This document shows, in pieces, positions 1 to 64,000 of a DNA stretch of 64,000 nt. The stretch is from a virus. Under the pieces are notes generated by a model. That model saw only the letters and a program-made list of their open reading frames with translations. It searched no databases and was not told the origin of the DNA. The stretch is taken from the IMG/VR virus record IMGVR_UViG_3300022555_000027, positions 1 to 64,000 of that record. One strand, given 5' to 3'. How positions within the stretch are numbered: the first letter of the stretch is position 1; every line of letters begins with the position of its first letter. A program made the position numbers and the translations under genes.

Positions 1-7
1 CTTCACC

Positions 8-637
8 GTGAAGATCGGAAAGAAGGAATACGAGGACTTCGAGGCCGCCTTTAACGGTGTTGATGAAGGGCTGATCTCAGCAATGGACAGCGCAGCATCG
101 GGTATCAAAGCGGCCCTGGCTTCGGCCCTCCGTGAAGTTGCTGCCAAGATAGCCGCCCGGCACGGCGAGCAGTGGAGCGGCATCCCGGACGGAAGCCAGC
201 CGAACCTGTTCTCCAAGACGGGAAGTGGGCTTCGGTCGGTCCTTGAAAGCATCGAAGTGATGGGCGGTGCGACCATTGAGAGCATCGTTGGCGTGATTAG
301 TGCGGGCGGCCTATCCTGGCATGAGTTTGGCGCGGAGCCAAAGCCCAAGGGCAAGTACATGGTGATCCCACTTCCGGCAGCGATGGATAGCCGTGGTGTT
401 CCGATCTATCCCAGCCCCCGGGCTTGGTACAACACCTTCATCCGAATGTCTAAACGCGGAAACTTGATTATTTTTCAAAAGCGCGGTAACTCGATTGTTC
501 CACTGTATTTGCTCAAGACAGACGCTCCAAGACCACCAAGGCTTGGTATGTCCGAAGCCCTTACCGAAGAGCTTGGTTTCTTTCAGGCTAGGCTGATCGA
601 ACAGATCGACGAAGCAATGGGAAAGTGGAGAATGTAA
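8..637 (+). CDS. putative neck/tail-completion (virion morphogenesis) protein
   Basis: Lies upstream of the tail terminator/tube genes; 'HEFG..PK.GKY..IP' and 'P.RLG' motifs typical of gp10-like tail completion proteins. Confidence 0.55.
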   Translation: MKIGKKEYEDFEAAFNGVDEGLISAMDSAASGIKAALASALREVAAKIAARHGEQWSGIPDGSQPNLFSKTGSGLRSVLESIEVMGGATIESIVGVISAGGLSWHEFGAEPKPKGKYMVIPLPAAMDSRGVPIYPSPRAWYNTFIRMSKRGNLIIFQKRGNSIVPLYLLKTDAPRPPRLGMSEALTEELGFFQARLIEQIDEAMGKWRM

Positions 638-1119
638 TGGCAAGCGTAATCTCAGTCCGCGAGGACATTATGGAATACCTTGTCGCAGTGTTCCAAGGTG
701 TTGCCCCGGGTGTTGTAGTCGGTGAGCAGACATACTCCACCGCCTTCGACGTGGTATCACGCTTCCCATTCAGAGGCCAAGACCAATTGATGAACTGTGA
801 AATTTCGATTATTGACCTCAAAGAAAAGAAGAAGCAGGTAATGCTCTATCAGGACTGCTTCCTAATGGTGACAACCGAGTTCCGTTACCGCTTGCAGCTT
901 GGTGACGATCCGCTCACGGAAGCAAACAGGGTGCTATCTGACATCCAACTGGCGATGCGTAGCGACATCACCTGCGACGCGAAGTCACTTAATGTGACAG
1001 AACTTTCAAACGAGCTTGATCCTGAACATGGCGGCATCCATATAGTGGGTGGCATCGCCTTCTGGGAGATACGCTACAGACACCGTTGGGATGACCCTCG
1101 TCGGATGGTCGGCCAGTGA
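637..1119 (+). CDS. putative tail terminator protein
   Basis: About 160 aa, start overlaps upstream stop (TAATG), directly before the tube gene; N-terminal 'S.RE.I' and C-terminal 'I.YRH...DP'. Confidence 0.55.
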   Translation: MASVISVREDIMEYLVAVFQGVAPGVVVGEQTYSTAFDVVSRFPFRGQDQLMNCEISIIDLKEKKKQVMLYQDCFLMVTTEFRYRLQLGDDPLTEANRVLSDIQLAMRSDITCDAKSLNVTELSNELDPEHGGIHIVGGIAFWEIRYRHRWDDPRRMVGQ

Positions 1120-1149
1120 CTTTGAAACCAGTTGCAAGGAGAGCAACCA

Positions 1150-2430
1150 ATGTTGACGCAACGTGCCGTGGTCCTGGCCAAGCTGGAGACCACCTTCGGA
1201 ACTGACGCGAGCCCGTCGCCCACCGTGGACGCCGTACTCGTTGAGGCTCCCGATTACCAACTCGACCCCAACATCCTGGAGCGCAAGTTCGTTCACTACG
1301 ATCTGTCCACCATTCCGCACTTGGTCGGCCGCAAGTTGGCGAAGTGCGCGTTCGTGACGGAACTTCGTGGTAACGGCCTCGGCGCAACCGGCCTTGTTGC
1401 GAACCTGCCCAAGATTGCGGTTCTGCTTCAGGGCTGCGGTATGGCGGCCACTGCCTTGACCGGTTCTACGTGCGTTTACCCGCCGATGCCGTCTCTGGAC
1501 AACAGTGCGTCCGAGCCTGCGATCGCCTGGGCCGAGACCCTTGCTACCGCCCCGACATGGGCCGGTATGAACCTGTATAGGCTCACCGTCATGACTGGCG
1601 GCGCTTCAGGGACGGCCACCATCGCAATCCAGTCTACCAACCCGGCTTTGGACACCACTGACACCTCTTCGGCTCCGGCTGCTATCACCTCTGGCTCCCC
1701 GATCACTCTGGGCACCTCGACGGCAACTGTCGCCCCGACCTGGACCGGCTCGCTCGTTGCGGGTAGCCAGTACTTCGTGCTGGTGGTTCCGAAGAGCGTG
1801 GTGCTTTCCCCGGTCAGCACCTTGTTCCAGTCGCTTACCCTCTACATCTATCTCGACGGTGTTCTGTGCAAGATGACCGGCGCGATTGGCACCTACAAGG
1901 TGTCGGCTGATGCGGGCGCCTACCCCAAGATCACGTTCGACTTCGTGGGCCAGTACATCACCCCTATCGATGCTGCCCTGCCGGTGAATGCGGTCTATGA
2001 GAGCACTCTGCCTCCGGTGGTCCAGACCTCTGGCTTCACCTGGAATGGCAACAACAGCCTTGTCGCGGCCCAATGGACCATCGACATGGCCAACAAAGTG
2101 GTGCAGAGGCCCGATATCAACGGGACCGATGGTTATCTCGGTTCGACTATTACCTCTCGCGACCCGAGCGGTGGGTTCAACCCGGAAGCGACCACGGTCA
2201 GCACCAACAACAGCGATGTCAATGCTTTCGATGACTTCGCCACCTCCCGGCAGAAGACCTTTGTGGTCCAGGCAGGCAACACCTCGGGGAACATCGTCGG
2301 TGTGTACGGCCCCCGTGCCCAGATGTCGGCTCTGAAATACGCCGACCGCGAAGGCATCCGGGTGTACGACTACACGATTAAGTTCCGTCGCAACAATGGC
2401 AACGACGAATTGCAGCTATTCTTCATGTAA
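1150..2430 (+). CDS. major tail tube protein
   Basis: RBS AAGGAG; 'LAKLETTFGTD' N-terminus and 'GNDELQLFF' C-terminus typical of phage tail tube proteins; precedes chaperones and tape measure. Confidence 0.8.
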   Translation: MLTQRAVVLAKLETTFGTDASPSPTVDAVLVEAPDYQLDPNILERKFVHYDLSTIPHLVGRKLAKCAFVTELRGNGLGATGLVANLPKIAVLLQGCGMAATALTGSTCVYPPMPSLDNSASEPAIAWAETLATAPTWAGMNLYRLTVMTGGASGTATIAIQSTNPALDTTDTSSAPAAITSGSPITLGTSTATVAPTWTGSLVAGSQYFVLVVPKSVVLSPVSTLFQSLTLYIYLDGVLCKMTGAIGTYKVSADAGAYPKITFDFVGQYITPIDAALPVNAVYESTLPPVVQTSGFTWNGNNSLVAAQWTIDMANKVVQRPDINGTDGYLGSTITSRDPSGGFNPEATTVSTNNSDVNAFDDFATSRQKTFVVQAGNTSGNIVGVYGPRAQMSALKYADREGIRVYDYTIKFRRNNGNDELQLFFM

Positions 2431-2553
2431 GCCGCATCGTTGTTGTTGACAACCTCCCTGTCAAGAGCCACATATTGTGCAACACTTGACGGGGCTTTTG
2501 TATCTCTGTCAACCGGCGTGAAACCGGTTTCAACTTTCCAAAGGGGCAGTATC

Positions 2554-2982
2554 ATGGCGATTAAGGCACTCACGCTCGCGGCCACCAAAACCCACGAGCT
2601 TTCCCGTGACCCGGACAAGGGCACTCCGCAGGCCACCCGTTTCAGGCTCGGCGTCTTGGACAGCCGTGTGATTGGGCATCTTCGCGATAACAGCGCCACC
2701 ATCCAGTACGATGAAGGCGACCGGTCCCGGGTTTCGACCAAAGTCAACAACTCGGCCGTCGAATTTGAGACCGTTCAGTTCGGCCTCAAGGGCATCGAGA
2801 ACTTCAAGGATGACGCGGGCAATGACGTGCCGTTCCGCACCGTCAAGAAGACCCTCGGCTCCCGCCAGTACGATGTTGCGGACCCAGCCCTCGTGGCTCA
2901 GTTGGGCATCTTCGACATTCACGAGTTGGCTTTCGAGATCACGCGCATCAATGACGTGACCGAGACAGAAGCAAAAAACTGA
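2554..2982 (+). CDS. tail assembly chaperone (gpG-like)
   Basis: Between tube and tape measure; ends E-A-K-N-stop on slippery heptamer A AAA AAC (2973-2979). Confidence 0.8.
   Translation: MAIKALTLAATKTHELSRDPDKGTPQATRFRLGVLDSRVIGHLRDNSATIQYDEGDRSRVSTKVNNSAVEFETVQFGLKGIENFKDDAGNDVPFRTVKKTLGSRQYDVADPALVAQLGIFDIHELAFEITRINDVTETEAKN
2973..2979 (+). other. programmed -1 ribosomal frameshift site AAAAAAC
   Basis: X XXY YYZ heptamer in the correct phase immediately before the TGA. Confidence 0.8.
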
Positions 2983-3341
2983 GACAGGCGGTCATAGCGA
3001 ATGAACTTCTCCCTGAGTTCAGTTGCTCAAAGTGTACCGCCCAGCAAAAGGTCGTCAGAGGGTGTGATACGGATGCACGGCAACCTCGAATGGTTCTTGA
3101 TGATGTCGAGCTTGTGCGGTGCATCCGGCGACCCATACTAGATGACCCCCAGTTCTATACTGAGGTATTCAGAATGTACCGAGCCTATAAGCAGGGAAAC
3201 TATCCCGAGGACGGTGGGCTACTTTCACAACCTGGGCGCCTAATGCTTCTGTTCTCTGTGGTCGATCAGGCAATCAACTACTGCGATCATGAGCGGGCAG
3301 AAAAAGAAAAGCTTAAACGCAAAAGAGCAATGCGCGTCTAG
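2979..3341 (+). CDS. tail assembly chaperone extension (gpGT-like, -1 frameshift product)
   Basis: -1 frame is open from the slippery site to 3341 and includes ORF 3090..3341; 'P..GG...QP' motif. Confidence 0.75.
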   Translation: MRQAVIANELLPEFSCSKCTAQQKVVRGCDTDARQPRMVLDDVELVRCIRRPILDDPQFYTEVFRMYRAYKQGNYPEDGGLLSQPGRLMLLFSVVDQAINYCDHERAEKEKLKRKRAMRV

Positions 3342-3352
3342 GAGGGTGTGAG

Positions 3353-6300
3353 ATGGCCGTGAACACAATTGATTTTGTCGTGAAGATGACGAATGAAGCA
3401 TCCTCGGTACTGCGTAACCTCGGAGCAGACTTCCAATCCCTCGGTAGAATTGCGAACACGCTCAAGGAGCAGCTTGACGCAACAGCCGAGGGGTTTGCTT
3501 CTATTGACCGGGCGGCCACCACGACTGTGGCGAAGTGGGAGACCGTGAGCCGCACCATGACGGCTGTCAAGACGGCTTCAACAGAGATGAATGCCAGCCT
3601 AGAAGGCTCGGCGCGGGCAATGACCAGCTTGTCTGGAGCCCTACAGACGTCCCTTGAGGCCAGGACAGCGGGCGTGACCCGGCTGGCCAGTGCAATCTCC
3701 CGTCTGACCTCTTCGACCGGTGGCCTCGCTGGAGCAAACACTGAAATTGCGCGTCTCGGCACAAGCCTTGAGACCCTGGTGGGTGCGACCTCCCGAATTG
3801 CGCCCCAGATGCGGGCGTTCCAAACGACCATGCGCGGTGTGAGCCGGGCCATCGAACAGACCACGGGTGCGGCAAACGGTATGGGCTCAGGCATCACCGA
3901 ACTCGACCGCATGTCCATCGCTATGGAGCGTCTCGCTCAGGCGACCACCGTGATCACCCCGGTTGGGCGGGCGTTCTCTTCCATCCGTACCGCTGCCAAT
4001 AACCTGGGTAGCTCGGTCGCTACCATCGACGCCCTCGCCGTTGCAATGGACCGGATGGCCCTCAGCACCGGTTCGATGCTTGCCGTACCTGCGGCCTTCC
4101 AACGGCTGGCAAATGACATCCGTGCGGAGACCGCTGTCATTCGGCGCGAGATCGCTGATGTCAACTCGGTGTTCTCCCAAGGCACCCCTGCGGCCAGGAG
4201 CTATGTCACCGCGCTCGATGCCGTGGTCAAGCACTTCAAGGACATCATCGCCCTTGGGAGCGCAACTGCAACGGCCATTAACTCGGTCAATCTCGCCATG
4301 GCCCGGCAGACCGTTGCCACGGCCGGCGGTGGTGATATCGGCACTTCTATGAAGGTTGCCTCCCACGAGGCTGAAAACCTGGGGTACGCTCTTGAGCACG
4401 CCACCCGCCGGGTGAGCGGCCTTCACGAAGGCATCGCCGGTATCGTTGCGCTGATGGGTGCGGGTGTCGTGGTCGAGCGGCTGATGGGCTGGTCGGAGGC
4501 GATGGCCCACGTTCAAGCCATCACCATGTCCACCAAAGAGCAAATGGCAGACTGGGAAAGCGCGGCCCGGCAGATTGGTGTCACCACAGAATACAGCGCC
4601 GTTCAAGCTGGGAACGCCATGGAGAGCCTTGCGCGTGCGGGCATCACCGGGGCAGGGGCGCTTACCGCAATCATCCCAGTGACCAACCTAGCCCGACTGA
4701 GTGGGCAATCCTTTGAGGACACGACCAAGGAACTCGTCCAGATCATGGGAGACTACGCGATCAGTCTCGACAAGGTGTCCATCGTTACTGACGTGCTGGC
4801 TGTCACGACCAAGCACTCTCTGGCCACCATGGCAGACATGGTTGTGTCCTTCAGGTACGTGGGTGCCACGGCGGCTGAAGCGGGTATCTCCGTCAACGAA
4901 ACCGCCGCTGCCCTTGCGGTACTAGCCAACGGCGGCGTGCGCGCAAGCACGGCTGGTACGGGCCTGCGCGGCATGTTCACGGCACTTGTCAACCCAACCT
5001 CGAAGGCCCAACAGGCTTTTGAGGACCTGGGTCTATCGATGGACCAGATGGACGTGCAAGCGCGCGAGGTTACTTCCCCGGGCCACGGCCTTGAGAACAT
5101 CATGCGCGACCTCAAGGCGGCTGGGGCCGGGACCAAGGAACTCCAGGAAATCTTCGGCAAGTGGTCTATGAACGCTGCCGGCATCGTCATGGCCGCAGTG
5201 GGGACCGGAAAGTTTGCGGAAGCCTTTGAGCGCACCAACCACGCCATCGGTGAGGCCGCCAAGATCGGCCAGACCTATGCCGACAACCTGCAAAGCGATT
5301 GGCTGCGTCTCAAGGCCGTCTTCACCGAAGCCACTATTGAGCTTGGCGACGGCGGAATGAATGACGCTATCCGTGGCATCTTGCAGGGTAGCCGTGCCAT
5401 CCTCCTGATCTGGGAAGGTATCGTCACAGAGGGGGATGCGGCTTACGAGCAATATCACCGTATTGCACAGGTCATTGAAGACATTGGCGTTGGACTTGCT
5501 GCGCTTGCGGTTGGGGGACTGGTTGCCAAAGTCGCGGAAGTTGGATTGGCTTTCTTTTCGTGGCCCAGGGCCATCGCGATAGCTGCCGCTGCCTTGTGGG
5601 ATGTCCGCGATAATACGGTCGAAGTACACGGGCATGTTATTTCGCTGGCTGGAGCTTTTGAAGCTGCGGCTGAAGCGGCAACACATATACACATGCCAGA
5701 AAACACTACATGGATTGACTTGTGGACAACAGGGATTGTCAACGCAGCCGTATTGGTAGTAAACAAGGTAATAGGAGCGTCGCGGGCTATCTGGGACGTT
5801 CTCTTGGCAACCTCCACAGCTATATGCAATCTGTTTGAAGGTGTCGTTCGCAGTATCATAGAACGGTTTATGGACCTCGGTACGGTGATCAGTAAACTCA
5901 TGAGCGGGGACTTTGCGGGTGCAAACGAAGCAGCCGGACTTGCTCTCGGAAAGTCTATAACGACGGGAATTGGTAAGGCGTTTGACAGCCTCGGCGACGA
6001 TATCACTAAGGCCATGAATACGGACTACCTGCACGACGCTGGTGTGGTCATTGCCAACACGGTTATCGGTGGGGTGGACGCTGCCCTTGGCGCCAGCGGT
6101 GGGGCGTTGACTGCTGCGGAGGAAGCAACCCGTAAGCGTCAAGAGGCGGCTCGCCAGGAAAGCGAGGATGCGTTCCAACGCCGTCTCCAACAGGAAGAGG
6201 ATCAGAAGGCTGCACTGGGGGCCAGCCTGGAAGGCCAGGATGCCACGCGCCCTAGTTTTCTGTCGGCCAACCCTCGACTGCCCCGTGGTGCCGGTCATGA

Positions 6301-9300
6301 TGACGAAGCGGATGACGGCTCCAAAAAGAAGGATCCATACGCGGATGCCATTAAGAAGGTTGCCCCCTTCATCGAAAAGCAAAAGGACTTGTCAGAGGCT
6401 ATCGCGAAGGCGAGCGAGAAGCTGGCGATGGGTGATGCTGAACTGAAAAAGTACGGCATCACCACGGCCCAACTGAGTGAGGCAATCCAGGCTGCTGAAA
6501 TCCGCGTGAAGGAAGAGACCGGCAGCTACGACAAACACATGGAGAAGATGCACCAAGACGCGGACATGATGAAGCTCACGTCCGATCAACGCCGCATTGC
6601 CACTGACGTTCTGAACCAGTACAATCAGAGCTTGGGCGAAGGAAAGATACTGACAGAAGACCAGATGAAGGCAATGGCTGCTGCCGAAGCCAATAATCAC
6701 CTTTCGTCTCAGTCTGCTGAGATGCAGCGTAACCTAGACATGAAGTCTCAAGAGATTGAGAGAGAGGAAGTGCTGATGAATGTTCGCGGAAAGAACGCGG
6801 ATATTACTCGTCAGTTGCTCGACCTTGAGTATCAGGCTGCTCAGAAGGGCGTAACCCTTAGCGACAGTCAGCTTGACGCCTATAAGAGCCAGCTTGAGCA
6901 GTTGCAGTCAATGAAGAAAGAGCAGTCTGACGTGACCTCAACGACGGATTTCCTCTTTGACCACCTGGAAAAGGGTGCCGTGGCTGCGGCGTCCGGGTCG
7001 CGTGCGGCCTTCACGAACATGCTCAAGAGCATGTCCGAAGACCTGATGAAGTCGTCGATGCACGACCTGTTCGATAAGATGAAGAGCCTCGCCAATGGGG
7101 AAGCTCTTGGTAAGGGCGTTGACGCGAAGAGCCAGCCGTTCAAAAACATCGCTGATCAGAATGCCAACTCCCTGAAGCAGACCGACTACCTGTCGTCGAT
7201 CATGGAATACACCCGCCAGATGGCTGCGGCCACTCAGGGGCAAAACCGTGTGCCCGGCGACAAGACGGCAATGAGCAACCCCATCGTCCAGGGCGGCCAC
7301 AGCGGCGGAAGCCTTGACGGGTCGAATGACCAGATACTGACGGTTGCCGCAGCCGCTCGTAAGGCCGGCATTGACCCGACAGTTGCCCTCGCGACCGTCG
7401 AGCGGGAAAGCTCGTTCAACTCAAAGGCCGGAAACAAGAATTACGGTGGTCTATTTGGCACTCCGCGTGGTCAAAACTTGTCCCCACAAGAACAGATTGA
7501 CGCCGGCTTGAAAGAGATGCAGGGGGACCGCGACTGGTTTGAACGGGCTCACGGTGAGGTGCCGACAGGTCAGCAGCAATATCTGATGCATAACCAGGGC
7601 CTGCTCGGCTATCAGACGTTGACCTCCGGTGATCCGAACCAGTCTTTGAAGGAGGCTTACCAGCAGGCGGGCATCCCGTTCTCGAATGTCGTCGGGCAGA
7701 GCACTCGGGAGCATCCCGGAAACTTGCAGATGGATAGCGGGCTACCCCGCGACGAGACGTTGACCAAGGGACAATACGTCGATTACATGGGGAAGAAGAC
7801 GCAGGCCGATATGGATGCTGCGGCGGCCAAACTTGCGGCGGCCGGCGACAAGCTCACTGCGGCTGCGGATAAGCAACAGGCCACAAAGTCGGACACAGGC
7901 CCGGCCCGCTCGTTCGACAGCATCCTTGCCAACCCGGTGATGCCGAGCGTCATCGGAGACAACGGTGACATTTCCCCGACGCCCTATGTGGATGCGACTG
8001 ACCAGTCACGTACCGCCGTTGCGAAGGCGACTGGTGGTTTGATCTTTGGTCCGGGCGGCCCGAAGGACGACGCGATCTTGGCCCGCTTGTCGAACCAGGA
8101 GTACGTGGTAAACGCGGATGCGACGGGCTATTACGGCTCAGATATCCTGGACATGATCAACAACAAGACCTTCCCGAAAGAGATGCTGCCTGCCTTCGCG
8201 GATGGTGGTGTTGTCGGCTCTTCTGTCCCTTCCTCAATATCTAGCGGCGGTAGCCCGTTCAGTGGCTCTGCGGCGGCCCTATACGGTGCCGCCATCGACC
8301 TGTCGCAAGCATCCGAAGCCGTCAACACAGGTGGCAACTACCTCAACCAGGGAGCCCAATTAATCCTGACTGGTGGCCAGACTGCTGTCCAGAAGACGTG
8401 GCAGTCTGCTGTCCCTTACGCCCAGTGGACGAGTTCGTCTAGCTTCACCCCGAAGCCACAACAGCCATCGGCCTATTCTGCGATCTTCAGTAACTTCGCG
8501 CAGACTGCCATGAACAAGATGGCCCTCGCAGGGCTGAACTCGGATGCCTTCAAGGGTGTTATGAGTTCGATGGGCATTGACACAGGTGGAACGGCAGTAA
8601 GCACCCCAGGCGGTGGCGTTGACATCACCAACCAAAGCGGTGGTTCAGGCGGCTCAAGCTCTGTCGCCTCTGGTAGCGGCGGCCTCTTCGGCGGTCTTGG
8701 CAACTGGTTCACCAGCCTCTTGAGGCCGTCATCGGACAACGGGGCCAACACCCTGGCGCTCCCGGCGCTCTTGCCGACACAGACGGCCTCCACCCCGAAT
8801 GCCCCCGGCTTCACCTCCAGCGGCTTTTCCACCGACGTTCCGATTGGGCCGACCTCTGATATGCAGAGTTCATCCGCAATGAGTGTGGACCAGTATACCC
8901 CACCCCAGAACGATGTTATCGGTCAGATGATCCAAAACGCGGGTATGGATAGCCCGGACTTCAACGCGGCCACCGACAGTCTCGGAAACATGGGTGCCGA
9001 TGCATCGTCGAGCATGATGGGCAGTGCTCTCGGGGCCATGAGCAGCATGGAAGCCCCGGTCATCGGCCTTGCCCTGAGTGTTGCGCGCCAGTTGATTTTC
9101 TCTCAGAAGCCCACGACGACGACCGTAGGAAGCACGAGTGTCAACTGGACGGATGCCAGCGGTAATGCCATTGGCGGGTATACCTTCGATGAGGAAAAAG
9201 CCAAGACGCTCTCCCAGGGGCTGATCGATAACAGCAAGTACACGTCAACCAACGTCAGTCAGAATGACAACACATTGAACCCGAACATGGCAGCACTGAC

Positions 9301-9913
9301 CAGCACGAGTGGAAACCTCGTATGGAACCCCGGATCACTGGTAAAGAACTCGGACGGGACCATACAGAACGACGCTCGGACGGCCCAGTGGATGCCGAGT
9401 TTCTTCGGCCAGAACCCTTACACCCCAATTGGTGGGTCCAATGCCTATGAGCAAGGCGGATCACTCTTTAACTACATGCCTTATACCTACCACGATGGTG
9501 GTGTTGTTGGTGATCCGACTAACTCCAGCCGGTCTGTGTCCTCTTCCCTGTGGGGTGGGGCTCGGCGCTATCACGACGGTGGTGAGGTGCTGAGTGGCGA
9601 CGAAGTGCCGATCATCGCGAAGCGTGGCGAACGTGTGCTCAATCTGTCTGACAGCGCCCTCTTGGCCCAATCGCTGTCGGCCCCGGGCAGTGGCCTGCTT
9701 CGTGACGATGCACTGTCTCCGCAATCCTTGGCCGGTGGTCGGGGTGGGAATGGTGTGAACTCAAACGGGTATTCTGCTGGTAATGGGTCTGGGGGCCACA
9801 CTATATACCTAAACGTATCGACGCCTGATGCCCAGAGCTTCAAAAAGTCGGAAAGCCAGATAGGGCACGAAGTCGGTAACGCCATCAACCGGACGATGCG
9901 GAGAAACGGGTAA
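3353..9913 (+). CDS. tape measure protein (TP901-like core) with internal lysozyme/transglycosylase-like domain
   Basis: 2186 aa, Ala-rich helical; core motif 'LANGGVRASTAGTGLR'; 'ATVERESSFN...YGGLF' near 7390-7460; C-terminal 'YHDGG...DEVPIIA..GE.VL'. Confidence 0.92.
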   Translation: MAVNTIDFVVKMTNEASSVLRNLGADFQSLGRIANTLKEQLDATAEGFASIDRAATTTVAKWETVSRTMTAVKTASTEMNASLEGSARAMTSLSGALQTSLEARTAGVTRLASAISRLTSSTGGLAGANTEIARLGTSLETLVGATSRIAPQMRAFQTTMRGVSRAIEQTTGAANGMGSGITELDRMSIAMERLAQATTVITPVGRAFSSIRTAANNLGSSVATIDALAVAMDRMALSTGSMLAVPAAFQRLANDIRAETAVIRREIADVNSVFSQGTPAARSYVTALDAVVKHFKDIIALGSATATAINSVNLAMARQTVATAGGGDIGTSMKVASHEAENLGYALEHATRRVSGLHEGIAGIVALMGAGVVVERLMGWSEAMAHVQAITMSTKEQMADWESAARQIGVTTEYSAVQAGNAMESLARAGITGAGALTAIIPVTNLARLSGQSFEDTTKELVQIMGDYAISLDKVSIVTDVLAVTTKHSLATMADMVVSFRYVGATAAEAGISVNETAAALAVLANGGVRASTAGTGLRGMFTALVNPTSKAQQAFEDLGLSMDQMDVQAREVTSPGHGLENIMRDLKAAGAGTKELQEIFGKWSMNAAGIVMAAVGTGKFAEAFERTNHAIGEAAKIGQTYADNLQSDWLRLKAVFTEATIELGDGGMNDAIRGILQGSRAILLIWEGIVTEGDAAYEQYHRIAQVIEDIGVGLAALAVGGLVAKVAEVGLAFFSWPRAIAIAAAALWDVRDNTVEVHGHVISLAGAFEAAAEAATHIHMPENTTWIDLWTTGIVNAAVLVVNKVIGASRAIWDVLLATSTAICNLFEGVVRSIIERFMDLGTVISKLMSGDFAGANEAAGLALGKSITTGIGKAFDSLGDDITKAMNTDYLHDAGVVIANTVIGGVDAALGASGGALTAAEEATRKRQEAARQESEDAFQRRLQQEEDQKAALGASLEGQDATRPSFLSANPRLPRGAGHDDEADDGSKKKDPYADAIKKVAPFIEKQKDLSEAIAKASEKLAMGDAELKKYGITTAQLSEAIQAAEIRVKEETGSYDKHMEKMHQDADMMKLTSDQRRIATDVLNQYNQSLGEGKILTEDQMKAMAAAEANNHLSSQSAEMQRNLDMKSQEIEREEVLMNVRGKNADITRQLLDLEYQAAQKGVTLSDSQLDAYKSQLEQLQSMKKEQSDVTSTTDFLFDHLEKGAVAAASGSRAAFTNMLKSMSEDLMKSSMHDLFDKMKSLANGEALGKGVDAKSQPFKNIADQNANSLKQTDYLSSIMEYTRQMAAATQGQNRVPGDKTAMSNPIVQGGHSGGSLDGSNDQILTVAAAARKAGIDPTVALATVERESSFNSKAGNKNYGGLFGTPRGQNLSPQEQIDAGLKEMQGDRDWFERAHGEVPTGQQQYLMHNQGLLGYQTLTSGDPNQSLKEAYQQAGIPFSNVVGQSTREHPGNLQMDSGLPRDETLTKGQYVDYMGKKTQADMDAAAAKLAAAGDKLTAAADKQQATKSDTGPARSFDSILANPVMPSVIGDNGDISPTPYVDATDQSRTAVAKATGGLIFGPGGPKDDAILARLSNQEYVVNADATGYYGSDILDMINNKTFPKEMLPAFADGGVVGSSVPSSISSGGSPFSGSAAALYGAAIDLSQASEAVNTGGNYLNQGAQLILTGGQTAVQKTWQSAVPYAQWTSSSSFTPKPQQPSAYSAIFSNFAQTAMNKMALAGLNSDAFKGVMSSMGIDTGGTAVSTPGGGVDITNQSGGSGGSSSVASGSGGLFGGLGNWFTSLLRPSSDNGANTLALPALLPTQTASTPNAPGFTSSGFSTDVPIGPTSDMQSSSAMSVDQYTPPQNDVIGQMIQNAGMDSPDFNAATDSLGNMGADASSSMMGSALGAMSSMEAPVIGLALSVARQLIFSQKPTTTTVGSTSVNWTDASGNAIGGYTFDEEKAKTLSQGLIDNSKYTSTNVSQNDNTLNPNMAALTSTSGNLVWNPGSLVKNSDGTIQNDARTAQWMPSFFGQNPYTPIGGSNAYEQGGSLFNYMPYTYHDGGVVGDPTNSSRSVSSSLWGGARRYHDGGEVLSGDEVPIIAKRGERVLNLSDSALLAQSLSAPGSGLLRDDALSPQSLAGGRGGNGVNSNGYSAGNGSGGHTIYLNVSTPDAQSFKKSESQIGHEVGNAINRTMRRNG

Positions 9914-10551
9914 TGTCATCTAGCTTCCTCGAAAGCCAGTTCCCCCCGGGGATCAGCTATGGTGCGGTAGGAGGACCCTCCTACCAAACCACCATCGTCC
10001 AGTTTCAAAATGGCCGGGAATGCCGCAATCAGCAGTGGGCAACCGGCCTGTGCGTATGGGACATTTCCCACGGCGTGAAGACGCAGGAGGAAGTTGACCA
10101 GCTTGTGGCGTTCTTCCGAAGCGTTAAGGGGAGGGCCTTCGGCTTCCGCTTCAAGGACTGGTCTGACTTCCAGGCAACAACCACCTTGATCGGGACAGGG
10201 GATGGAACGACTTCTGTATTCCAGCTTGTCAAGAACTACGTGACATATGCCTCGGATGGAACTACAGTTGTTGGCTCGGAGGCGCGTCCAATCTTCAAGC
10301 CTATCAGTGGGACGGCCAGCGTCTGGGTTGACGGCGTGTTTGATAACAACCACTCTATCGACTACACGACTGGTCTTGTCACTTTCAGTTCCAGGCACAT
10401 ACCGGCTTCCGGTAAGGCCATCACGGCGACCTTCCAATTTGACACACCGGTTCGTTTTGACACGGACCAGATGAAAGTCACTTTGGAGGATTGGAATGCA
10501 TACTCGTGGGGGAGCATCCTGCTCAAGGAGATCATCCCCTATGGTTCTTGA
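9913..10551 (+). CDS. distal tail protein, DUF2460/TIGR02217 family (RcGTA g12-like)
   Basis: 'F.E..FP..ISYGA.GGP', 'FF...KGRA.GFRFKDW.D', 'FDTPVRFDTD'. Confidence 0.9.
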   Translation: MSSSFLESQFPPGISYGAVGGPSYQTTIVQFQNGRECRNQQWATGLCVWDISHGVKTQEEVDQLVAFFRSVKGRAFGFRFKDWSDFQATTTLIGTGDGTTSVFQLVKNYVTYASDGTTVVGSEARPIFKPISGTASVWVDGVFDNNHSIDYTTGLVTFSSRHIPASGKAITATFQFDTPVRFDTDQMKVTLEDWNAYSWGSILLKEIIPYGS

Positions 10552-10599
10552 GGGTGTCCATCCCCATATAAAATGAAACCAGTTTCAGGGAAGTGCCCG

Positions 10600-11508
10600 A
10601 TGAAAACCTGCTCCTCAAGCCTTCTGGCCCACCTTCAGGGGGAAGTCACGCAGCTTTGCTCGCTGTGGCTGATCACCCGTACCGATGGGACGGTGATGGG
10701 CTTCACTGATTTCCAGAAGGACATCGTGTACGGCGGCAACACCTACGCCTCTAAGAGCGGCTTCACACGCACCGCAATCAAGACGACTTCCGACCTGTCC
10801 GTGAATAACATGGAGGTCGAAAGCATTTTTGATAGCGACTACATCGCTGAGGTTGACCTCCGGGCCGGCAAGTATGATTACGCACAGGTCGTCGTCTACA
10901 CTATGTGCTGGGCGCACCCAGAATGGGGTGTCATTATCATCCAAAGTGGCACGCTAGGCGAAGTCACCCTCCAGGATCAGACCTTCAAGACAGAGCTTCG
11001 GGGCCTCACCCAGCCCTATGCCCAGAGTGTAGGAGAACTCACGACCCCGACCTGCCGGGCGGACTATGGGGACAAGCGATGCACACTGACCCCTCCGACT
11101 GGGACAGGAACTGTCACAGCAATCACAAGCCAGTGGGAAATCACTTCTGACAATACGAGCCAGTGGAGTAGCGGTAGCGCCAAGTTTACATCCGGCGCCA
11201 ACACAGGATGGACCGTTGAACTGATGTTGGCAACAGCCGGAACGATCAACTTCTTCCTGCCCGCACCTTATACCATCCAAATAGGAGACGCGCTCCTGTT
11301 CACGGGTGGCTGCAATAAGACGCTCGCCAACTGTACCACCAATGGAAACATCGCCAACTTTCGGGGCGAGCCTTGGATACCGGGCAACGATGCCATTTAC
11401 AGCATCCCAGATGCACCGCCGCCTGCACCTGCACCTCCGCCACCGTCCGTAAGCAGTGGAACGGTAAACCAGAAGACCACTTCGTCCACGACTTCAACAG
11501 GGGGCTAA
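10600..11508 (+). CDS. baseplate hub protein, DUF2163/BR0599 family (RcGTA g13-like)
   Basis: 'W.I.R.DG...GFTD', 'CRA..GD.RC', 'GC.K....C...N..NFRGEP.IPG'. Confidence 0.9.
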   Translation: MKTCSSSLLAHLQGEVTQLCSLWLITRTDGTVMGFTDFQKDIVYGGNTYASKSGFTRTAIKTTSDLSVNNMEVESIFDSDYIAEVDLRAGKYDYAQVVVYTMCWAHPEWGVIIIQSGTLGEVTLQDQTFKTELRGLTQPYAQSVGELTTPTCRADYGDKRCTLTPPTGTGTVTAITSQWEITSDNTSQWSSGSAKFTSGANTGWTVELMLATAGTINFFLPAPYTIQIGDALLFTGGCNKTLANCTTNGNIANFRGEPWIPGNDAIYSIPDAPPPAPAPPPPSVSSGTVNQKTTSSTTSTGG

Positions 11509-11509
11509 T

Positions 11510-11932
11510 ATGGCGACGCGCAGACAGGTCGTTGACGAAGCCCGGAAGTGGGTAGGGGTCAAGTGGCGTCATATGGGGCGTGACCGGGCCGGTATTGATT
11601 GCGGCGGCCTTGTATGCAATGTCGCCAACGCCCTCGGCGTCGAGCACATTGACATGCGGATATACTCTCATGTCCCGGATGGGTTTGAGCTTCGTGCCGT
11701 CATGGACAAGTGCCTTGACCGGATTGACCACACGGCGGCCCGCTACGGGGACCTTGTTCTCATGAGATGGGACCGTATGCCAGTCCACATTGGCATCCTC
11801 TCTGACACCTACCAGCCCCTCGGTCTGATCCATGCCTACGCGGCAATGAGGGGGGTGGTCGAGCACACCTTCTCCGGTGAGTGGCCGGCTCGGACCTGTG
11901 TCTACTTTTCGTTTCGTGGCTTGGAGGATTGA
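11510..11932 (+). CDS. NlpC/P60 cell-wall peptidase (RcGTA g14-like)
   Basis: 'ARKWVG..W.H.GR...GIDC.GL', 'HIGI', 'LIHA'. Confidence 0.9.
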   Translation: MATRRQVVDEARKWVGVKWRHMGRDRAGIDCGGLVCNVANALGVEHIDMRIYSHVPDGFELRAVMDKCLDRIDHTAARYGDLVLMRWDRMPVHIGILSDTYQPLGLIHAYAAMRGVVEHTFSGEWPARTCVYFSFRGLED

Positions 11933-11935
11933 CCA

Positions 11936-14800
11936 ATGGCAATGATGATCGTTGTCGCCATCGTCATGATGGCGGTTTCCTACGGCGTCTCGATGCTGAT
12001 GGCTCCTGGCCCGCAGCACAACAACTCGTCTTCGTCGAGCTTGCAGGAAGGCTCCCGCCTGTCCGACCTGTCTGTTCAGACGGCAAACTACGGCGCGTCC
12101 ATCCCCGTGGTATGGGGGGCGATGCGCTTCGCCGGGACTGTGCTGTGGTCACGCCCTATTGACGAAGAGACGACGACCTCCACCACGGTGACGACGATCA
12201 CCCAGACAAGTAAGAGCGGTAAGGGCGGCGGTAGCAAGAGCACGTCAACAAGTTCGTCAACGGACATACAGATTACCTACAACTACTTCATCACTATGGC
12301 GTCCGGTATTTGCGCGGGACCAATCGCAGCGATCACCAGGGTATGGGCGAACAGCAAGCTCGTGGTTGACCTGACACCAGGGAACCCAGGGCTGAAGTAC
12401 AAGTACGCTGAAAACATTTACACCTTCTATGAGGGCAACCCAGGGCAGGGGATTGACCCCACGATGTCGAGCTTCGACACCACTCCTCAGACACCGTCCT
12501 ACCGCGACTGGGCTTACATGGTCGTAAAGAACTTCCCTCTAGCCGACTTCGGGAACTCAATCCCCCAGTTCACCTTTGAAGTTGTCAGCACAGCTGTCCA
12601 GATTAGCACGGGCAACTTGGTGACAGGGACTTACGGAGCCGCCCCGGGAAATGCTCAGTTTTTCGTGGCCGACCCCAACGGTGCCCTTGCGGTATCAAGC
12701 CAAGGGGCGCACGTCCTAATAGGCGTGAACCGCCTGTCAAACCAGACGATATGGACCTTTGACACGTCAACCCAGACACTCAATTTCAAGACAGGCTGGT
12801 TCTTTACAGGAACCGGGTTAATTGTCAACGGTGTGTTCTGGGCGTGCATGATGACAGGTAGCAACTCACAGTTCTACTTGGTTGGATTTGACGTGAACTC
12901 CGGGCAACAGACACAGACTATAAATCTGTGCCCAGCGAGCGTGTCGTACCTATACTTCTTCGTCTCTGGCATCATGTGCATTGACGGCGCAATCATCCCT
13001 GTTGGCGACCCTGAGACAGATTGTTCGGCTTACCTGTCCTCGGGGACCTTGGTAAAGACGGGCGGCGACTACTTCGTGTCTTGCACGGGTTCGACGAGCG
13101 GGTACGGAGTTGTGCTCTCCACAAGCACTCCTATGACAGCCGATGGCAAAACCTTCATTGGCATCGTCACTACGGACGGCTGCACTTCCAATGGACAAGA
13201 TGCAATCCTTCTCAAGTCGGGCCTGACCCTAACCAATTACAGCGGGACGCCAACAACCTACATGACGGGGACAGGGACAGCCGCATTTATGGACCTCGAC
13301 AGTGGTCACGTCATCGTTGTGACCGTCGATAGTTCGTGGGGACGCGGTGGTATCTGGCGTGTCGATCCTGCATCATGGACGGTCCAGGCGGCCATCCTGA
13401 ACATGGATGGGCCAATCTTTAGCATTACCGGCTCTGGCGGAACGAATACAATCACCACCTCTGTTGCGCTTTCACAAGCGTATATCGGCGGGTTCATTGA
13501 CGTATCTGGCGTCGGGACCATCATACCGGATGGGACGTGGATTACCGCAATCAGCGGGTCTACCGTTACCCTAAGCAACGCACTCATGTCAGACGTGGCC
13601 GGAAATGTTGCCCAGATTGAAAGCTCAAACTGGGGCGGCGGCATGACGACCGCGAGTTCACAGAATGCCCCGACCCTAAATACGAACTTCAACACGGTGA
13701 CTAATAGCCGAACGGTGATGTTGAACGTGGCAACAATGATGCCGGTAAAGAGCGTCAAGTTGAGCACAGTGAACTGGACAAATGGCTCAGGGTCAACGAT
13801 GTATGACTACTGGTACGACAGCTATACATGCTCGTCTTACGTTAGAGACCAAGGAGTATACGTCCTCGATCTCGGTCGCCAGACCGCAGGGGCCATAACC
13901 GATGGGGATGTGGTTGCTTGGCTGTCAGGGATGGTTGGTGTCACAAACATCGACGTGAGCCAGTTGACTGACACCTTCAATGGCTGGTTTCTGTCCAAGC
14001 AGGCGCGAGTAAGGGATTGTCTTGACCAGTTAAAAACCTGCTTCCTTTTCGATGCTGCGGAGATTAGCGGGAACATAGTCTATCGCAAGCGCACCAACCC
14101 GGTTGTCACCTGGAATAACTTCACGGGAACGGTCCCATTCGAGGACATCACCTTCAAATTGGACGGTAACAAAAACTCCAATATGATCAAGGAAAGTCGC
14201 CAACAGGAAATCGAGATACCCCGTCGCCTCACCGTGAGGTATGCGAACTATGACAACGCCTTCCAGGCTGGTAGTCAGGTTGCCCAGCGGATGATCAAGA
14301 CCACCGAGGCTAAGGGGGATATGACATTCGATACCCCGCTCTGCATCACTGATAGCGTAGCCGCAAACATGGCCCAGCAAATGCTTGGAACCATGTGGAG
14401 TGAGCGAGCAGCCGTTGAATTTATGCTACCTCCTAAATATATGTTACTCGACCCGACCGATGTCATCATTATAGAGAAGATCGACCGTGAGGTTGGGCCA
14501 TCATCCGGCACGAACAACGGGACGTTGACCTACATATCAGTGCGGCTAACAGAGGTATCACTCCTTGAAGGATACATCGTAAGCTGCAAGGGGGTTGTAA
14601 CTAACAGCGTGAGCACAGACGAATATGTTGATATTGGTGGCCTCGTTTCCTCGAACTACGTCGCACCTACTATGACGCCCCAGGTGATTAATCCGATCCC
14701 AGCATCGGCTATAACGATGAACTATTCGACAACGGCAACATCTGGAAACTGGATGCCAAACACCGCCTACTCGGTTGGCACCATCGTTACCGGTACATAA
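11936..14800 (+). CDS. central tail tip/host-specificity (megatron-like) protein, N-terminal part
   Basis: 'YGASIPVVWG.MR.AG..LW', 'P.YR..AY.V...PLADFGN.IPQFTFEV', 'R.QE.E.PR...V.Y'. Confidence 0.85.
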   Translation: MAMMIVVAIVMMAVSYGVSMLMAPGPQHNNSSSSSLQEGSRLSDLSVQTANYGASIPVVWGAMRFAGTVLWSRPIDEETTTSTTVTTITQTSKSGKGGGSKSTSTSSSTDIQITYNYFITMASGICAGPIAAITRVWANSKLVVDLTPGNPGLKYKYAENIYTFYEGNPGQGIDPTMSSFDTTPQTPSYRDWAYMVVKNFPLADFGNSIPQFTFEVVSTAVQISTGNLVTGTYGAAPGNAQFFVADPNGALAVSSQGAHVLIGVNRLSNQTIWTFDTSTQTLNFKTGWFFTGTGLIVNGVFWACMMTGSNSQFYLVGFDVNSGQQTQTINLCPASVSYLYFFVSGIMCIDGAIIPVGDPETDCSAYLSSGTLVKTGGDYFVSCTGSTSGYGVVLSTSTPMTADGKTFIGIVTTDGCTSNGQDAILLKSGLTLTNYSGTPTTYMTGTGTAAFMDLDSGHVIVVTVDSSWGRGGIWRVDPASWTVQAAILNMDGPIFSITGSGGTNTITTSVALSQAYIGGFIDVSGVGTIIPDGTWITAISGSTVTLSNALMSDVAGNVAQIESSNWGGGMTTASSQNAPTLNTNFNTVTNSRTVMLNVATMMPVKSVKLSTVNWTNGSGSTMYDYWYDSYTCSSYVRDQGVYVLDLGRQTAGAITDGDVVAWLSGMVGVTNIDVSQLTDTFNGWFLSKQARVRDCLDQLKTCFLFDAAEISGNIVYRKRTNPVVTWNNFTGTVPFEDITFKLDGNKNSNMIKESRQQEIEIPRRLTVRYANYDNAFQAGSQVAQRMIKTTEAKGDMTFDTPLCITDSVAANMAQQMLGTMWSERAAVEFMLPPKYMLLDPTDVIIIEKIDREVGPSSGTNNGTLTYISVRLTEVSLLEGYIVSCKGVVTNSVSTDEYVDIGGLVSSNYVAPTMTPQVINPIPASAITMNYSTTATSGNWMPNTAYSVGTIVTGT

Positions 14801-14810
14801 GGAGCCTGCC

Positions 14811-16622
14811 ATGATCGGCGCATATCAGTGCATCCAAGCGGGCACCTCAAATGGCCCGAGCAAAACCTGGGCGGCGAACACTGCCTTCGTGAAGGGTGAT
14901 CAGGTTAAGGTCGGTGGCAACCTCTACAAGTGCGCGACCGGGGGCACGAGTGGAACTGTTGGCCCGACAGGGACCTCAACTACCTACTCGGTATGGGACG
15001 GGTCTGTTGGGTGGGTATTCGTGGCGACCTACGGCCTCAGCGGAACAGGTGCGAGCATCACGGACGGAACCTGTCTATGGAAGTACGTTGGGGTGGCCAA
15101 TGCAACGGCATCGGGAACCAGCAATGGAGGGGGCAGTAGCTCCGGCGGCATCGCCTATAGCATCCCTACGTCCTTCCTGATGCTCAACGCCCCAAACGTG
15201 GGGCAGGCGAATGACGTTGGCGGCTTCTGGATGTGTGCGGGGCCTTCCTACGGGGCCGGGAAATCCTTTAGCCAGTGGAACGGGTGCGTCGTGTTCCGCT
15301 CCACAGACAATGTGACGTGGAACCAGTGGAAGGCCATCACGAAGCCGGCTGCGATGGGCACCGTCCAGGGCACAGTTCCCGGCCCTGCGAGCGGGTGGGA
15401 AGACTGGGATATGAGCACGGCCCTGACCGTAACATGGAACTACGACTACGGCTTCGAGAGCAAGACAGACCTCGACGTGCTAAACGGAAACAACGTGCTG
15501 CTTATTGGGTCAGAGATTATCCAATTCGCAAATGTGTCCTTCGTGAATGGTGATCCAACTCAAACAGTATTCACCCGTCTATTGCGCGGCAGGCAATGCA
15601 CAGATAGCTCAATTTGGACACACGCAAGTGGTGAGACTGCAATAGTTATTGACACAAGTGCGTTTACCTATTGCTCCGACATTTCTGAGCGTGGGATGGC
15701 AAGGTATTACCGGGCAACAACCGTTGGAACGGATATGGCCTCGTCAAATACCGTCACGTTCACCAACACCAGTGCCGGCCTTATGCCTTACAGCCCGGTC
15801 CAGATCAAGGCTACCTTCGATGGCAGCTTGAACCGGACTTTGAAGTGGTTCCGGCGGTCCCGTGTGCAGGGTGGGTGGGCTGAGAGCGTTGACGTTCCGA
15901 TGGCCGAGACCACCGAAAGTTATGACATCGAGTTCTGGAACAACGGGGCGGTCGTTCGGACGGTGAGCGGCTATGTCAACAGCACCCCTTCAGCCCAGCC
16001 GACCATCACCTACAGCGCCGCGAACTACGCCGCTGATTACCCGAGCGGCCTGAAGATACCCCTGCTGTTGGCAGATACCGGCGCCGAGACCACGGACTGG
16101 GCCGACTGGCATATAAGCTCTGGCAGCATCGGAGTGGGACATGACACGTCCTCTGGCGTCACACCCCACGCTGGGACGGCGATGTTCCTGACAGGGACGG
16201 CCAGTCTCAATTCGATGTATCAGATCGTGAACATGATGGAGAGCGTCACAGTCGATGACCTCAGACAAGGCTTAACGCTGTTGATCGAGTGCTACATCGC
16301 GCAGACGGCAACCAACGCAAACACTTCTTCCGTTGTTGCAACCTTCTATGACTACGCAGGCACAGCGATTGGCACTGTAACTACGGGCTTGCAATCGTTC
16401 ACCGGAAGCACCACATGGAAATATGTTAGCGCATCGGGCGTCATCCCTGTGGGAGCGCGCACTGTCAAGGTGGCGATGTCTACCAATGTAACGGCTTACA
16501 CTGGTTCCATCTACTTTGACGATCTCGCGATCTCGGTGACTTCAACCTCACTAGCTCAAGTCATCATATACGAGCTTTCGTCCGTTGTCGGGCGTGGCTA
16601 TCCGGGGAGCGCCGTCCTATGA
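14811..16622 (+). CDS. tail tip (megatron-like) protein, C-terminal part with carbohydrate-binding-like inserts
   Basis: RBS TAAGGAG; 'EIIQF....L.LLRGR..T', 'P.SPV', 'W.RRSR..G.W....DVP..E..E.Y', ends 'S.VVGRGYP'. Confidence 0.8.
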   Translation: MIGAYQCIQAGTSNGPSKTWAANTAFVKGDQVKVGGNLYKCATGGTSGTVGPTGTSTTYSVWDGSVGWVFVATYGLSGTGASITDGTCLWKYVGVANATASGTSNGGGSSSGGIAYSIPTSFLMLNAPNVGQANDVGGFWMCAGPSYGAGKSFSQWNGCVVFRSTDNVTWNQWKAITKPAAMGTVQGTVPGPASGWEDWDMSTALTVTWNYDYGFESKTDLDVLNGNNVLLIGSEIIQFANVSFVNGDPTQTVFTRLLRGRQCTDSSIWTHASGETAIVIDTSAFTYCSDISERGMARYYRATTVGTDMASSNTVTFTNTSAGLMPYSPVQIKATFDGSLNRTLKWFRRSRVQGGWAESVDVPMAETTESYDIEFWNNGAVVRTVSGYVNSTPSAQPTITYSAANYAADYPSGLKIPLLLADTGAETTDWADWHISSGSIGVGHDTSSGVTPHAGTAMFLTGTASLNSMYQIVNMMESVTVDDLRQGLTLLIECYIAQTATNANTSSVVATFYDYAGTAIGTVTTGLQSFTGSTTWKYVSASGVIPVGARTVKVAMSTNVTAYTGSIYFDDLAISVTSTSLAQVIIYELSSVVGRGYPGSAVL

Positions 16623-19351
16623 GCACGTCACCCAATCTCGGCATCACGCACATTGACGTGAGCCAAGCCCAGAAGGAAGTCACGGCCAACGCCGCTTTCG
16701 ACGCCTTGGACCTTGCGATCACCGGGATGGCTACCGTTGCGTTGACCACGACAACGGCCACTGTCTCTTCGGCAATTGCAACCAGTTGCACGACGATGAA
16801 GTTTACCGGAACGCCCGGAGGGACATGCATCGTCACAGTGCCGGCAGCGAAAAAGGACTGGTTCATTGTCAACACGACGGCTTCCGCGCTCCTCCTGACC
16901 ACCGGCTCAGGCACCACGGTTAGCGTGGCCGCAACGAGCAATGCCCTGATCTACTGCGACGGGACCAACGTCATCGCCATCGCCGCAACCACCATCGCCA
17001 TGGCCTTGTCCGGTCTGACCGACTGCTTGATCAGCACCCCGACCAATGGCCAGTACCTGACCTATAACACCACAGCCTCGAAGTGGGAGAACACCTCCCT
17101 GACCGTTGTGACGGCCCTGAATGCCCTGACCGACGTGAACGTGACGGAGGGTAGTGGCATCAATGGCTTCGCCCTCACTTGGTCGAACAGCACCAGCAAG
17201 TGGGTCGCGTCGGCAATCACCAGCACCCTTGCCGGATGCACTGACGTGAACGTGACGGAAGGTAGTTCCATCGACGGTAAGGCGCTCACCTGGAACAATT
17301 CGACCAGCAAGTGGGTGGCGACTGCGATCTCGACCTCTTTGTCTGGCTGCACTGACGTAAATGTCACCGAAGGGTCGGGTATCAACGGATATGCACTCAC
17401 CTGGAATAATTCGACCACCAAATGGGTGGCGACTGCGGTTACAAGCAGCATCGCCGGCTGCACAGACGTGTCCATCTCCAGCCCGACCAATGGCCAAGCC
17501 CTGATTTATAACAGCGGGACCGCCAAGTGGGTCAACGCTGGGTATACTGCTCCTTCCCTTGAAGCCCTCAGTGACGTGTCTGTTTCCAGCCCAACGGCTG
17601 GGCAGAGTATCCAATGGAGCACGGGCTCGGCGAGGTGGGTGGCGTACACCCCGGTCACGACAGTTGGGACCTTGACCGATGTTACCGTTTCAAGCGCGGC
17701 GAATGGGCAGGTGCTTACCTGGGTTTCATCCGCTGCCAAGTGGGAGAACGTGGCCATTCCCGCTCAGTCACTAAGTGGCTTGGCCGACGTGAACTTGACC
17801 AGCATCGCGAACGGGCAGCAACTCGTATGGAGCGCCTCGACCACCAAGTGGGTGAACAGTACCCCGGTCACGGCCCTTTCCGGTTGCTCGGATGTTACGA
17901 TCTCCAGCCCGTCTGGTTCCCAGGTGCTTGCCTGGAATGGGACGGATGGGAAGTGGGAGAACACCACCATCGGTGGCCTCGTTGTGACCACCCTTTCCGG
18001 CTTGACCGATGTGAACGTCACCGAAGGCGCCGGGATTGATGGCAAGGCCCTGACATGGAGCAATTCGACCAGCAAGTGGGTAGCATCATCGCTCACGACC
18101 ACCCTCGCCACCCTCACCGATGTCAACGTGACCGAGGGCAGCGGGATAGACGGTAAGGCCCTGACCTGGAATAACAGCACCAGCAAGTGGGTCGCCGCCT
18201 CAGTAGCCAGCGCCCTTTCCGGCTTGTCCGATGTCAACGTGACAGAGGGGTCAGGTATTGACGGCAAATACCTCAAGTGGAGCAACGGAACGGGGAAGTG
18301 GGTGGCAACCCTCCCGGCCCTTTCGGACCTGTCCGACGTTTTCATCGTCGAGGGTAGCACAATCAACGGCTACGTTCTGATGTACCAGAACGTTTCGTCG
18401 AAGTGGGTTTCCGGTGCCTTCACCTTGAAAAACCTTGCGGATGTCGCTGTCTCTGAGAACTCTGGCGACAACGGAAAGGCCTTGATATGGAATAACTCGG
18501 TTGCGTTGTGGCAACCGGGGACGCCATCACTTGCCCTTTCGGCATTGACTGATGTAAACTTCACAGAAGGTTCCGGGATTGATGGTAAGGCACTCACCTG
18601 GAGCAACTCAACATCGAAGTGGGTGGCCACGTCTATCGGAACGTCCTTGGCCGGGATGACCGACGTGAACGTGACTGAAGGCTCAGGGATAAACGGTTAC
18701 GCCCTGACCTGGAGCAACTCGACAAGCAAGTGGGTGGCTACTTTAATAAGTAGTGGTTCATCGACACTATCCGGCCTGACCGACGTGAATGTTTCGGAAG
18801 GCAGTGGTATAGATGGGAAGTACCTGAAATATGACAACGCATCATCCAAGTGGATTGCCGGAACCCCGTCTGGCGGTGGTGGTGGGTCGCCAACCCAATA
18901 CTACTCTGGCACCACTTCAGCATCCACAATCGACCCTACAACGACCTCATATCCCTACAAGGTGGCAGGCAACACTCCACCAGCCGCGACTGATGGAACC
19001 CAGGTTCTTTCTCTTTCCTGCGCCGCTACGTCTACTACTCAAAACATGTGGATACACGCACAGGTTCATGGTGGGTGCTTCACGACGGCGGACTGCTTCT
19101 GGGTCACGGTACTTGCTGGTTCCACTGTGATCTATGTGGGTATATGCGACAATAATCAATCGAGCATGGGAACGCTAACGTCGTTTGATTTTCAATACAC
19201 ACCAGGAACAACAAGCGCAGTGACCTATACTGTACGTGTTGTTCCAATGGGTTCGACTTATAATTACAAGGTCTATTTCAACGGAGGCAGCGCAACATCG
19301 GGAAGCGTAGGCTTTCTGAGCAACATCATCATAACCCCCGTCAACACGTAA
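16619..19351 (+). CDS. tail fibre / receptor-binding protein with DUF2793-like N-terminus and 17 internal repeats
   Basis: 'TSPNLG......QAQKEVT.N.A...LD' N-terminus; repeats 'L..LTDVNVTEGSGIDGKALTWxNSTSKWV'. Confidence 0.8.
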   Translation: MSTSPNLGITHIDVSQAQKEVTANAAFDALDLAITGMATVALTTTTATVSSAIATSCTTMKFTGTPGGTCIVTVPAAKKDWFIVNTTASALLLTTGSGTTVSVAATSNALIYCDGTNVIAIAATTIAMALSGLTDCLISTPTNGQYLTYNTTASKWENTSLTVVTALNALTDVNVTEGSGINGFALTWSNSTSKWVASAITSTLAGCTDVNVTEGSSIDGKALTWNNSTSKWVATAISTSLSGCTDVNVTEGSGINGYALTWNNSTTKWVATAVTSSIAGCTDVSISSPTNGQALIYNSGTAKWVNAGYTAPSLEALSDVSVSSPTAGQSIQWSTGSARWVAYTPVTTVGTLTDVTVSSAANGQVLTWVSSAAKWENVAIPAQSLSGLADVNLTSIANGQQLVWSASTTKWVNSTPVTALSGCSDVTISSPSGSQVLAWNGTDGKWENTTIGGLVVTTLSGLTDVNVTEGAGIDGKALTWSNSTSKWVASSLTTTLATLTDVNVTEGSGIDGKALTWNNSTSKWVAASVASALSGLSDVNVTEGSGIDGKYLKWSNGTGKWVATLPALSDLSDVFIVEGSTINGYVLMYQNVSSKWVSGAFTLKNLADVAVSENSGDNGKALIWNNSVALWQPGTPSLALSALTDVNFTEGSGIDGKALTWSNSTSKWVATSIGTSLAGMTDVNVTEGSGINGYALTWSNSTSKWVATLISSGSSTLSGLTDVNVSEGSGIDGKYLKYDNASSKWIAGTPSGGGGGSPTQYYSGTTSASTIDPTTTSYPYKVAGNTPPAATDGTQVLSLSCAATSTTQNMWIHAQVHGGCFTTADCFWVTVLAGSTVIYVGICDNNQSSMGTLTSFDFQYTPGTTSAVTYTVRVVPMGSTYNYKVYFNGGSATSGSVGFLSNIIITPVNT
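17005..18865 (+). repeat. 17 tandem ~35-40 aa coding repeats in the tail fibre
   Basis: Counted in the translation; recognisable at DNA level (gacgtgaacgtgacngaagg..., accagcaagtgggt); boundaries approximate. Confidence 0.85.
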
Positions 19352-19364
19352 GGAGGGCCGTGAG

Positions 19365-20219
19365 ATGCCGCCCATTACTCCGATCCCGGTTCCGCCGTCA
19401 ATGTGGGACATACTGAACACGATAAACGCCGCCAGCGTCATCGGGATGCTGGTAGGCGTAATCCTCTACTATGTCGCCATTCGGGTCAGCCGCCGCGATG
19501 TCGTCTTGTTGATCACCAATCTGTGGTCGGTGTGGCTGGGGAAGGGGATACCGGCACAGCCGTCCAAGCCGACGCCGCCGGCCCCCTTGGAAGATGTCAT
19601 CCCGGCTCACCTGATCCCTAAGCATGAGATTGAGTTCATGAGGATCATGTCAACTGGAATGTCGGTGGGTTTCATCTTCATTGACAACACGCAAACCATC
19701 CGGGTCTTCAACCCAACCGCCGAAGACATCTTTGGGTATAGCTCGGAAGAGGTAATAGGGGCGGACCTGTCCCTCCTAATGCCGCCCCCGGATGCTGACC
19801 GGCATCACTTCTACATCGACCAGTACCGAGAGCAGCGCAACTACAAGCGCGTATCCCGCACGGTGGGGAAGACGCGACCGGTCATGATCAAGAAGTCGGA
19901 TGGGAAGACGGAACTTGTGATGCTTTCCATCACAGATGTTCAGAACGGCATTAGCGGGTTCGTCGGCCTAATCTGGAGGCAGGATGTCCACCCAGTACAG
20001 ACTGTGGCAGTGGTTCCTGTTGTGCCGCGCCAGGAGGCCATCATACCCATGAACTCGAACGCTAAGGAATTGGTAAGGCCGGCTAGGCCTGAACCGTTGC
20101 TGAACTTTTCAGCAACTACGCGCAGGGAGATTGCGGCTCTGGCCGTTTCGCAAGAAACGGTGAAACTGCGGTCCGAGAACTGTGAACTAAACCGAGGCGC
20201 ACTTGTGCGCACAAATTAG
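19365..20219 (+). CDS. membrane-anchored PAS-domain protein (FixL heme-PAS-like)
   Basis: N-terminal TM helix (AASVIGMLVGVILYYVAI); PAS 'FNPTAEDIFGYSSEEVIGADLSLLMPPPDADRH..YI..Y...G..R......DG....LSI'. Confidence 0.8.
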   Translation: MPPITPIPVPPSMWDILNTINAASVIGMLVGVILYYVAIRVSRRDVVLLITNLWSVWLGKGIPAQPSKPTPPAPLEDVIPAHLIPKHEIEFMRIMSTGMSVGFIFIDNTQTIRVFNPTAEDIFGYSSEEVIGADLSLLMPPPDADRHHFYIDQYREQRNYKRVSRTVGKTRPVMIKKSDGKTELVMLSITDVQNGISGFVGLIWRQDVHPVQTVAVVPVVPRQEAIIPMNSNAKELVRPARPEPLLNFSATTRREIAALAVSQETVKLRSENCELNRGALVRTN

Positions 20220-20232
20220 AAAGCAGGCTTAA

Positions 20233-20865
20233 ATGAAACCAGTTTCAAGCGCGACGATCATTGGATTGGTTGGCGCCAGGGGCTGCGGCAAGACGATGAT
20301 CGCCAAAACCCTTGAAGCTCAGTGCGGTTGGAAGCGTATCCGCTTCGCGGACGGCATCAAACGGATGCTCGGGGCCTTGTGCCTCACGGCTGAACAGCTT
20401 GACGGTGGGGACAAAGAGATACCCGCCGACCAGCTTTGCGGGGCGACCCCCAGGTGGGCACTCCAAAGTCTCGGCACGGAGTGGGGCCGCAACCTCATTC
20501 ACCCTGACTTGTGGGTGATTGCGCTCTTTCGCTACGTCGAAAAGATGCAGTGGCAGCGTGCCTACAGCCGGGTTGTTATTGACGACGTGCGCTTCCCGAA
20601 CGAAGTGAACGCCATCCGAGAGCGTGGGGGCGAGATATGGGTGGTCCGCAGGCCCAGCGTTGAGCGGGTAGCTACATGGCTTGACAAGCTGGTTGGTCAG
20701 TACCCGGTGCTGTATCGGTATCTCCGCTTCGTGACGAACGTCCAGCACCCGTCAGAGGTTCACTGGCATGAGTTCGTTGCAGATAGAGTGGTCGATAACT
20801 CAGGAGACATTTACTATGTACTAGAGCAAGTGAAAGCCTTAAACATGGGGGTTCCCAATGACTGA
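20233..20865 (+). CDS. deoxynucleoside monophosphate kinase
   Basis: 'IIGLVGARGCGKT', 'FAD.IK', 'TPRWALQ.LGTEWGR', 'VVIDDVRFPNE'. Confidence 0.88.
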   Translation: MKPVSSATIIGLVGARGCGKTMIAKTLEAQCGWKRIRFADGIKRMLGALCLTAEQLDGGDKEIPADQLCGATPRWALQSLGTEWGRNLIHPDLWVIALFRYVEKMQWQRAYSRVVIDDVRFPNEVNAIRERGGEIWVVRRPSVERVATWLDKLVGQYPVLYRYLRFVTNVQHPSEVHWHEFVADRVVDNSGDIYYVLEQVKALNMGVPND

Positions 20866-21139
20866 CCAGCCCAGCGCAGTGGCGCCAGACCCGGCGGGTC
20901 CGCGCGCAGACCTTTCCCAAAGCCGCACACTCAAGGGCGCGGCTCTTGCAGCACTTTCAACTGTCTTGGATCAGATCGTTGACCCGGCCCTGGCCGCCGT
21001 CCAACAGATCGCTCAGACCACTCAGCCGCTCGACAGCGTGGCCCCGATGTTCCACCAGATGTTCGTCTGGTCGACGCTGGCGGGCATCGTCCTCGCCGTC
21101 TACGCGCGTTGGGACGACCATCGGCGGGGGCTTCGCTAA
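20858..21139 (+). CDS. small membrane protein, putative holin-like
   Basis: 93 aa; hydrophobic segment followed by basic C-terminus 'YARWDDHRRGLR'; directly before the endolysin. Confidence 0.55.
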   Translation: MTDQPSAVAPDPAGPRADLSQSRTLKGAALAALSTVLDQIVDPALAAVQQIAQTTQPLDSVAPMFHQMFVWSTLAGIVLAVYARWDDHRRGLR

Positions 21140-21184
21140 AGCCTGCACGGCGACTTCGCCAACGCAATGTGAGGGATAATAGAG

Positions 21185-21976
21185 ATGAGCGACGCATTCG
21201 AGGCCTTGGCCATTGGCCAGATCGTGATCGACGATGCCAAGCAGCGCGAGGGCTTTTACGCACGGGTCTACAACGACCGCTCCGATGGAAAGGGCACCCA
21301 GACCATCGGCTATGGAACGGTTGACCCGGAATATGCCAAACCGGGCGTCGTCTTGACCGAACCCGAGGCCACGGTGTTGCTGGTTAAGGAATTGACCCGC
21401 AAGGCCGACGACATCAAGGAGTGGTTTCGCAAGTGCGGGCACCCCTGTCCATCCCAGGCGCTGTGGGATGTGATGCTGGATTTTTCGTACAACTGCGGAG
21501 AAGGCGCCCTCGAAACATCGACGTGGTTGAAGCTCCATCATGAGGGAAAGTGCTTCGGGGCGGCCTCGGCCGACGTTGGCACGCTCATGAAGATAGGGGA
21601 GGGGACCTTCCTGCCGACCAATGCCGCTGATGCAATCTGCATGTACTCGAAGCAAAACCACGAGTTCGTGCTGGGGCTGCTGCATCGACGCATGATGAAC
21701 CGCAGCGACTATCTGATGGCTGTCAACGGTCCCTACAGCTACATCGTTGAGCCTGCTGGTGTCGAAATGCCCAAGCCACGCGTGGCCCAGGCTATCCCGG
21801 CCCCGGCACACCCCGCAGTCGCCGTAGGCGGCCCTGTGGGCGTGGCCCTCGTAACGAGTGCTGTGGTAGCAGCCAACGTTCCAAACGCAACGTGGGTGTT
21901 TCCTGTGGCCGTTGCGGTCCTCGGCGTTGTCGCGGTTGTCGCCGTGATCATCGTCATCAAGAACCGGAGTAAGTAA
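21185..21976 (+). CDS. GH24 lysozyme endolysin with C-terminal membrane anchor
   Basis: 'REG.....Y.D......TIGYG', 'DF.YNCG', 'GL..RR'; hydrophobic C-terminus. Confidence 0.85.
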   Translation: MSDAFEALAIGQIVIDDAKQREGFYARVYNDRSDGKGTQTIGYGTVDPEYAKPGVVLTEPEATVLLVKELTRKADDIKEWFRKCGHPCPSQALWDVMLDFSYNCGEGALETSTWLKLHHEGKCFGAASADVGTLMKIGEGTFLPTNAADAICMYSKQNHEFVLGLLHRRMMNRSDYLMAVNGPYSYIVEPAGVEMPKPRVAQAIPAPAHPAVAVGGPVGVALVTSAVVAANVPNATWVFPVAVAVLGVVAVVAVIIVIKNRSK

Positions 21977-22239
21977 TGGGCGTTATCATTTCCGCTGTCA
22001 CGGGGTGGTTCACCTCGTCTTCGTGGGCGATCTATGCAGCCATTGGCGCGGTGATCGTCGCAATCGTCGGGCTGTTGCTCTTCCGCCTGACCTCACAAGC
22101 AGAAGCCCTCGGTGAAACCGTGGTTCGGCTGGATGTCCTCAAGGAGAACGCACGGGCGATCAAAGCTCGGGACGTAGCTGGAGCCCTTCCCTCTGACCCG
22201 GCTTCCACCGTTAAGCGGTTGAGGGACGGGTCATTCTGA
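21976..22239 (+). CDS. putative i-spanin (Rz-like)
   Basis: N-terminal TM plus helical region, ends 'RLRDGSF'; follows the endolysin. Confidence 0.65.
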   Translation: MGVIISAVTGWFTSSSWAIYAAIGAVIVAIVGLLLFRLTSQAEALGETVVRLDVLKENARAIKARDVAGALPSDPASTVKRLRDGSF

Positions 22240-22253
22240 TGGAGGATTAGGTT

Positions 22254-22520
22254 ATGAAGATCAAAAAGGGAAAGCTCTGGGCTCACCTCGCAACGATCCT
22301 CCTGGCGGTCGTAAGCCTGTCTTTAGGTGCCTGTGGAACTGATCATATTAGCACGGCATCGGTGTGCCCGGTTCCGAAGGAATACTCGCAGCCCTTCATG
22401 ATCCAGGCGGCCAACGAACGCGAAAAGCTGCCCCCGGAGAGCGCGGTCGGGGCACTGGTGGATGACTACGGGGCTGAACGGAATGAGCTTCGAGCGATCC
22501 AAAAAACCGAAACCCCTTGA
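22254..22520 (+). CDS. putative o-spanin lipoprotein (Rz1-like)
   Basis: Signal peptide with lipobox LGAC; 'CP...YS', 'DY...R..LRA'. Confidence 0.7.
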   Translation: MKIKKGKLWAHLATILLAVVSLSLGACGTDHISTASVCPVPKEYSQPFMIQAANEREKLPPESAVGALVDDYGAERNELRAIQKTETP

Positions 22521-22584
22521 CAACGCCCAGCAGGGTACCTAAATATGAACCTGCAATCGAACAGTGAACTGGAATTTTCCAAAG

Positions 22585-22614
22585 CGGCCCGTCCTCGTGA
22601 CGGGCCGTACCTTT
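22585..22614 (+). terminator. hairpin / probable terminator after the lysis cassette
   Basis: CGGCCCGTC-CTCGT-GACGGGCCG followed by a weak T tract. Confidence 0.5.
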
Positions 22615-22638
22615 GTGAAACCGGTTTCAAAAAATCTG

Positions 22639-22667
22639 CTTGCCACACTGACTGGAAGCGCGCATAT
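22639..22667 (+). promoter_or_regulatory. alphaproteobacterial sigma70-like promoter
   Basis: CTTGCC-N17-GCATAT upstream of the AAA gene; similar CTTGAC-N17-CTAAAT at ~22517, CTGGAC-N17-CCATAT at ~32032, CTGGAC-N17-CTATAT at ~42727. Confidence 0.5.
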
Positions 22668-22700
22668 AAGGTGTAGCTTCCGATTGCGAGGAAAACCTCA

Positions 22701-24353
22701 ATGGCCACTTTCAATTCCGCGACCCGAGCAGGGCGTATCGCCGAGGGAAACTCGGCAAAGTTTCAGCACCAGTTCAACGTCCTGAACCAAGCTGGCGTCG
22801 GTGTGGTTATGGTCCGTACTCGGGAGCCCAGCCGGGCGCTGCGGGCGCTACGTATATTTGCGCTGTCAAACCGGTTGGAGTTCAAGGCTTGGAACTGCCT
22901 GGACGGTTGGGAGAAGGCGATTGATGGGACCTCTGATGAAGCGGCTGACCATAACTCAGACCCAATGCCGGCGCTGATGTACGTCGGTGCTGAAGGAAGC
23001 GGAAACGGCCTCTTCGTGATGTCGTACCTGCATTATTACATCCCGAAAATCCCGCCCATGGTGGTTGCGCTGAAGCAGTTCTCCGAACGCTTCGCGACCA
23101 ATCGGAAGCGCCTTGCCCTGATCGTTCCCCTGGGCTTCAGCCTGCCCCCCGAACTTGAGGATGATGTTCTTATCCTTGACTTCGACACACCGAGCGCGGG
23201 TGAGTTGTCCGAAAGTATTTCCTCTGTCACAGATACGATCAGCGAGAAGAACCGGCCCCGCTTTGCCCCAAGCGACCGCGACCGTCTGATAGCGGTGATG
23301 TCAGGTATGACAGCTTTCGAGGCCGAGACTGCTTTGTCCCGCGCATTGATTGAAAATAAGAAGCTGCTCCCCGACGTGCCAATAGAACAGATCAGCGAAA
23401 TTGTGACGCAAGTCAAAGTCGAGGTTGTTAAGCGGACTGAAATACTTGAGGTTATGACACCAGAGCCTGCAAGTAATATCGGTGGACTGGAAAACCTCAA
23501 GGAATGGCTTACGATGCGGGCCAAGTGCTTTTCACCGGAGGCTAGGGCTGCTCACATTGACCCGCCCAAGGGCATGTTGATGGCCGGGCCGCCGGGGACA
23601 GGCAAATCACTTGTTGCCAAAGCGACCGCCCATATATTGGGGCTTCCCCTGATCCGGTTCGACGTGGGGCGCGTGTTCGGGAGCCTCGTTGGGCAGAGCG
23701 AAGAGCGCGTCCGTGGCGCACTCAAGATGGTTGACGGGATGTCCCCGTGCGTTTTGATGATCGACGAAGCCGATAAGGCGTTTCAGGTGAGCGGGGGAGG
23801 GGATAGCGGCGTCGGCCAGCGTGTTCTTGGTGCCATCCTCACATGGATGCAAGAAACCAAGTCGGTCGTTTTCGTTGTCGTGACGGCCAACCGGGTGGAC
23901 AATCTGCCCGCCGAGTTCCTTCGTCGGGGGCGCTTGGACGAAGTCTGGAGCGTGGGTGTGCCCAACGACGCCGAGCGCCTTGCCGTGTTGAAAATCCACT
24001 TGCGGAAGCGCGGTGTGGACCCGGCGGCTATCACCGACCTCGACCAAGCTGTTGCCCGGTCCAATGGGTACGTGCCCGCCGAGTTGGAGGGCGCTGTGAA
24101 GGATGCCAAGATCGTTGCCTTCACGACGGACGTTGTTATGACTGGAGCCTTGATCGCTGATCAGCTTGCGAACATGGTGCCGCTATCCGAGGCGTTTGCT
24201 GAACAGTTTGAGGCGATGGCCCTCTGGGCTCGCAATAATGCACGGCCAGCGAACAGCACCACTGGCGTAGGGGACAGTCAAGTTAGGTTGCGGAACCGGC
24301 GGGCACCCCCTGTTGAAAGGACAGCACCAACAGGTCGAGTGGTCGATCTCTGA
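22701..24353 (+). CDS. Ycf46-like AAA+ ATPase
   Basis: 'IGGLENLKEWL', Walker A GPPGTGKS, 'SLVGQSE', Walker B 'LMIDEADK', 'TAN....LPAEFLRRGRLDE'; degenerate N-terminal AAA domain. Confidence 0.9.
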   Translation: MATFNSATRAGRIAEGNSAKFQHQFNVLNQAGVGVVMVRTREPSRALRALRIFALSNRLEFKAWNCLDGWEKAIDGTSDEAADHNSDPMPALMYVGAEGSGNGLFVMSYLHYYIPKIPPMVVALKQFSERFATNRKRLALIVPLGFSLPPELEDDVLILDFDTPSAGELSESISSVTDTISEKNRPRFAPSDRDRLIAVMSGMTAFEAETALSRALIENKKLLPDVPIEQISEIVTQVKVEVVKRTEILEVMTPEPASNIGGLENLKEWLTMRAKCFSPEARAAHIDPPKGMLMAGPPGTGKSLVAKATAHILGLPLIRFDVGRVFGSLVGQSEERVRGALKMVDGMSPCVLMIDEADKAFQVSGGGDSGVGQRVLGAILTWMQETKSVVFVVVTANRVDNLPAEFLRRGRLDEVWSVGVPNDAERLAVLKIHLRKRGVDPAAITDLDQAVARSNGYVPAELEGAVKDAKIVAFTTDVVMTGALIADQLANMVPLSEAFAEQFEAMALWARNNARPANSTTGVGDSQVRLRNRRAPPVERTAPTGRVVDL

Positions 24354-24416
24354 AATAAGGACTGGCGTGGGGGCTAACCCCCCGCTATATTCTAAGCCTC
24401 AACGCGGAGCACCAAC

Positions 24417-25067
24417 ATGGCAAACATGCTCATTTCAACAATGTCGGGAGAGGAAAGCAACAACCTTGGTATGGTAAAGTTCCACCAGTTTGTTGTACCT
24501 TCCAGAGACTTTCCGATTGCCAAAGAGCACTTCATTTGGCAGATAGCTCGCGGTGTTGATCCCAAGTTGACCATCGACGTTGCCGGTCGTGTCCAGATCA
24601 TACCTGCCGCGCCCAACACTGAGAACCAGAGCCTGCACGGTCAGTGGACCACGAGTGCTTATGCTGTCCCGCAGGGTCTTATCCTCAAGTTGTTCTGTCA
24701 GAAAAAGGTGGCGGCCGAAAAGGCCCCGGTGAACTCGTGCGTCTACATTCGGATGCGTGAGGGGGCACCGTTGGTTCGGGTTTCCGCTATCCTTACCGGA
24801 TGGGCCAAGTGCGCGTACATCCGAGCGAACGTCGAGGGGCGGTTTGACATCCTTGACGGACGGGGCCTGAAGATGGCCGGCGTCGAGATCACTCCGCTGG
24901 TGTTCCGCAACATCGATCCTGCGATAGTCGGGCGTTGCTTCGAGATCACCGTGATGGACAGGGCAAGCTCCGGTCGGGAAGTTCACGAAGTCCAAGCTGC
25001 CGTCACTGAGGACGGCAAGGTAACAGCGGTCGCAGTTGCTCGCCCTGGTCGGGTACTCGATATATAA
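24417..25067 (+). CDS. hypothetical protein of the AAA module
   Basis: RBS GGAG; co-oriented and tightly packed. Confidence 0.7.
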   Translation: MANMLISTMSGEESNNLGMVKFHQFVVPSRDFPIAKEHFIWQIARGVDPKLTIDVAGRVQIIPAAPNTENQSLHGQWTTSAYAVPQGLILKLFCQKKVAAEKAPVNSCVYIRMREGAPLVRVSAILTGWAKCAYIRANVEGRFDILDGRGLKMAGVEITPLVFRNIDPAIVGRCFEITVMDRASSGREVHEVQAAVTEDGKVTAVAVARPGRVLDI

Positions 25068-25076
25068 GGAGTTGAA

Positions 25077-25529
25077 ATGAGCCACACCACAAAGTTGCAG
25101 GGCATAGAGATCGTGGACGAAGCGGCCCTGGTGCAAGCCATCAACGACCTCAAGGCCAAGGGGCTGGCGGTTGAGGTTGTCCGCAACGCCGTTCCCCGGA
25201 TGTACTATGCCGACCAGCACGGCAAGTGCCCCATCGTCATGAGGATCAAGGATGGGAAGTATGACGTGGGCTTCGACCGTGTTGACGGCAAGCTCGTTCC
25301 GGTGTTCGATGAATGGCAAGGCTACGTTGCCGCGTTCGTCGGTGAACCCGTCGCCCTCGATGAAAAGATCACCAAGGAAGAGCGGGCACAGCGGGCAATT
25401 GGGAAGTTGTTGAAACGGTACGCGCGCAACGCTATGTATAGTGCTGCAACGCAACAAGGCTACCTCGTCGAGAGCGAGCATGAAGATGCTCAGGGAAACA
25501 TCCATCTTCGCATTAACGTGGGGGGCTAG
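25077..25529 (+). CDS. DUF1257-like protein
   Basis: 'MSH.T......I.D...L..A..DL', 'YDVGF', 'Y......A...GY..E.....G.I.L'. Confidence 0.75.
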   Translation: MSHTTKLQGIEIVDEAALVQAINDLKAKGLAVEVVRNAVPRMYYADQHGKCPIVMRIKDGKYDVGFDRVDGKLVPVFDEWQGYVAAFVGEPVALDEKITKEERAQRAIGKLLKRYARNAMYSAATQQGYLVESEHEDAQGNIHLRINVGG

Positions 25530-25531
25530 TC

Positions 25532-25726
25532 ATGGCGATCATGAAGGTGACGATCAGCAAGACCGGACAGGTCGTGATCGAAGGGCAGGGGTTCAGCGGG
25601 TCATCCTGTGTGGAGGCCAGCAAGAAACTGGAAGCGTCCATTGGCGGGACCGCCAAGCGCACGCTAAAGTCCGACTTCTACGAGACCGAAGAGACCACCC
25701 AGCAGCACCAGACGCTACGCTGGTAA
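25532..25726 (+). CDS. DUF2997-like protein
   Basis: 'I.K.G.V.IE..GF.G.SC......LE...G......K..FY'. Confidence 0.8.
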   Translation: MAIMKVTISKTGQVVIEGQGFSGSSCVEASKKLEASIGGTAKRTLKSDFYETEETTQQHQTLRW

Positions 25727-25738
25727 CAGGAGGCTACG

Positions 25739-26077
25739 ATGATCCAAGTGCTTACAATCGGCAGCGCCGGGGAGGTATCTGGACTTCGGATGCCCTGCGG
25801 CATGGGGATTGATCTGCGGTCCTTCGGCCGCATCCAGGTCAACCGTGTGAGCGACATCATGTTCGATGCAGCCGTGCAACTCTATTACGTCAAGTTCGTC
25901 GCCGGCCCGCTCAAGGGTGAGACCCTTGGGACGCTGATCTGGCACAACGCCTTCGGCCAGGACATCCCCGATGGGCTTACCTGTATTGGAGGCAACCTCT
26001 ATTTCGACAGCTATGAGGATGCGGTCGATGCTGAGGTAGAAGTCCTGATCCATCTTCGGATGCAGGGGGTGTTCTGA
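25739..26077 (+). CDS. hypothetical protein of the AAA module
   Basis: RBS AGGAGG; 'R.S.I.FD', 'F.SY..AV.AEV..L'. Confidence 0.7.
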   Translation: MIQVLTIGSAGEVSGLRMPCGMGIDLRSFGRIQVNRVSDIMFDAAVQLYYVKFVAGPLKGETLGTLIWHNAFGQDIPDGLTCIGGNLYFDSYEDAVDAEVEVLIHLRMQGVF

Positions 26078-26301
26078 AACCGGTTTCATCCGCTGGCTAC
26101 TACCAGTTGATTCTGACACACTATAGGTAGAAACCACCACAAGCCACTGACAAACCTTGCAATCCACTCTATGTGGCACCACGTAATCCTGGCCTGTCGA
26201 TCTAGGGACTTTTCTAGGTGAACAGGTCAGGAAGATCGGAGGGAAATGGGCCTTGACATTCGGCGCCCACCCGATCAATGCTTTGGGCAAGGCGAAAAGC
26301 C

Positions 26302-27621
26302 ATGACGAGTTCGATTGCAATGCAACAGAAAACCGCCAGCGGGGCATCAAAGCCCTTGCCATGTACGGACGACGGCCCTCAAACCGAGGCTCGGTCGTCT
26401 CCGCTATATGATGGATCACGAGCCAAGTACGGGCCGATTGCTAGGCATCTTAAAGACCTCCGTAACAAGGTCGATCTATCGCGTTTGATTACTAGCGGCA
26501 AAGCCATGGTTGCCCTTTCGACTGAGGGGCGCCTTACCGGTGATCATATCAAAATCCTTCAGGTCCTCGACCGCATGACCACACAGTGGGGCCGCGAGTA
26601 CGTCGAGATCACCCGTGAAGAGTTCATGAATGGCTTCGTGCCCCTGGGAAAGGGCATTGAAAGCAAAACCCTCACCTTCGGGAAGTCCCTTCGGACTTTC
26701 GTAAGACGCATTAGTGAACTCGAAGAGATGGGGTTGATCATTACCTCCCATCCGCCGGGTTGCATGAAGCGTTACAGCGTGAATTACGCTGCGATGGGGG
26801 GTGATACCATGGGCTGCAAGGAACCTAAGCCACCGAAGAGCCGATCAGAGGCGCGGATTGACCCGTTCCAGGAACCGCCGAGGGAGCGTGCAAGCAGGGC
26901 AGCAGCCCAGGCCAAGGCAAAGGAAGCGCGCAAGGAAGAGGAAGCGGCTGCTCCTGCTGCTCCCGCTTACCAGAAGGAAGAGGCCACCATCCCACCCGAC
27001 GTGAAGTGCTTTGTGAACAAGCTGGCAGAGACTTGGCAGCGGGCCTTCGATGAGACCTACGGCAAGCTCGGGGAAACCAGCCTGCCTTGGACCGACCCTA
27101 TCCGGCGCAAGTATGGCATCACCTTGTCAGAATTTTCGGATGAAGGCAAAAATGAGTTCGCCGAGGCAATGGAGTGGTCAGTCCGTGAATGGGTAGCCAT
27201 CCGTGCAAAGGCATGGGCACACAAGGGCGAGACGAAGTGCCCACTTCTACCATCGGAAAGTTGGTTCCATCGTTTCAGTGACGGCTATATACGCAACTAT
27301 CGCGATGGTTTGCTGATTAACGATTTGCCACGAGAGCTTAGGACGAGGTATAACGACTTGAAGCTGGCCGGGAAGAGTGAACTTGAGATCAATATCCTCA
27401 TGGCTGAAGAGGCCGCTTCCAAGGAGCGTGGCACCTTAAACGCTGAGACCATCCAAGTCGTGAGGGAAGAGCGGTTTCTTGCCGAAGCGGCACGCCAAGA
27501 CACGGCACGAATGCTTCATCAATCGGCAGGCACTCGACGCCCTAATAAACCACCGAAGGGGCCACTGGTCATGACGGATGTCAAAGTTGACTTTTCTATA
27601 AAACCCGGAGAGGTACGATGA
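26302..27621 (+). CDS. putative replication initiator-like protein (winged helix)
   Basis: wHTH-like 'SLRTFVRRISELEEMGLI'; sits upstream of loader-like and DnaB genes; start codon uncertain. Confidence 0.5.
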   Translation: MTSSIAMQQKTASGASKPLPCTDDGPQTEARSSPLYDGSRAKYGPIARHLKDLRNKVDLSRLITSGKAMVALSTEGRLTGDHIKILQVLDRMTTQWGREYVEITREEFMNGFVPLGKGIESKTLTFGKSLRTFVRRISELEEMGLIITSHPPGCMKRYSVNYAAMGGDTMGCKEPKPPKSRSEARIDPFQEPPRERASRAAAQAKAKEARKEEEAAAPAAPAYQKEEATIPPDVKCFVNKLAETWQRAFDETYGKLGETSLPWTDPIRRKYGITLSEFSDEGKNEFAEAMEWSVREWVAIRAKAWAHKGETKCPLLPSESWFHRFSDGYIRNYRDGLLINDLPRELRTRYNDLKLAGKSELEINILMAEEAASKERGTLNAETIQVVREERFLAEAARQDTARMLHQSAGTRRPNKPPKGPLVMTDVKVDFSIKPGEVR

Positions 27622-28157
27622 CCATATCGGAAAGTCACCAGCGTTCTCTGATGCGAGCGGGCATCGGGCAACGCTATATCAGGAAAGAGTTTGCCGACCT
27701 GAAAGATGGGGATAGATATAGCCAGGAAACCGACGTATTGGATGCCACACAGATAAAGAATGGTAAGGGCATCCTCTTCGTTGGAGGCCCTAGCGTCACA
27801 GCAGATACTGTATTCTATCTAGCGGCAAAGCGTATGCACTTGTCTGGTATTGGCTGTCGTGTTACAACTTTACCAACTCTTGTTAGAGCGGTAAGCAAAG
27901 ACGCTGAAGTTCTGCATGAGTGGATGGACACATCTGCGTTATACATCGACGGTTTCTATGTGAAACGACTAGATAACACTTGCCCATTCCGTCCTTACGA
28001 AATGGTCTACGTGGAGGACTTCCTAAAAGATCGGATCAGTAAGGACCGTCCGATCTTTCTAAAATCAAGTGTCCAGGTTTCAGCTATCACTGGCTGGTGG
28101 TCAGACGACTTCGTGCAACTGGTTTCAGACGTAACCCTTACCGTGCGGGTGGACTGA
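27618..28157 (+). CDS. DnaC/IstB-like helicase loader (degenerate)
   Basis: 'AGI..RY....F', 'GKGILFVG', 'LYIDG', 'R.....P..L.S'; Walker A lacks GK[ST]. Confidence 0.55.
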   Translation: MTISESHQRSLMRAGIGQRYIRKEFADLKDGDRYSQETDVLDATQIKNGKGILFVGGPSVTADTVFYLAAKRMHLSGIGCRVTTLPTLVRAVSKDAEVLHEWMDTSALYIDGFYVKRLDNTCPFRPYEMVYVEDFLKDRISKDRPIFLKSSVQVSAITGWWSDDFVQLVSDVTLTVRVD

Positions 28158-29455
28158 TGTCTCAAGGATTGGCTGCGCTTCACGCTATCTGTCGCGACGG
28201 AAACCGAGCGCAGTTTCGGCGTCTTCGCCCTGAGCTTTTCATGGAAGAGGAGCTACTTCCGTACAACCGGGTGCTCGCCTTCCTCGCTCAATACGGGCAT
28301 CTTCCGTCGCTGGATACCTTGCGGGCGGAAGGCATCCGTCTGTTCCCGACCGCCGAGCCTGTTCCGGTTGTCGTTGACCGCCTTGTCCAGCGGGCTTGCT
28401 ACGCCTTGGTGCGCTCCCATTGGGGGGCAATGCAAACAGCGATGTCCAATAATGATCAGGATGCTGTGACACGCATCGTTGCAGAAGTGAACCAGCAACT
28501 CCAGGTCGGACGAGTGCTCGATCAGGTTGTGGATTTACACGAAGCGTTTGCTCTTGTGTTGGAAGAGGCTGACCAAGCCCGTGAGAACGACGGCTTGACG
28601 GGGGCCACCCTTGGGTGGCCGGTGCTCGACCAAGTGACCCACGGTGCAGCCCCGGGCGATCTGATAACGATTGTGGCCCGCCCACAGATTGGGAAGTCCT
28701 GGACGATGTTGAAGATGGCATTGTCCTGCTGGGAAGCTGGGCACAGCGTCTTTTTCGTTTCGATGGAGATGACCAACGTCCAAACCGCCCGGCGCGGCCT
28801 TGCCATGATGGCAAATATCAGCCCGAATGCCCTTGCTACCGGCGGACTTGACGCACGCTCAATTGAAAGCGCAGCCCGTACCATCGACATTGCCCGTAAT
28901 AGCCCAGTACCCTTCCGGCTGTTGGCCGGTGACATCAAAAAGAGCGTTGATGACATCGACGCTCTGACCGCCGAGTTTGAGCCCGGCATCGTGTTCATCG
29001 ACGCCAGCTACCTGTTGCGCCCCCCGGTGCGCGGTAATGGTGGTGGTAAGCGGTGGGAAGCCGCGAGTGAGGTTGCCGAAGAGATCAAATCGATGGCAAT
29101 CAAGCGTAACGTGCCGGTGGTACAGTCGGTACAGTTCAATCGGTCGGCGAGCAAGGATGAGCGCGGTGGCGGACTAGAATACATCGGTCAAACCGACGCC
29201 ATCGGTCAGTTGTCCTCAGTTGTCATTGGTGTGGCCGAGGGCCGCGAGCCTAATGAAGAAAACGAACGGGTATACACGATTTACAAAAATCGTAACGGAC
29301 CTTGCGGAAAGTTCGCGGTTTCTTTCGAGTTTACTCCGTCCCCGACATTGGCGTATAAACCAATCTCTCAGGGTGGTATCTCTGTTGAGAATGGTGGTAT
29401 TGATCTCCCCGACGTGACGTGGGGAATGCCAGGGGAAGAGCACAATGGTTTTTGA
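28157..29455 (+). CDS. dnaB: DnaB-like replicative helicase
   Basis: 'ARPQIGKS', 'SMEM', 'VFID..YL', 'QFNR', 'KNRNG'. Confidence 0.92.
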   Translation: MSQGLAALHAICRDGNRAQFRRLRPELFMEEELLPYNRVLAFLAQYGHLPSLDTLRAEGIRLFPTAEPVPVVVDRLVQRACYALVRSHWGAMQTAMSNNDQDAVTRIVAEVNQQLQVGRVLDQVVDLHEAFALVLEEADQARENDGLTGATLGWPVLDQVTHGAAPGDLITIVARPQIGKSWTMLKMALSCWEAGHSVFFVSMEMTNVQTARRGLAMMANISPNALATGGLDARSIESAARTIDIARNSPVPFRLLAGDIKKSVDDIDALTAEFEPGIVFIDASYLLRPPVRGNGGGKRWEAASEVAEEIKSMAIKRNVPVVQSVQFNRSASKDERGGGLEYIGQTDAIGQLSSVVIGVAEGREPNEENERVYTIYKNRNGPCGKFAVSFEFTPSPTLAYKPISQGGISVENGGIDLPDVTWGMPGEEHNGF

Positions 29456-32051
29456 TCCGACCCCCAAGTTCGCCTTCCCTAAGATTGGGCAGGCGAACGC
29501 CCCCATCCTGGTCGTGTGTGACGCCCCGAACGAGTTCGCCGCTCGCCGGGGAATGCCCCTCAGTACCCAGGAGTTGCAGACCTTCGCGGACTTGGCCACC
29601 CCCTTGGGCTTTGCCGAGGGGGACTTCCGGTTCGTCGGCCTGTGCCCCCAGGTTGCCAAGGGGGACCTCAAGTCCGAGGCCCGGAAGTGGGATCACGTCC
29701 AGCCCTACATCCAACAAATCAATGACCTGATCGCCGAGACGAATCCGGAAGTCGTCGTGACCTTCGGAGCCCTGGCTACACGGGCTATCATGGGCAAGGC
29801 CATGAAGGTGACGAAGGTATCTGGCCTTCTCCAGCACCGGGCGGACGGTGTTCGGGTGTTCCCGCTGATCAGCCCCGGCTTCATCCTTCGGGTGCCTGAG
29901 CATCGCGGGACGCTCCAGGCCGACCTGATGACGCTGTTGCGCTACCGGCGTTCCGGGTGGCAGGAAGCTGCCCCTCCTGGGAAAGACTACCAGTGGCGCA
30001 TTGACATCGCGGACATCATCGCGTCAAAGCCCAAGATTATAAGCGTGGACACCGAGACCACCGGCCTGATCTGGTGGCAAGAGGGTATCCTGCCCATCAC
30101 AGTCCAGATATCCGTTGCTCCTGGCGAGGCTTACGCCATTCCGGTTGACCCGGTTTACTGGCCTGAACTCAATGATCCGGTGAAGATGGCCCGTGTCCGG
30201 TCACAGTTGAAAGAGCTACTCGAAGACCAGACTATCCTAAAGGTCGGGCACAATATCAAGTTCGACGCGATGATGCTCCGCAAGTTCGGTATTGAAGTCA
30301 AGGGGTGGTATCACGACACGATGTTACTGTGGGCCTTCCTTGACGAGAACGCTATGCGGAAGGACTTGGCTTCCGCCGTCAAAAAGTTTGTGCCAGAGAT
30401 GGCTGGTTATTCCGATGTCTTCGACGCCAAGACTGACAAGTCTCGGATGCGTGAAGTTCCCTTCGATGAGATGTTGGAGTACGGCTGTGGTGACGCGGAT
30501 GCCACCCTCCGGCTCGCCAAGGTTCTGGACGCGATGATCCGCTTGCCCATCAACCGTGGGCAGCTTCGCTGCTACCGCCGTATCCAGTTCCCGGCCTTGT
30601 TGGCCTTCCTCAAGGTGGTTGAGCCCTATGGGATCAAGATTGACCTGGAACACCTGACCACCTTCACGGCCAGCATCATCAATGAAGCCGAGACCCTTGA
30701 ACGGAGCCTTTGGAGCCGGATACCGGGAGCCGTCCAGCGCAAGGAAATCCGCAAAGCATTTCATTCCGGTGCCAAGACCATCGACAAGCTGATGTCCTTG
30801 ACCCGGCCTGATTTCATTCGGGATGTGCTATTCTCAGACGTTGGCTTCGGCCTGAAACCCGTCCAGTTCACGGCCGGCACCGTAGACCTTGAGCCTGAAC
30901 ACCAGATCGCTTCCACCTCGGCCAAGACGCACATGCCGTACTTCATCACCCGTAATGACGAGGCCGGGCAGTTCTGCCGTGAATACGTGGACTTCACGAA
31001 GCTGTCAAAACTGGGTGACACCTACCTCGGTGACGCCTTCGCCAAGTATATCTGCCCAACGGATGGGGCAGTTCACCCGTTCTATAAGCTCCACAATACT
31101 AATACTCTGCGTACAAGTTCAGAATATCCCAATGGGCAGAACTTTCCCAAGCGTTCTCGGTGGGCTGCGGAGTATCAAAAGCTCTTCATCCCGCGCCCCG
31201 GGTTCACGTTCGTCGATTGCGACTTGAGCCAGATCGAACTTCGCATCGCCGCCTGGGAAGCGATGGAGCCGGAGATGCTCCGCATCTATCGGGGAGGTGG
31301 AGACATCCATACGGCCACGGCAATGGTCGTTATGCAGATCACCCTCGAAGAATGGAACGCCCTTACCCCGAAGGAAAAGAAAGCCTTTAGAACTAAGGCC
31401 AAAGCCTGCAACTTCGGGTTCATCTATGGAATGCAATGGCGTACATTCCAGGCGTATGCCTTTACGGACTACTGCGTAAACTATACAGAGAAGGAGGCCC
31501 AAGAAGCGCGCGAGTTGTTCTTCGATAACTATCCGGGCCTCGTTGCGTGGCATGCTCGCAAGAAGCGGTTCGCCCATGAGACGGGGACCTCCGTCGCGCT
31601 TCACGGGGCAACCCGGCACCTTCCGTCTATCCGGTCAACTGACCCGGCGATGGTTGCGCTCGCTGAACGCCAAGCGGTCAACGCGCCTGTCCAGCGTTTC
31701 GGTTCGGACCTCGGCCTCGCGGCCCTCGCCCGGTTCAGTGCTCAAGCCGACCCTGAGATATACCGCATCGTGGCGTTCATCCATGACGCGCTTATCATGG
31801 AAGTGCCAATCGAGATGGCGGAAGAGGGCGCTGCCTATCTGCGCTGGTCGATGGAGAGCTTTCCATTCCAAGAGTGGTTTGACCTTACCCCTCCGCTGCC
31901 TATCCTGGCAGAGCCGAGCATCGCCAACCCCGAAAAGCCGAGCCTCGGTAACATGATTGAGCGCCCGGACATTCAACCCCGTAAGCCAAGTTGGTGGAAC
32001 GACGACGAGATCGGCGCTCTCAACAATCTGGCTGGACGTTTGGCCGCCTGA
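29445..32051 (+). CDS. family A DNA polymerase with N-terminal UDG-like domain and 3'-5' exonuclease
   Basis: ExoI 'VDTETTG', 'GHNIKFD', 'YGCGDAD'; motif A 'DLSQIELR', motif B 'RTKAKACNFGFIYG', motif C 'IHDAL'; UDG-fold N-terminal ~170 aa. Confidence 0.95.
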   Translation: MVFDPTPKFAFPKIGQANAPILVVCDAPNEFAARRGMPLSTQELQTFADLATPLGFAEGDFRFVGLCPQVAKGDLKSEARKWDHVQPYIQQINDLIAETNPEVVVTFGALATRAIMGKAMKVTKVSGLLQHRADGVRVFPLISPGFILRVPEHRGTLQADLMTLLRYRRSGWQEAAPPGKDYQWRIDIADIIASKPKIISVDTETTGLIWWQEGILPITVQISVAPGEAYAIPVDPVYWPELNDPVKMARVRSQLKELLEDQTILKVGHNIKFDAMMLRKFGIEVKGWYHDTMLLWAFLDENAMRKDLASAVKKFVPEMAGYSDVFDAKTDKSRMREVPFDEMLEYGCGDADATLRLAKVLDAMIRLPINRGQLRCYRRIQFPALLAFLKVVEPYGIKIDLEHLTTFTASIINEAETLERSLWSRIPGAVQRKEIRKAFHSGAKTIDKLMSLTRPDFIRDVLFSDVGFGLKPVQFTAGTVDLEPEHQIASTSAKTHMPYFITRNDEAGQFCREYVDFTKLSKLGDTYLGDAFAKYICPTDGAVHPFYKLHNTNTLRTSSEYPNGQNFPKRSRWAAEYQKLFIPRPGFTFVDCDLSQIELRIAAWEAMEPEMLRIYRGGGDIHTATAMVVMQITLEEWNALTPKEKKAFRTKAKACNFGFIYGMQWRTFQAYAFTDYCVNYTEKEAQEARELFFDNYPGLVAWHARKKRFAHETGTSVALHGATRHLPSIRSTDPAMVALAERQAVNAPVQRFGSDLGLAALARFSAQADPEIYRIVAFIHDALIMEVPIEMAEEGAAYLRWSMESFPFQEWFDLTPPLPILAEPSIANPEKPSLGNMIERPDIQPRKPSWWNDDEIGALNNLAGRLAA

Positions 32052-32101
32052 GGCCCATATAAGGTGAAGGCAAGTTGAAACCAGTTTCAGGGAACACAGT
32101 C

Positions 32102-32620
32102 ATGGCTACAGAAGTTCGTCGTCGTCGCCTTGGTGGCGGCATTGGGGTTGAGACGAAGCCCCTCGAAGTTGAAGTCGAAGCGCCCGTGGTGTCCGCAGTA
32201 ATGCCACCTGTTGCTACGGTCGAACAGCGGCAGCACAATCTCCCGCCTGAACTCACGGAAGCAGCCCGCAAGGCATTCCTGACCAACAGGGCTGCCGCCG
32301 CCGCCACGAAGGCTGCTGAGGTTGCCAAGGCCGCACTTGTAGCGATGATCATCCGGGGAGGCTACCCTGACTTCGAGATCGTTGTGGCCGGTGAGAATGG
32401 TGGCTTCAGGACTGTTGACATCACGATGGCCGCAAAGGAGACCGAGAAAATTGACATCGCGGCGCTGCAACGGCTGATCAGCAACGACGACTTCCTCAAG
32501 ATCGTCACCGCTGCCAAGGCTACCACCGAAAAGGTCGCCGGCAAGAACGTCCTAGTGGCATCAACTAAAGTTGTCAAAGGTGAAGCCACATTGTCGATGA
32601 AGGAGCGCAAGGATGGCTAA
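32102..32620 (+). CDS. hypothetical protein
   Basis: Coding-like ORF after a promoter and palindrome; overlaps the next start. Confidence 0.7.
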   Translation: MATEVRRRRLGGGIGVETKPLEVEVEAPVVSAVMPPVATVEQRQHNLPPELTEAARKAFLTNRAAAAATKAAEVAKAALVAMIIRGGYPDFEIVVAGENGGFRTVDITMAAKETEKIDIAALQRLISNDDFLKIVTAAKATTEKVAGKNVLVASTKVVKGEATLSMKERKDG

Positions 32621-33101
32621 GATACTCACCGGGAACTTCGGGGGCCAGTCTGCTCCCGTTACCCCAACCGAACCAGAAGAGCCTGGGGTGAACCTCAGCG
32701 CCTTTCTCCCGGACTTACAACCTGGGGACACTGTGATCGGCGTCGTGACCGAAGCCGAAGTGCAGACGCTGCTACAGTATCTGCACTCCCAGAAGATGAT
32801 GCTGGAGATGACACACGCCTGCTACATCCGGGGAGTGACAGCAGCATCGCGGTACTTCCAGGAGAACTTGGCAAAGCCGAACCTGAAGCCGATCAATGAA
32901 GTGATCAGCGAGGCGTCCGGTTTCCTAACCGATGCCGAAGCCAAGTTGTTCTGCAAGATCAGCAATCAGGCAGACACCCTATCCGCCCTTCTGTTGTTTA
33001 CCGTCAAGGAAAGGCTTGACGTACACCACTTGGTGCTTGCCTTCCGCACAAAGGGGCGTATCGTATGCGTCGGCAAACGAGCGGCTCTGCCTGGAAAGTG
33101 A
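32613..33101 (+). CDS. hypothetical protein
   Basis: RBS AAGGAG; coupled to the upstream ORF. Confidence 0.7.
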   Translation: MAKILTGNFGGQSAPVTPTEPEEPGVNLSAFLPDLQPGDTVIGVVTEAEVQTLLQYLHSQKMMLEMTHACYIRGVTAASRYFQENLAKPNLKPINEVISEASGFLTDAEAKLFCKISNQADTLSALLLFTVKERLDVHHLVLAFRTKGRIVCVGKRAALPGK

Positions 33102-33200
33102 GCCCGCTATGGATGGAACGCTCGACCTTTACTGCCTATACCATGTGCGCCGAAATCCTAATATGGCCGTTCCTCGCGAACCACCGAATATGAGGGCACG

Positions 33201-34241
33201 ATGAAAGAGCGCGATGTCCATAACGTGCTTCGGGCCTTGAACATCCAGGCTCAAACACGGGTCGGGGCAAGTTGGGTGAATGCCCCTTGCCCCTTTGCGC
33301 CGTGGCGACACAAGCACGGGACTGATAGCAACCCCTCCTTCGGAGTCGTGTTCAACGACAACAAGATGTCACGCGGAAACTGCTTTTCCTGTCACTGGAA
33401 GGGTACTCTTGCCGATCTCGTGACCGAGCTTGAAAGCCTTCGGGGGGTCACATACCCGGAAGCCCTTCACAAGCTGGTCGAAGACGAGATGCTGGGGATT
33501 TCGCTGCCGGAATGGGGGGACCACATTCATGACGATGAGCCCCTCCCGGAACCGTACCCGGACGAGCTATTCGTCAACGCCTGGGACAACGCCTGGGACG
33601 TGCCGGCGGGCAGGGAATACCTGATCAATGGCCGTCCCATCGGACTTCACGAAGAGGCTGTCCGCAGCCTGGACCTTCGCTACGATCCCGACGAAAACCG
33701 CATCGTGTTTCAGGTTCGGGGGAGGGGAGGGGAGTTGTACGGGTTCTCAGGTCGGTCAATCTTTCCGAGGGCTCAGCCGAAGGTAAGAGACTACGTGGGC
33801 CTGCCAAAAAAGCATCTTATCCTTGGGTGCCATCGTTGGCAGCAAGGCAAGCCAGTGATAATGGTTGAAGGCTTGTTCGCCTATGCCCACCTTGTGTCCA
33901 TTGGCACCGAACAGTTCGCCAACGTCGGGGCGGCTCTAGGCTCGGTGTTGACTGAGGAGAAGGCATCTATACTTAGGATGTTCTTTCACCGCGTCCTTCT
34001 TTTGTTTGACCCAGATGAACCGGGGTATGCTGGCATTTGGGAGCCGACGAGGGACGGCAAGCGTGACATGAAGCACGGGGCGGTCGGAAAGCTGCTCGGC
34101 CATGTCCCTGTCTCCGTCCCCCGCTACCCAGAAGGGTGCGATGACGTTGACAAGCTGCTGATCGACGAAGTTGAGGCTATGCTGGAAACGGACGACCTCA
34201 TTCCACGGAAACCGGTTTCAAATCGCTTCCGGCGCACCTAG
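33201..34241 (+). CDS. DNA primase (zinc-binding + Toprim)
   Basis: 'CPF....H...D.NPSF', 'CFSC', 'GFSGR', 'VEG', 'FDPDEPG'. Confidence 0.9.
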   Translation: MKERDVHNVLRALNIQAQTRVGASWVNAPCPFAPWRHKHGTDSNPSFGVVFNDNKMSRGNCFSCHWKGTLADLVTELESLRGVTYPEALHKLVEDEMLGISLPEWGDHIHDDEPLPEPYPDELFVNAWDNAWDVPAGREYLINGRPIGLHEEAVRSLDLRYDPDENRIVFQVRGRGGELYGFSGRSIFPRAQPKVRDYVGLPKKHLILGCHRWQQGKPVIMVEGLFAYAHLVSIGTEQFANVGAALGSVLTEEKASILRMFFHRVLLLFDPDEPGYAGIWEPTRDGKRDMKHGAVGKLLGHVPVSVPRYPEGCDDVDKLLIDEVEAMLETDDLIPRKPVSNRFRRT

Positions 34242-34287
34242 TTTTTGGACACCACCACTTGTAACTCTCAATGAGGATACATACATC

Positions 34288-34632
34288 GTGATCAGTCAAG
34301 AAGACGCGAAAATCTTGCATGAGCAACTGAAAACAAGCGGCGGCATCCGAATGCCAACGCCAACCGGGGACCTCTTCCTAGTTGACGCCCGAGTATTTCA
34401 GAAGGCTGGCCTGCTGATCGCATCCTCAAACGGGGGTTGTTTCCTCTGGGATTACGACCGCCCTCTCAATGCGTTTCGTCTACTGAGTGCAAAGTTCCCG
34501 CTCGGCATCGCCGAGACTGTATCCAACATCGCCAACGCTCTTGGCGCCCTGGAACAATCCTTGGAACAATCGCTCGTAGAGCCACCCCTTTTGGAATACA
34601 AGGACCCACCCGATGGCTCAGGAACTCCGTAA
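34288..34632 (+). CDS. hypothetical protein
   Basis: ORF between primase and SSB; start uncertain. Confidence 0.55.
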   Translation: MISQEDAKILHEQLKTSGGIRMPTPTGDLFLVDARVFQKAGLLIASSNGGCFLWDYDRPLNAFRLLSAKFPLGIAETVSNIANALGALEQSLEQSLVEPPLLEYKDPPDGSGTP

Positions 34633-35650
34633 CCGCTCCTTCGGGGGCGCCGCGCGTCCCCAAGCTCAGACACAGGCCGCACCGAAGGTTGACGACCTGT
34701 CTTGGACCGCTTCCGGCGACACCGCTCGCCAGCAGTCCGCTCAAGAGGCCGAAGCCGCCGCTGCCCGGCGTGCCCAAGCCTACCAGCCCCGGCGTTTCCG
34801 CTTGGGTGTTGGCCAGCAAGCCGACGTTATCGTCCTCGACTACAGCATCGTGCGTGTACCTGGGACTGAACTCACCTTGCAGACGCAAGGCATCCCCTCC
34901 TATCACGAACATGACCTGACCTGGGAGCCGGCCTTTGCGCGCAATCGCACGGGCAGCAACTCCAAGCAGGACATCTTCGAGGCTTGCCCAAAGCTGCAAG
35001 AAACCTGCCCGATTTGCCGTTTCCTTGGCAAAGAAAGCGGCTTCATCATGTTGGTTTCCGTTCTGGACGCCCGTGCGATCACCAGCCAGAAGACTGGTAT
35101 CACGACCCCGTTCCGCCGGAACATCCTGGCCGTCAAGAACGAGCAGCAAGCCGTCATCCATCGTATCTTCGACCGTGCCGGCGGCAACCCCCGTGGCGTT
35201 CACCTCCTGATGACCCGTGATGGTCAACGGGAAGCGGCCATCGGTAAGCCCGAGTACGTTGACACCCTGACCGAGCAGCAGCTTCTGGAATACTTCAGCC
35301 ACCCGGCCGAGCTTGCCGCCGATGGCAAGGTGCGGGTCGAGGCCAACGGTATGCTCCAGCCCTACCTGTACGGCTCTTTCTTGCGCCGCCCGACCGCTGC
35401 TGACATTCACCGGAAGTACCCCTTCCTGCCCGCCGTGGCCGGTAGTGTGACTGCCAACGAACGCGGTAGCTACGAGGCCCCACACAACCCCGTGGGTGGC
35501 TTCAACCACTCGGCAGGCTTCCAGGGTGCTTCACAAGTTGCCGCTGCCCAGCAGGCTGCTACGGGCACCGGTGGCGGCTTCGCGGGTCGCGCTGCCAATG
35601 CTAAACCGCCGGCACAGCCTGACCTGGACGACGAAATTCCTTTTAACTAA
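34613..35650 (+). CDS. single-stranded DNA-binding protein (gp32-like, Zn-binding)
   Basis: 'EH', 'C......CPIC', acidic tail 'DLDDEIPFN'. Confidence 0.75.
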   Translation: MAQELRNRSFGGAARPQAQTQAAPKVDDLSWTASGDTARQQSAQEAEAAAARRAQAYQPRRFRLGVGQQADVIVLDYSIVRVPGTELTLQTQGIPSYHEHDLTWEPAFARNRTGSNSKQDIFEACPKLQETCPICRFLGKESGFIMLVSVLDARAITSQKTGITTPFRRNILAVKNEQQAVIHRIFDRAGGNPRGVHLLMTRDGQREAAIGKPEYVDTLTEQQLLEYFSHPAELAADGKVRVEANGMLQPYLYGSFLRRPTAADIHRKYPFLPAVAGSVTANERGSYEAPHNPVGGFNHSAGFQGASQVAAAQQAATGTGGGFAGRAANAKPPAQPDLDDEIPFN

Positions 35651-35661
35651 GGGGACACGCC

Positions 35662-36063
35662 ATGACCACCAGCGAAAGCTGGCGTGTTGTCCCCCGCTTG
35701 CCAGAGTATGAGGCGAGCAGCTTCGGAAGGGTTATGCGGACCCCCTATAGAGCGGAGATGCCTCACGGCGGATACCGCACTTATGGGGGTCAACCCCGGT
35801 ACGGAGATTTAGAGGACGGCCGCTACCACATCATTTTCAAAGGCCACTGCTATAAGGTTCATCGACTGGTTTGCGAAGCCTTCAACGGCCCGAAGCCTTT
35901 CGATGGAGCGGTAGTGATGCGCCTTGACGAAGATGAGACCAATAACCGGCCGGAGAATTTAGCTTGGGGCACACAGAAGGAAAACCTGAATGCCCCTGGT
36001 TTCATCGCTTACTGCAAGGGTCGGACTGGCGAAAATAATCCTCGCACAAAAGGGTGTCGTTAG
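35662..36063 (+). CDS. NUMOD4-HNH homing endonuclease-like protein (probably degenerate)
   Basis: 'W..VP....YEASS.GRV', 'VHRLVCEAF.GP', 'NN..ENL.W.T..EN'; catalytic His position is R. Confidence 0.8.
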   Translation: MTTSESWRVVPRLPEYEASSFGRVMRTPYRAEMPHGGYRTYGGQPRYGDLEDGRYHIIFKGHCYKVHRLVCEAFNGPKPFDGAVVMRLDEDETNNRPENLAWGTQKENLNAPGFIAYCKGRTGENNPRTKGCR

Positions 36064-36089
36064 TTTGAAACCGGTTTCAGGGGGCTATC

Positions 36090-37493
36090 ATGACCGCCAT
36101 CTTGTCGAACTATCTCTATATCCCGGTGGGTCAGTTCACCCTCCGAAGCATCGCCGAATTGCGCTCGGAACTCACCGTCGTACCACGGAACTTCGCGGCC
36201 AAGAAATTCAACCAACGCCAGCCGGTGATCAAGCTCTATGAGGACCGGATGCCCGGGTATATCGGCATTCCGAAGGCATGGGGCAGGGAGCACTTCCCAA
36301 CGCTGATGGTCGAAGACCGCCGGTCGAACGGAAGTCCCATAGAATGCCCAAAGAGGCCCGATCCGAACCATCCAAGGGTCAGAGAGCCGGCCAAGCAGGC
36401 CAAGTTTATGGCCGAGTTGCTTGACGCCGCCGGTGACGCTAAGAACTTCATTGCATCTGCCTCAACCGGGAGTGGGAAGACGGTTTGCGCCCTGAACATG
36501 ATCGCCGAGCTAGGCCGCACAGCCCTGATCGTTGTCCACCTTGACCGGTTGCTCGATCAGTGGGTTAAGGAGATCAAGGACAAGCTGGGCCTCACTGACG
36601 ACGAGATAGGTGTCGTGCAAGGTCAGAAGTGCGACTACAAAGGTAAGAAAATCGTTGTAGCGATGTTGCAGTCGCTTTCGATGAAAGAGGACTACCCGTC
36701 AGACCTTTGGAACTACTTCGGTACAGTGGTTTTCGACGAAGTTCACAAAATCGGAAGTGAAATTTTTTCCCGGGCTGTTACCAAATTTAACGTAAGGGTG
36801 AGCGTCGGCCTGAGTGCCACTGTTCGCCGCCGTGACGGGGCCGACAAGGTGTTTCTGTATCACCTCGGGCATGTGTCCGTGCGTAGCGAAGCCGAAGCCC
36901 TTCCGATGGACGTTTACGTCATCCCGTACACCTGTCGGAAGGAGGCACCACATGATAACGCCCACAAGTCAGAAAAGCTGGAATACCTCACCAGTGACAA
37001 TTACCGCAACGGGATGATCCTCGACCAGATCCTCCGAATGCACAGGACAGGCCGGCAAGCCCTGGTGGTTGGTGACAACATCGACCACCTGCATCACCTC
37101 CGGGACAGGTGCGTGGCCTATCGCATTCCTGAAGAAGACCTCGGGATGTTCACCGGCCAACTCATTGTCGATGGGAAGAGAAAGAAGGCGTCTTCTGAGC
37201 ACCTAGACCGGGTGATGAAGGACAGCCAGATACTCTTTGCCACCTACCAAATGATCACCGAGGGCATCGACATCCCACGTCTCGACGCTGGTATCGATGT
37301 GACGCCACGGGCCGATGCCGAGCAGTTAATCGGCCGAACCCGTCGCCCGATGCCGGGAAAAAAGGACCCGATCTGGGTGACGTTTGAAGATAAGAGCGTC
37401 AAGAGCTTCGTCCGGGCCTTGGACTCACGCATCAAGGACTACCGGAACACAGGATGCCGTGTATTCACCATGAAGGAGCGTGGCAATGTCTGA
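36090..37493 (+). CDS. superfamily 2 DEAD/H helicase
   Basis: 'TGSGKT', 'DEVH', 'GLSAT', 'EGIDIP.LD', 'Q.IGR..R'. Confidence 0.92.
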   Translation: MTAILSNYLYIPVGQFTLRSIAELRSELTVVPRNFAAKKFNQRQPVIKLYEDRMPGYIGIPKAWGREHFPTLMVEDRRSNGSPIECPKRPDPNHPRVREPAKQAKFMAELLDAAGDAKNFIASASTGSGKTVCALNMIAELGRTALIVVHLDRLLDQWVKEIKDKLGLTDDEIGVVQGQKCDYKGKKIVVAMLQSLSMKEDYPSDLWNYFGTVVFDEVHKIGSEIFSRAVTKFNVRVSVGLSATVRRRDGADKVFLYHLGHVSVRSEAEALPMDVYVIPYTCRKEAPHDNAHKSEKLEYLTSDNYRNGMILDQILRMHRTGRQALVVGDNIDHLHHLRDRCVAYRIPEEDLGMFTGQLIVDGKRKKASSEHLDRVMKDSQILFATYQMITEGIDIPRLDAGIDVTPRADAEQLIGRTRRPMPGKKDPIWVTFEDKSVKSFVRALDSRIKDYRNTGCRVFTMKERGNV

Positions 37494-37671
37494 TTACTAT
37501 TGGGGGCCTCTTTATAACCAAAGAAGACGAGACAAGTACAAGAACGACCTCGCCTTCCGTCTCAAAGAACGCCGTCGCGCTAAGAGCGACCAAAGGAAAA
37601 GACGGGAGAAGCAAAATGGCACTGCGGGAACGAAAAGCGCCGGTAAAAGCACCACCGGCTCGGATACTTGA
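37486..37671 (+). CDS. small basic hypothetical protein
   Basis: RBS AAGGAG; start overlaps the helicase stop. Confidence 0.45.
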   Translation: MSDYYWGPLYNQRRRDKYKNDLAFRLKERRRAKSDQRKRREKQNGTAGTKSAGKSTTGSDT

Positions 37672-37981
37672 CGTTGAAGGGGCCGAGGGGTTCATTACCG
37701 TCAAGCGTGGTCGGTTTAACATGGGGAAACTGATCTTCGAGAAAGAAGACCTCGATACGATCACGGTCCCCTGGTTTAACGGCCCAATAGCCCGGGTTAA
37801 AATCAGCAGCAGCACTACTCGCAACCTGGGTGATTACAACTCTGTCAAGGTCGAAGTTAGCCTTGACTTACCGTGCTACGCCGTACCCGGCGAAATTGAG
37901 CACACATACAATCAGGCCGCCGATTGGGTCTGCGCCAAAATCGAGAGCGAGCTTGACGATGGAGGACAGACCAATGGCTGA
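37616..37981 (+). CDS. hypothetical protein
   Basis: 'T.NLGDYNS.KV.V' motif seen in phage proteins; RBS GGGAG. Confidence 0.7.
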   Translation: MALRERKAPVKAPPARILDVEGAEGFITVKRGRFNMGKLIFEKEDLDTITVPWFNGPIARVKISSSTTRNLGDYNSVKVEVSLDLPCYAVPGEIEHTYNQAADWVCAKIESELDDGGQTNG

Positions 37982-39098
37982 GATCCGCCAGCGCACCGCA
38001 CCCACAGAACCAGGACCCCTGGTCCTGCCCGATAGCCTGAAAAATCTCAAGGATGCCCTCGCCAAGCGTTGCGGTGATGGTGTCTTCGTGATGGCCGGCA
38101 ACCTTCCACCCCGTAAGCACATTCCGACCGGCATTTTCGTTGCCGACATGGCGACCCTTGGCGGCATCCCGCGTGGCCTGATTACTCAGGTGCTAGGCAT
38201 GCCCGCTGCTGGCAAAACCCTGCTCTCCATGCGGGCGGCAGCATCGGCACAGCGCATGTTCCCCGACATGTATGTTGCCTGCGTTGAGCCTGAAGGCACT
38301 TGGGACACGGAGTGGGCCGCTTGTCACGGTGTTGACAACAGCCGCCTGATCCTCGTCCGCCCGCCTGATGGCGAAGCCGGTGTGGATGCCACGGACGAGT
38401 TGCTGCGCTCCCGTGACGTGTCCCTGGTCATCCTTGATAGCTTGCCTGCCTTGGTTCCGAAAAAGGAAATCGAACGCTCGGCTGGCAACGACAGTATGGG
38501 TGAGCAAGCCCGTCTGATGGGCCGGTTTATCGTCAAGGCGGTCAACGCCTGCAACGAAGGTCGCCGTGCGGGTTTCCTGCCCACCCTGCTGATGATCAAT
38601 CAGTACCGCATGAAGGTCGGCTTGGTGTTCGGCGACCCCCGGTCAATCCCTGGTGGCAAGGCCAAGGACTACGCCATTTCCCTGTCCCTTGAATTGAAAA
38701 AGTCCAAGGAAGTCATGGGTAAAGACAGCCAGGGCCGTGAGGTTGCTGATCACAACGATCACAGCATCGAAGTCAAGAAAACCAAAATCGGTGGCTCCAT
38801 CACGGCTGGGGACTTCACCCTTTGCCGCAACCGCGATGGCAAGTTTGCAGCCGGTTTCATTGACGAAGGTGAGACCGTCAAGGGCTTCGCAAAGGACGCG
38901 GGCTTCCTGGGCGGCTCGGCCGGCAAGTACACGGTGGACGGTGCCATTGACCCGTCAACCGGTGAAGTGCTGATCTTCCGCACTCACCAGGACATCATCG
39001 ACTGGTGGTATGCCAACCCGGTGGCGTTCGAGACCATGAAGACCGAATTGATCCGTCTCCAGCGGATCAAGTGCGGTTACACCAACCAATGGCTCTAA
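37974..39098 (+). CDS. recA: RecA-like recombinase
   Basis: 'IPTG...D....GGIPRG', 'G...AGKT', 'ILDS..AL.P', 'QARLM', 'INQ.R', 'PGG'. Confidence 0.92.
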   Translation: MAEIRQRTAPTEPGPLVLPDSLKNLKDALAKRCGDGVFVMAGNLPPRKHIPTGIFVADMATLGGIPRGLITQVLGMPAAGKTLLSMRAAASAQRMFPDMYVACVEPEGTWDTEWAACHGVDNSRLILVRPPDGEAGVDATDELLRSRDVSLVILDSLPALVPKKEIERSAGNDSMGEQARLMGRFIVKAVNACNEGRRAGFLPTLLMINQYRMKVGLVFGDPRSIPGGKAKDYAISLSLELKKSKEVMGKDSQGREVADHNDHSIEVKKTKIGGSITAGDFTLCRNRDGKFAAGFIDEGETVKGFAKDAGFLGGSAGKYTVDGAIDPSTGEVLIFRTHQDIIDWWYANPVAFETMKTELIRLQRIKCGYTNQWL

Positions 39099-39451
39099 AG
39101 GAGCCTAAGTGCCTGCAAGGCAACCTGTCACCATCGCACCTCCGAGCAAAGCAGCAGGAAAAGGAGATCGCGAAGAGGACAGGGGGCCGGCAGACACCCG
39201 GGTCCGGTAACAAAACGGTGAAGGGTGATGTTCGGGTTAAGGGCGTCATGAGAATTGAAGCCAAGACCACGAAACACCTTTCATTTACCGTCACCACGGA
39301 ACATATATCAAATATAACCAACGCGGTGGCTGGTACTCTTGAGATACCCTGTATGGCAATCGAATTTGGCGACGGTACTTCCTTTGTCATACTTCCGGAG
39401 AGCGCACTAGACACCATTCTTGAGATAGCGAGAACAAGATGTCCCTCCTGA
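39089..39451 (+). CDS. PD-(D/E)XK nuclease / archaeal-type Holliday junction resolvase-like
   Basis: 'QEKEIAK..GG...PGSG....KGD......IEAK'. Confidence 0.7.
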   Translation: MALKEPKCLQGNLSPSHLRAKQQEKEIAKRTGGRQTPGSGNKTVKGDVRVKGVMRIEAKTTKHLSFTVTTEHISNITNAVAGTLEIPCMAIEFGDGTSFVILPESALDTILEIARTRCPS

Positions 39452-40344
39452 CCCGCGCAACTCAGAAGCTCGCTGCCGTTCAAGGGTTCGGGACCGGTCT
39501 GCCCCAGAGGGATGCCAACCGCATCCCCGAGGAGCTACTGACCAAGCTCCTGACAAAGAGCGACAACCTCCCAGAAGCCAAACGTGCGACCAATGCCGGG
39601 TCGAACATGCACGTCTCCAGCCTGATAGGGGTATGTGAACGGTCGGCGGTGCTGATGAGGCGGTTCAACGACGGGGCGCCTGTCTACAATCAGGTGAGCG
39701 GCTTCGACCGCATCGTGTGGAAGATCGGGCGTGCGGTGGAAGCCCATATCCGGGACAATATCATCCGGGCGCACGGCCCGTCGAAGGTGCTTGGCAAGTG
39801 GACCTGCCCATGCGGAGCGGCCACCTTCGAGGGGACCTTCCCGATGGACCGCCCCATATGCCCGGTATGCAAAAAAGAACGAGACATCTATCAGGAATGG
39901 GATTTGATCGATGATGAATACGGCGTCCAAGGCCATCCTGACCTTCCTCTGATATGGAGCGATGGCAGCATCATCGTTGTCGAGATCAAATCTATGAACG
40001 CGAAGGAGTGGAAGGAGTTGAAGAGCCCGAAGGGGGACCACCGGTTTCAGGCGTGCATGTATCGCCGCATCCTCCAACGCAAGGGCTACCGGGTCAACGA
40101 CAAGGTCATAGTCATTGTCGCGACCAAAGACTACCAGTTCACTCGCAAGGAAAGCCCTTATAAGGAATACCAAATCGACGCGACTACCCCACAGCTTCAG
40201 GCAGAGCTAGACGGTGCGCTCGTGCTTGCTGGCCGGGTAAGGGATGCCGTTGCCAATGAGACTTTGCCACATCGGACGTGTGCCAACCCTCAACTTTCAA
40301 CAGCCAAAAGTTGCTCGCAGTGTGTGCGATGCTTTAACCTGTGA
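39439..40344 (+). CDS. Cas4/RecB-like exonuclease
   Basis: 'S....C.R', 'G...E', 'GHPD', 'VEIKS', 'Q...Y', C-terminal Cys cluster; internal CPC..CPVC. Confidence 0.8.
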   Translation: MSLLTRATQKLAAVQGFGTGLPQRDANRIPEELLTKLLTKSDNLPEAKRATNAGSNMHVSSLIGVCERSAVLMRRFNDGAPVYNQVSGFDRIVWKIGRAVEAHIRDNIIRAHGPSKVLGKWTCPCGAATFEGTFPMDRPICPVCKKERDIYQEWDLIDDEYGVQGHPDLPLIWSDGSIIVVEIKSMNAKEWKELKSPKGDHRFQACMYRRILQRKGYRVNDKVIVIVATKDYQFTRKESPYKEYQIDATTPQLQAELDGALVLAGRVRDAVANETLPHRTCANPQLSTAKSCSQCVRCFNL

Positions 40345-40351
40345 GGGTACT

Positions 40352-40945
40352 ATGTCACGCGGGAATATGTGCAAGCTCGGGATCACGCTGCCGGATGGAG
40401 TTGTAATTATGGGCATCGACCCGTCCTTAACGGCCACTGGCCTCGCTTTACTCAAGGGCAGTGATCTTGTCACCATCACTGCGTCGCCCCCTATGCCGAC
40501 CAAGACCTGTCCCCGGGGGGACTTTTGCCGCCTCGCGTGGTTTAAGGAGCGGATAGGGGCAGTGCTTCGCACAGGCAACCCCCTGGTGGTCGCAATTGAG
40601 GGCTATGCCTACGGGGCCAAGTCCCAGGCACACTCGCTTGGTGAGCTTGGTGGGGTTATCCGCGTATTGCTCTTCGAGAGTGTTATCCCCAACGCCGTTG
40701 TCGTTCCGCCGAACGTACTGAAGAAGTTTGCAACGGGCACCGGCAACGCAGATAAGGGTGCCGTAAGCAAGGGGCTGTTCAAACGATGGGGAGTTGACGT
40801 TGAAAACAACAACGAGGCCGACGCATCCGGTCTGGCCCTTTTAGGGGCTGCCCTTCATTTCCCAGACGTTTTCTCATTGAAATCCGAAGTCCATGAGGCT
40901 ATCTCTAGGGCATGTGAACGCTTGCCAGTCAAGTCACCGGCCTGA
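40352..40945 (+). CDS. ruvC: RuvC-like Holliday junction resolvase
   Basis: 'MGIDPSLTATG', 'VAIEGY', 'LKKFATG.GNA.K', 'NEADA'. Confidence 0.88.
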   Translation: MSRGNMCKLGITLPDGVVIMGIDPSLTATGLALLKGSDLVTITASPPMPTKTCPRGDFCRLAWFKERIGAVLRTGNPLVVAIEGYAYGAKSQAHSLGELGGVIRVLLFESVIPNAVVVPPNVLKKFATGTGNADKGAVSKGLFKRWGVDVENNNEADASGLALLGAALHFPDVFSLKSEVHEAISRACERLPVKSPA

Positions 40946-40983
40946 AACCGGTTTCAACTCGGGGCAACAAGGAGCAACCTATC

Positions 40984-42471
40984 ATGGCCGCTAAGAAACA
41001 GCCCGATCAGGACTTGATCGGCAAATACGTCCAGTTTACCGGGTACGTCGATCTGACGATGGACCCGTTGCTGGAAGTTGGTGAACGCCTCCGCATCTTC
41101 GGTTTTTACGAACCGAATGATCCCTCTCAACCAATGGGCTTCAAAGCGCACTCTGACCGCTTCGGACCCGACGAAAAAGGCGTCATCGAGCGCATTAGCG
41201 ACCCAGTGTTCCCCAAGGAGTTCGTTCTCTCCAGCGATCAAACCCCGTTCGCGAGTGAGGAAGAGTTTCCAATTCAGATTGAGGGTGAGGATAAGGTCAA
41301 AAAGGCTGCCAAGCCCAAGGCTGAGAAGGTCAAAGCCGCTACCAAGCCCAAGGCTGGAAAGGCCAAAGCTGCCGAGCCGGTCGTCACCCCGGAGCCGGAA
41401 CTTGCACTTGAAACCCCTGTGGCGGCTCCTGAGCCCGCAGTTACGGTCGAACCTGTTGCGGCCGAAGTACCGGTTGCAGAACCGGAGGCCATCCCGGTAC
41501 AGGAGATCAGTGAAGAGCCCACAGTTGACGCGGAAGTGGAAACCGTGAATACTCCCACCAATGTGATCGACAACGAAAGTGAGCGGATGACAAACGGAAA
41601 CAGCGAACCGAAAAGCACTTGGACCCTGGCCGACGTTGTCCTTGGTGAAGAGGCGGACATCCCGGTTGAAGTCCCGGAGCCCCCCGATACCACCGATGCG
41701 GTCAAGGATGAAGGCGGCGTTTACGTCCAGCCGATTGACGCAGTTCGTGCCGCACTGGAAAGCGGCGATATGCTCAACGCGGCGATCAAGACGCACCAAG
41801 ACATCGAGTTGCAGTTCTACACGCTCGGCGGTATCCTGTACGAAATCGAGCGGACTGGCTCCTACAAGGAAGAGGATAAGTACAAGGGGGCGGAAGGCTT
41901 CGTCAAATTCTGTGACGAGGCAGTCGGTTGCAGCTACCGTAGGGCAATGTACCTGATCAAACTCTACAAGCGCATTCAGGTGCTCGGACTTGACTACACC
42001 AAGCTGGCTAAGGTCGGCTGGAGCAAGGCGACCAAGTTCCTCGACCTCAATGACGAGTTGCTCAAGCTGAACTATGATGAGTTGTGCGAGATCGGCGCCC
42101 AGCTTTCCCGCCCCAACTTGGTCGTTGAGATCGGAAGGATTAAGGCGGGCGGTGTCACAGAAGACGAACAGGTTGCCAAGTTCAAGGTGGCCTTTACCGT
42201 CACGGGTGACGAGGCCGCACTGTTCAAGGGTGCCCTTGAGACCGCAGCGCCCAAGGCTGGGGTTGACGCCCTTGTTGAGAACTTCACTCGCGAGCAGATC
42301 GTCATGGTGTTCAAATACATCGTCAACGACTGGGCAAGCCTTGCCAATAGCGGCGTCGTCCGCCCGCTGGCTGATCAAATCCGTGAGATTGAACTGATCC
42401 ACGACGTTCGCATCACGGCGGTCCCGATGTCCGAAGTTGAGGACGAAGATCAGGAAACCGTCAACGCATGA
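40984..42471 (+). CDS. large acidic hypothetical protein with Pro/Ala/Glu/Lys-rich linker
   Basis: RBS AAGGAG; 495 aa. Confidence 0.75.
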   Translation: MAAKKQPDQDLIGKYVQFTGYVDLTMDPLLEVGERLRIFGFYEPNDPSQPMGFKAHSDRFGPDEKGVIERISDPVFPKEFVLSSDQTPFASEEEFPIQIEGEDKVKKAAKPKAEKVKAATKPKAGKAKAAEPVVTPEPELALETPVAAPEPAVTVEPVAAEVPVAEPEAIPVQEISEEPTVDAEVETVNTPTNVIDNESERMTNGNSEPKSTWTLADVVLGEEADIPVEVPEPPDTTDAVKDEGGVYVQPIDAVRAALESGDMLNAAIKTHQDIELQFYTLGGILYEIERTGSYKEEDKYKGAEGFVKFCDEAVGCSYRRAMYLIKLYKRIQVLGLDYTKLAKVGWSKATKFLDLNDELLKLNYDELCEIGAQLSRPNLVVEIGRIKAGGVTEDEQVAKFKVAFTVTGDEAALFKGALETAAPKAGVDALVENFTREQIVMVFKYIVNDWASLANSGVVRPLADQIREIELIHDVRITAVPMSEVEDEDQETVNA

Positions 42472-42491
42472 CGATGCCGCATCGAATGGGC

Positions 42492-42521
42492 AAGGGGAGG
42501 CTAACACCTCCCCTTTTTTTT
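42492..42521 (+). terminator. Rho-independent terminator
   Basis: AAGGGGAGG-CTAACA-CCTCCCC followed by T8. Confidence 0.8.
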
Positions 42522-42531
42522 GGAGGGTCCG

Positions 42532-42744
42532 ATGGATGTCGTGCGTGTTCCGATCCACCTCACCAAGAATTGTGAGCTATCCAAGGAAGCTCTGGTCGCT
42601 GCTGTGTTGAGACTTGACAAAGCAGTGGAGGGTGGGGCCTCCTCCCAGGAGTTGCAATCGATAAACAACGATTTACGCCACGCGGTGCGGACGTACAAAT
42701 TTCACATGTCGTCACTTTCAACGCCGCTGGACACAAGCCACTAA
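42532..42744 (+). CDS. hypothetical protein
   Basis: RBS GGAGG. Confidence 0.5.
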   Translation: MDVVRVPIHLTKNCELSKEALVAAVLRLDKAVEGGASSQELQSINNDLRHAVRTYKFHMSSLSTPLDTSH

Positions 42745-42793
42745 AGTGCCTATATACTATAGCTTGGGGCTTGGCACTCTGAGGGACCACAAC

Positions 42794-45700
42794 ATGAAGA
42801 AAAATAACATCCGGGACTTCGAGCCTGGAATGGGGAGAGCGGTGGCCGAGCGCACCATCCTCCGCAAGCGTCTCGACAACGATGAACTCACCGGGATGGG
42901 TGTGCAAGTCGTGATCAACCCCAAAGACCCCGACGCGCCAGCCTGGATTTCTGCTGCCGAAGCGGCTGATCTCCTGGTCAAGACCGATTATGAAGCCGGT
43001 TTCAAAGGCCGGAAGCCGAAGACCCGGTGGGAGACCTGGGAAGAGGTTGCCAGGAGGGTGTCGTGGGGCAACACTATCCTCACTCAAGAGGGTGAAGACG
43101 ACTACCTCAAGATGTACGAAGCTATGCTTGCCGGCACGGTGGTCATGAGTGGCCGCCATCTGCAACACGGGGACAGCCGCCAGCCAGGCCGACCGCAGGA
43201 AGTCTTTACTAATTGCAGCGTTTCTGCGACTACTTTCTTACTCTTTCGCCTTTTGCTTTCCGGCAGTGGTGTTGGGCGGGACTACAGCAGCCACATGATC
43301 GCCGTCAATTTTGACAATGCTCCACACCTCCGTTGCATCCTCAGCGAAGATCACCCTGATTATACCCCAGGCGCGGCCTATGATGGTCGGCGCGAAGCCA
43401 TCCATAAATATGGGTCGCCGGGCACCAACCCCGACGTAATCTGGTTCCGCGTCCCTGACAGCCGTGAGGGCTGGGCGCAGGCAATCGAGACGTGGGAAGT
43501 GCTGGCCTTCACGAAGGCCGCCAAGAACAAGACCCTGATCCTCGACTTCTCAGACGTGCGCGAACGCAACAAGCCCATCCGGGGAATGCAGTACCGCCCG
43601 TCCTCTGGCCCCATTCCCCTGATGAACGCCATAATCAAGGCCGCCAGCCTCAAGGGGGCCGGGATTACGCCCTGGAAACAGGCGATGCTGATCGACCATT
43701 TGGTCGCCGAGTGCGTCCTCGTTGGAGGCGCCCGTCGCTCGGCGCGTATGGCCACGATGTATTGGCGTGACCCGGCCATCTTCGAGTTCATCCAATGCAA
43801 GCGGCCCATAGAATACATGGGTCTGACCGCCACTGAGGTTGCCCTTTACCGTGATCAGTTGGCTATCCTCGGTAAGCCGGCGCCAGGAACCTTCCTGTGG
43901 AGCGCCAACAACAGCGTCCTGTTTGACCAGGAAGCGTGGGGGCTGTTAGCCTTGCGGAAGGGCGAGAAGCTCTATCACAGTGCCAGCGCCCGGCACGCGC
44001 GCAAGGTATTCGACCTGATCATCTCGTGCTCCTACGGCGACGGAACCGGCGAGCCGGGTATCATCAACGTGGACAAGCTGGTGGAGAACTGGGCTGGGTG
44101 GGAGACCATCGCCAACGGTAGCTTTGCCGGGAACGACACCTACCCCATCGTCGGGGAAACCCTTCACCTGATGGCCGATCTTGCCCGCCGGGTGCGCCTC
44201 AGCCCCTACAGCATGATCGTGAACCCATGCCAGCCCGCTTGGGCGCCCGTGCTTACCCCTTATGGTATAAGCACCATGGGGGCAATCAAGATCGGGGACA
44301 AGGTTTGGTCCAAGGATGGGTGGGTGACGGTCGTGAATAAGCAGGCGACCGGCGTGAAACCTGTTTACTGGTATCGGACCAACGCGGGTGCTTTCGTCGG
44401 CACAGAAAATCACCGCGTCGTTTCTGGGGGCATCAAGATCGAGGCGGGGGAGGCGGATAGCATTGACGTGCTGGCCGGGCCTCTGGGTTCGGTTGAGCCC
44501 TTGGCCCAGTTTGTCATGGATGGTCTCATGATAGGAGACGGGACTGCACACCGGACAAGCCATGATAAGGTGTATCTCACCATCGGAGCGGGGGACCAGG
44601 ACTACTTCGCTTCTGAGGTTGGGCACCTGATCATTGGTGACCATTCTGTCAAGAAAGGCAAAGCGTTCAAGGTCGAGACGACTATCGACCACGATGAGCT
44701 TCCCCACCTGCCAGAGCGTGTTATCCCGGATCGCTTTCTGTACGGAACGCCGTCTGAGGTGGCATCGTTCCTTCGTGGCCTCTTTTCAGCCAATGGATCA
44801 ATCTGCGGAAGCCGGGTGACGCTCAAGACAACTTCTGCTGGTCTTGCGGCTCAGGTTCAGTGGATGCTCTCGTCTATTGGGATCGTTTCATACCGGACCA
44901 CCAACAAGTCGTCGTCCGTTAAATGGGAGAATGGGGAGTACACCAGCCGCCAGTCCTACGACATCAACGTCAACGCCCATAATGCTCTGGTGTTCGCTGA
45001 GAAGATTGGCTTCATCCAGGGGTACAAAAACGAAAAGCTCGCGGCTCTTTCTCGCTGTGATGGGCCTCGCGGTCATCGGGTTAAGACCACGTTCGACATC
45101 GTTGAGCGCGATCTTATCGGTGAGGAAGAGGTATTTGACATCACGGTTGACGGACCATCGCACACCTATTGGTCCGGCGGGCACGATGTGAGCAACTGTG
45201 GCGAGGTTACCCTTTCAGTCCTGGGTGGTTTCTGTGTGCTATGTGATGTCATCCCGTACCACGCAGAAAGTCTTGATGAGGCCGAGGAAGCATTCCGTGT
45301 CGCCACGCGGGCACTGATCCGGGTCAACACCATGGACAGCGTTTACAACAACGAAGTGAGGCGCACCAACCGCATTGGTGTCGGGATGACCGGCATCTTT
45401 GAGTTCGCTGCCAAGTTTTTCAGGTGCGGCTTCATTGAGCTTATCAACCCTGATTTCACTAACCCGCACTGCCGTTCGGCCCAGTTCTGGATCACCCTGA
45501 GCAGGTTCGCTCGGGCTGTTGAAGAAGAGGCCGAGAGCTATTCCAAGGTGCTCGGGATGGCTATTCCGCACACCAACCGTACTATCAAGCCCAGTGGCAC
45601 GATCAGCAAACTGTGGGGCCTTTCCGAAGGTGCCCATCTTCCTTGTCAGCGTCGGTATCTTCGCTGGGTTCAGTTCCGCTCTGATGACCCCTTGGTGGCC

Positions 45701-46207
45701 GAATACAAGGCCAAGGGCTACCCTGCGAAGGAACTGGTCACGTACACCGGCACGACAGTGATCGGCTTCCCAACAACCCCTGTGCTGACCACGCTGTTGC
45801 CCGACGACATGATCGTCACGGCGTCCGAGGCTACTCCGGCGCAACAGTATGCTTGGCTGCGTCTTCTTGAAAACCACTGGCTACGGGGTGGTGATCAACA
45901 TGGAAACCAGTTTCAAACAGATCACTCGAACCAAATCAGCTACTCGCTAAAATACAACCCAGCCATCGTCTCCGCCGAAGACCTCAAGGAAATGCTGCTG
46001 GAGTACCAACCGGGCGTCAAAGCGTGCTCGGTCATGCCCCTCACCGAAGACCGATCGGCCTATGAATATCTCCCCGAAACCCCTGTTACCAAATCGGAGT
46101 ACGAGGCCATCTCCCGTCAGATCAGCGCCAAGCTGGCAGAGGATGTTGACCGTGTCCATTTAGATTGTGCCAGTGGTGCTTGCCCCATCGACTTCAACAA
46201 GAGCTAG
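42794..46207 (+). CDS. nrdJ: class II (B12-dependent) ribonucleotide reductase with intein
   Basis: 'SGR.L', 'FTNC', 'VPDSREGW', 'GG.RRSA', 'GEPG', 'NP/CGE', 'IKPSGT', C-terminal 'CASGACP'. Confidence 0.92.
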   Translation: MKKNNIRDFEPGMGRAVAERTILRKRLDNDELTGMGVQVVINPKDPDAPAWISAAEAADLLVKTDYEAGFKGRKPKTRWETWEEVARRVSWGNTILTQEGEDDYLKMYEAMLAGTVVMSGRHLQHGDSRQPGRPQEVFTNCSVSATTFLLFRLLLSGSGVGRDYSSHMIAVNFDNAPHLRCILSEDHPDYTPGAAYDGRREAIHKYGSPGTNPDVIWFRVPDSREGWAQAIETWEVLAFTKAAKNKTLILDFSDVRERNKPIRGMQYRPSSGPIPLMNAIIKAASLKGAGITPWKQAMLIDHLVAECVLVGGARRSARMATMYWRDPAIFEFIQCKRPIEYMGLTATEVALYRDQLAILGKPAPGTFLWSANNSVLFDQEAWGLLALRKGEKLYHSASARHARKVFDLIISCSYGDGTGEPGIINVDKLVENWAGWETIANGSFAGNDTYPIVGETLHLMADLARRVRLSPYSMIVNPCQPAWAPVLTPYGISTMGAIKIGDKVWSKDGWVTVVNKQATGVKPVYWYRTNAGAFVGTENHRVVSGGIKIEAGEADSIDVLAGPLGSVEPLAQFVMDGLMIGDGTAHRTSHDKVYLTIGAGDQDYFASEVGHLIIGDHSVKKGKAFKVETTIDHDELPHLPERVIPDRFLYGTPSEVASFLRGLFSANGSICGSRVTLKTTSAGLAAQVQWMLSSIGIVSYRTTNKSSSVKWENGEYTSRQSYDINVNAHNALVFAEKIGFIQGYKNEKLAALSRCDGPRGHRVKTTFDIVERDLIGEEEVFDITVDGPSHTYWSGGHDVSNCGEVTLSVLGGFCVLCDVIPYHAESLDEAEEAFRVATRALIRVNTMDSVYNNEVRRTNRIGVGMTGIFEFAAKFFRCGFIELINPDFTNPHCRSAQFWITLSRFARAVEEEAESYSKVLGMAIPHTNRTIKPSGTISKLWGLSEGAHLPCQRRYLRWVQFRSDDPLVAEYKAKGYPAKELVTYTGTTVIGFPTTPVLTTLLPDDMIVTASEATPAQQYAWLRLLENHWLRGGDQHGNQFQTDHSNQISYSLKYNPAIVSAEDLKEMLLEYQPGVKACSVMPLTEDRSAYEYLPETPVTKSEYEAISRQISAKLAEDVDRVHLDCASGACPIDFNKS
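44228..45196 (+). mobile_element. intein with LAGLIDADG endonuclease domain in RNR (323 aa)
   Basis: Splits NP|CGE; starts CQP, block B 'T.NH', ends 'VSN'; 'GLMIGDG' and 'FLRGLFSANGS'. Confidence 0.9.
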
Positions 46208-46269
46208 ACATTGTTGACCAGAAGGCCTATACTCCCGGGTAGGGGTAACACCATACCCGGGAGGGTCCG

Positions 46270-46503
46270 ATGGCTCGCAAGAAAGCTCCGGCGCCTCAAC
46301 CGACAAAAGCTCGCCCAAGCCTTGTGGTAAAGTACATTGAGTTGTACGCATCGCGGGTGCGGGAGATGCAACGAACCATAGACGAGGAGGGTCTGGCAAA
46401 TACACTACTACAAGAGCGGCGCCTAGCTTCAACGCTCACCGACGAGGAAGTATCTGGACGGATGTTCAACCTCTTAAAATTCGGTGAAATGTATCAGGCG
46501 TAA
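46270..46503 (+). CDS. hypothetical protein
   Basis: RBS GGAGG, preceded by a hairpin at 46232-46263. Confidence 0.6.
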   Translation: MARKKAPAPQPTKARPSLVVKYIELYASRVREMQRTIDEEGLANTLLQERRLASTLTDEEVSGRMFNLLKFGEMYQA

Positions 46504-46514
46504 GGAGCAACCCC

Positions 46515-47303
46515 ATGAGCAGACGAGCAGACCGTTATCAGTCGGAACGTGGTCGCGGCCCCAACAGGCGCGGCGCACAGCAATCCCCCGGCAAGGGGGC
46601 TGAAGAGCCGACCGAGCCCCAAGCGAAGATCGCCCCCTTCAAGCCACGGGGGGAAAACCAGATCGAATACGTCCGGTCCCTCTACGAATACCGTCTCACC
46701 TTCGCCCTTGGCCCAGCGGGTACAGGCAAATCCTACGTCGCAGCCAGCATCGCGGCGAAGCTCCTGGCAGATAAATCAGTGAAAAGCCTGATCCTCTGCC
46801 GTCCCGCCGTCGAAGCGGGGGAAGAGCACCTCGGCTTTCTGCCCGGCGATCTCAGTGAAAAGATGGCCCCCTGGACTGCACCCATCATTGACATCCTGTA
46901 TCAGCGTCTCGGCAAACAGCGGGTCGATGGTATGGTGCGTGCCGGTGTTATCAAGACCATCCCATTCGCTTACATGCGCGGGTGGACACTTCAAGACGCC
47001 TTCGTGCTCCTTGACGAAGCCCAGAACACCACCCCGAGCCAGATGAAGCTCTTCCTGACCCGCATCGGTGAGGGGGCAACGGTGTCCGTCAACGGTGACA
47101 CGAAGCAATCTGATATCCACTCCGAAGACAACGGCCTCGCAACGGCCATCTGGTTGGCCACTCGCTTCAACATCCCCTGCGGCGTCATCAAGTTCACCCC
47201 TGAAGACTGCGTTCGTTCGGAGATGTGCCGGGCGTGGAGCATCGCCTTCGAGGAAGATGAAGACCATATCGACAACTCACTCCCGTTCCTTCGGGCAAGT
47301 TGA
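46515..47303 (+). CDS. phoH: PhoH family ATPase
   Basis: 'GPAGTGKS', 'RPAVEAGE..LGFLPGD..EK', 'YMRG.T', 'DEAQN', 'GD..Q.D'. Confidence 0.95.
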   Translation: MSRRADRYQSERGRGPNRRGAQQSPGKGAEEPTEPQAKIAPFKPRGENQIEYVRSLYEYRLTFALGPAGTGKSYVAASIAAKLLADKSVKSLILCRPAVEAGEEHLGFLPGDLSEKMAPWTAPIIDILYQRLGKQRVDGMVRAGVIKTIPFAYMRGWTLQDAFVLLDEAQNTTPSQMKLFLTRIGEGATVSVNGDTKQSDIHSEDNGLATAIWLATRFNIPCGVIKFTPEDCVRSEMCRAWSIAFEEDEDHIDNSLPFLRAS

Positions 47304-47401
47304 AACCAGTTTCACTGAAACGACGGTTTCCGCTTGAAAAAGTCGGGATGGTGGTTACATAATGTGGGAACCGGTTACCCTCGTTACAAGGATCACCATC
47401 C

Positions 47402-47779
47402 ATGGCTACCTTCACCATGCCTGCGGCCACTGGCGGCGGCACCATTCCCCACCCGGATGCCGTGGCTGCGCTGCCCATCGGTGGGGTCATCAATGCCGTT
47501 GTAGGTACGGCGAAGACTGTGCTGGTAGCCCCGAAGGGCGCCACCTTCCTCGTTCTCCAGTCCGACAGCGGAGACTTCCGCGTCCGACAGGGTGATCATT
47601 CCGGCGGTACGGGTTCCCTTGACAGCGCCATGCCGGCCGCCGCAATCCCGGCCGCGTCCGTCTCCGATGGTTCAGCGGGCTTCCGCATTGCCTCCGGCAC
47701 CAAGCTGGTCCTTCCGGCCGCTACCGTCACCGTCGTCGGCTATGCCTCGGGTTCGGCCCTGAGCTACTACTTCCTTTAG
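47402..47779 (+). CDS. hypothetical protein
   Basis: Coding-like ORF after a promoter-like sequence. Confidence 0.65.
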   Translation: MATFTMPAATGGGTIPHPDAVAALPIGGVINAVVGTAKTVLVAPKGATFLVLQSDSGDFRVRQGDHSGGTGSLDSAMPAAAIPAASVSDGSAGFRIASGTKLVLPAATVTVVGYASGSALSYYFL

Positions 47780-47788
47780 GGTGCAATC

Positions 47789-49123
47789 ATGGCCCGCTTT
47801 AACAAACAGGCGCCCCGGCGCGCTACCGTACCGACCCCAGCAGGTCCCCGGCGCGGTGCTCACGAGATCGTGTGGCGGGCAACTTCAAGCCTCACCCCCT
47901 ATCTTCGGAACAGCCGTACCCACACCCCTCAGCAGGTGGATAAAATCGTCAACTCGATCAACACGTTTGGGTTTAACAACCCCATCCTTATTGACGAGAA
48001 AGGCGAAATCATCGCCGGCCACGGGCGCCTAGCAGCCGCTCAACAGGCTGGATTGGCCGAAGTCCCAACGGTAACGCTGGACCACCTGACCGATGCCCAG
48101 AAGCGTGCCTACGTGATCGCGGACAACCGCATCACCGACGACGCCGGATGGAACGAGGACTTGCTGTCCATCGAGTTGAAGGCCCTCCGGGATGAGGACT
48201 TCGACTTGACCACAACCGGTTTCGAGGAAGATGAGCTTGCCGTGCTCCTTGAGGAAGACGGTCCCGGTGGTGATACCGATGCGGACGAAACCCCTGAGCC
48301 CCAGGCCGTGGTGATCTCCCGGATCGGCGAAGTGTGGCTGCTCGGGAACCACCGATTGATCTGCGGTGACAGCACCGATGCTGCTACCGTATCCACCCTT
48401 TTGGGCACCGTGAAACCACACCTAATGGTCACGGACCCGCCCTACGGCGTCAAATATGACGCTACTTGGCGCGATCACCGGAACGGGGCCTTCGGAGACG
48501 GTAAGCCGGTCATGCGCGGTGTGGTTCAGAATGATGACCGGGCAGACTGGCGCGAAGCGTGGGCCTTGTTCCCGGGCGACACCGCGTATGTCTGGCATTC
48601 CGCTCTTCACGGCCATGAGGTTGCCGAGAGCCTTGTTGCAACCGGTTTCAAACTCCGCAGCCAGATCATCTGGAAGAAACCGCACTTCACCTTGTCGCGG
48701 GGCGATTACCATTGGCAGCATGAGCCGTGTTGGTACGTCGTCCGCGAGGGGAAGAACGGGCACTACGGTGGCGACCGCACCCAATCAACCGTGTGGGACA
48801 TCGCCGGCATGAACCCAGCCGGTCAGACCCGCAACGCCTGCGATGGCAAAACCAACCATAGCACTCAGAAGCCGGTCGAGTGCATGCGGAAGCCCATCGA
48901 GAACAACAGTTCACCAGGGCAAGCAATCTATGAGCCCTTCGCAGGCAGCGGTAGCACCATCATTGCTTGTGAGCAGACGGGGCGTATCTGCTTTGCCATC
49001 GAACTTGACCCGACGTATATCGATCTGATCATCCGCCGTTGGCAATCATTTAGCACCAAGGAAGCAACCCTCGAAAGCGATGGGCGCACCTTCGCTGAGG
49101 TAAGCGCCGAGCGGAGTGCGTAA
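47789..49123 (+). CDS. ParB/Srx-domain + N6/N4 DNA methyltransferase fusion
   Basis: 'L.PY..N.R.H', 'GF.NPILID', 'IAGHGR', 'IADN'; 'TDPPY', 'H.TQKP', 'EPFAGSGST'. Confidence 0.92.
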   Translation: MARFNKQAPRRATVPTPAGPRRGAHEIVWRATSSLTPYLRNSRTHTPQQVDKIVNSINTFGFNNPILIDEKGEIIAGHGRLAAAQQAGLAEVPTVTLDHLTDAQKRAYVIADNRITDDAGWNEDLLSIELKALRDEDFDLTTTGFEEDELAVLLEEDGPGGDTDADETPEPQAVVISRIGEVWLLGNHRLICGDSTDAATVSTLLGTVKPHLMVTDPPYGVKYDATWRDHRNGAFGDGKPVMRGVVQNDDRADWREAWALFPGDTAYVWHSALHGHEVAESLVATGFKLRSQIIWKKPHFTLSRGDYHWQHEPCWYVVREGKNGHYGGDRTQSTVWDIAGMNPAGQTRNACDGKTNHSTQKPVECMRKPIENNSSPGQAIYEPFAGSGSTIIACEQTGRICFAIELDPTYIDLIIRRWQSFSTKEATLESDGRTFAEVSAERSA

Positions 49124-49124
49124 C

Positions 49125-49874
49125 ATGGGACGGTTCACGAACGCCTTGCAGGGCATCAAGGACAAGAAGAAGCGCGCAAAGCCCCCTGTAGCCGTTCAGG
49201 AAGGCACCAGTGGGTATGGGAAGGACACGCAGCCTTCCCTTATGGCACCCCCAACCCCGATGGAGGCTGGCACGGCCAAGACCGTGCTCGTCCTTCCGAA
49301 GACCACCATCCCAAAAAGCGATGACCAGACCCTATGGGAAGAGCAAATGGTCGCCAAAACCGAAGTTGCGATGCTCAAGGGCTACCGAGACCCCCGGATG
49401 ATGGCTCAGTTGCTCCAGATCACCGTCCCCCAGGCCGAAAAGTTCATCAAGAGGGTGCTCGCTCGCTTTGAAATCGTCGGTACGGCCCATGATCTAAAGA
49501 GGGTGCGCGGCGAAGGCTTGGCCCGTATGGCCATGTTAGAGCGCAAGTATTGGCAGATCATTGAGACTTCCAAAGACCAGAGGGCCAAGATCGTTGCGTT
49601 GCAGTCGCTCCTTGAGATCAACAAACAGCGTGATCTTTACAACGGTGTTAGCCAGAAGACCATGGAGAGTGTGTCACAACGCACCGAAGGGTCTGAGGTT
49701 CAAGCCCGGCTCGCCAAGCAGGCCCGCCTCGGGGCGATGGCAAAACAGTTGGCCGAGATCATCGCCGAACAACAACGTGACGCGACGGCAGAAAAAGTCA
49801 CCGTCGTACCTGCCGATCAGAGTATCCCGCAGGATTTTGAGGAAGAAGACGATGGCTTTCAAGACGCCGACTGA
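49125..49874 (+). CDS. putative terminase small subunit
   Basis: Overlaps the terL start; helical with HTH-like segment. Confidence 0.55.
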   Translation: MGRFTNALQGIKDKKKRAKPPVAVQEGTSGYGKDTQPSLMAPPTPMEAGTAKTVLVLPKTTIPKSDDQTLWEEQMVAKTEVAMLKGYRDPRMMAQLLQITVPQAEKFIKRVLARFEIVGTAHDLKRVRGEGLARMAMLERKYWQIIETSKDQRAKIVALQSLLEINKQRDLYNGVSQKTMESVSQRTEGSEVQARLAKQARLGAMAKQLAEIIAEQQRDATAEKVTVVPADQSIPQDFEEEDDGFQDAD

Positions 49875-52800
49875 CCAGTCCAAGGCGCTGTGGCGGCACC
49901 TCAGGAACCAAGTGCATGACGAGATCGGAGCATCGGCTCTCGCGGCCTTGGCCCACGAGTATGGTGACGACCCCGATGCCCTGATGGAGTTCCTTGAAGC
50001 CCTTGGTGAGAGCGGGGGCGACATGGCCGCCCTCCTTACCAAGACCCATGAGCCGGTAAGCATCGACCAGTTTATCGAGGATGACTACTTCCTGGGCTAC
50101 GATGCCGACCACATCTGGCCGGAGAACCGCCGGATCATTCGGGAGATCGTTGAGGACGGGTACGTGGAGGCACTGTTGATGGGGGCCATCGGTTACGGCA
50201 AGGCACAGCCTTTGTCTGCGAAGCTCCTTACCCCAAACGGGTGGATGCTTATGGCGAACATCCGTGTTGGCGACTTCGTGATTGGCAGAGACGGGAAGCC
50301 TACGGAGGTTATCGGTGTGTTCTTCCAAGGCGTCCGTAAAGTCTTCAAGGTTTCCTTTAACGACGGGGCTTCCACAAGATGCTGCGCCGAGCATTTGTGG
50401 TCTGTCCGAAGCCCTTCTGCCGCCCATACCGATGCGCCGTGGAAGACTGCATCCTTGAGCAGCTTTGTAGGTGGCGTCCGCAATAAGAACGGCCAACTCA
50501 AGTGGCATACGCCCGTAATGGACGCCGTAGAGTTCCAGGGCAATCAGTTGCCAATCGACCCTTATGTACTCGGAGTCCTTATCGGTAATGGTTCATTGAA
50601 AGACGGGGTCCGCTTTTCCTCGAATGACCAGCCAACCATTGACCGTGTTTCAGAGGCCGTCCCAGCGCCCCTCTCTGTGAAATACGTCTCCCAGTATGAT
50701 TATCGGATCACGGGTCCGATGTCTGGTGGTATTGCTGGAAGTAACGAAATGCTCGCCTCTCTTAGGTCTCTAGGGCTTTTAGGGAAGGGTTCAGATGATA
50801 AGTTCATACCGCAGGAATACCTTCTTAGTTCTATAGCGTCTCGCATCGACTTGCTCCACGGCCTTATGGACACTGACGGGTGGGTTGAAGGTGCTGGAGG
50901 CTGCGGGATTCGGTATTCAAGCAATTCAAGTCGTCTAATCGACGATGTGACATTTCTTGTGCGATCTCTTGGCTGCACCACCAAGAGGACGGTGAAGGTC
51001 TCCGCGTCTGGAAAAGATCACCATCAGTTGGCCATCTGCCCTCCAGCGGGCTTCGATATGTTCTGGCTTCCTCGCAAGAAAGACGCAGTTCGTCGCTCCG
51101 GGAAGTACACGCCATCTCGAATGATCTCTTCTGTCGATCCAGACGGCTCGGAGGAGTGCATGTGCATCAAAGTAGCCGCCAAGGATCAACTATACGTCAC
51201 GGATGACTTTGTTGTGACGCACAATACAACGGTCGCACAGGTCATCACGGCTTACCAGATTTACCTCCTTTCGACCGAGAAGTTCCCACAGGCCAAGTAT
51301 GGCTTGCTGCCCACCTCCAGCATCGTGGTCGCGATGCTCAACAAAACGGATGACCTCTCTAAGTCAGTAACTTTCGGCGAGTTCCGCCAGATGATGGAGC
51401 AAGTACCGTATTTCAAGGAAGAGTTCCCCTTTGACCGCACCGTCAAAAGCCAGATGCACTTCCCCAACAACATTCTGGTCATGCCAAGCGCCGCTTATAG
51501 TAACAAGCTCCTCGGTATGAATATCATCGGGGGAATTATCGACGAAATGAACTTCATGGCTCAGGTTTTGAAGTCAAAACAGGCGCGTGACGGGGGGGAG
51601 TTTAACCAGGCGAAGGCCATTTATAGTACATTGGTTCGGCGCCGGAAATCCCGCTTCATGAAGACGGGCAAGGTCCCGGGATGCTTGCTGCTAGTTTCGT
51701 CAAAAGGTGGCCCAGACGACTTTCTTGAGCAACGCGCCCGCCAAGCATCGGATGAGGCCGACAAGCTGACCTATGTGGTGGACAAGCCCATCTGGGAAAT
51801 CAAGCCGGCGGAGAACTACTCCGGTAAGACGTTCCGCCTTGAACTGGGAAATGAACGGTTTCAGGCTCAGGTGCTTGAAGACAGCCAGGAGCCCCGTGAG
51901 GGCGCGTTGACCATGACAGTGCCCCTGGAATACAAGGGCGACTTCACCAACGACATGGAAGGCTCCTTGCGCGACCTAGCGGGTGTTTGCACGCTGGCCC
52001 GCCGCCCCTACTTCTGGGACCGGAGCGCCATTTGGCGGATGGCTGATGACTTCAAGGAAGCGGGCAACGAGAGCCCATTCGCCGGGTTCAAGTACGAGCT
52101 ATCGAAGGGCATCCCGTTACCCATCGAAGGGTACAAATGCCGCGACCCGCACATGCCCCGTGTTTGCCATATCGACTTGGGCCTGACCGGGGACTATTGC
52201 GGCCTTGCCGTGGGCTATGTCTCAGGCATTGAAATGCAAAAGGGTAGGGGTCGCAAAGGTGAGATCGTGATTGAGGAAATGCCGATAGTCACCTATGACG
52301 TGGTATTAACTATTACTCCACCCCCAGGCGGCGAAATAGAGTTCTCTCAAGTCCGTGAAATCCTGTACCTCCTTCGCGATCAGCTTGGCATCCCCATTCA
52401 ATATGTTTCGTTCGATCAGTTTCAGTCAGCGGATAGCCGTCAGATCCTTCAGCGCAAGCGGTTCGTCACGTTCCACCGCTCAGTGGATGGTGAGAAGGGG
52501 CTTGAGTTCTATCGGATGTTCCGTTCGGCTGTCAATGGACACAGGGTACTCTGCCCTGACAACCCAATCGCCTTCAAGGAACTTGCGATGCTTGAGGAGG
52601 ATCACGAGCATCGTTGCGTTGACCATCCAAGTAACGGCTCTAAGGATACCGCCGATGGTATGTGCGGAGTTTATGCCACCATTATGATGCGGCGCCACCT
52701 GTGGGAGCGGGGAGGGGCCAAAAATGTCACCGTCGTAACTGAGAATGCGAGTAGGAGCCAGCCGGAGGCTCTCGGCAACTCCTTTGAGGAGTTTCGGAAG

Positions 52801-52908
52801 GAGCTTATGCCCAACACCAAGCAGCGCCAAGAGCACCCAGCATCGAAGGAGAGGCCGAAGTCAGGCCGCCGTAGTGGTGGGCCACGGCCATCGTCAAATC
52901 GGAGATAG
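49852..52908 (+). CDS. terL: terminase large subunit with intein
   Basis: Walker A GAIGYGK|TT, Walker B 'GIIDE', nuclease 'HIDLG...D', 'FDQFQS', 'DHP..GSKD.AD'. Confidence 0.88.
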   Translation: MAFKTPTDQSKALWRHLRNQVHDEIGASALAALAHEYGDDPDALMEFLEALGESGGDMAALLTKTHEPVSIDQFIEDDYFLGYDADHIWPENRRIIREIVEDGYVEALLMGAIGYGKAQPLSAKLLTPNGWMLMANIRVGDFVIGRDGKPTEVIGVFFQGVRKVFKVSFNDGASTRCCAEHLWSVRSPSAAHTDAPWKTASLSSFVGGVRNKNGQLKWHTPVMDAVEFQGNQLPIDPYVLGVLIGNGSLKDGVRFSSNDQPTIDRVSEAVPAPLSVKYVSQYDYRITGPMSGGIAGSNEMLASLRSLGLLGKGSDDKFIPQEYLLSSIASRIDLLHGLMDTDGWVEGAGGCGIRYSSNSSRLIDDVTFLVRSLGCTTKRTVKVSASGKDHHQLAICPPAGFDMFWLPRKKDAVRRSGKYTPSRMISSVDPDGSEECMCIKVAAKDQLYVTDDFVVTHNTTVAQVITAYQIYLLSTEKFPQAKYGLLPTSSIVVAMLNKTDDLSKSVTFGEFRQMMEQVPYFKEEFPFDRTVKSQMHFPNNILVMPSAAYSNKLLGMNIIGGIIDEMNFMAQVLKSKQARDGGEFNQAKAIYSTLVRRRKSRFMKTGKVPGCLLLVSSKGGPDDFLEQRARQASDEADKLTYVVDKPIWEIKPAENYSGKTFRLELGNERFQAQVLEDSQEPREGALTMTVPLEYKGDFTNDMEGSLRDLAGVCTLARRPYFWDRSAIWRMADDFKEAGNESPFAGFKYELSKGIPLPIEGYKCRDPHMPRVCHIDLGLTGDYCGLAVGYVSGIEMQKGRGRKGEIVIEEMPIVTYDVVLTITPPPGGEIEFSQVREILYLLRDQLGIPIQYVSFDQFQSADSRQILQRKRFVTFHRSVDGEKGLEFYRMFRSAVNGHRVLCPDNPIAFKELAMLEEDHEHRCVDHPSNGSKDTADGMCGVYATIMMRRHLWERGGAKNVTVVTENASRSQPEALGNSFEEFRKELMPNTKQRQEHPASKERPKSGRRSGGPRPSSNRR
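50203..51225 (+). mobile_element. class 3-type intein with LAGLIDADG endonuclease in terL (341 aa)
   Basis: Starts AQP, ends 'VTHN' before T; W (EHLW), C (MCI), T (YVT) triplet; 'LGVLIGNG' and 'LHGLMDTDG'. Confidence 0.88.
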
Positions 52909-52910
52909 TC

Positions 52911-53306
52911 ATGATCGTCCAAGAGCGAGTCATCGCAGCAGCATCGTTGCTACGCGCCGAGAAAACCTACACGGTGCATGTGATCATCATCCTGATCGAC
53001 GAGTTTGATGAAGACTTGTTTCTGTGCATCCCTTACGCAGTCGTGACGGATGCCCAAGGTCCGACCACCGCTGCGGTAACTGCGCTGCAAGCAGCATCCG
53101 AACACGCCGAGAATAACAGTGACAGGCCAACGCACCTCGTCGCCTTCACCCGTGTAGTGTCCATCTATCCCGGGAAGCAGGAGAGCATCCACGTCGATCT
53201 TGACTACGATGCAATCGAGACGAACCTATCTCGACTTCCCGAGATCGACCACATCTTCCCAAAAGAGGAAGTATCGAACCCATCCGAGTGGGCGACCACG
53301 CCGTGA
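52911..53306 (+). CDS. hypothetical protein
   Basis: RBS GGAG; follows terL. Confidence 0.6.
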   Translation: MIVQERVIAAASLLRAEKTYTVHVIIILIDEFDEDLFLCIPYAVVTDAQGPTTAAVTALQAASEHAENNSDRPTHLVAFTRVVSIYPGKQESIHVDLDYDAIETNLSRLPEIDHIFPKEEVSNPSEWATTP

Positions 53307-53402
53307 AAGTGCTTGTTAATTCCGTTGGAGGCCTCATATAGGTGCTACATCCAGCATAAACCGTTGCCGGAATGAAACCGGTTGCAAAATCAGGAGAGCA
53401 CC

Positions 53403-53813
53403 ATGTCCTATCTCGCCGCCCGCTTCCAGGAGCGTGGTTCTATCGGAGCCCTGTTGATTGCCATTGCGGCCATCACGGTCTCCGTTCTTTTCGTTCTGGT
53501 CGGCCACGGCGATGCCTCGCTGGGCATTACCATCGCCGCCATCTCCGGGCTGTTCGCGGTCCTGGTTCTGTTGATCCCCGAAGCCGAAAACGTCGCCGAG
53601 GACCTTTTCGACGAAATGCACGAGGCTTTCGGCGAAGTCCATGAGGCCCTCGACAACCTCCACAGTCACATCGATTCCGTGACTGAGGAAGTCGAGGAGG
53701 ATGTGGTCAAGGCGGTTGAACCTGCCCCCGTGGTTGCGTCGGTTGTGGTGCCGGCGACGGTGGTAGCGGAGCCGGACGCGCCCATTAGCGCGGTTCCTAC
53801 CGCCACCCCGTAA
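53403..53813 (+). CDS. two-TM membrane protein with acidic C-terminus
   Basis: RBS AGGAG; two hydrophobic helices; own promoter-like sequence at ~53312-53340. Confidence 0.7.
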   Translation: MSYLAARFQERGSIGALLIAIAAITVSVLFVLVGHGDASLGITIAAISGLFAVLVLLIPEAENVAEDLFDEMHEAFGEVHEALDNLHSHIDSVTEEVEEDVVKAVEPAPVVASVVVPATVVAEPDAPISAVPTATP

Positions 53814-53858
53814 TAGGTGGGTTTATCTTGAATACACTCTATCTGGCAAAATAAAGGG

Positions 53859-53882
53859 AAGGGGGGCTCGCGCCCCCCTTTT
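53859..53882. terminator. hairpin / probable bidirectional terminator at the strand switch
   Basis: AAGGGGGGC-TCGC-GCCCCCCTTTT between convergent gene blocks. Confidence 0.6.
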
Positions 53883-54102
53883 CTGTATCAACGACCTCGG
53901 CGGTCCAGGTGTAGCGATAGATTTCCAGCCGCTGCTGGTGTTCGACCTTCCGGCTCACCTGCTTTCCTTCCAGGTAGGCACCCTTGCCCGCGATGCCACG
54001 GGCCTGGAGTATTACTTTGGCCTTGGCGATGCGTTCTCTCTCAACTTTTACCCTAACATCCTCCAAAGGAAAAGGGGGGGCAGGATCACCCCCCAGTAGT
54101 GG

Positions 54103-55215
54103 TTACGGCACCAGGGTGTAAACTCGGTGGCCTTCCGCGTTGCGAATGTTGGTGATGACTGGCCGATCACCGGCTGCGTTGAAGTGGCTGATCATGCCCC
54201 GAACGGTGTGCGAAGCCAGCCCACCGAACATCTCTTGAAACTGGGCAACGCTGACCCCCGTTCCGTTGGCCTGCCGCAACGCCTCGTACACCTGCTCCTT
54301 GCGGGTAAGCCCCCGTTCCGCTGACCGAGGAGCCCGAGACGGGCGTTGTGAAACCGGTTGCCGTGACCGGGTGAATACCGCCGACGCCCAGGCATGAACG
54401 TCGAGACTTTCATCTGACGAGAGGCCAGGGACATTACCAAGGGCGAAAAGAGCCGCCACCAGGGCAGGGTTGCGACCGAACACGCTTGGTATACGAGGCG
54501 CAACTCCCGCGAGTGCCCCGGGGATGACCAAGGAAGGGCCTGCGGCCTCTGGCTGCGGTGAGCACACCGGCGCCTCGTTAGCCTCTCCAGCGGTCATCGT
54601 AGGGGCTTCCGGGGCAGGGTAGGTTTCCGCATCGACTTGAGCCCGCCAAGTGTCTATTTCCACGTCAGTGGGGAGCCCGTCAGTGGTGTCCTCGACACAA
54701 AGTACCGGGCCGAAGGCGTCTTCACCGTAGGGGGAACCGATCTCTTCATCGACCTCGGTAACGGTCGATGTAAGGGTGGCCGGGTCGATGGTGGCCAGCA
54801 ACTCGGCATCGGCCGGTTCTCCGTCGAACTGCTGGTCGTGCTCCAACTGGGCGATAAACGCCCAGTTCTCATCGGTCAACTCGGCCATCGCCTGCAAGAC
54901 CTCAGTCGGGGTGCTGATTGAGACCAGGGTAAGCTCGCGGGCCTCACGGGCCAGGGCGTCCTCAAGAGACACGCCTGGGGTACTTTCGATCTGGAGTGCT
55001 ATGTCGGTAGGGAGAGAGAACCTGCCGCTCACGGCACGCTCGGCCATTGCGGCCTCCGCGATCAGGTCCCGAACGAGAAAAGAACCGTCGCACTCGTCGA
55101 TGGCGTATTCCGTTCCGACACGCGCGCCGGAACCAAAATAGGCGCGGGCCGCGCGTGACGCCTGGAGACGGCTTGAAAAGCTGGCGTCCATCGGTGTGTC
55201 AAGGGTGAGGGTCAT
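54103..55215 (-). CDS. hypothetical protein with C-terminal DUF3489-like HTH
   Basis: 'K..V...LR....G.S........G...HTVRG.IS'; RBS AAGGAG. Confidence 0.65.
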   Translation of the reverse strand: MTLTLDTPMDASFSSRLQASRAARAYFGSGARVGTEYAIDECDGSFLVRDLIAEAAMAERAVSGRFSLPTDIALQIESTPGVSLEDALAREARELTLVSISTPTEVLQAMAELTDENWAFIAQLEHDQQFDGEPADAELLATIDPATLTSTVTEVDEEIGSPYGEDAFGPVLCVEDTTDGLPTDVEIDTWRAQVDAETYPAPEAPTMTAGEANEAPVCSPQPEAAGPSLVIPGALAGVAPRIPSVFGRNPALVAALFALGNVPGLSSDESLDVHAWASAVFTRSRQPVSQRPSRAPRSAERGLTRKEQVYEALRQANGTGVSVAQFQEMFGGLASHTVRGMISHFNAAGDRPVITNIRNAEGHRVYTLVP

Positions 55216-55329
55216 TGAGATAGCTCCTTAGTTTGAGACTGTGTACCTACCATGTTCGCATTAGACTAAATGCGTGAGGCTCCCGTCAAGTCCAACATTC
55301 AAGCCTCGCAATCTTTTTTGAAACCGGTT

Positions 55330-55557
55330 TCACCGGATCACTGGGGCTCCCGCCGTATGAGCCAACCGGCAGTCCCGCATAGTTGACAGGGCCACCTTGA
55401 AGGGGCCAGCCCACGCGGTCAGGGCCTTTTCCGCTTTGCGCCGGGCACTCATTGCCGAGCGGGCGAAGATGATACAGGTCCCGTGGGACGTATCAACAAG
55501 AAAGGGAGCAGTAACCTGATCAGAGACTGCCACCGATGGTGCTTGACGGTTCCTCAT
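55330..55557 (-). CDS. hypothetical protein
   Basis: Short ORF; its stop overlaps a palindrome copy. Confidence 0.45.
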   Translation of the reverse strand: MRNRQAPSVAVSDQVTAPFLVDTSHGTCIIFARSAMSARRKAEKALTAWAGPFKVALSTMRDCRLAHTAGAPVIR

Positions 55558-56233
55558 TTTCGTTCCTCTTTACAACGCGCTCAAGTGCGCGATAATACCA
55601 AGTTGGACCACATGCTGCCGGGACCTTCCGCTTTGTAAAGTCTCGCAACACCGATGCTAGTGTTTCACCACCTGTTACACGAGCGCGTGCTTCGATGATG
55701 ATGGCCTGTTGAGCATCATCCTTGACGAGATTATCACCCTCACGACGCCATCCATAGGGGACCTTACCGTACACCTTGCCTGTGTGCTTTTTATGCTGTA
55801 GCACCGCCTTGGTACGCTCGCCGATGACCTCACGCTCCCACTGGGACACAGAAACCAGGAGATTTAGACAAAGCCGTCCAGAGGCTGTACGGGTGTCAAG
55901 ATGCTCGGTTACAGATACGAGAGACGGACCACCTTGGTCGGGGTTGAACTTTTCCAACAACGTGGCTAGGTCCCTCACCGAACGGGTAAGCCTATCGAGC
56001 TTCACCACAACAAGACAATCTGCTTGCCCGTCTTCAATCATACGCAGGGCCTTCAGAAACCCCGGTCGATTGGTATCCTTAGCGGACAAGCCGGCGTCAA
56101 CCACCGTCTCGATCAACATCATTTCGTATAGATTACAGTAGCCCGCGATGCGTGAAAGCTGGGCATCAATTGATCCACCATTTTCGGCCTGCTCTGACGT
56201 TGAAACCCGTGCGTATCCGATGGCTTTGACCAT
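55520..56233 (-). CDS. serine recombinase (resolvase domain + short recombinase domain)
   Basis: 'GYARVST.EQ', 'D.GLSA...RPG', 'KLDRLTRS', 'ERE.I.ERT', 'PYGW'; RBS GGAGGT. Confidence 0.92.
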   Translation of the reverse strand: MVKAIGYARVSTSEQAENGGSIDAQLSRIAGYCNLYEMMLIETVVDAGLSAKDTNRPGFLKALRMIEDGQADCLVVVKLDRLTRSVRDLATLLEKFNPDQGGPSLVSVTEHLDTRTASGRLCLNLLVSVSQWEREVIGERTKAVLQHKKHTGKVYGKVPYGWRREGDNLVKDDAQQAIIIEARARVTGGETLASVLRDFTKRKVPAACGPTWYYRALERVVKRNENEEPSSTIGGSL

Positions 56234-56249
56234 TGTCACCTCCGTTGAG

Positions 56250-56621
56250 TTAAGCGGTCTTGCGCCGCGTCCTAGTAGCCTCCCGCGCTTCCTCTGCCTT
56301 ACGCCGGGCCTGTTCAGCGTTATAACTCGCGATCCGGGCTTCCAGCAAGAGTTTTTCTTGCAGCTTGATCTCGTGGGTCCGGGCAACCGCCGCGTTTGCT
56401 TCGGCATTCGGCTTGGTATACTCGATGGTCTCCAGGAGGGGATCATCGGACGATGCTACCCGAAACGTCGGAAGCAGTTCCCGGTATTCGATGGCATTAT
56501 CGTGGGACATCCGTCCGTGGACTTCCATGAGATACCGCCCATCGGGGAGGGTATCAATGATCCGGCCATAGTAGCAGGCCGTCTTTTCAGGGTTTACCCA
56601 GTGCTTTACGAGATTGTACAT
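56250..56621 (-). CDS. hypothetical protein
   Basis: RBS AAGGA; operon packing. Confidence 0.6.
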   Translation of the reverse strand: MYNLVKHWVNPEKTACYYGRIIDTLPDGRYLMEVHGRMSHDNAIEYRELLPTFRVASSDDPLLETIEYTKPNAEANAAVARTHEIKLQEKLLLEARIASYNAEQARRKAEEAREATRTRRKTA

Positions 56622-56632
56622 AGTCTTGATCC

Positions 56633-56902
56633 TTACGCGGGAAGGTGCTTGTGAAGATAGATGTCAACAGCCTCCGGGATGTCCCCATCGTCTTCATCAT
56701 GAAAGGCGTTAAGCCCAGTCGCATTCTGTAGCGAGCGAAGATGCCGCCTTATAGTCGCCTGTGACATGCCCGTTAGCTGCATGATGGTGTCACTTGTTGG
56801 CCACTCGTGGTACTTTTGGACCCACTCCTTGACCAGCCCGAAGATGCGGAGACGGGTGATCTGTCCCCGCATCGTTTGTTTCTTCGTTTTCATGCTGCAC
56901 AC
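56633..56902 (-). CDS. small LexA-N-like winged-helix DNA-binding protein
   Basis: 'RIF..V......H.WPT...I...TG.S..TIRRHL..L'. Confidence 0.55.
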   Translation of the reverse strand: MCSMKTKKQTMRGQITRLRIFGLVKEWVQKYHEWPTSDTIMQLTGMSQATIRRHLRSLQNATGLNAFHDEDDGDIPEAVDIYLHKHLPA

Positions 56903-58896
56903 TCCAACCGCCCGAGGATGTCGGCTCCGAGTTGCCGATGGTATTTCCGAAGGAGTGCAGCGGCGGCAGCTATCTGCTTCGGGGATAGTGTACGACCCTT
57001 GCTGATCTGTTCAGCAAGTGAGTTGCCGAACTTGGTGTCCAGCTTGTTGAAACCAGTTTCATTCTGCTGGCTTGCGTGGTCCGGGTCACACCCGGCCAGG
57101 GTCAGAATGCCTTGCACGACCGCCTCAGTGACCCCTGGGGCAACCACGATCTCGCGACCGCAACGCTGGGCCGCAATCTTAACCCGCTCATCTTCTGCGC
57201 GCGCTTTTGCGGCTTCAAGAGCGTCGGCACGTTCCTTACGCCCGGCTTCGATCTCGGCTTTGACCTCACCCAATGAACCCGCATTTGCTTGCGTGTTCAG
57301 GGCGGCATCGATCTCCGCCTGCTTTTCAACGATGCGAACCGCCATCCGTGCGTCAAGGCTTCCTTCAAGGACCAGATGCTGTACCAGAACGCTGGACAAC
57401 TGTCCGATGCGATGCGCCCGATCTTCCTCTTGAGACACGTTGCCGGGCACCCAATCAAGTTCAACCAGGATGACGTGGCTTGAAGCGGTAAGGGTGACAC
57501 CCTCACGCATTGCCGCGCTACCAATGATGACCTCGACCGCCGGGTCATTCTGGAACCGGTCAACGATCCCTTGCCGCTTTTCGGGGGGCGTGCTGCCGTC
57601 GATGACAACGCAACGCGTGCCGAAGTGCTTTGCAAGACCCTTCACCATGTCCTGGTGGTGGGCAAACACGATGACCTTTTTCGACTGCTCGACCGCCTCG
57701 TCAATGAACTCGATGGCGATGGGCAGTTTCTTGATCGCAGTCTCATGACGCCGCTTGGACATTTCAGCGAACACGACCTTTTCAGCCTCACGCAACTCCG
57801 CGACCGCCGCTTTGTATTCAGGCTCGTCAGGATTTGCACCAGATACCTTACGGGCCTTGATCAGCCGTTGAAGTTCCTGGAGCCGCTCAAAGGTAGCCAG
57901 TTCCGCCCTGACCGCTGCCATCGCATCGGGTGATGCGGGCAGTTCAACGATCTGCCTGATCTTCGCCGGTAGCTCTGATAACACATCCTTTTTCAAGCGC
58001 CGGATCATAACCGTTTCGCGTAAGAGCAACTGCAACTCGTCCAGGTTTTGACCGCCTCCGTACTTAGACTCAAATTTGCGGTAGGACCCGAACTGCCCGG
58101 GAGCGAGGAAATTGACCAGCCCATAAAGTTCTGTCGGTCGGTTAGGGGCAGGGGAGCCGGTTAAGAAGAGCTTGAACTTGCAAGGGATGGGGGCGATCAA
58201 CTCACCAGCCTTGTCCTTGCCCATGACCTCAGCCGCACGCCCTGTCTTGTGATTTTTCAGGTAGTGGGCCTCGTCAACGATCAACAGGTCCCATTGAACC
58301 GCCCGGATGCTGTACCGGTGCTCTTTGAGCATGTCGAAATTGGTGATCACGATGTCCGTCGCCGGGAAGTTGCCACCGATTTGCACGCCGATGCTCAAGT
58401 CCTTGACGAGCCACCGCTTCAACTCACGTTCCCAGTTTCTCTTGATAGACGCGGGGCAAACGATCAGGACCCGCTTGATCTCCGGTTTGTTGTCAATGAC
58501 CCCAATCGCCTGGGGTGTTTTGCCTAGCCCCATGTCGTCAGCAAGCAACACGCCGTTGCCCTGGTCGAACCTGTCGAGGGTCGAAGCAATGCCGCCGCCT
58601 TGGTAGGGAAAGAACTTTTTACCGTCCTTGGTGATGATTACCCGGTCAGTGCTGGTGGCCATAGAGCCTTCCAGGATAGCCTCTTGGCGGGCCGTGGTGG
58701 CCAGCAAATCCGCCCGAAGGGCAGGAGAGGCGTATTCAGCAAGGCGAGCCGCCTTGGTCTTGTCTTGGGTGAACCAGCCCTTTTGTCCGCACTTGGCACC
58801 CGTACCGTCCCAGGTAAACTCCGCCGTCTTGGGAATTGACCGGTCGGCATATTGGGTGATCGCGATGTAGAAACGTCCCTTTTGAAGTAGCTCCAT
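56890..58896 (-). CDS. SNF2/HARP-like helicase
   Basis: 'FPYQ', 'LADDMGLGKT', 'CPAS', 'DEAH', 'LTG.P..NRP', 'EG.TLT', 'Q.EDRAHRIGQ'. Confidence 0.92.
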   Translation of the reverse strand: MELLQKGRFYIAITQYADRSIPKTAEFTWDGTGAKCGQKGWFTQDKTKAARLAEYASPALRADLLATTARQEAILEGSMATSTDRVIITKDGKKFFPYQGGGIASTLDRFDQGNGVLLADDMGLGKTPQAIGVIDNKPEIKRVLIVCPASIKRNWERELKRWLVKDLSIGVQIGGNFPATDIVITNFDMLKEHRYSIRAVQWDLLIVDEAHYLKNHKTGRAAEVMGKDKAGELIAPIPCKFKLFLTGSPAPNRPTELYGLVNFLAPGQFGSYRKFESKYGGGQNLDELQLLLRETVMIRRLKKDVLSELPAKIRQIVELPASPDAMAAVRAELATFERLQELQRLIKARKVSGANPDEPEYKAAVAELREAEKVVFAEMSKRRHETAIKKLPIAIEFIDEAVEQSKKVIVFAHHQDMVKGLAKHFGTRCVVIDGSTPPEKRQGIVDRFQNDPAVEVIIGSAAMREGVTLTASSHVILVELDWVPGNVSQEEDRAHRIGQLSSVLVQHLVLEGSLDARMAVRIVEKQAEIDAALNTQANAGSLGEVKAEIEAGRKERADALEAAKARAEDERVKIAAQRCGREIVVAPGVTEAVVQGILTLAGCDPDHASQQNETGFNKLDTKFGNSLAEQISKGRTLSPKQIAAAAALLRKYHRQLGADILGRLECAA

Positions 58897-59003
58897 CGTA
58901 GTCTCCATTGAGAATGTACAAAACGAAAGCATCACTTACATAATAAGCGCCCTTGCCCCTGTCAAGGGCTTTGAGGGTGCGTTGCAACACGCACCCCTTT
59001 GCC

Positions 59004-59174
59004 TCAGCCGGCCAACACTTGCCGGATAAATAGGGCCGTGGCAACCGCCTCGACCACCGCGTATGTCTCGTCCATCTTGGTCTTCACCCACGCCACCGCC
59101 TGAGCACGGGAGTGGAGGTGAGGGGCCGATGCCAAAAGGCTGTCCGCTACCTCGTCTGCTTCTGTGTGTCCCAT
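59004..59174 (-). CDS. hypothetical protein
   Basis: RBS AGGGG; short ORF. Confidence 0.4.
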   Translation of the reverse strand: MGHTEADEVADSLLASAPHLHSRAQAVAWVKTKMDETYAVVEAVATALFIRQVLAG

Positions 59175-59217
59175 CGTTGTTCCCCTAAAAAGTCGCCGTG
59201 AAACCGGCCATTTCGAG

Positions 59218-59406
59218 TTATGCCGCAACCCGCCTTGCGGTCACGCCCTGCATTGTGTAACCGCACCGCTTCAAGTTGATTGCGATACGCTCCCCATCGT
59301 CCAGCATAAGCCCGATGGTGTGGTTCAAGTGCATGATGACGATGCCCTCGTGCGCCACCTCCTTGGTGCTCCGATTGATCAGACGAACCCGATACCCTGC
59401 GACCAT
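59218..59406 (-). CDS. hypothetical protein
   Basis: RBS GGAGG. Confidence 0.55.
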   Translation of the reverse strand: MVAGYRVRLINRSTKEVAHEGIVIMHLNHTIGLMLDDGERIAINLKRCGYTMQGVTARRVAA

Positions 59407-59426
59407 TTTGGCCTCCCGTTGAAAGA

Positions 59427-59453
59427 ACCAAAGCGGGGGCCGGAGCCCCCAAT
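59427..59453 (-). repeat. intergenic hairpin element, copy 1 (copy 2 at 60356-60384)
   Basis: ATTGGGGG(G)-CTYCGG-CCCCC(C)GCTTTGGT on the - strand in both copies. Confidence 0.7.
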
Positions 59454-59508
59454 GTTAAAGCGGAACCTCTCGAACGACCATCTTGTGAGTTGAAAGCCGT
59501 TCGTTGAC

Positions 59509-59608
59509 GTGACTTCTCTCGGCCCTAAAGGGCCGGGTTTGCGCGGCCAAAAAGGCTGGTGACTTCTCTCGGCCCTAAAGGGCCGGGTTTGCGCGGCCAA
59601 AAAGTCAG
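59509..59608 (-). repeat. tandem 50-bp duplication of a fused IS200/IS605 LE/RE palindrome (PATE-like)
   Basis: Two identical 46-bp units (59509-59554, 59559-59604); hairpin GGCCCTTTAGGGCCGAG identical to the tnpB element right end, ending in TCAC. Confidence 0.75.
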
Positions 59609-59609
59609 A

Positions 59610-59822
59610 TCACCCGGTAGCAACCGACCGTAAAACCACCTTGCCTTCAATTTCGATCTCGAAGTCGCCGATCTCACGTTGGCCCATCGCCTGCCATGTA
59701 AGCCCCGAAATGATGGCGGCTTCCGAAGCGTTTCCAAAGTTGCCCTCGAAAGCGATCTCGCCAAACTCGATGGCCTTTTCGTCTGTGCGCCGTACCAGTG
59801 CGCGCTTCACCGGCGCTGTCAT
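59610..59822 (-). CDS. hypothetical protein
   Basis: RBS GGAGGA. Confidence 0.55.
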   Translation of the reverse strand: MTAPVKRALVRRTDEKAIEFGEIAFEGNFGNASEAAIISGLTWQAMGQREIGDFEIEIEGKVVLRSVATG

Positions 59823-59831
59823 GTCATCCTC

Positions 59832-60317
59832 CTAACATTCCCATCCAAGTTCCCAGTCCCAATCCTCTTCAACGACCCTTGCCGCCTTGACCGGTAGTTT
59901 TCCCGTCATGGCAACGTCGATCATACCAAGAGGCAGCCCGCAGTCCTTATAGCCACTTCGGATGTGGTTCAGGTAGCTTTCACGGGGCCGACCATCTGTC
60001 TTGGCCGTCATCATATACGTAATCACCGTGGCCTCGTAGCCCTCCCAGTCAATAACCCGAACCGTTGCCCTCCGGTATACCTCAGGGGTGCCTTCAAAGC
60101 GGTCAAGTGCTATTCCGTCAAGTTCCGCCATGTCAAACACAGCCCCGACCACCACCCCGTGTGGGGCTTTCACGATCGTTGCCTTTGCGTCCTTTGGTCT
60201 GCCCCTAAAGACCAAGGTGTAACCGTGTAGCGTAGCGGTGCCGATGTACCGAGACGATGGGCAACGCTTGTATAAACGGTCGATGCTTAGATTGCTCCCA
60301 TATGCGAAATAGAGCAT
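59832..60317 (-). CDS. gamma-glutamylcyclotransferase (GGCT/AIG2-like) family protein
   Basis: 'YFAYGSNL', 'L.GY.L.F', 'ATI', 'LDRFEG....Y.R', 'P...YL..I..GY'. Confidence 0.88.
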   Translation of the reverse strand: MLYFAYGSNLSIDRLYKRCPSSRYIGTATLHGYTLVFRGRPKDAKATIVKAPHGVVVGAVFDMAELDGIALDRFEGTPEVYRRATVRVIDWEGYEATVITYMMTAKTDGRPRESYLNHIRSGYKDCGLPLGMIDVAMTGKLPVKAARVVEEDWDWELGWEC

Positions 60318-60809
60318 GGCGCCTCCTGTCTGGTGAAACCGGTTTCACTTGGATCACCAAAGCGGGGGGCCGAAGCCCCCCAATAGGTCACGCCGTAGCC
60401 CGTTTGCCCTGGATGCGGGCCGTTCCCTTAGCAAAGCTTGCAACCAACCTCATCTGGCCAGCAGCCGGCCAGCTATCCCAAACACAACTCTTGTACCGGA
60501 AGTCGTCGGTAGCAAGAAACATCGCGATCTTGTTGGAAAGGGCTTCAAGGGCCTTGGTCAAAGGCTTGTCTTCAATGCCCTCCTCACACATCTGGTAGTG
60601 GAGGCATTGGATGCTCTTGAGCGCCTGATAATGATCGATCAGTGCCCAGGCCATCGGCCGGTAGTGAAAGATCGGGACCTCAAAGTCCTTGACCCCGTAA
60701 CGCCCGTTGACCGCCATTGCATTGAGCCGGTACAGCTTCCGACCCAGGTCATCCAGGTTATCACTGGTGACGGTGCTCACACCCCCGAAGGTGGTGGCCA
60801 GTTCCTTAT

Positions 60810-62118
60810 CCGAATCTCGCGCGAAAAACCCGGCCCTTCAGGGCGGGGATGGATAGCACGTTCGGCAACGCCGAAAACGCTTGACAGTTAGACGCAGGCG
60901 TCATATATCTAAGCCATGTTGAGAGCCACCCGTATCCGCATCTACCCGACCGACAAGCAAGCCAAAAACTTGGCCGTCCAGTTCGGGTGTGCGAGGTGGG
61001 CATGGAACAACGCACTTGCCGAGACCGGGGAACTCTACCGCGCCACTGGCAAGGGTCTTAACTATCACGCGATGGCAATCCGACTGCCGAAGCTTAAGCA
61101 AGAGTTTGAATGGCTTAAGGATGCTGACTCACAGGCGTTGCAGCAATCATTGCAAAACCTAGCCCGTGCGTTCGATAACTTCTTTGCCAAGCGTGGCCGT
61201 TATCCTCGGTTAAAGTCCAAACATGGGCGCCAGTCAATCCAGTATCCGCAGCGTGTCAAGATTAACGGGTCGCGTATCTATCTGCCGAAGGTCGGATGGG
61301 TCAAGTGTGTTGTTCATCGTCACATCTCTAGTAAGTTCAAGACTGTAACTGTGAGCCGTAACGCTTGCGGACAGTTCTACGCCTCAATCCTGACCGATGA
61401 CGGCGAAGATATGCCGACTGTCGTGACAGAGGGTAAAGCTATCGGTATCGACGCTGGTCTAACGCACCTTGCTGTGACCAGTGACGGATCGAAGTACGAG
61501 AACCCCCGCCATATCAGGAAATCCGCAAGGAACCTGAAGCGTAAGCAGCAAGCCCTTAGTCGGAAGAAAAAAGGATCGAAGGGCCGGGATAAAGCTCGGC
61601 AGAAAGTAGCACGCGTACATGAGAGGGTGGCGTGCGCTCGGAAAGACTACCTTCATAAGCTGTCTCGACGGATCGTGAACGAAAACCAAGCAATCGCCGT
61701 CGAAGACTTGAATGTGAAGGGAATGATGAAAAACCACTGCTTGGCGAAAGCTATCAGCGACGTGGGATGGAATATGCTAGTGAACTTCCTGGAATACAAA
61801 GCGGCGCGTGCTGGCAAGGCGTTTGTCAAGTGTGGTCGCTGGTATCCGAGTTCTAAGGCTTGCTCAGAGTGTGGTTCTATTTGCGACAAGATGCCGTTAG
61901 ATGTTCGATCATGGACTTGCGCCCATTGTGGCGCGCACCATGATCGAGACATTAACGCGGCTCGAAATATCCGTGACGAAGGTCTACGGATATTGGCCGG
62001 AGGGACTCCGGCTACTGCTAGTGGAGGGGACGTTAGTCGCCAGAGAAGCCGCAAGACTTCTGGACGCGCGGTCCCCAGTGAAGCTAGAAGCTTGGCCCTT
62101 TAGGGCCGAGTAGTTCAC
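60810..62118 (+). mobile_element. non-autonomous IS200/IS605-family (IS1341-like) element
   Basis: Inserted 3' of TTAT with no target duplication; LE hairpin 60829-60848 with guide AAAA; RE hairpin 62091-62110 with guide GAAG and end TCAC; no tnpA. Confidence 0.9.
60916..62103 (+). CDS. tnpB: RNA-guided endonuclease TnpB
   Basis: N-terminal HTH 'RIYPT..Q...L...FG..R..WN'; RuvC-I 'GIDAG', RuvC-II 'VEDL', Zn finger CSEC/CAHC, RuvC-III 'DRDINAA'. Confidence 0.95.
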   Translation: MLRATRIRIYPTDKQAKNLAVQFGCARWAWNNALAETGELYRATGKGLNYHAMAIRLPKLKQEFEWLKDADSQALQQSLQNLARAFDNFFAKRGRYPRLKSKHGRQSIQYPQRVKINGSRIYLPKVGWVKCVVHRHISSKFKTVTVSRNACGQFYASILTDDGEDMPTVVTEGKAIGIDAGLTHLAVTSDGSKYENPRHIRKSARNLKRKQQALSRKKKGSKGRDKARQKVARVHERVACARKDYLHKLSRRIVNENQAIAVEDLNVKGMMKNHCLAKAISDVGWNMLVNFLEYKAARAGKAFVKCGRWYPSSKACSECGSICDKMPLDVRSWTCAHCGAHHDRDINAARNIRDEGLRILAGGTPATASGGDVSRQRSRKTSGRAVPSEARSLAL

Positions 62119-62138
62119 AGTGTTCGATGCTGTTTACT
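61950..62138 (+). ncRNA. predicted omega/reRNA of TnpB with guide AGTGTTCGATGCTGTTTACT
   Basis: By family knowledge the reRNA overlaps the tnpB 3' end and RE, and the guide is the right flank (from 62119); 5' boundary is a guess. Confidence 0.55.
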
Positions 62139-62271
62139 ACGACCTGCATAGTCTCAAGAGACACAACGAAAGCAGACATAACGCCCTCCTTGGTTGGTAT
62201 GATGTCTGGAATTCGGACGGCTTTATGGAGATAAGCCGCTTTTAAAGTCAAGGGGGAAAGGCGCGAGCCCT

Positions 62272-62299
62272 AAAAATCCCGCCGGTTTACCGGCGGGAT
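62272..62299 (-). terminator. Rho-independent terminator
   Basis: ATCCCGCCGG-TAAA-CCGGCGGGAT followed by a T run on the - strand, after ORF 62609-62307. Confidence 0.65.
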
Positions 62300-62306
62300 G
62301 GAGTGT

Positions 62307-62609
62307 TCATACACGCCGAAGGGCCTCCGCAAGCATTCGCTTACGCCGTTCGATGATCGCATCCTCACTTTCAACCGAGCTTTCGACCTTGACCCAAACC
62401 ATATCGCCGTTGGGAAGCCCGCCGGCCAAATATTCGCCCTCCCATCCCAGCTTGGTGCAAAGCTGTTGCATCGCACGCCGATACCGGTCTTGATCATTAT
62501 GTTCATCGCCGAACGGAACGATGATCCGGTTACGACCAGCCGTCACTGAAATGCGGGTCGGTCGTTGCGCGCTTCCACCCACGAACCGGGTAAAGATTGC
62601 CTGTGCCAT
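62307..62609 (-). CDS. hypothetical protein
   Basis: RBS AAGGAGG; 'QAI.T..........RI' N-terminus. Confidence 0.65.
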   Translation of the reverse strand: MAQAIFTRFVGGSAQRPTRISVTAGRNRIIVPFGDEHNDQDRYRRAMQQLCTKLGWEGEYLAGGLPNGDMVWVKVESSVESEDAIIERRKRMLAEALRRV

Positions 62610-62695
62610 GTTGGCCTCCTTCGTTGAAACTGGTTTCAAAATTGCCAAACAGGGCAGGGCAAGCCCCACCCTAATTTCTCGCCGTATTATACCCA

Positions 62696-62953
62696 CTATG
62701 GAGTGGCAATTTTGATGTCCAAGGTTTCCCGAAGGCAATCCATCCATACGTACAGGGCATTCTTGTTTTCGATGGTGTCTTCAATCTCCAAGTTCATCTC
62801 CAAAACCTGCTCGACCAGATCGGCGTTCGTCATCTCGAACATATCCGATGCTGAATTGCCGGTCGCATCGACATAGCTGTCGGCCAACTCACGGCATACC
62901 GCCCGCGCCCAATGATCGATGGTCGGGAACGTCTCGCCTTTGAACGTCTTCAT
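62696..62953 (-). CDS. hypothetical protein
   Basis: RBS AGGAGG. Confidence 0.6.
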   Translation of the reverse strand: MKTFKGETFPTIDHWARAVCRELADSYVDATGNSASDMFEMTNADLVEQVLEMNLEIEDTIENKNALYVWMDCLRETLDIKIATP

Positions 62954-62962
62954 GACGTCCTC

Positions 62963-63205
62963 CTATTGGCGATATGACCGGAAACACGGCAGTCCACAAA
63001 ACTCACCCTTGAACCAAGACCTCTGGGGACCTCGGTAACTGTCACGCTCGGTGCCGTATATGAAGAGCGAAGCAACACGCCGACCGCCCGCCTTCAATTT
63101 CACGGTACGATGCTGGCCACACCAGTCGCACTTTCCATCTGACCCTGTGTCACGGCAAAGCCCCTCGCGCGCAAAGGCGTCGATGCTCAAAGTCATCATA
63201 CCCAT
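62963..63205 (-). CDS. small Cys-rich (CxxC...CxxxC) protein
   Basis: RBS GGGAG; 'CDWCG', 'FCGLPC'. Confidence 0.6.
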   Translation of the reverse strand: MGMMTLSIDAFAREGLCRDTGSDGKCDWCGQHRTVKLKAGGRRVASLFIYGTERDSYRGPQRSWFKGEFCGLPCFRSYRQ

Positions 63206-63258
63206 CGTCGTCTCCCTTGTTATGAACAAACAGGGGGGCGTTGCCACCCCCTAAATGC

Positions 63259-63702
63259 TTAGGCTACCGGTTGGCCGTCACTGTAAAGGCCGTCCTCTTG
63301 GTCGTCGTCTTCACCCCAAATCAGTGGCAAGGCATCTTCAAGGCCGCGTGAGACGAACGCCGATGCGGGTGCTTCCCAGGTCAGATTGCTTGCCCAGGCT
63401 TCGATCATACGGTCAACGACCGCCGCGTAAAAGTTGCTGTCAAGGCTTTCTTGGTTGTCCAGCACCTCAGCGTAACCGGGCAACAAGCGCACCGCCGCAA
63501 TGAACACGGTGCGGGCCTCGCGGGTGGTTACGGCACCGCCGTTCAAGCGCAACACCCGTGACAACATGGCCGGGACGGCATTGAGTGAAAGAACACGAGC
63601 CAGGGCCTTGGCAGTTTGGCCACCACCCCGAACATAGAAGGTGGTCGGCAGTCCGGTAAGGCTGTCGTTCTGGTCGATGCGGAACAATTTGGATGCGGTC
63701 AT
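63259..63702 (-). CDS. hypothetical protein
   Basis: RBS GAGGA. Confidence 0.6.
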   Translation of the reverse strand: MTASKLFRIDQNDSLTGLPTTFYVRGGGQTAKALARVLSLNAVPAMLSRVLRLNGGAVTTREARTVFIAAVRLLPGYAEVLDNQESLDSNFYAAVVDRMIEAWASNLTWEAPASAFVSRGLEDALPLIWGEDDDQEDGLYSDGQPVA

Positions 63703-64000
63703 GATACTGTCCTCGTTGAAGGGTCAACCCCATGATTGAAATTGACAAAGGGCACCCCACGCCGTGCCTTTGAACAGGTCACGGTCCCTGTCAAAACAAC
63801 AGGGTGGGAAGCCTTAAATTTCCCGCCGAATTACCGTCTATTTGGAGTATGGAAAACGAAAACGAGGCCGAACCCCCCAGTGGCCGATGGGACACACCCC
63901 CACCCCCCGGTCGATCCCGGCCTCGAACAGGGCCGGTTTCCACCGCTTTCGGTGGGACGATGGCCTCGGTTTGCATCGTGTGACGACCCGACACCTTCTG

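Follow-up and report, generated by a model that had tools for sequence, protein, structure and literature searches.

Introduction

Oxygen sensing by haem-PAS proteins is textbook knowledge for bacteria, but to our knowledge no such sensor has been characterised in a virus. FixL is established in alphaproteobacteria, and the FixL of Sinorhizobium meliloti is also membrane-anchored. In the protein of Bradyrhizobium japonicum (BjFixL), His200, on the F-alpha helix, is the proximal haem ligand, Arg220 the distal O2-binding residue, and Arg206 a haem propionate and FG-loop switch residue. Sensor and kinase are separate proteins in the NosP-NahK system: NosP is a haemoprotein that regulates the histidine kinase NahK, and the two are co-cistronic (PMC11784011). 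A phage PAS protein has also been tied to lysis: VqmA-Phi of vibriophage VP882 is reported to be a PAS receptor that triggers lysis (Silpe & Bassler 2019, Cell 176:268; cited in PMC10468136).

We analysed an uncultured phage related to Rhizobium phages, known from a 96,269-bp record in IMG/VR (CheckV completeness 89%). The window, by which we mean the whole stretch of DNA that was analysed, is the first 64 kb (64,000 nucleotides) of this record. An earlier note, made from the letters of the window, had described there a membrane-anchored, FixL-like haem-PAS protein at the head of the lysis cassette, had proposed that it links lysis to oxygen, and knew of no characterised example. The last statement is roughly right for haem-PAS proteins but passes over VqmA-Phi, a known lysis-triggering PAS receptor of a phage.

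Results

A rare gene for a membrane-anchored PAS protein

The PAS gene starts 13 nt past the stop codon of the tail-fibre gene, its AAGGAGG is ideally spaced from the ATG, and its composition is like that of the phage's own genes (Table 1). The ORF is real, as the earlier note had it, and the peptide strings quoted there are present in its translation.

Table 1. Features of the PAS locus and of the kinase/regulator locus. Coordinates are window positions unless marked as phage genome.
Feature	Position	Strand	Basis or remark
Shine-Dalgarno AAGGAGG	19350..19356	+	8 nt ahead of ATG; overlaps tail-fibre stop codon; read directly
ORF for TM protein with predicted haem-PAS domain, 284 aa as it stands	19365..20219	+	native part about 19365-20042
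Membrane helix, residues 22-40, then RVSRRD	19428..19484	+	hydropathy, AF2 helix
Amphipathic helix 2 (residues 43-57) and Pro-rich linker (residues 60-85)	19491..19619	+	AF2
Predicted FixL-class haem-PAS domain, residues 93-205	19641..19979	+	Pfam, phmmer, Foldseek, NCBIfam
His147 codon; pairs with BjFixL His200	19803..19805	+	alignment
Arg171 codon; pairs with BjFixL Arg220	19875..19877	+	alignment
IS200/IS605 right-end remnant: last ~57 tnpB codons and omegaRNA-like hairpins, fused in frame to PAS gene	20043..20226	+	
dNMP kinase	20233..20865	+	phrog_139 E 6e-42, PF21448; 13 nt downstream of PAS gene; adjacency same in L007
93-aa membrane protein, holin candidate by position	20858..21139	+	hydropathy; L110 counterpart position is a phrog_1356 holin
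Lysozyme-type endolysin, two C-terminal hydrophobic segments	21185..21976	+	PF00959 E 1.6e-14; hydropathy
i-spanin-like protein (87 aa, N-terminal TM) and o-spanin-like lipoprotein (88 aa, LGAC lipobox)	21976..22520	+	
Regulator, 232 aa, N-terminal XRE HTH (HTH_3) and C-terminal receiver	phage genome 82360-83058	-	
Histidine kinase, 473 aa, 6-7 TM (~220 residues of membrane helices), HisKA and HATPase_c	phage genome 83070-84491	-	

The family is rare. Its full-length members number three among 5.8 billion protein clusters: the window protein, its closest homologue P0002 (218 aa, 61% amino acid identity) and P0093 (225 aa, 41%). When 1.84 billion representative proteins were searched, all other strong matches were cellular multi-PAS kinases. 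Neither the whole protein nor the PAS core had a tblastn match, even at E 1, among 50,697 deposited phages, and a profile search of genome contigs with the family alignment gave none. IMG/VR searches with the protein, two alignments, P0093 and the phage's histidine kinase found no related locus with readable context, and a broader PAS query (A4) returned only multi-PAS proteins of unrelated phages. The sole match in JGI metagenomes was a contig of 1,570 bp (L007). In the ESM Atlas, which we treat as a lead only, the nearest clusters are PAS-only proteins of 120-140 aa and are 56-61% viral. A separate observation concerns an unrelated 125-kb UViG (IMGVR_UViG_3300012942_000033), which encodes a 553-aa multi-PAS protein without an output domain directly after the gene for an 81-aa membrane protein (L103:4562-6470).

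The window protein is built from one membrane helix at its N terminus, a linker rich in Pro and one PAS domain. Hydropathy revealed one strong membrane segment (residues 23-41, KD 2.05). In an AF2 model built on 22 sequences, residues 22-40 and 43-57 form helices, the Pro-rich linker is disordered, the PAS core (residues 100-210) has a pLDDT of ~95, and all residues past 212 fall below 50. The 21 N-terminal residues carry no positive charge; by the positive-inside rule the PAS domain is therefore placed in the cytoplasm, and the predicted topology is N-out/C-in. Identity to the orthologue is 72% in the PAS core, 67% in the N-cap, 57% in the juxtamembrane helix and linker, and 30% in the anchor, and S55, I62, P63 and P66 of that helix and linker are invariant in all three family members. 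This pattern of conservation fits a passive tether bearing a functional sensor. Two other readings of the gene were considered and rejected: a dual-start holin/antiholin arrangement (Met1/Met13), because the 12-residue extension is uncharged, and a periplasmic haem-c PAS, because the native part contains no Cys and no CXXCH motif.

Relationship of the PAS domain to FixL and DosP

Pfam recognised a PAS domain by two models, PF00989 (residues 93-199, E 2e-9, 37.9 bits against a cut-off of 22.6) and PF13426 (E 2e-8, 34.9 bits against 27), and detected no other domain in the protein, neither a kinase nor any other output domain; a PHROGs search of the protein gave no match. With phmmer against all PDB sequences, 13 sequence groups were matched at E 7e-13 to 2e-6, all of them haem-PAS (BjFixL, RmFixL, EcDOS, DosP). 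BjFixL ranked first (E 7e-13), and the next match followed only at E 0.04. The top 24 Foldseek matches of the predicted fold were all FixL, EcDOS or DosP, with BjFixL at TM 0.88, rmsd 1.4-1.7 Å and 36% identity. The best NCBIfam models were rhizobial FixL (E 6.7e-16) and then DosP. The FixL sensor-kinase model NF041777 gave 58 bits against a cut-off of 850 and was covered in its PAS part only. A FixL sensor kinase combines haem-PAS, HisKA and HATPase_c in one chain; with neither HisKA nor HATPase present, the phage protein does not count as a FixL. To the extent that sequence and fold are informative, these searches support the assignment of its PAS domain to the FixL/DosP class of haem-PAS domains.

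We then numbered residue pairs on the phmmer alignment from the known BjFixL residues. H147 pairs with H200, R171 with R220, and L187/I189 with L236/I238, while Y150, Y154 and R155 pair with Y203, Y207 and R208. H147 is present in every sequence of a 22-member alignment of relatives; R171 is kept in P0002, and P0093 has His then Arg at this place. Three differences from BjFixL stand out: R206 is replaced by Gln (Gln153 in the window protein and in P0002, Ala in P0093), H214 by Arg, and the FG loop is longer by four residues. We judge it quite probable that the protein binds haem. The FixL strings given in the earlier note match the solved BjFixL sequence, and both residues that it had singled out, the proximal His and an Arg at the distal position, are kept in the alignment. 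The HMM and structural comparison with FixL that it had proposed found only haem-PAS proteins as nearest solved relatives by sequence and predicted fold. HMM, PDB sequence and fold searches thus bear out its reading of a membrane-anchored, output-less FixL-like haem-PAS protein.

An IS605 remnant at the end of the gene

The last ~59 codons of the ORF (20043-20219; residues ~227-284) are not native. Over residues 232-284, identity to the C-terminal 53 residues of P0003, a 424-aa TnpB of the IS605 family, is 91%, and window positions 20067-20225 (159 nt) match, at 80% nucleotide identity, the 3' end of a TnpB element from a Rhodospirillales MAG (L088). P0002 ends at query residue ~214, and its stop codon on L007 lies 4 nt ahead of the dNMP kinase start. 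When aligned with L007, which is free of the remnant, the window DNA shows an insert of about 184-215 nt right where the PAS gene ends. GC3 is 0.56 in the IS-derived tail versus 0.75 in the native part. The absence of the tail from P0002 and L007, the TnpB match and the GC3 together indicate that the native protein ended near residue 226; the present ORF continues past that point in the frame of tnpB and terminates at the tnpB stop codon. The earlier note had taken all 284 codons as one gene: the ORF exists as described, but its IS605-derived end had been missed. The foreign 59-residue tail might impair the present allele. More generally, this in-frame remnant shows TnpB elements remodelling phage accessory genes.

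Both main hairpins of the remnant are kept relative to L088 via compensatory changes. Such changes are expected for an omegaRNA scaffold. Rfam found no family at threshold in the window. Folding of the whole tail region did not surpass that of shuffled sequences (z -1.75), and the case for an omegaRNA-like structure rests on the compensatory changes instead. The 3' end of the remnant abuts the start of the dNMP kinase gene, so that a guide read from the flank would cover this start region. The phage genome has two intact tnpB genes, both distant. A near-identical TnpB (P0290), from the 90% cluster that includes P0003, is encoded on an 82,835-bp contig, which probably also carries the PAS relative P0093. 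An IMG/VR search with TnpB returned four ~100-kb phages, unrelated to the window phage.

The PAS gene and the lysis region

The AAA+ ATPase just downstream points to the nearest cultured relatives of the phage. It is 54% identical to that of the Rhizobium phages vB_RleS_L338C, P11VFA and RHph_I4, and 35% identical to those of Agrobacterium JP1 and the Rhodobacter RcMenchie group. The phage and its cultured relatives have in common a backbone of tail, lysis, AAA+, DUF1257/DUF2997 and replication genes. These closest cultured relatives infect Rhizobium, Agrobacterium and Rhodobacter, and the nearest IS copy comes from a Rhodospirillales MAG; both facts make an alphaproteobacterial host probable.

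All genes from the tail fibre to the spanins overlap or are separated by gaps of at most 13 nt, with a single gap of 45 nt before the endolysin gene, and no promoter- or terminator-like site was found between them. We infer that the PAS gene is expressed late, together with the tail and lysis genes. The 93-aa protein encoded after the dNMP kinase has no family match of its own. The hydrophobic segments of the endolysin cover residues 209-229 and 230-258, and the enzyme appears to be C-terminally anchored; the endolysin of a related UViG (L110) has an N-terminal SAR-like segment instead.

The earlier note had put the PAS gene at the head of the lysis cassette. This is only partly right, since a dNMP kinase gene intervenes. 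However, in relatives this gene is itself embedded in the lysis region: besides the window (20233-20865), we found it there in L338C, RHph_I4 and L110 (L099:9351-10025, L100:3856-4530 and L110:6550-7164). In all three, a holin (phrog_1356 in L110) lies between the dNMP kinase and the endolysin. The slot before the dNMP kinase is occupied in relatives by differing small membrane proteins of unassigned function. In L338C it holds a 97-aa DUF6127 protein with a C-terminal TM (gp044, L099:8877-9170), in RHph_I4 a 97-aa protein, and in L110 (5750-6475) a 137-aa multi-TM protein of phrog_8980 plus a coiled-coil protein of 102 aa with an N-terminal TM. The TM-PAS gene fills this very slot, and the description is thus defensible by comparative position. 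A dNMP kinase within the lysis region appears to be a trait of this group of ~100-kb alphaproteobacterial siphophages.

The synteny of PAS and lysis genes is of limited reach. The order PAS, dNMP kinase, 93-aa protein is kept in L007, whereas none of the 12 relatives with the same tail-lysis-AAA+ backbone has a PAS gene near its lysis genes. Since the only readable neighbourhood belongs to close kin (61% amino acid identity), the linkage is not independent evidence. Across 80 dNMP kinase loci no other gene was common with the PAS region, and none of 49 unrelated phage records with a dNMP kinase had a PAS_9 match. The gene is absent from the 12 backbone relatives and from the 50,697 deposited phages, so lysis in this lineage works without the PAS protein, which is an accessory and not a core lysis gene product. 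On the question of a holin or antiholin, the protein has one TM helix and its gene lies in the lysis region, but the dNMP kinase stands between and the 12 relatives do not carry the gene. Neither the whole protein nor its N-terminal 92 residues matched a PHROG holin or antiholin family, and the earlier suggestion of a holin/antiholin-like protein gains no support from this search.

A kinase and a regulator elsewhere in the phage genome

The phage has a histidine kinase and a regulator of its own (Table 1). The pair is encoded beyond the end of the window; it lies between two phage genes, those for dUTPase and ThyX, and not in host flank, and it is absent from the cultured relatives. A domain search of the kinase found no PAS and no cytoplasmic sensor domain. 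Kinase core and receiver had their best NCBIfam match in NahK/ErcS, a model annotated as "near NosP" (171 bits versus 127 for the next family); the score of the kinase is below the cut-off of that model, which is 400 bits. The earlier note had named a lysis neighbour or host FixL as possible partners of the PAS protein but had missed this pair.

Discussion

Fold, pocket residues, membrane segment, lack of an output domain and gene order suggest, at the level of sequence, that the phage reads the O2 or redox state of its host late in infection. The PAS protein would cross the inner membrane once, with the N terminus outside and the remainder in the cytoplasm, where a b-haem PAS sensor of the FixL/DosP class would reside. 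It would be made late, from one packed transcription unit with the tail fibre, dNMP kinase, holin-like protein, endolysin and spanins. Having no enzymatic or DNA-binding output, it can act only via protein contacts at the membrane, for which the conserved N-cap helix, the PAS core and the juxtamembrane helix would be the most likely surfaces. In this way a late membrane event would depend on the O2 or redox state of the host, or on NO/CO. The most probable candidate for that event is the timing of holin-dependent lysis, with the PAS protein as an accessory modulator. From this we infer that lysis could be gated by O2. As a whole, the idea of a late, membrane-tethered haem-PAS sensor that tunes holin-dependent lysis is a serious candidate, short of a probable one. 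Its partner and its effect on lysis, which we rank first on position and co-transcription, are tentative.

The sensor could instead be detached from its kinase. The haem-PAS would then dock on the PAS-less kinase of the phage and cause the XRE-HTH/receiver regulator to be phosphorylated, and O2, NO or redox state would control phage or host transcription. An output-less sensor and a sensor-less kinase in one phage genome are suggestive. The kinase lacks a cytoplasmic sensor domain, the regulator combines HTH_3 with a receiver, and NahK/ErcS is the best model for the kinase core and receiver, a family regulated in trans by the separate haemoprotein NosP (PMC11784011). PAS, kinase and regulator are, moreover, all absent from the cultured relatives, and the pair sits between the dUTPase and ThyX genes. 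On the other hand, NosP and NahK are co-cistronic, whereas 63 kb separate the PAS gene from the kinase gene (about 32 kb on a circular genome), and the two differ in strand and in module. The NahK score is far under the cut-off (171 versus 400 bits), and none of the top 120 kinase homologues lies on a contig of 50,515 or 82,835 bp, the lengths of those with P0002 and P0093. We regard this docking as unlikely. A bolder version, in which haem sensor, NahK-like kinase and XRE-HTH/receiver form a complete disassembled pathway that gates both phage transcription and holin-dependent lysis by O2 supply, we regard as more unlikely still.

The same haem-PAS could also act on the host, as a decoy or dominant-negative subunit on FixL-type or other PAS kinases that blunts the microaerobic response. 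The host probably is an alphaproteobacterium, as judged from the hosts of the relatives and the IS copy, and the N-cap helix, which mediates PAS dimerisation, is conserved at 67%. Yet identity to FixL haem domains is 36%, as it is to the best PAS of a host-like MAG, which is low for specific heterodimerisation with host FixL, and late co-expression with tail and lysis genes would be a poor time for reprogramming host transcription. Interference of this kind seems to us very doubtful. Finally, the protein may not work as a haem sensor: its PAS domain may bind another ligand, or only oligomerise, or the present allele may be disabled by its IS-derived tail. R206Q, H214R, the four-residue FG-loop insertion and the variable distal Arg in P0093 would agree with such a loss, as would a C-terminal tail that is foreign and predicted to be disordered. 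However, the proximal His is invariant, the nearest relatives by sequence and fold are all haem-PAS, the PAS core is 72% conserved between orthologues, and a disordered tail that follows the last strand would not necessarily upset the fold; we consider a non-haem or disabled protein improbable. Lysis modulation by a tethered haem-PAS sensor stays our preferred reading. If the protein does bind haem and O2, it would open a way to ask whether the respiratory state of the host sets the time of lysis or of gene expression in phages; such timing, if real, would be relevant in soil aggregates, sediments and root nodules.

Among known systems, the regulators of lysis timing T4 RI/RIII and lambda S107 are comparable by analogy only: they are small membrane accessories that set lysis time to a signal, with no sequence or fold relation to the phage PAS protein and no cofactor-binding sensor domain. 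VqmA-Phi is closer in being a phage-encoded PAS protein that ties lysis to a sensed signal, but, as described, it is soluble, binds the autoinducer DPO and acts on transcription through an HTH output, with neither a haem pocket nor a membrane anchor. PpSB1-LOV and SBW25-LOV (PDB 8A33, 7YX0) are effector-less PAS/LOV proteins that signal by protein contacts or oligomer switches; they are flavin sensors, are not membrane-anchored, and rank below FixL, EcDOS and DosP in the fold search. The FG214 haem-PAS (PDB 10JX) carries an HTH, has no membrane anchor, ranks lower in the fold search too and is matched in sequence at E 0.04 only.

NosP-NahK and H-NOX-kinase pairs consist of a stand-alone haemoprotein and a separate kinase. 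Their sensor, like the phage protein, has no output domain, but NosP is not a PAS protein, and the PAS and kinase genes of the phage are far apart. EcDOS/DosP (PDB 1S66, 1V9Y, 9CDR) is the second-best sequence and fold match (E ~1e-8, TM ~0.8); its haem-PAS is joined to GGDEF/EAL, an output that the phage protein does not have. FixL (B. japonicum, PDB 1DP6/1XJ4/8JS5; S. meliloti, PDB 1D06) has the same fold at a TM-score of 0.88 and shares the proximal His, the Arg220, Tyr203, Tyr207 and Arg208 equivalents and the distal Leu/Ile pair. Unlike FixL, the phage protein lacks HisKA/HATPase, has Gln for Arg206, Arg for His214 and four more residues in the FG loop, and consists otherwise of one TM helix and a Pro-rich linker. 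What the locus adds to these systems is a predicted FixL-class domain that has lost its kinase, is anchored in the membrane and is encoded in a putative late operon beside the lysis genes of a phage whose relatives infect rhizobia.
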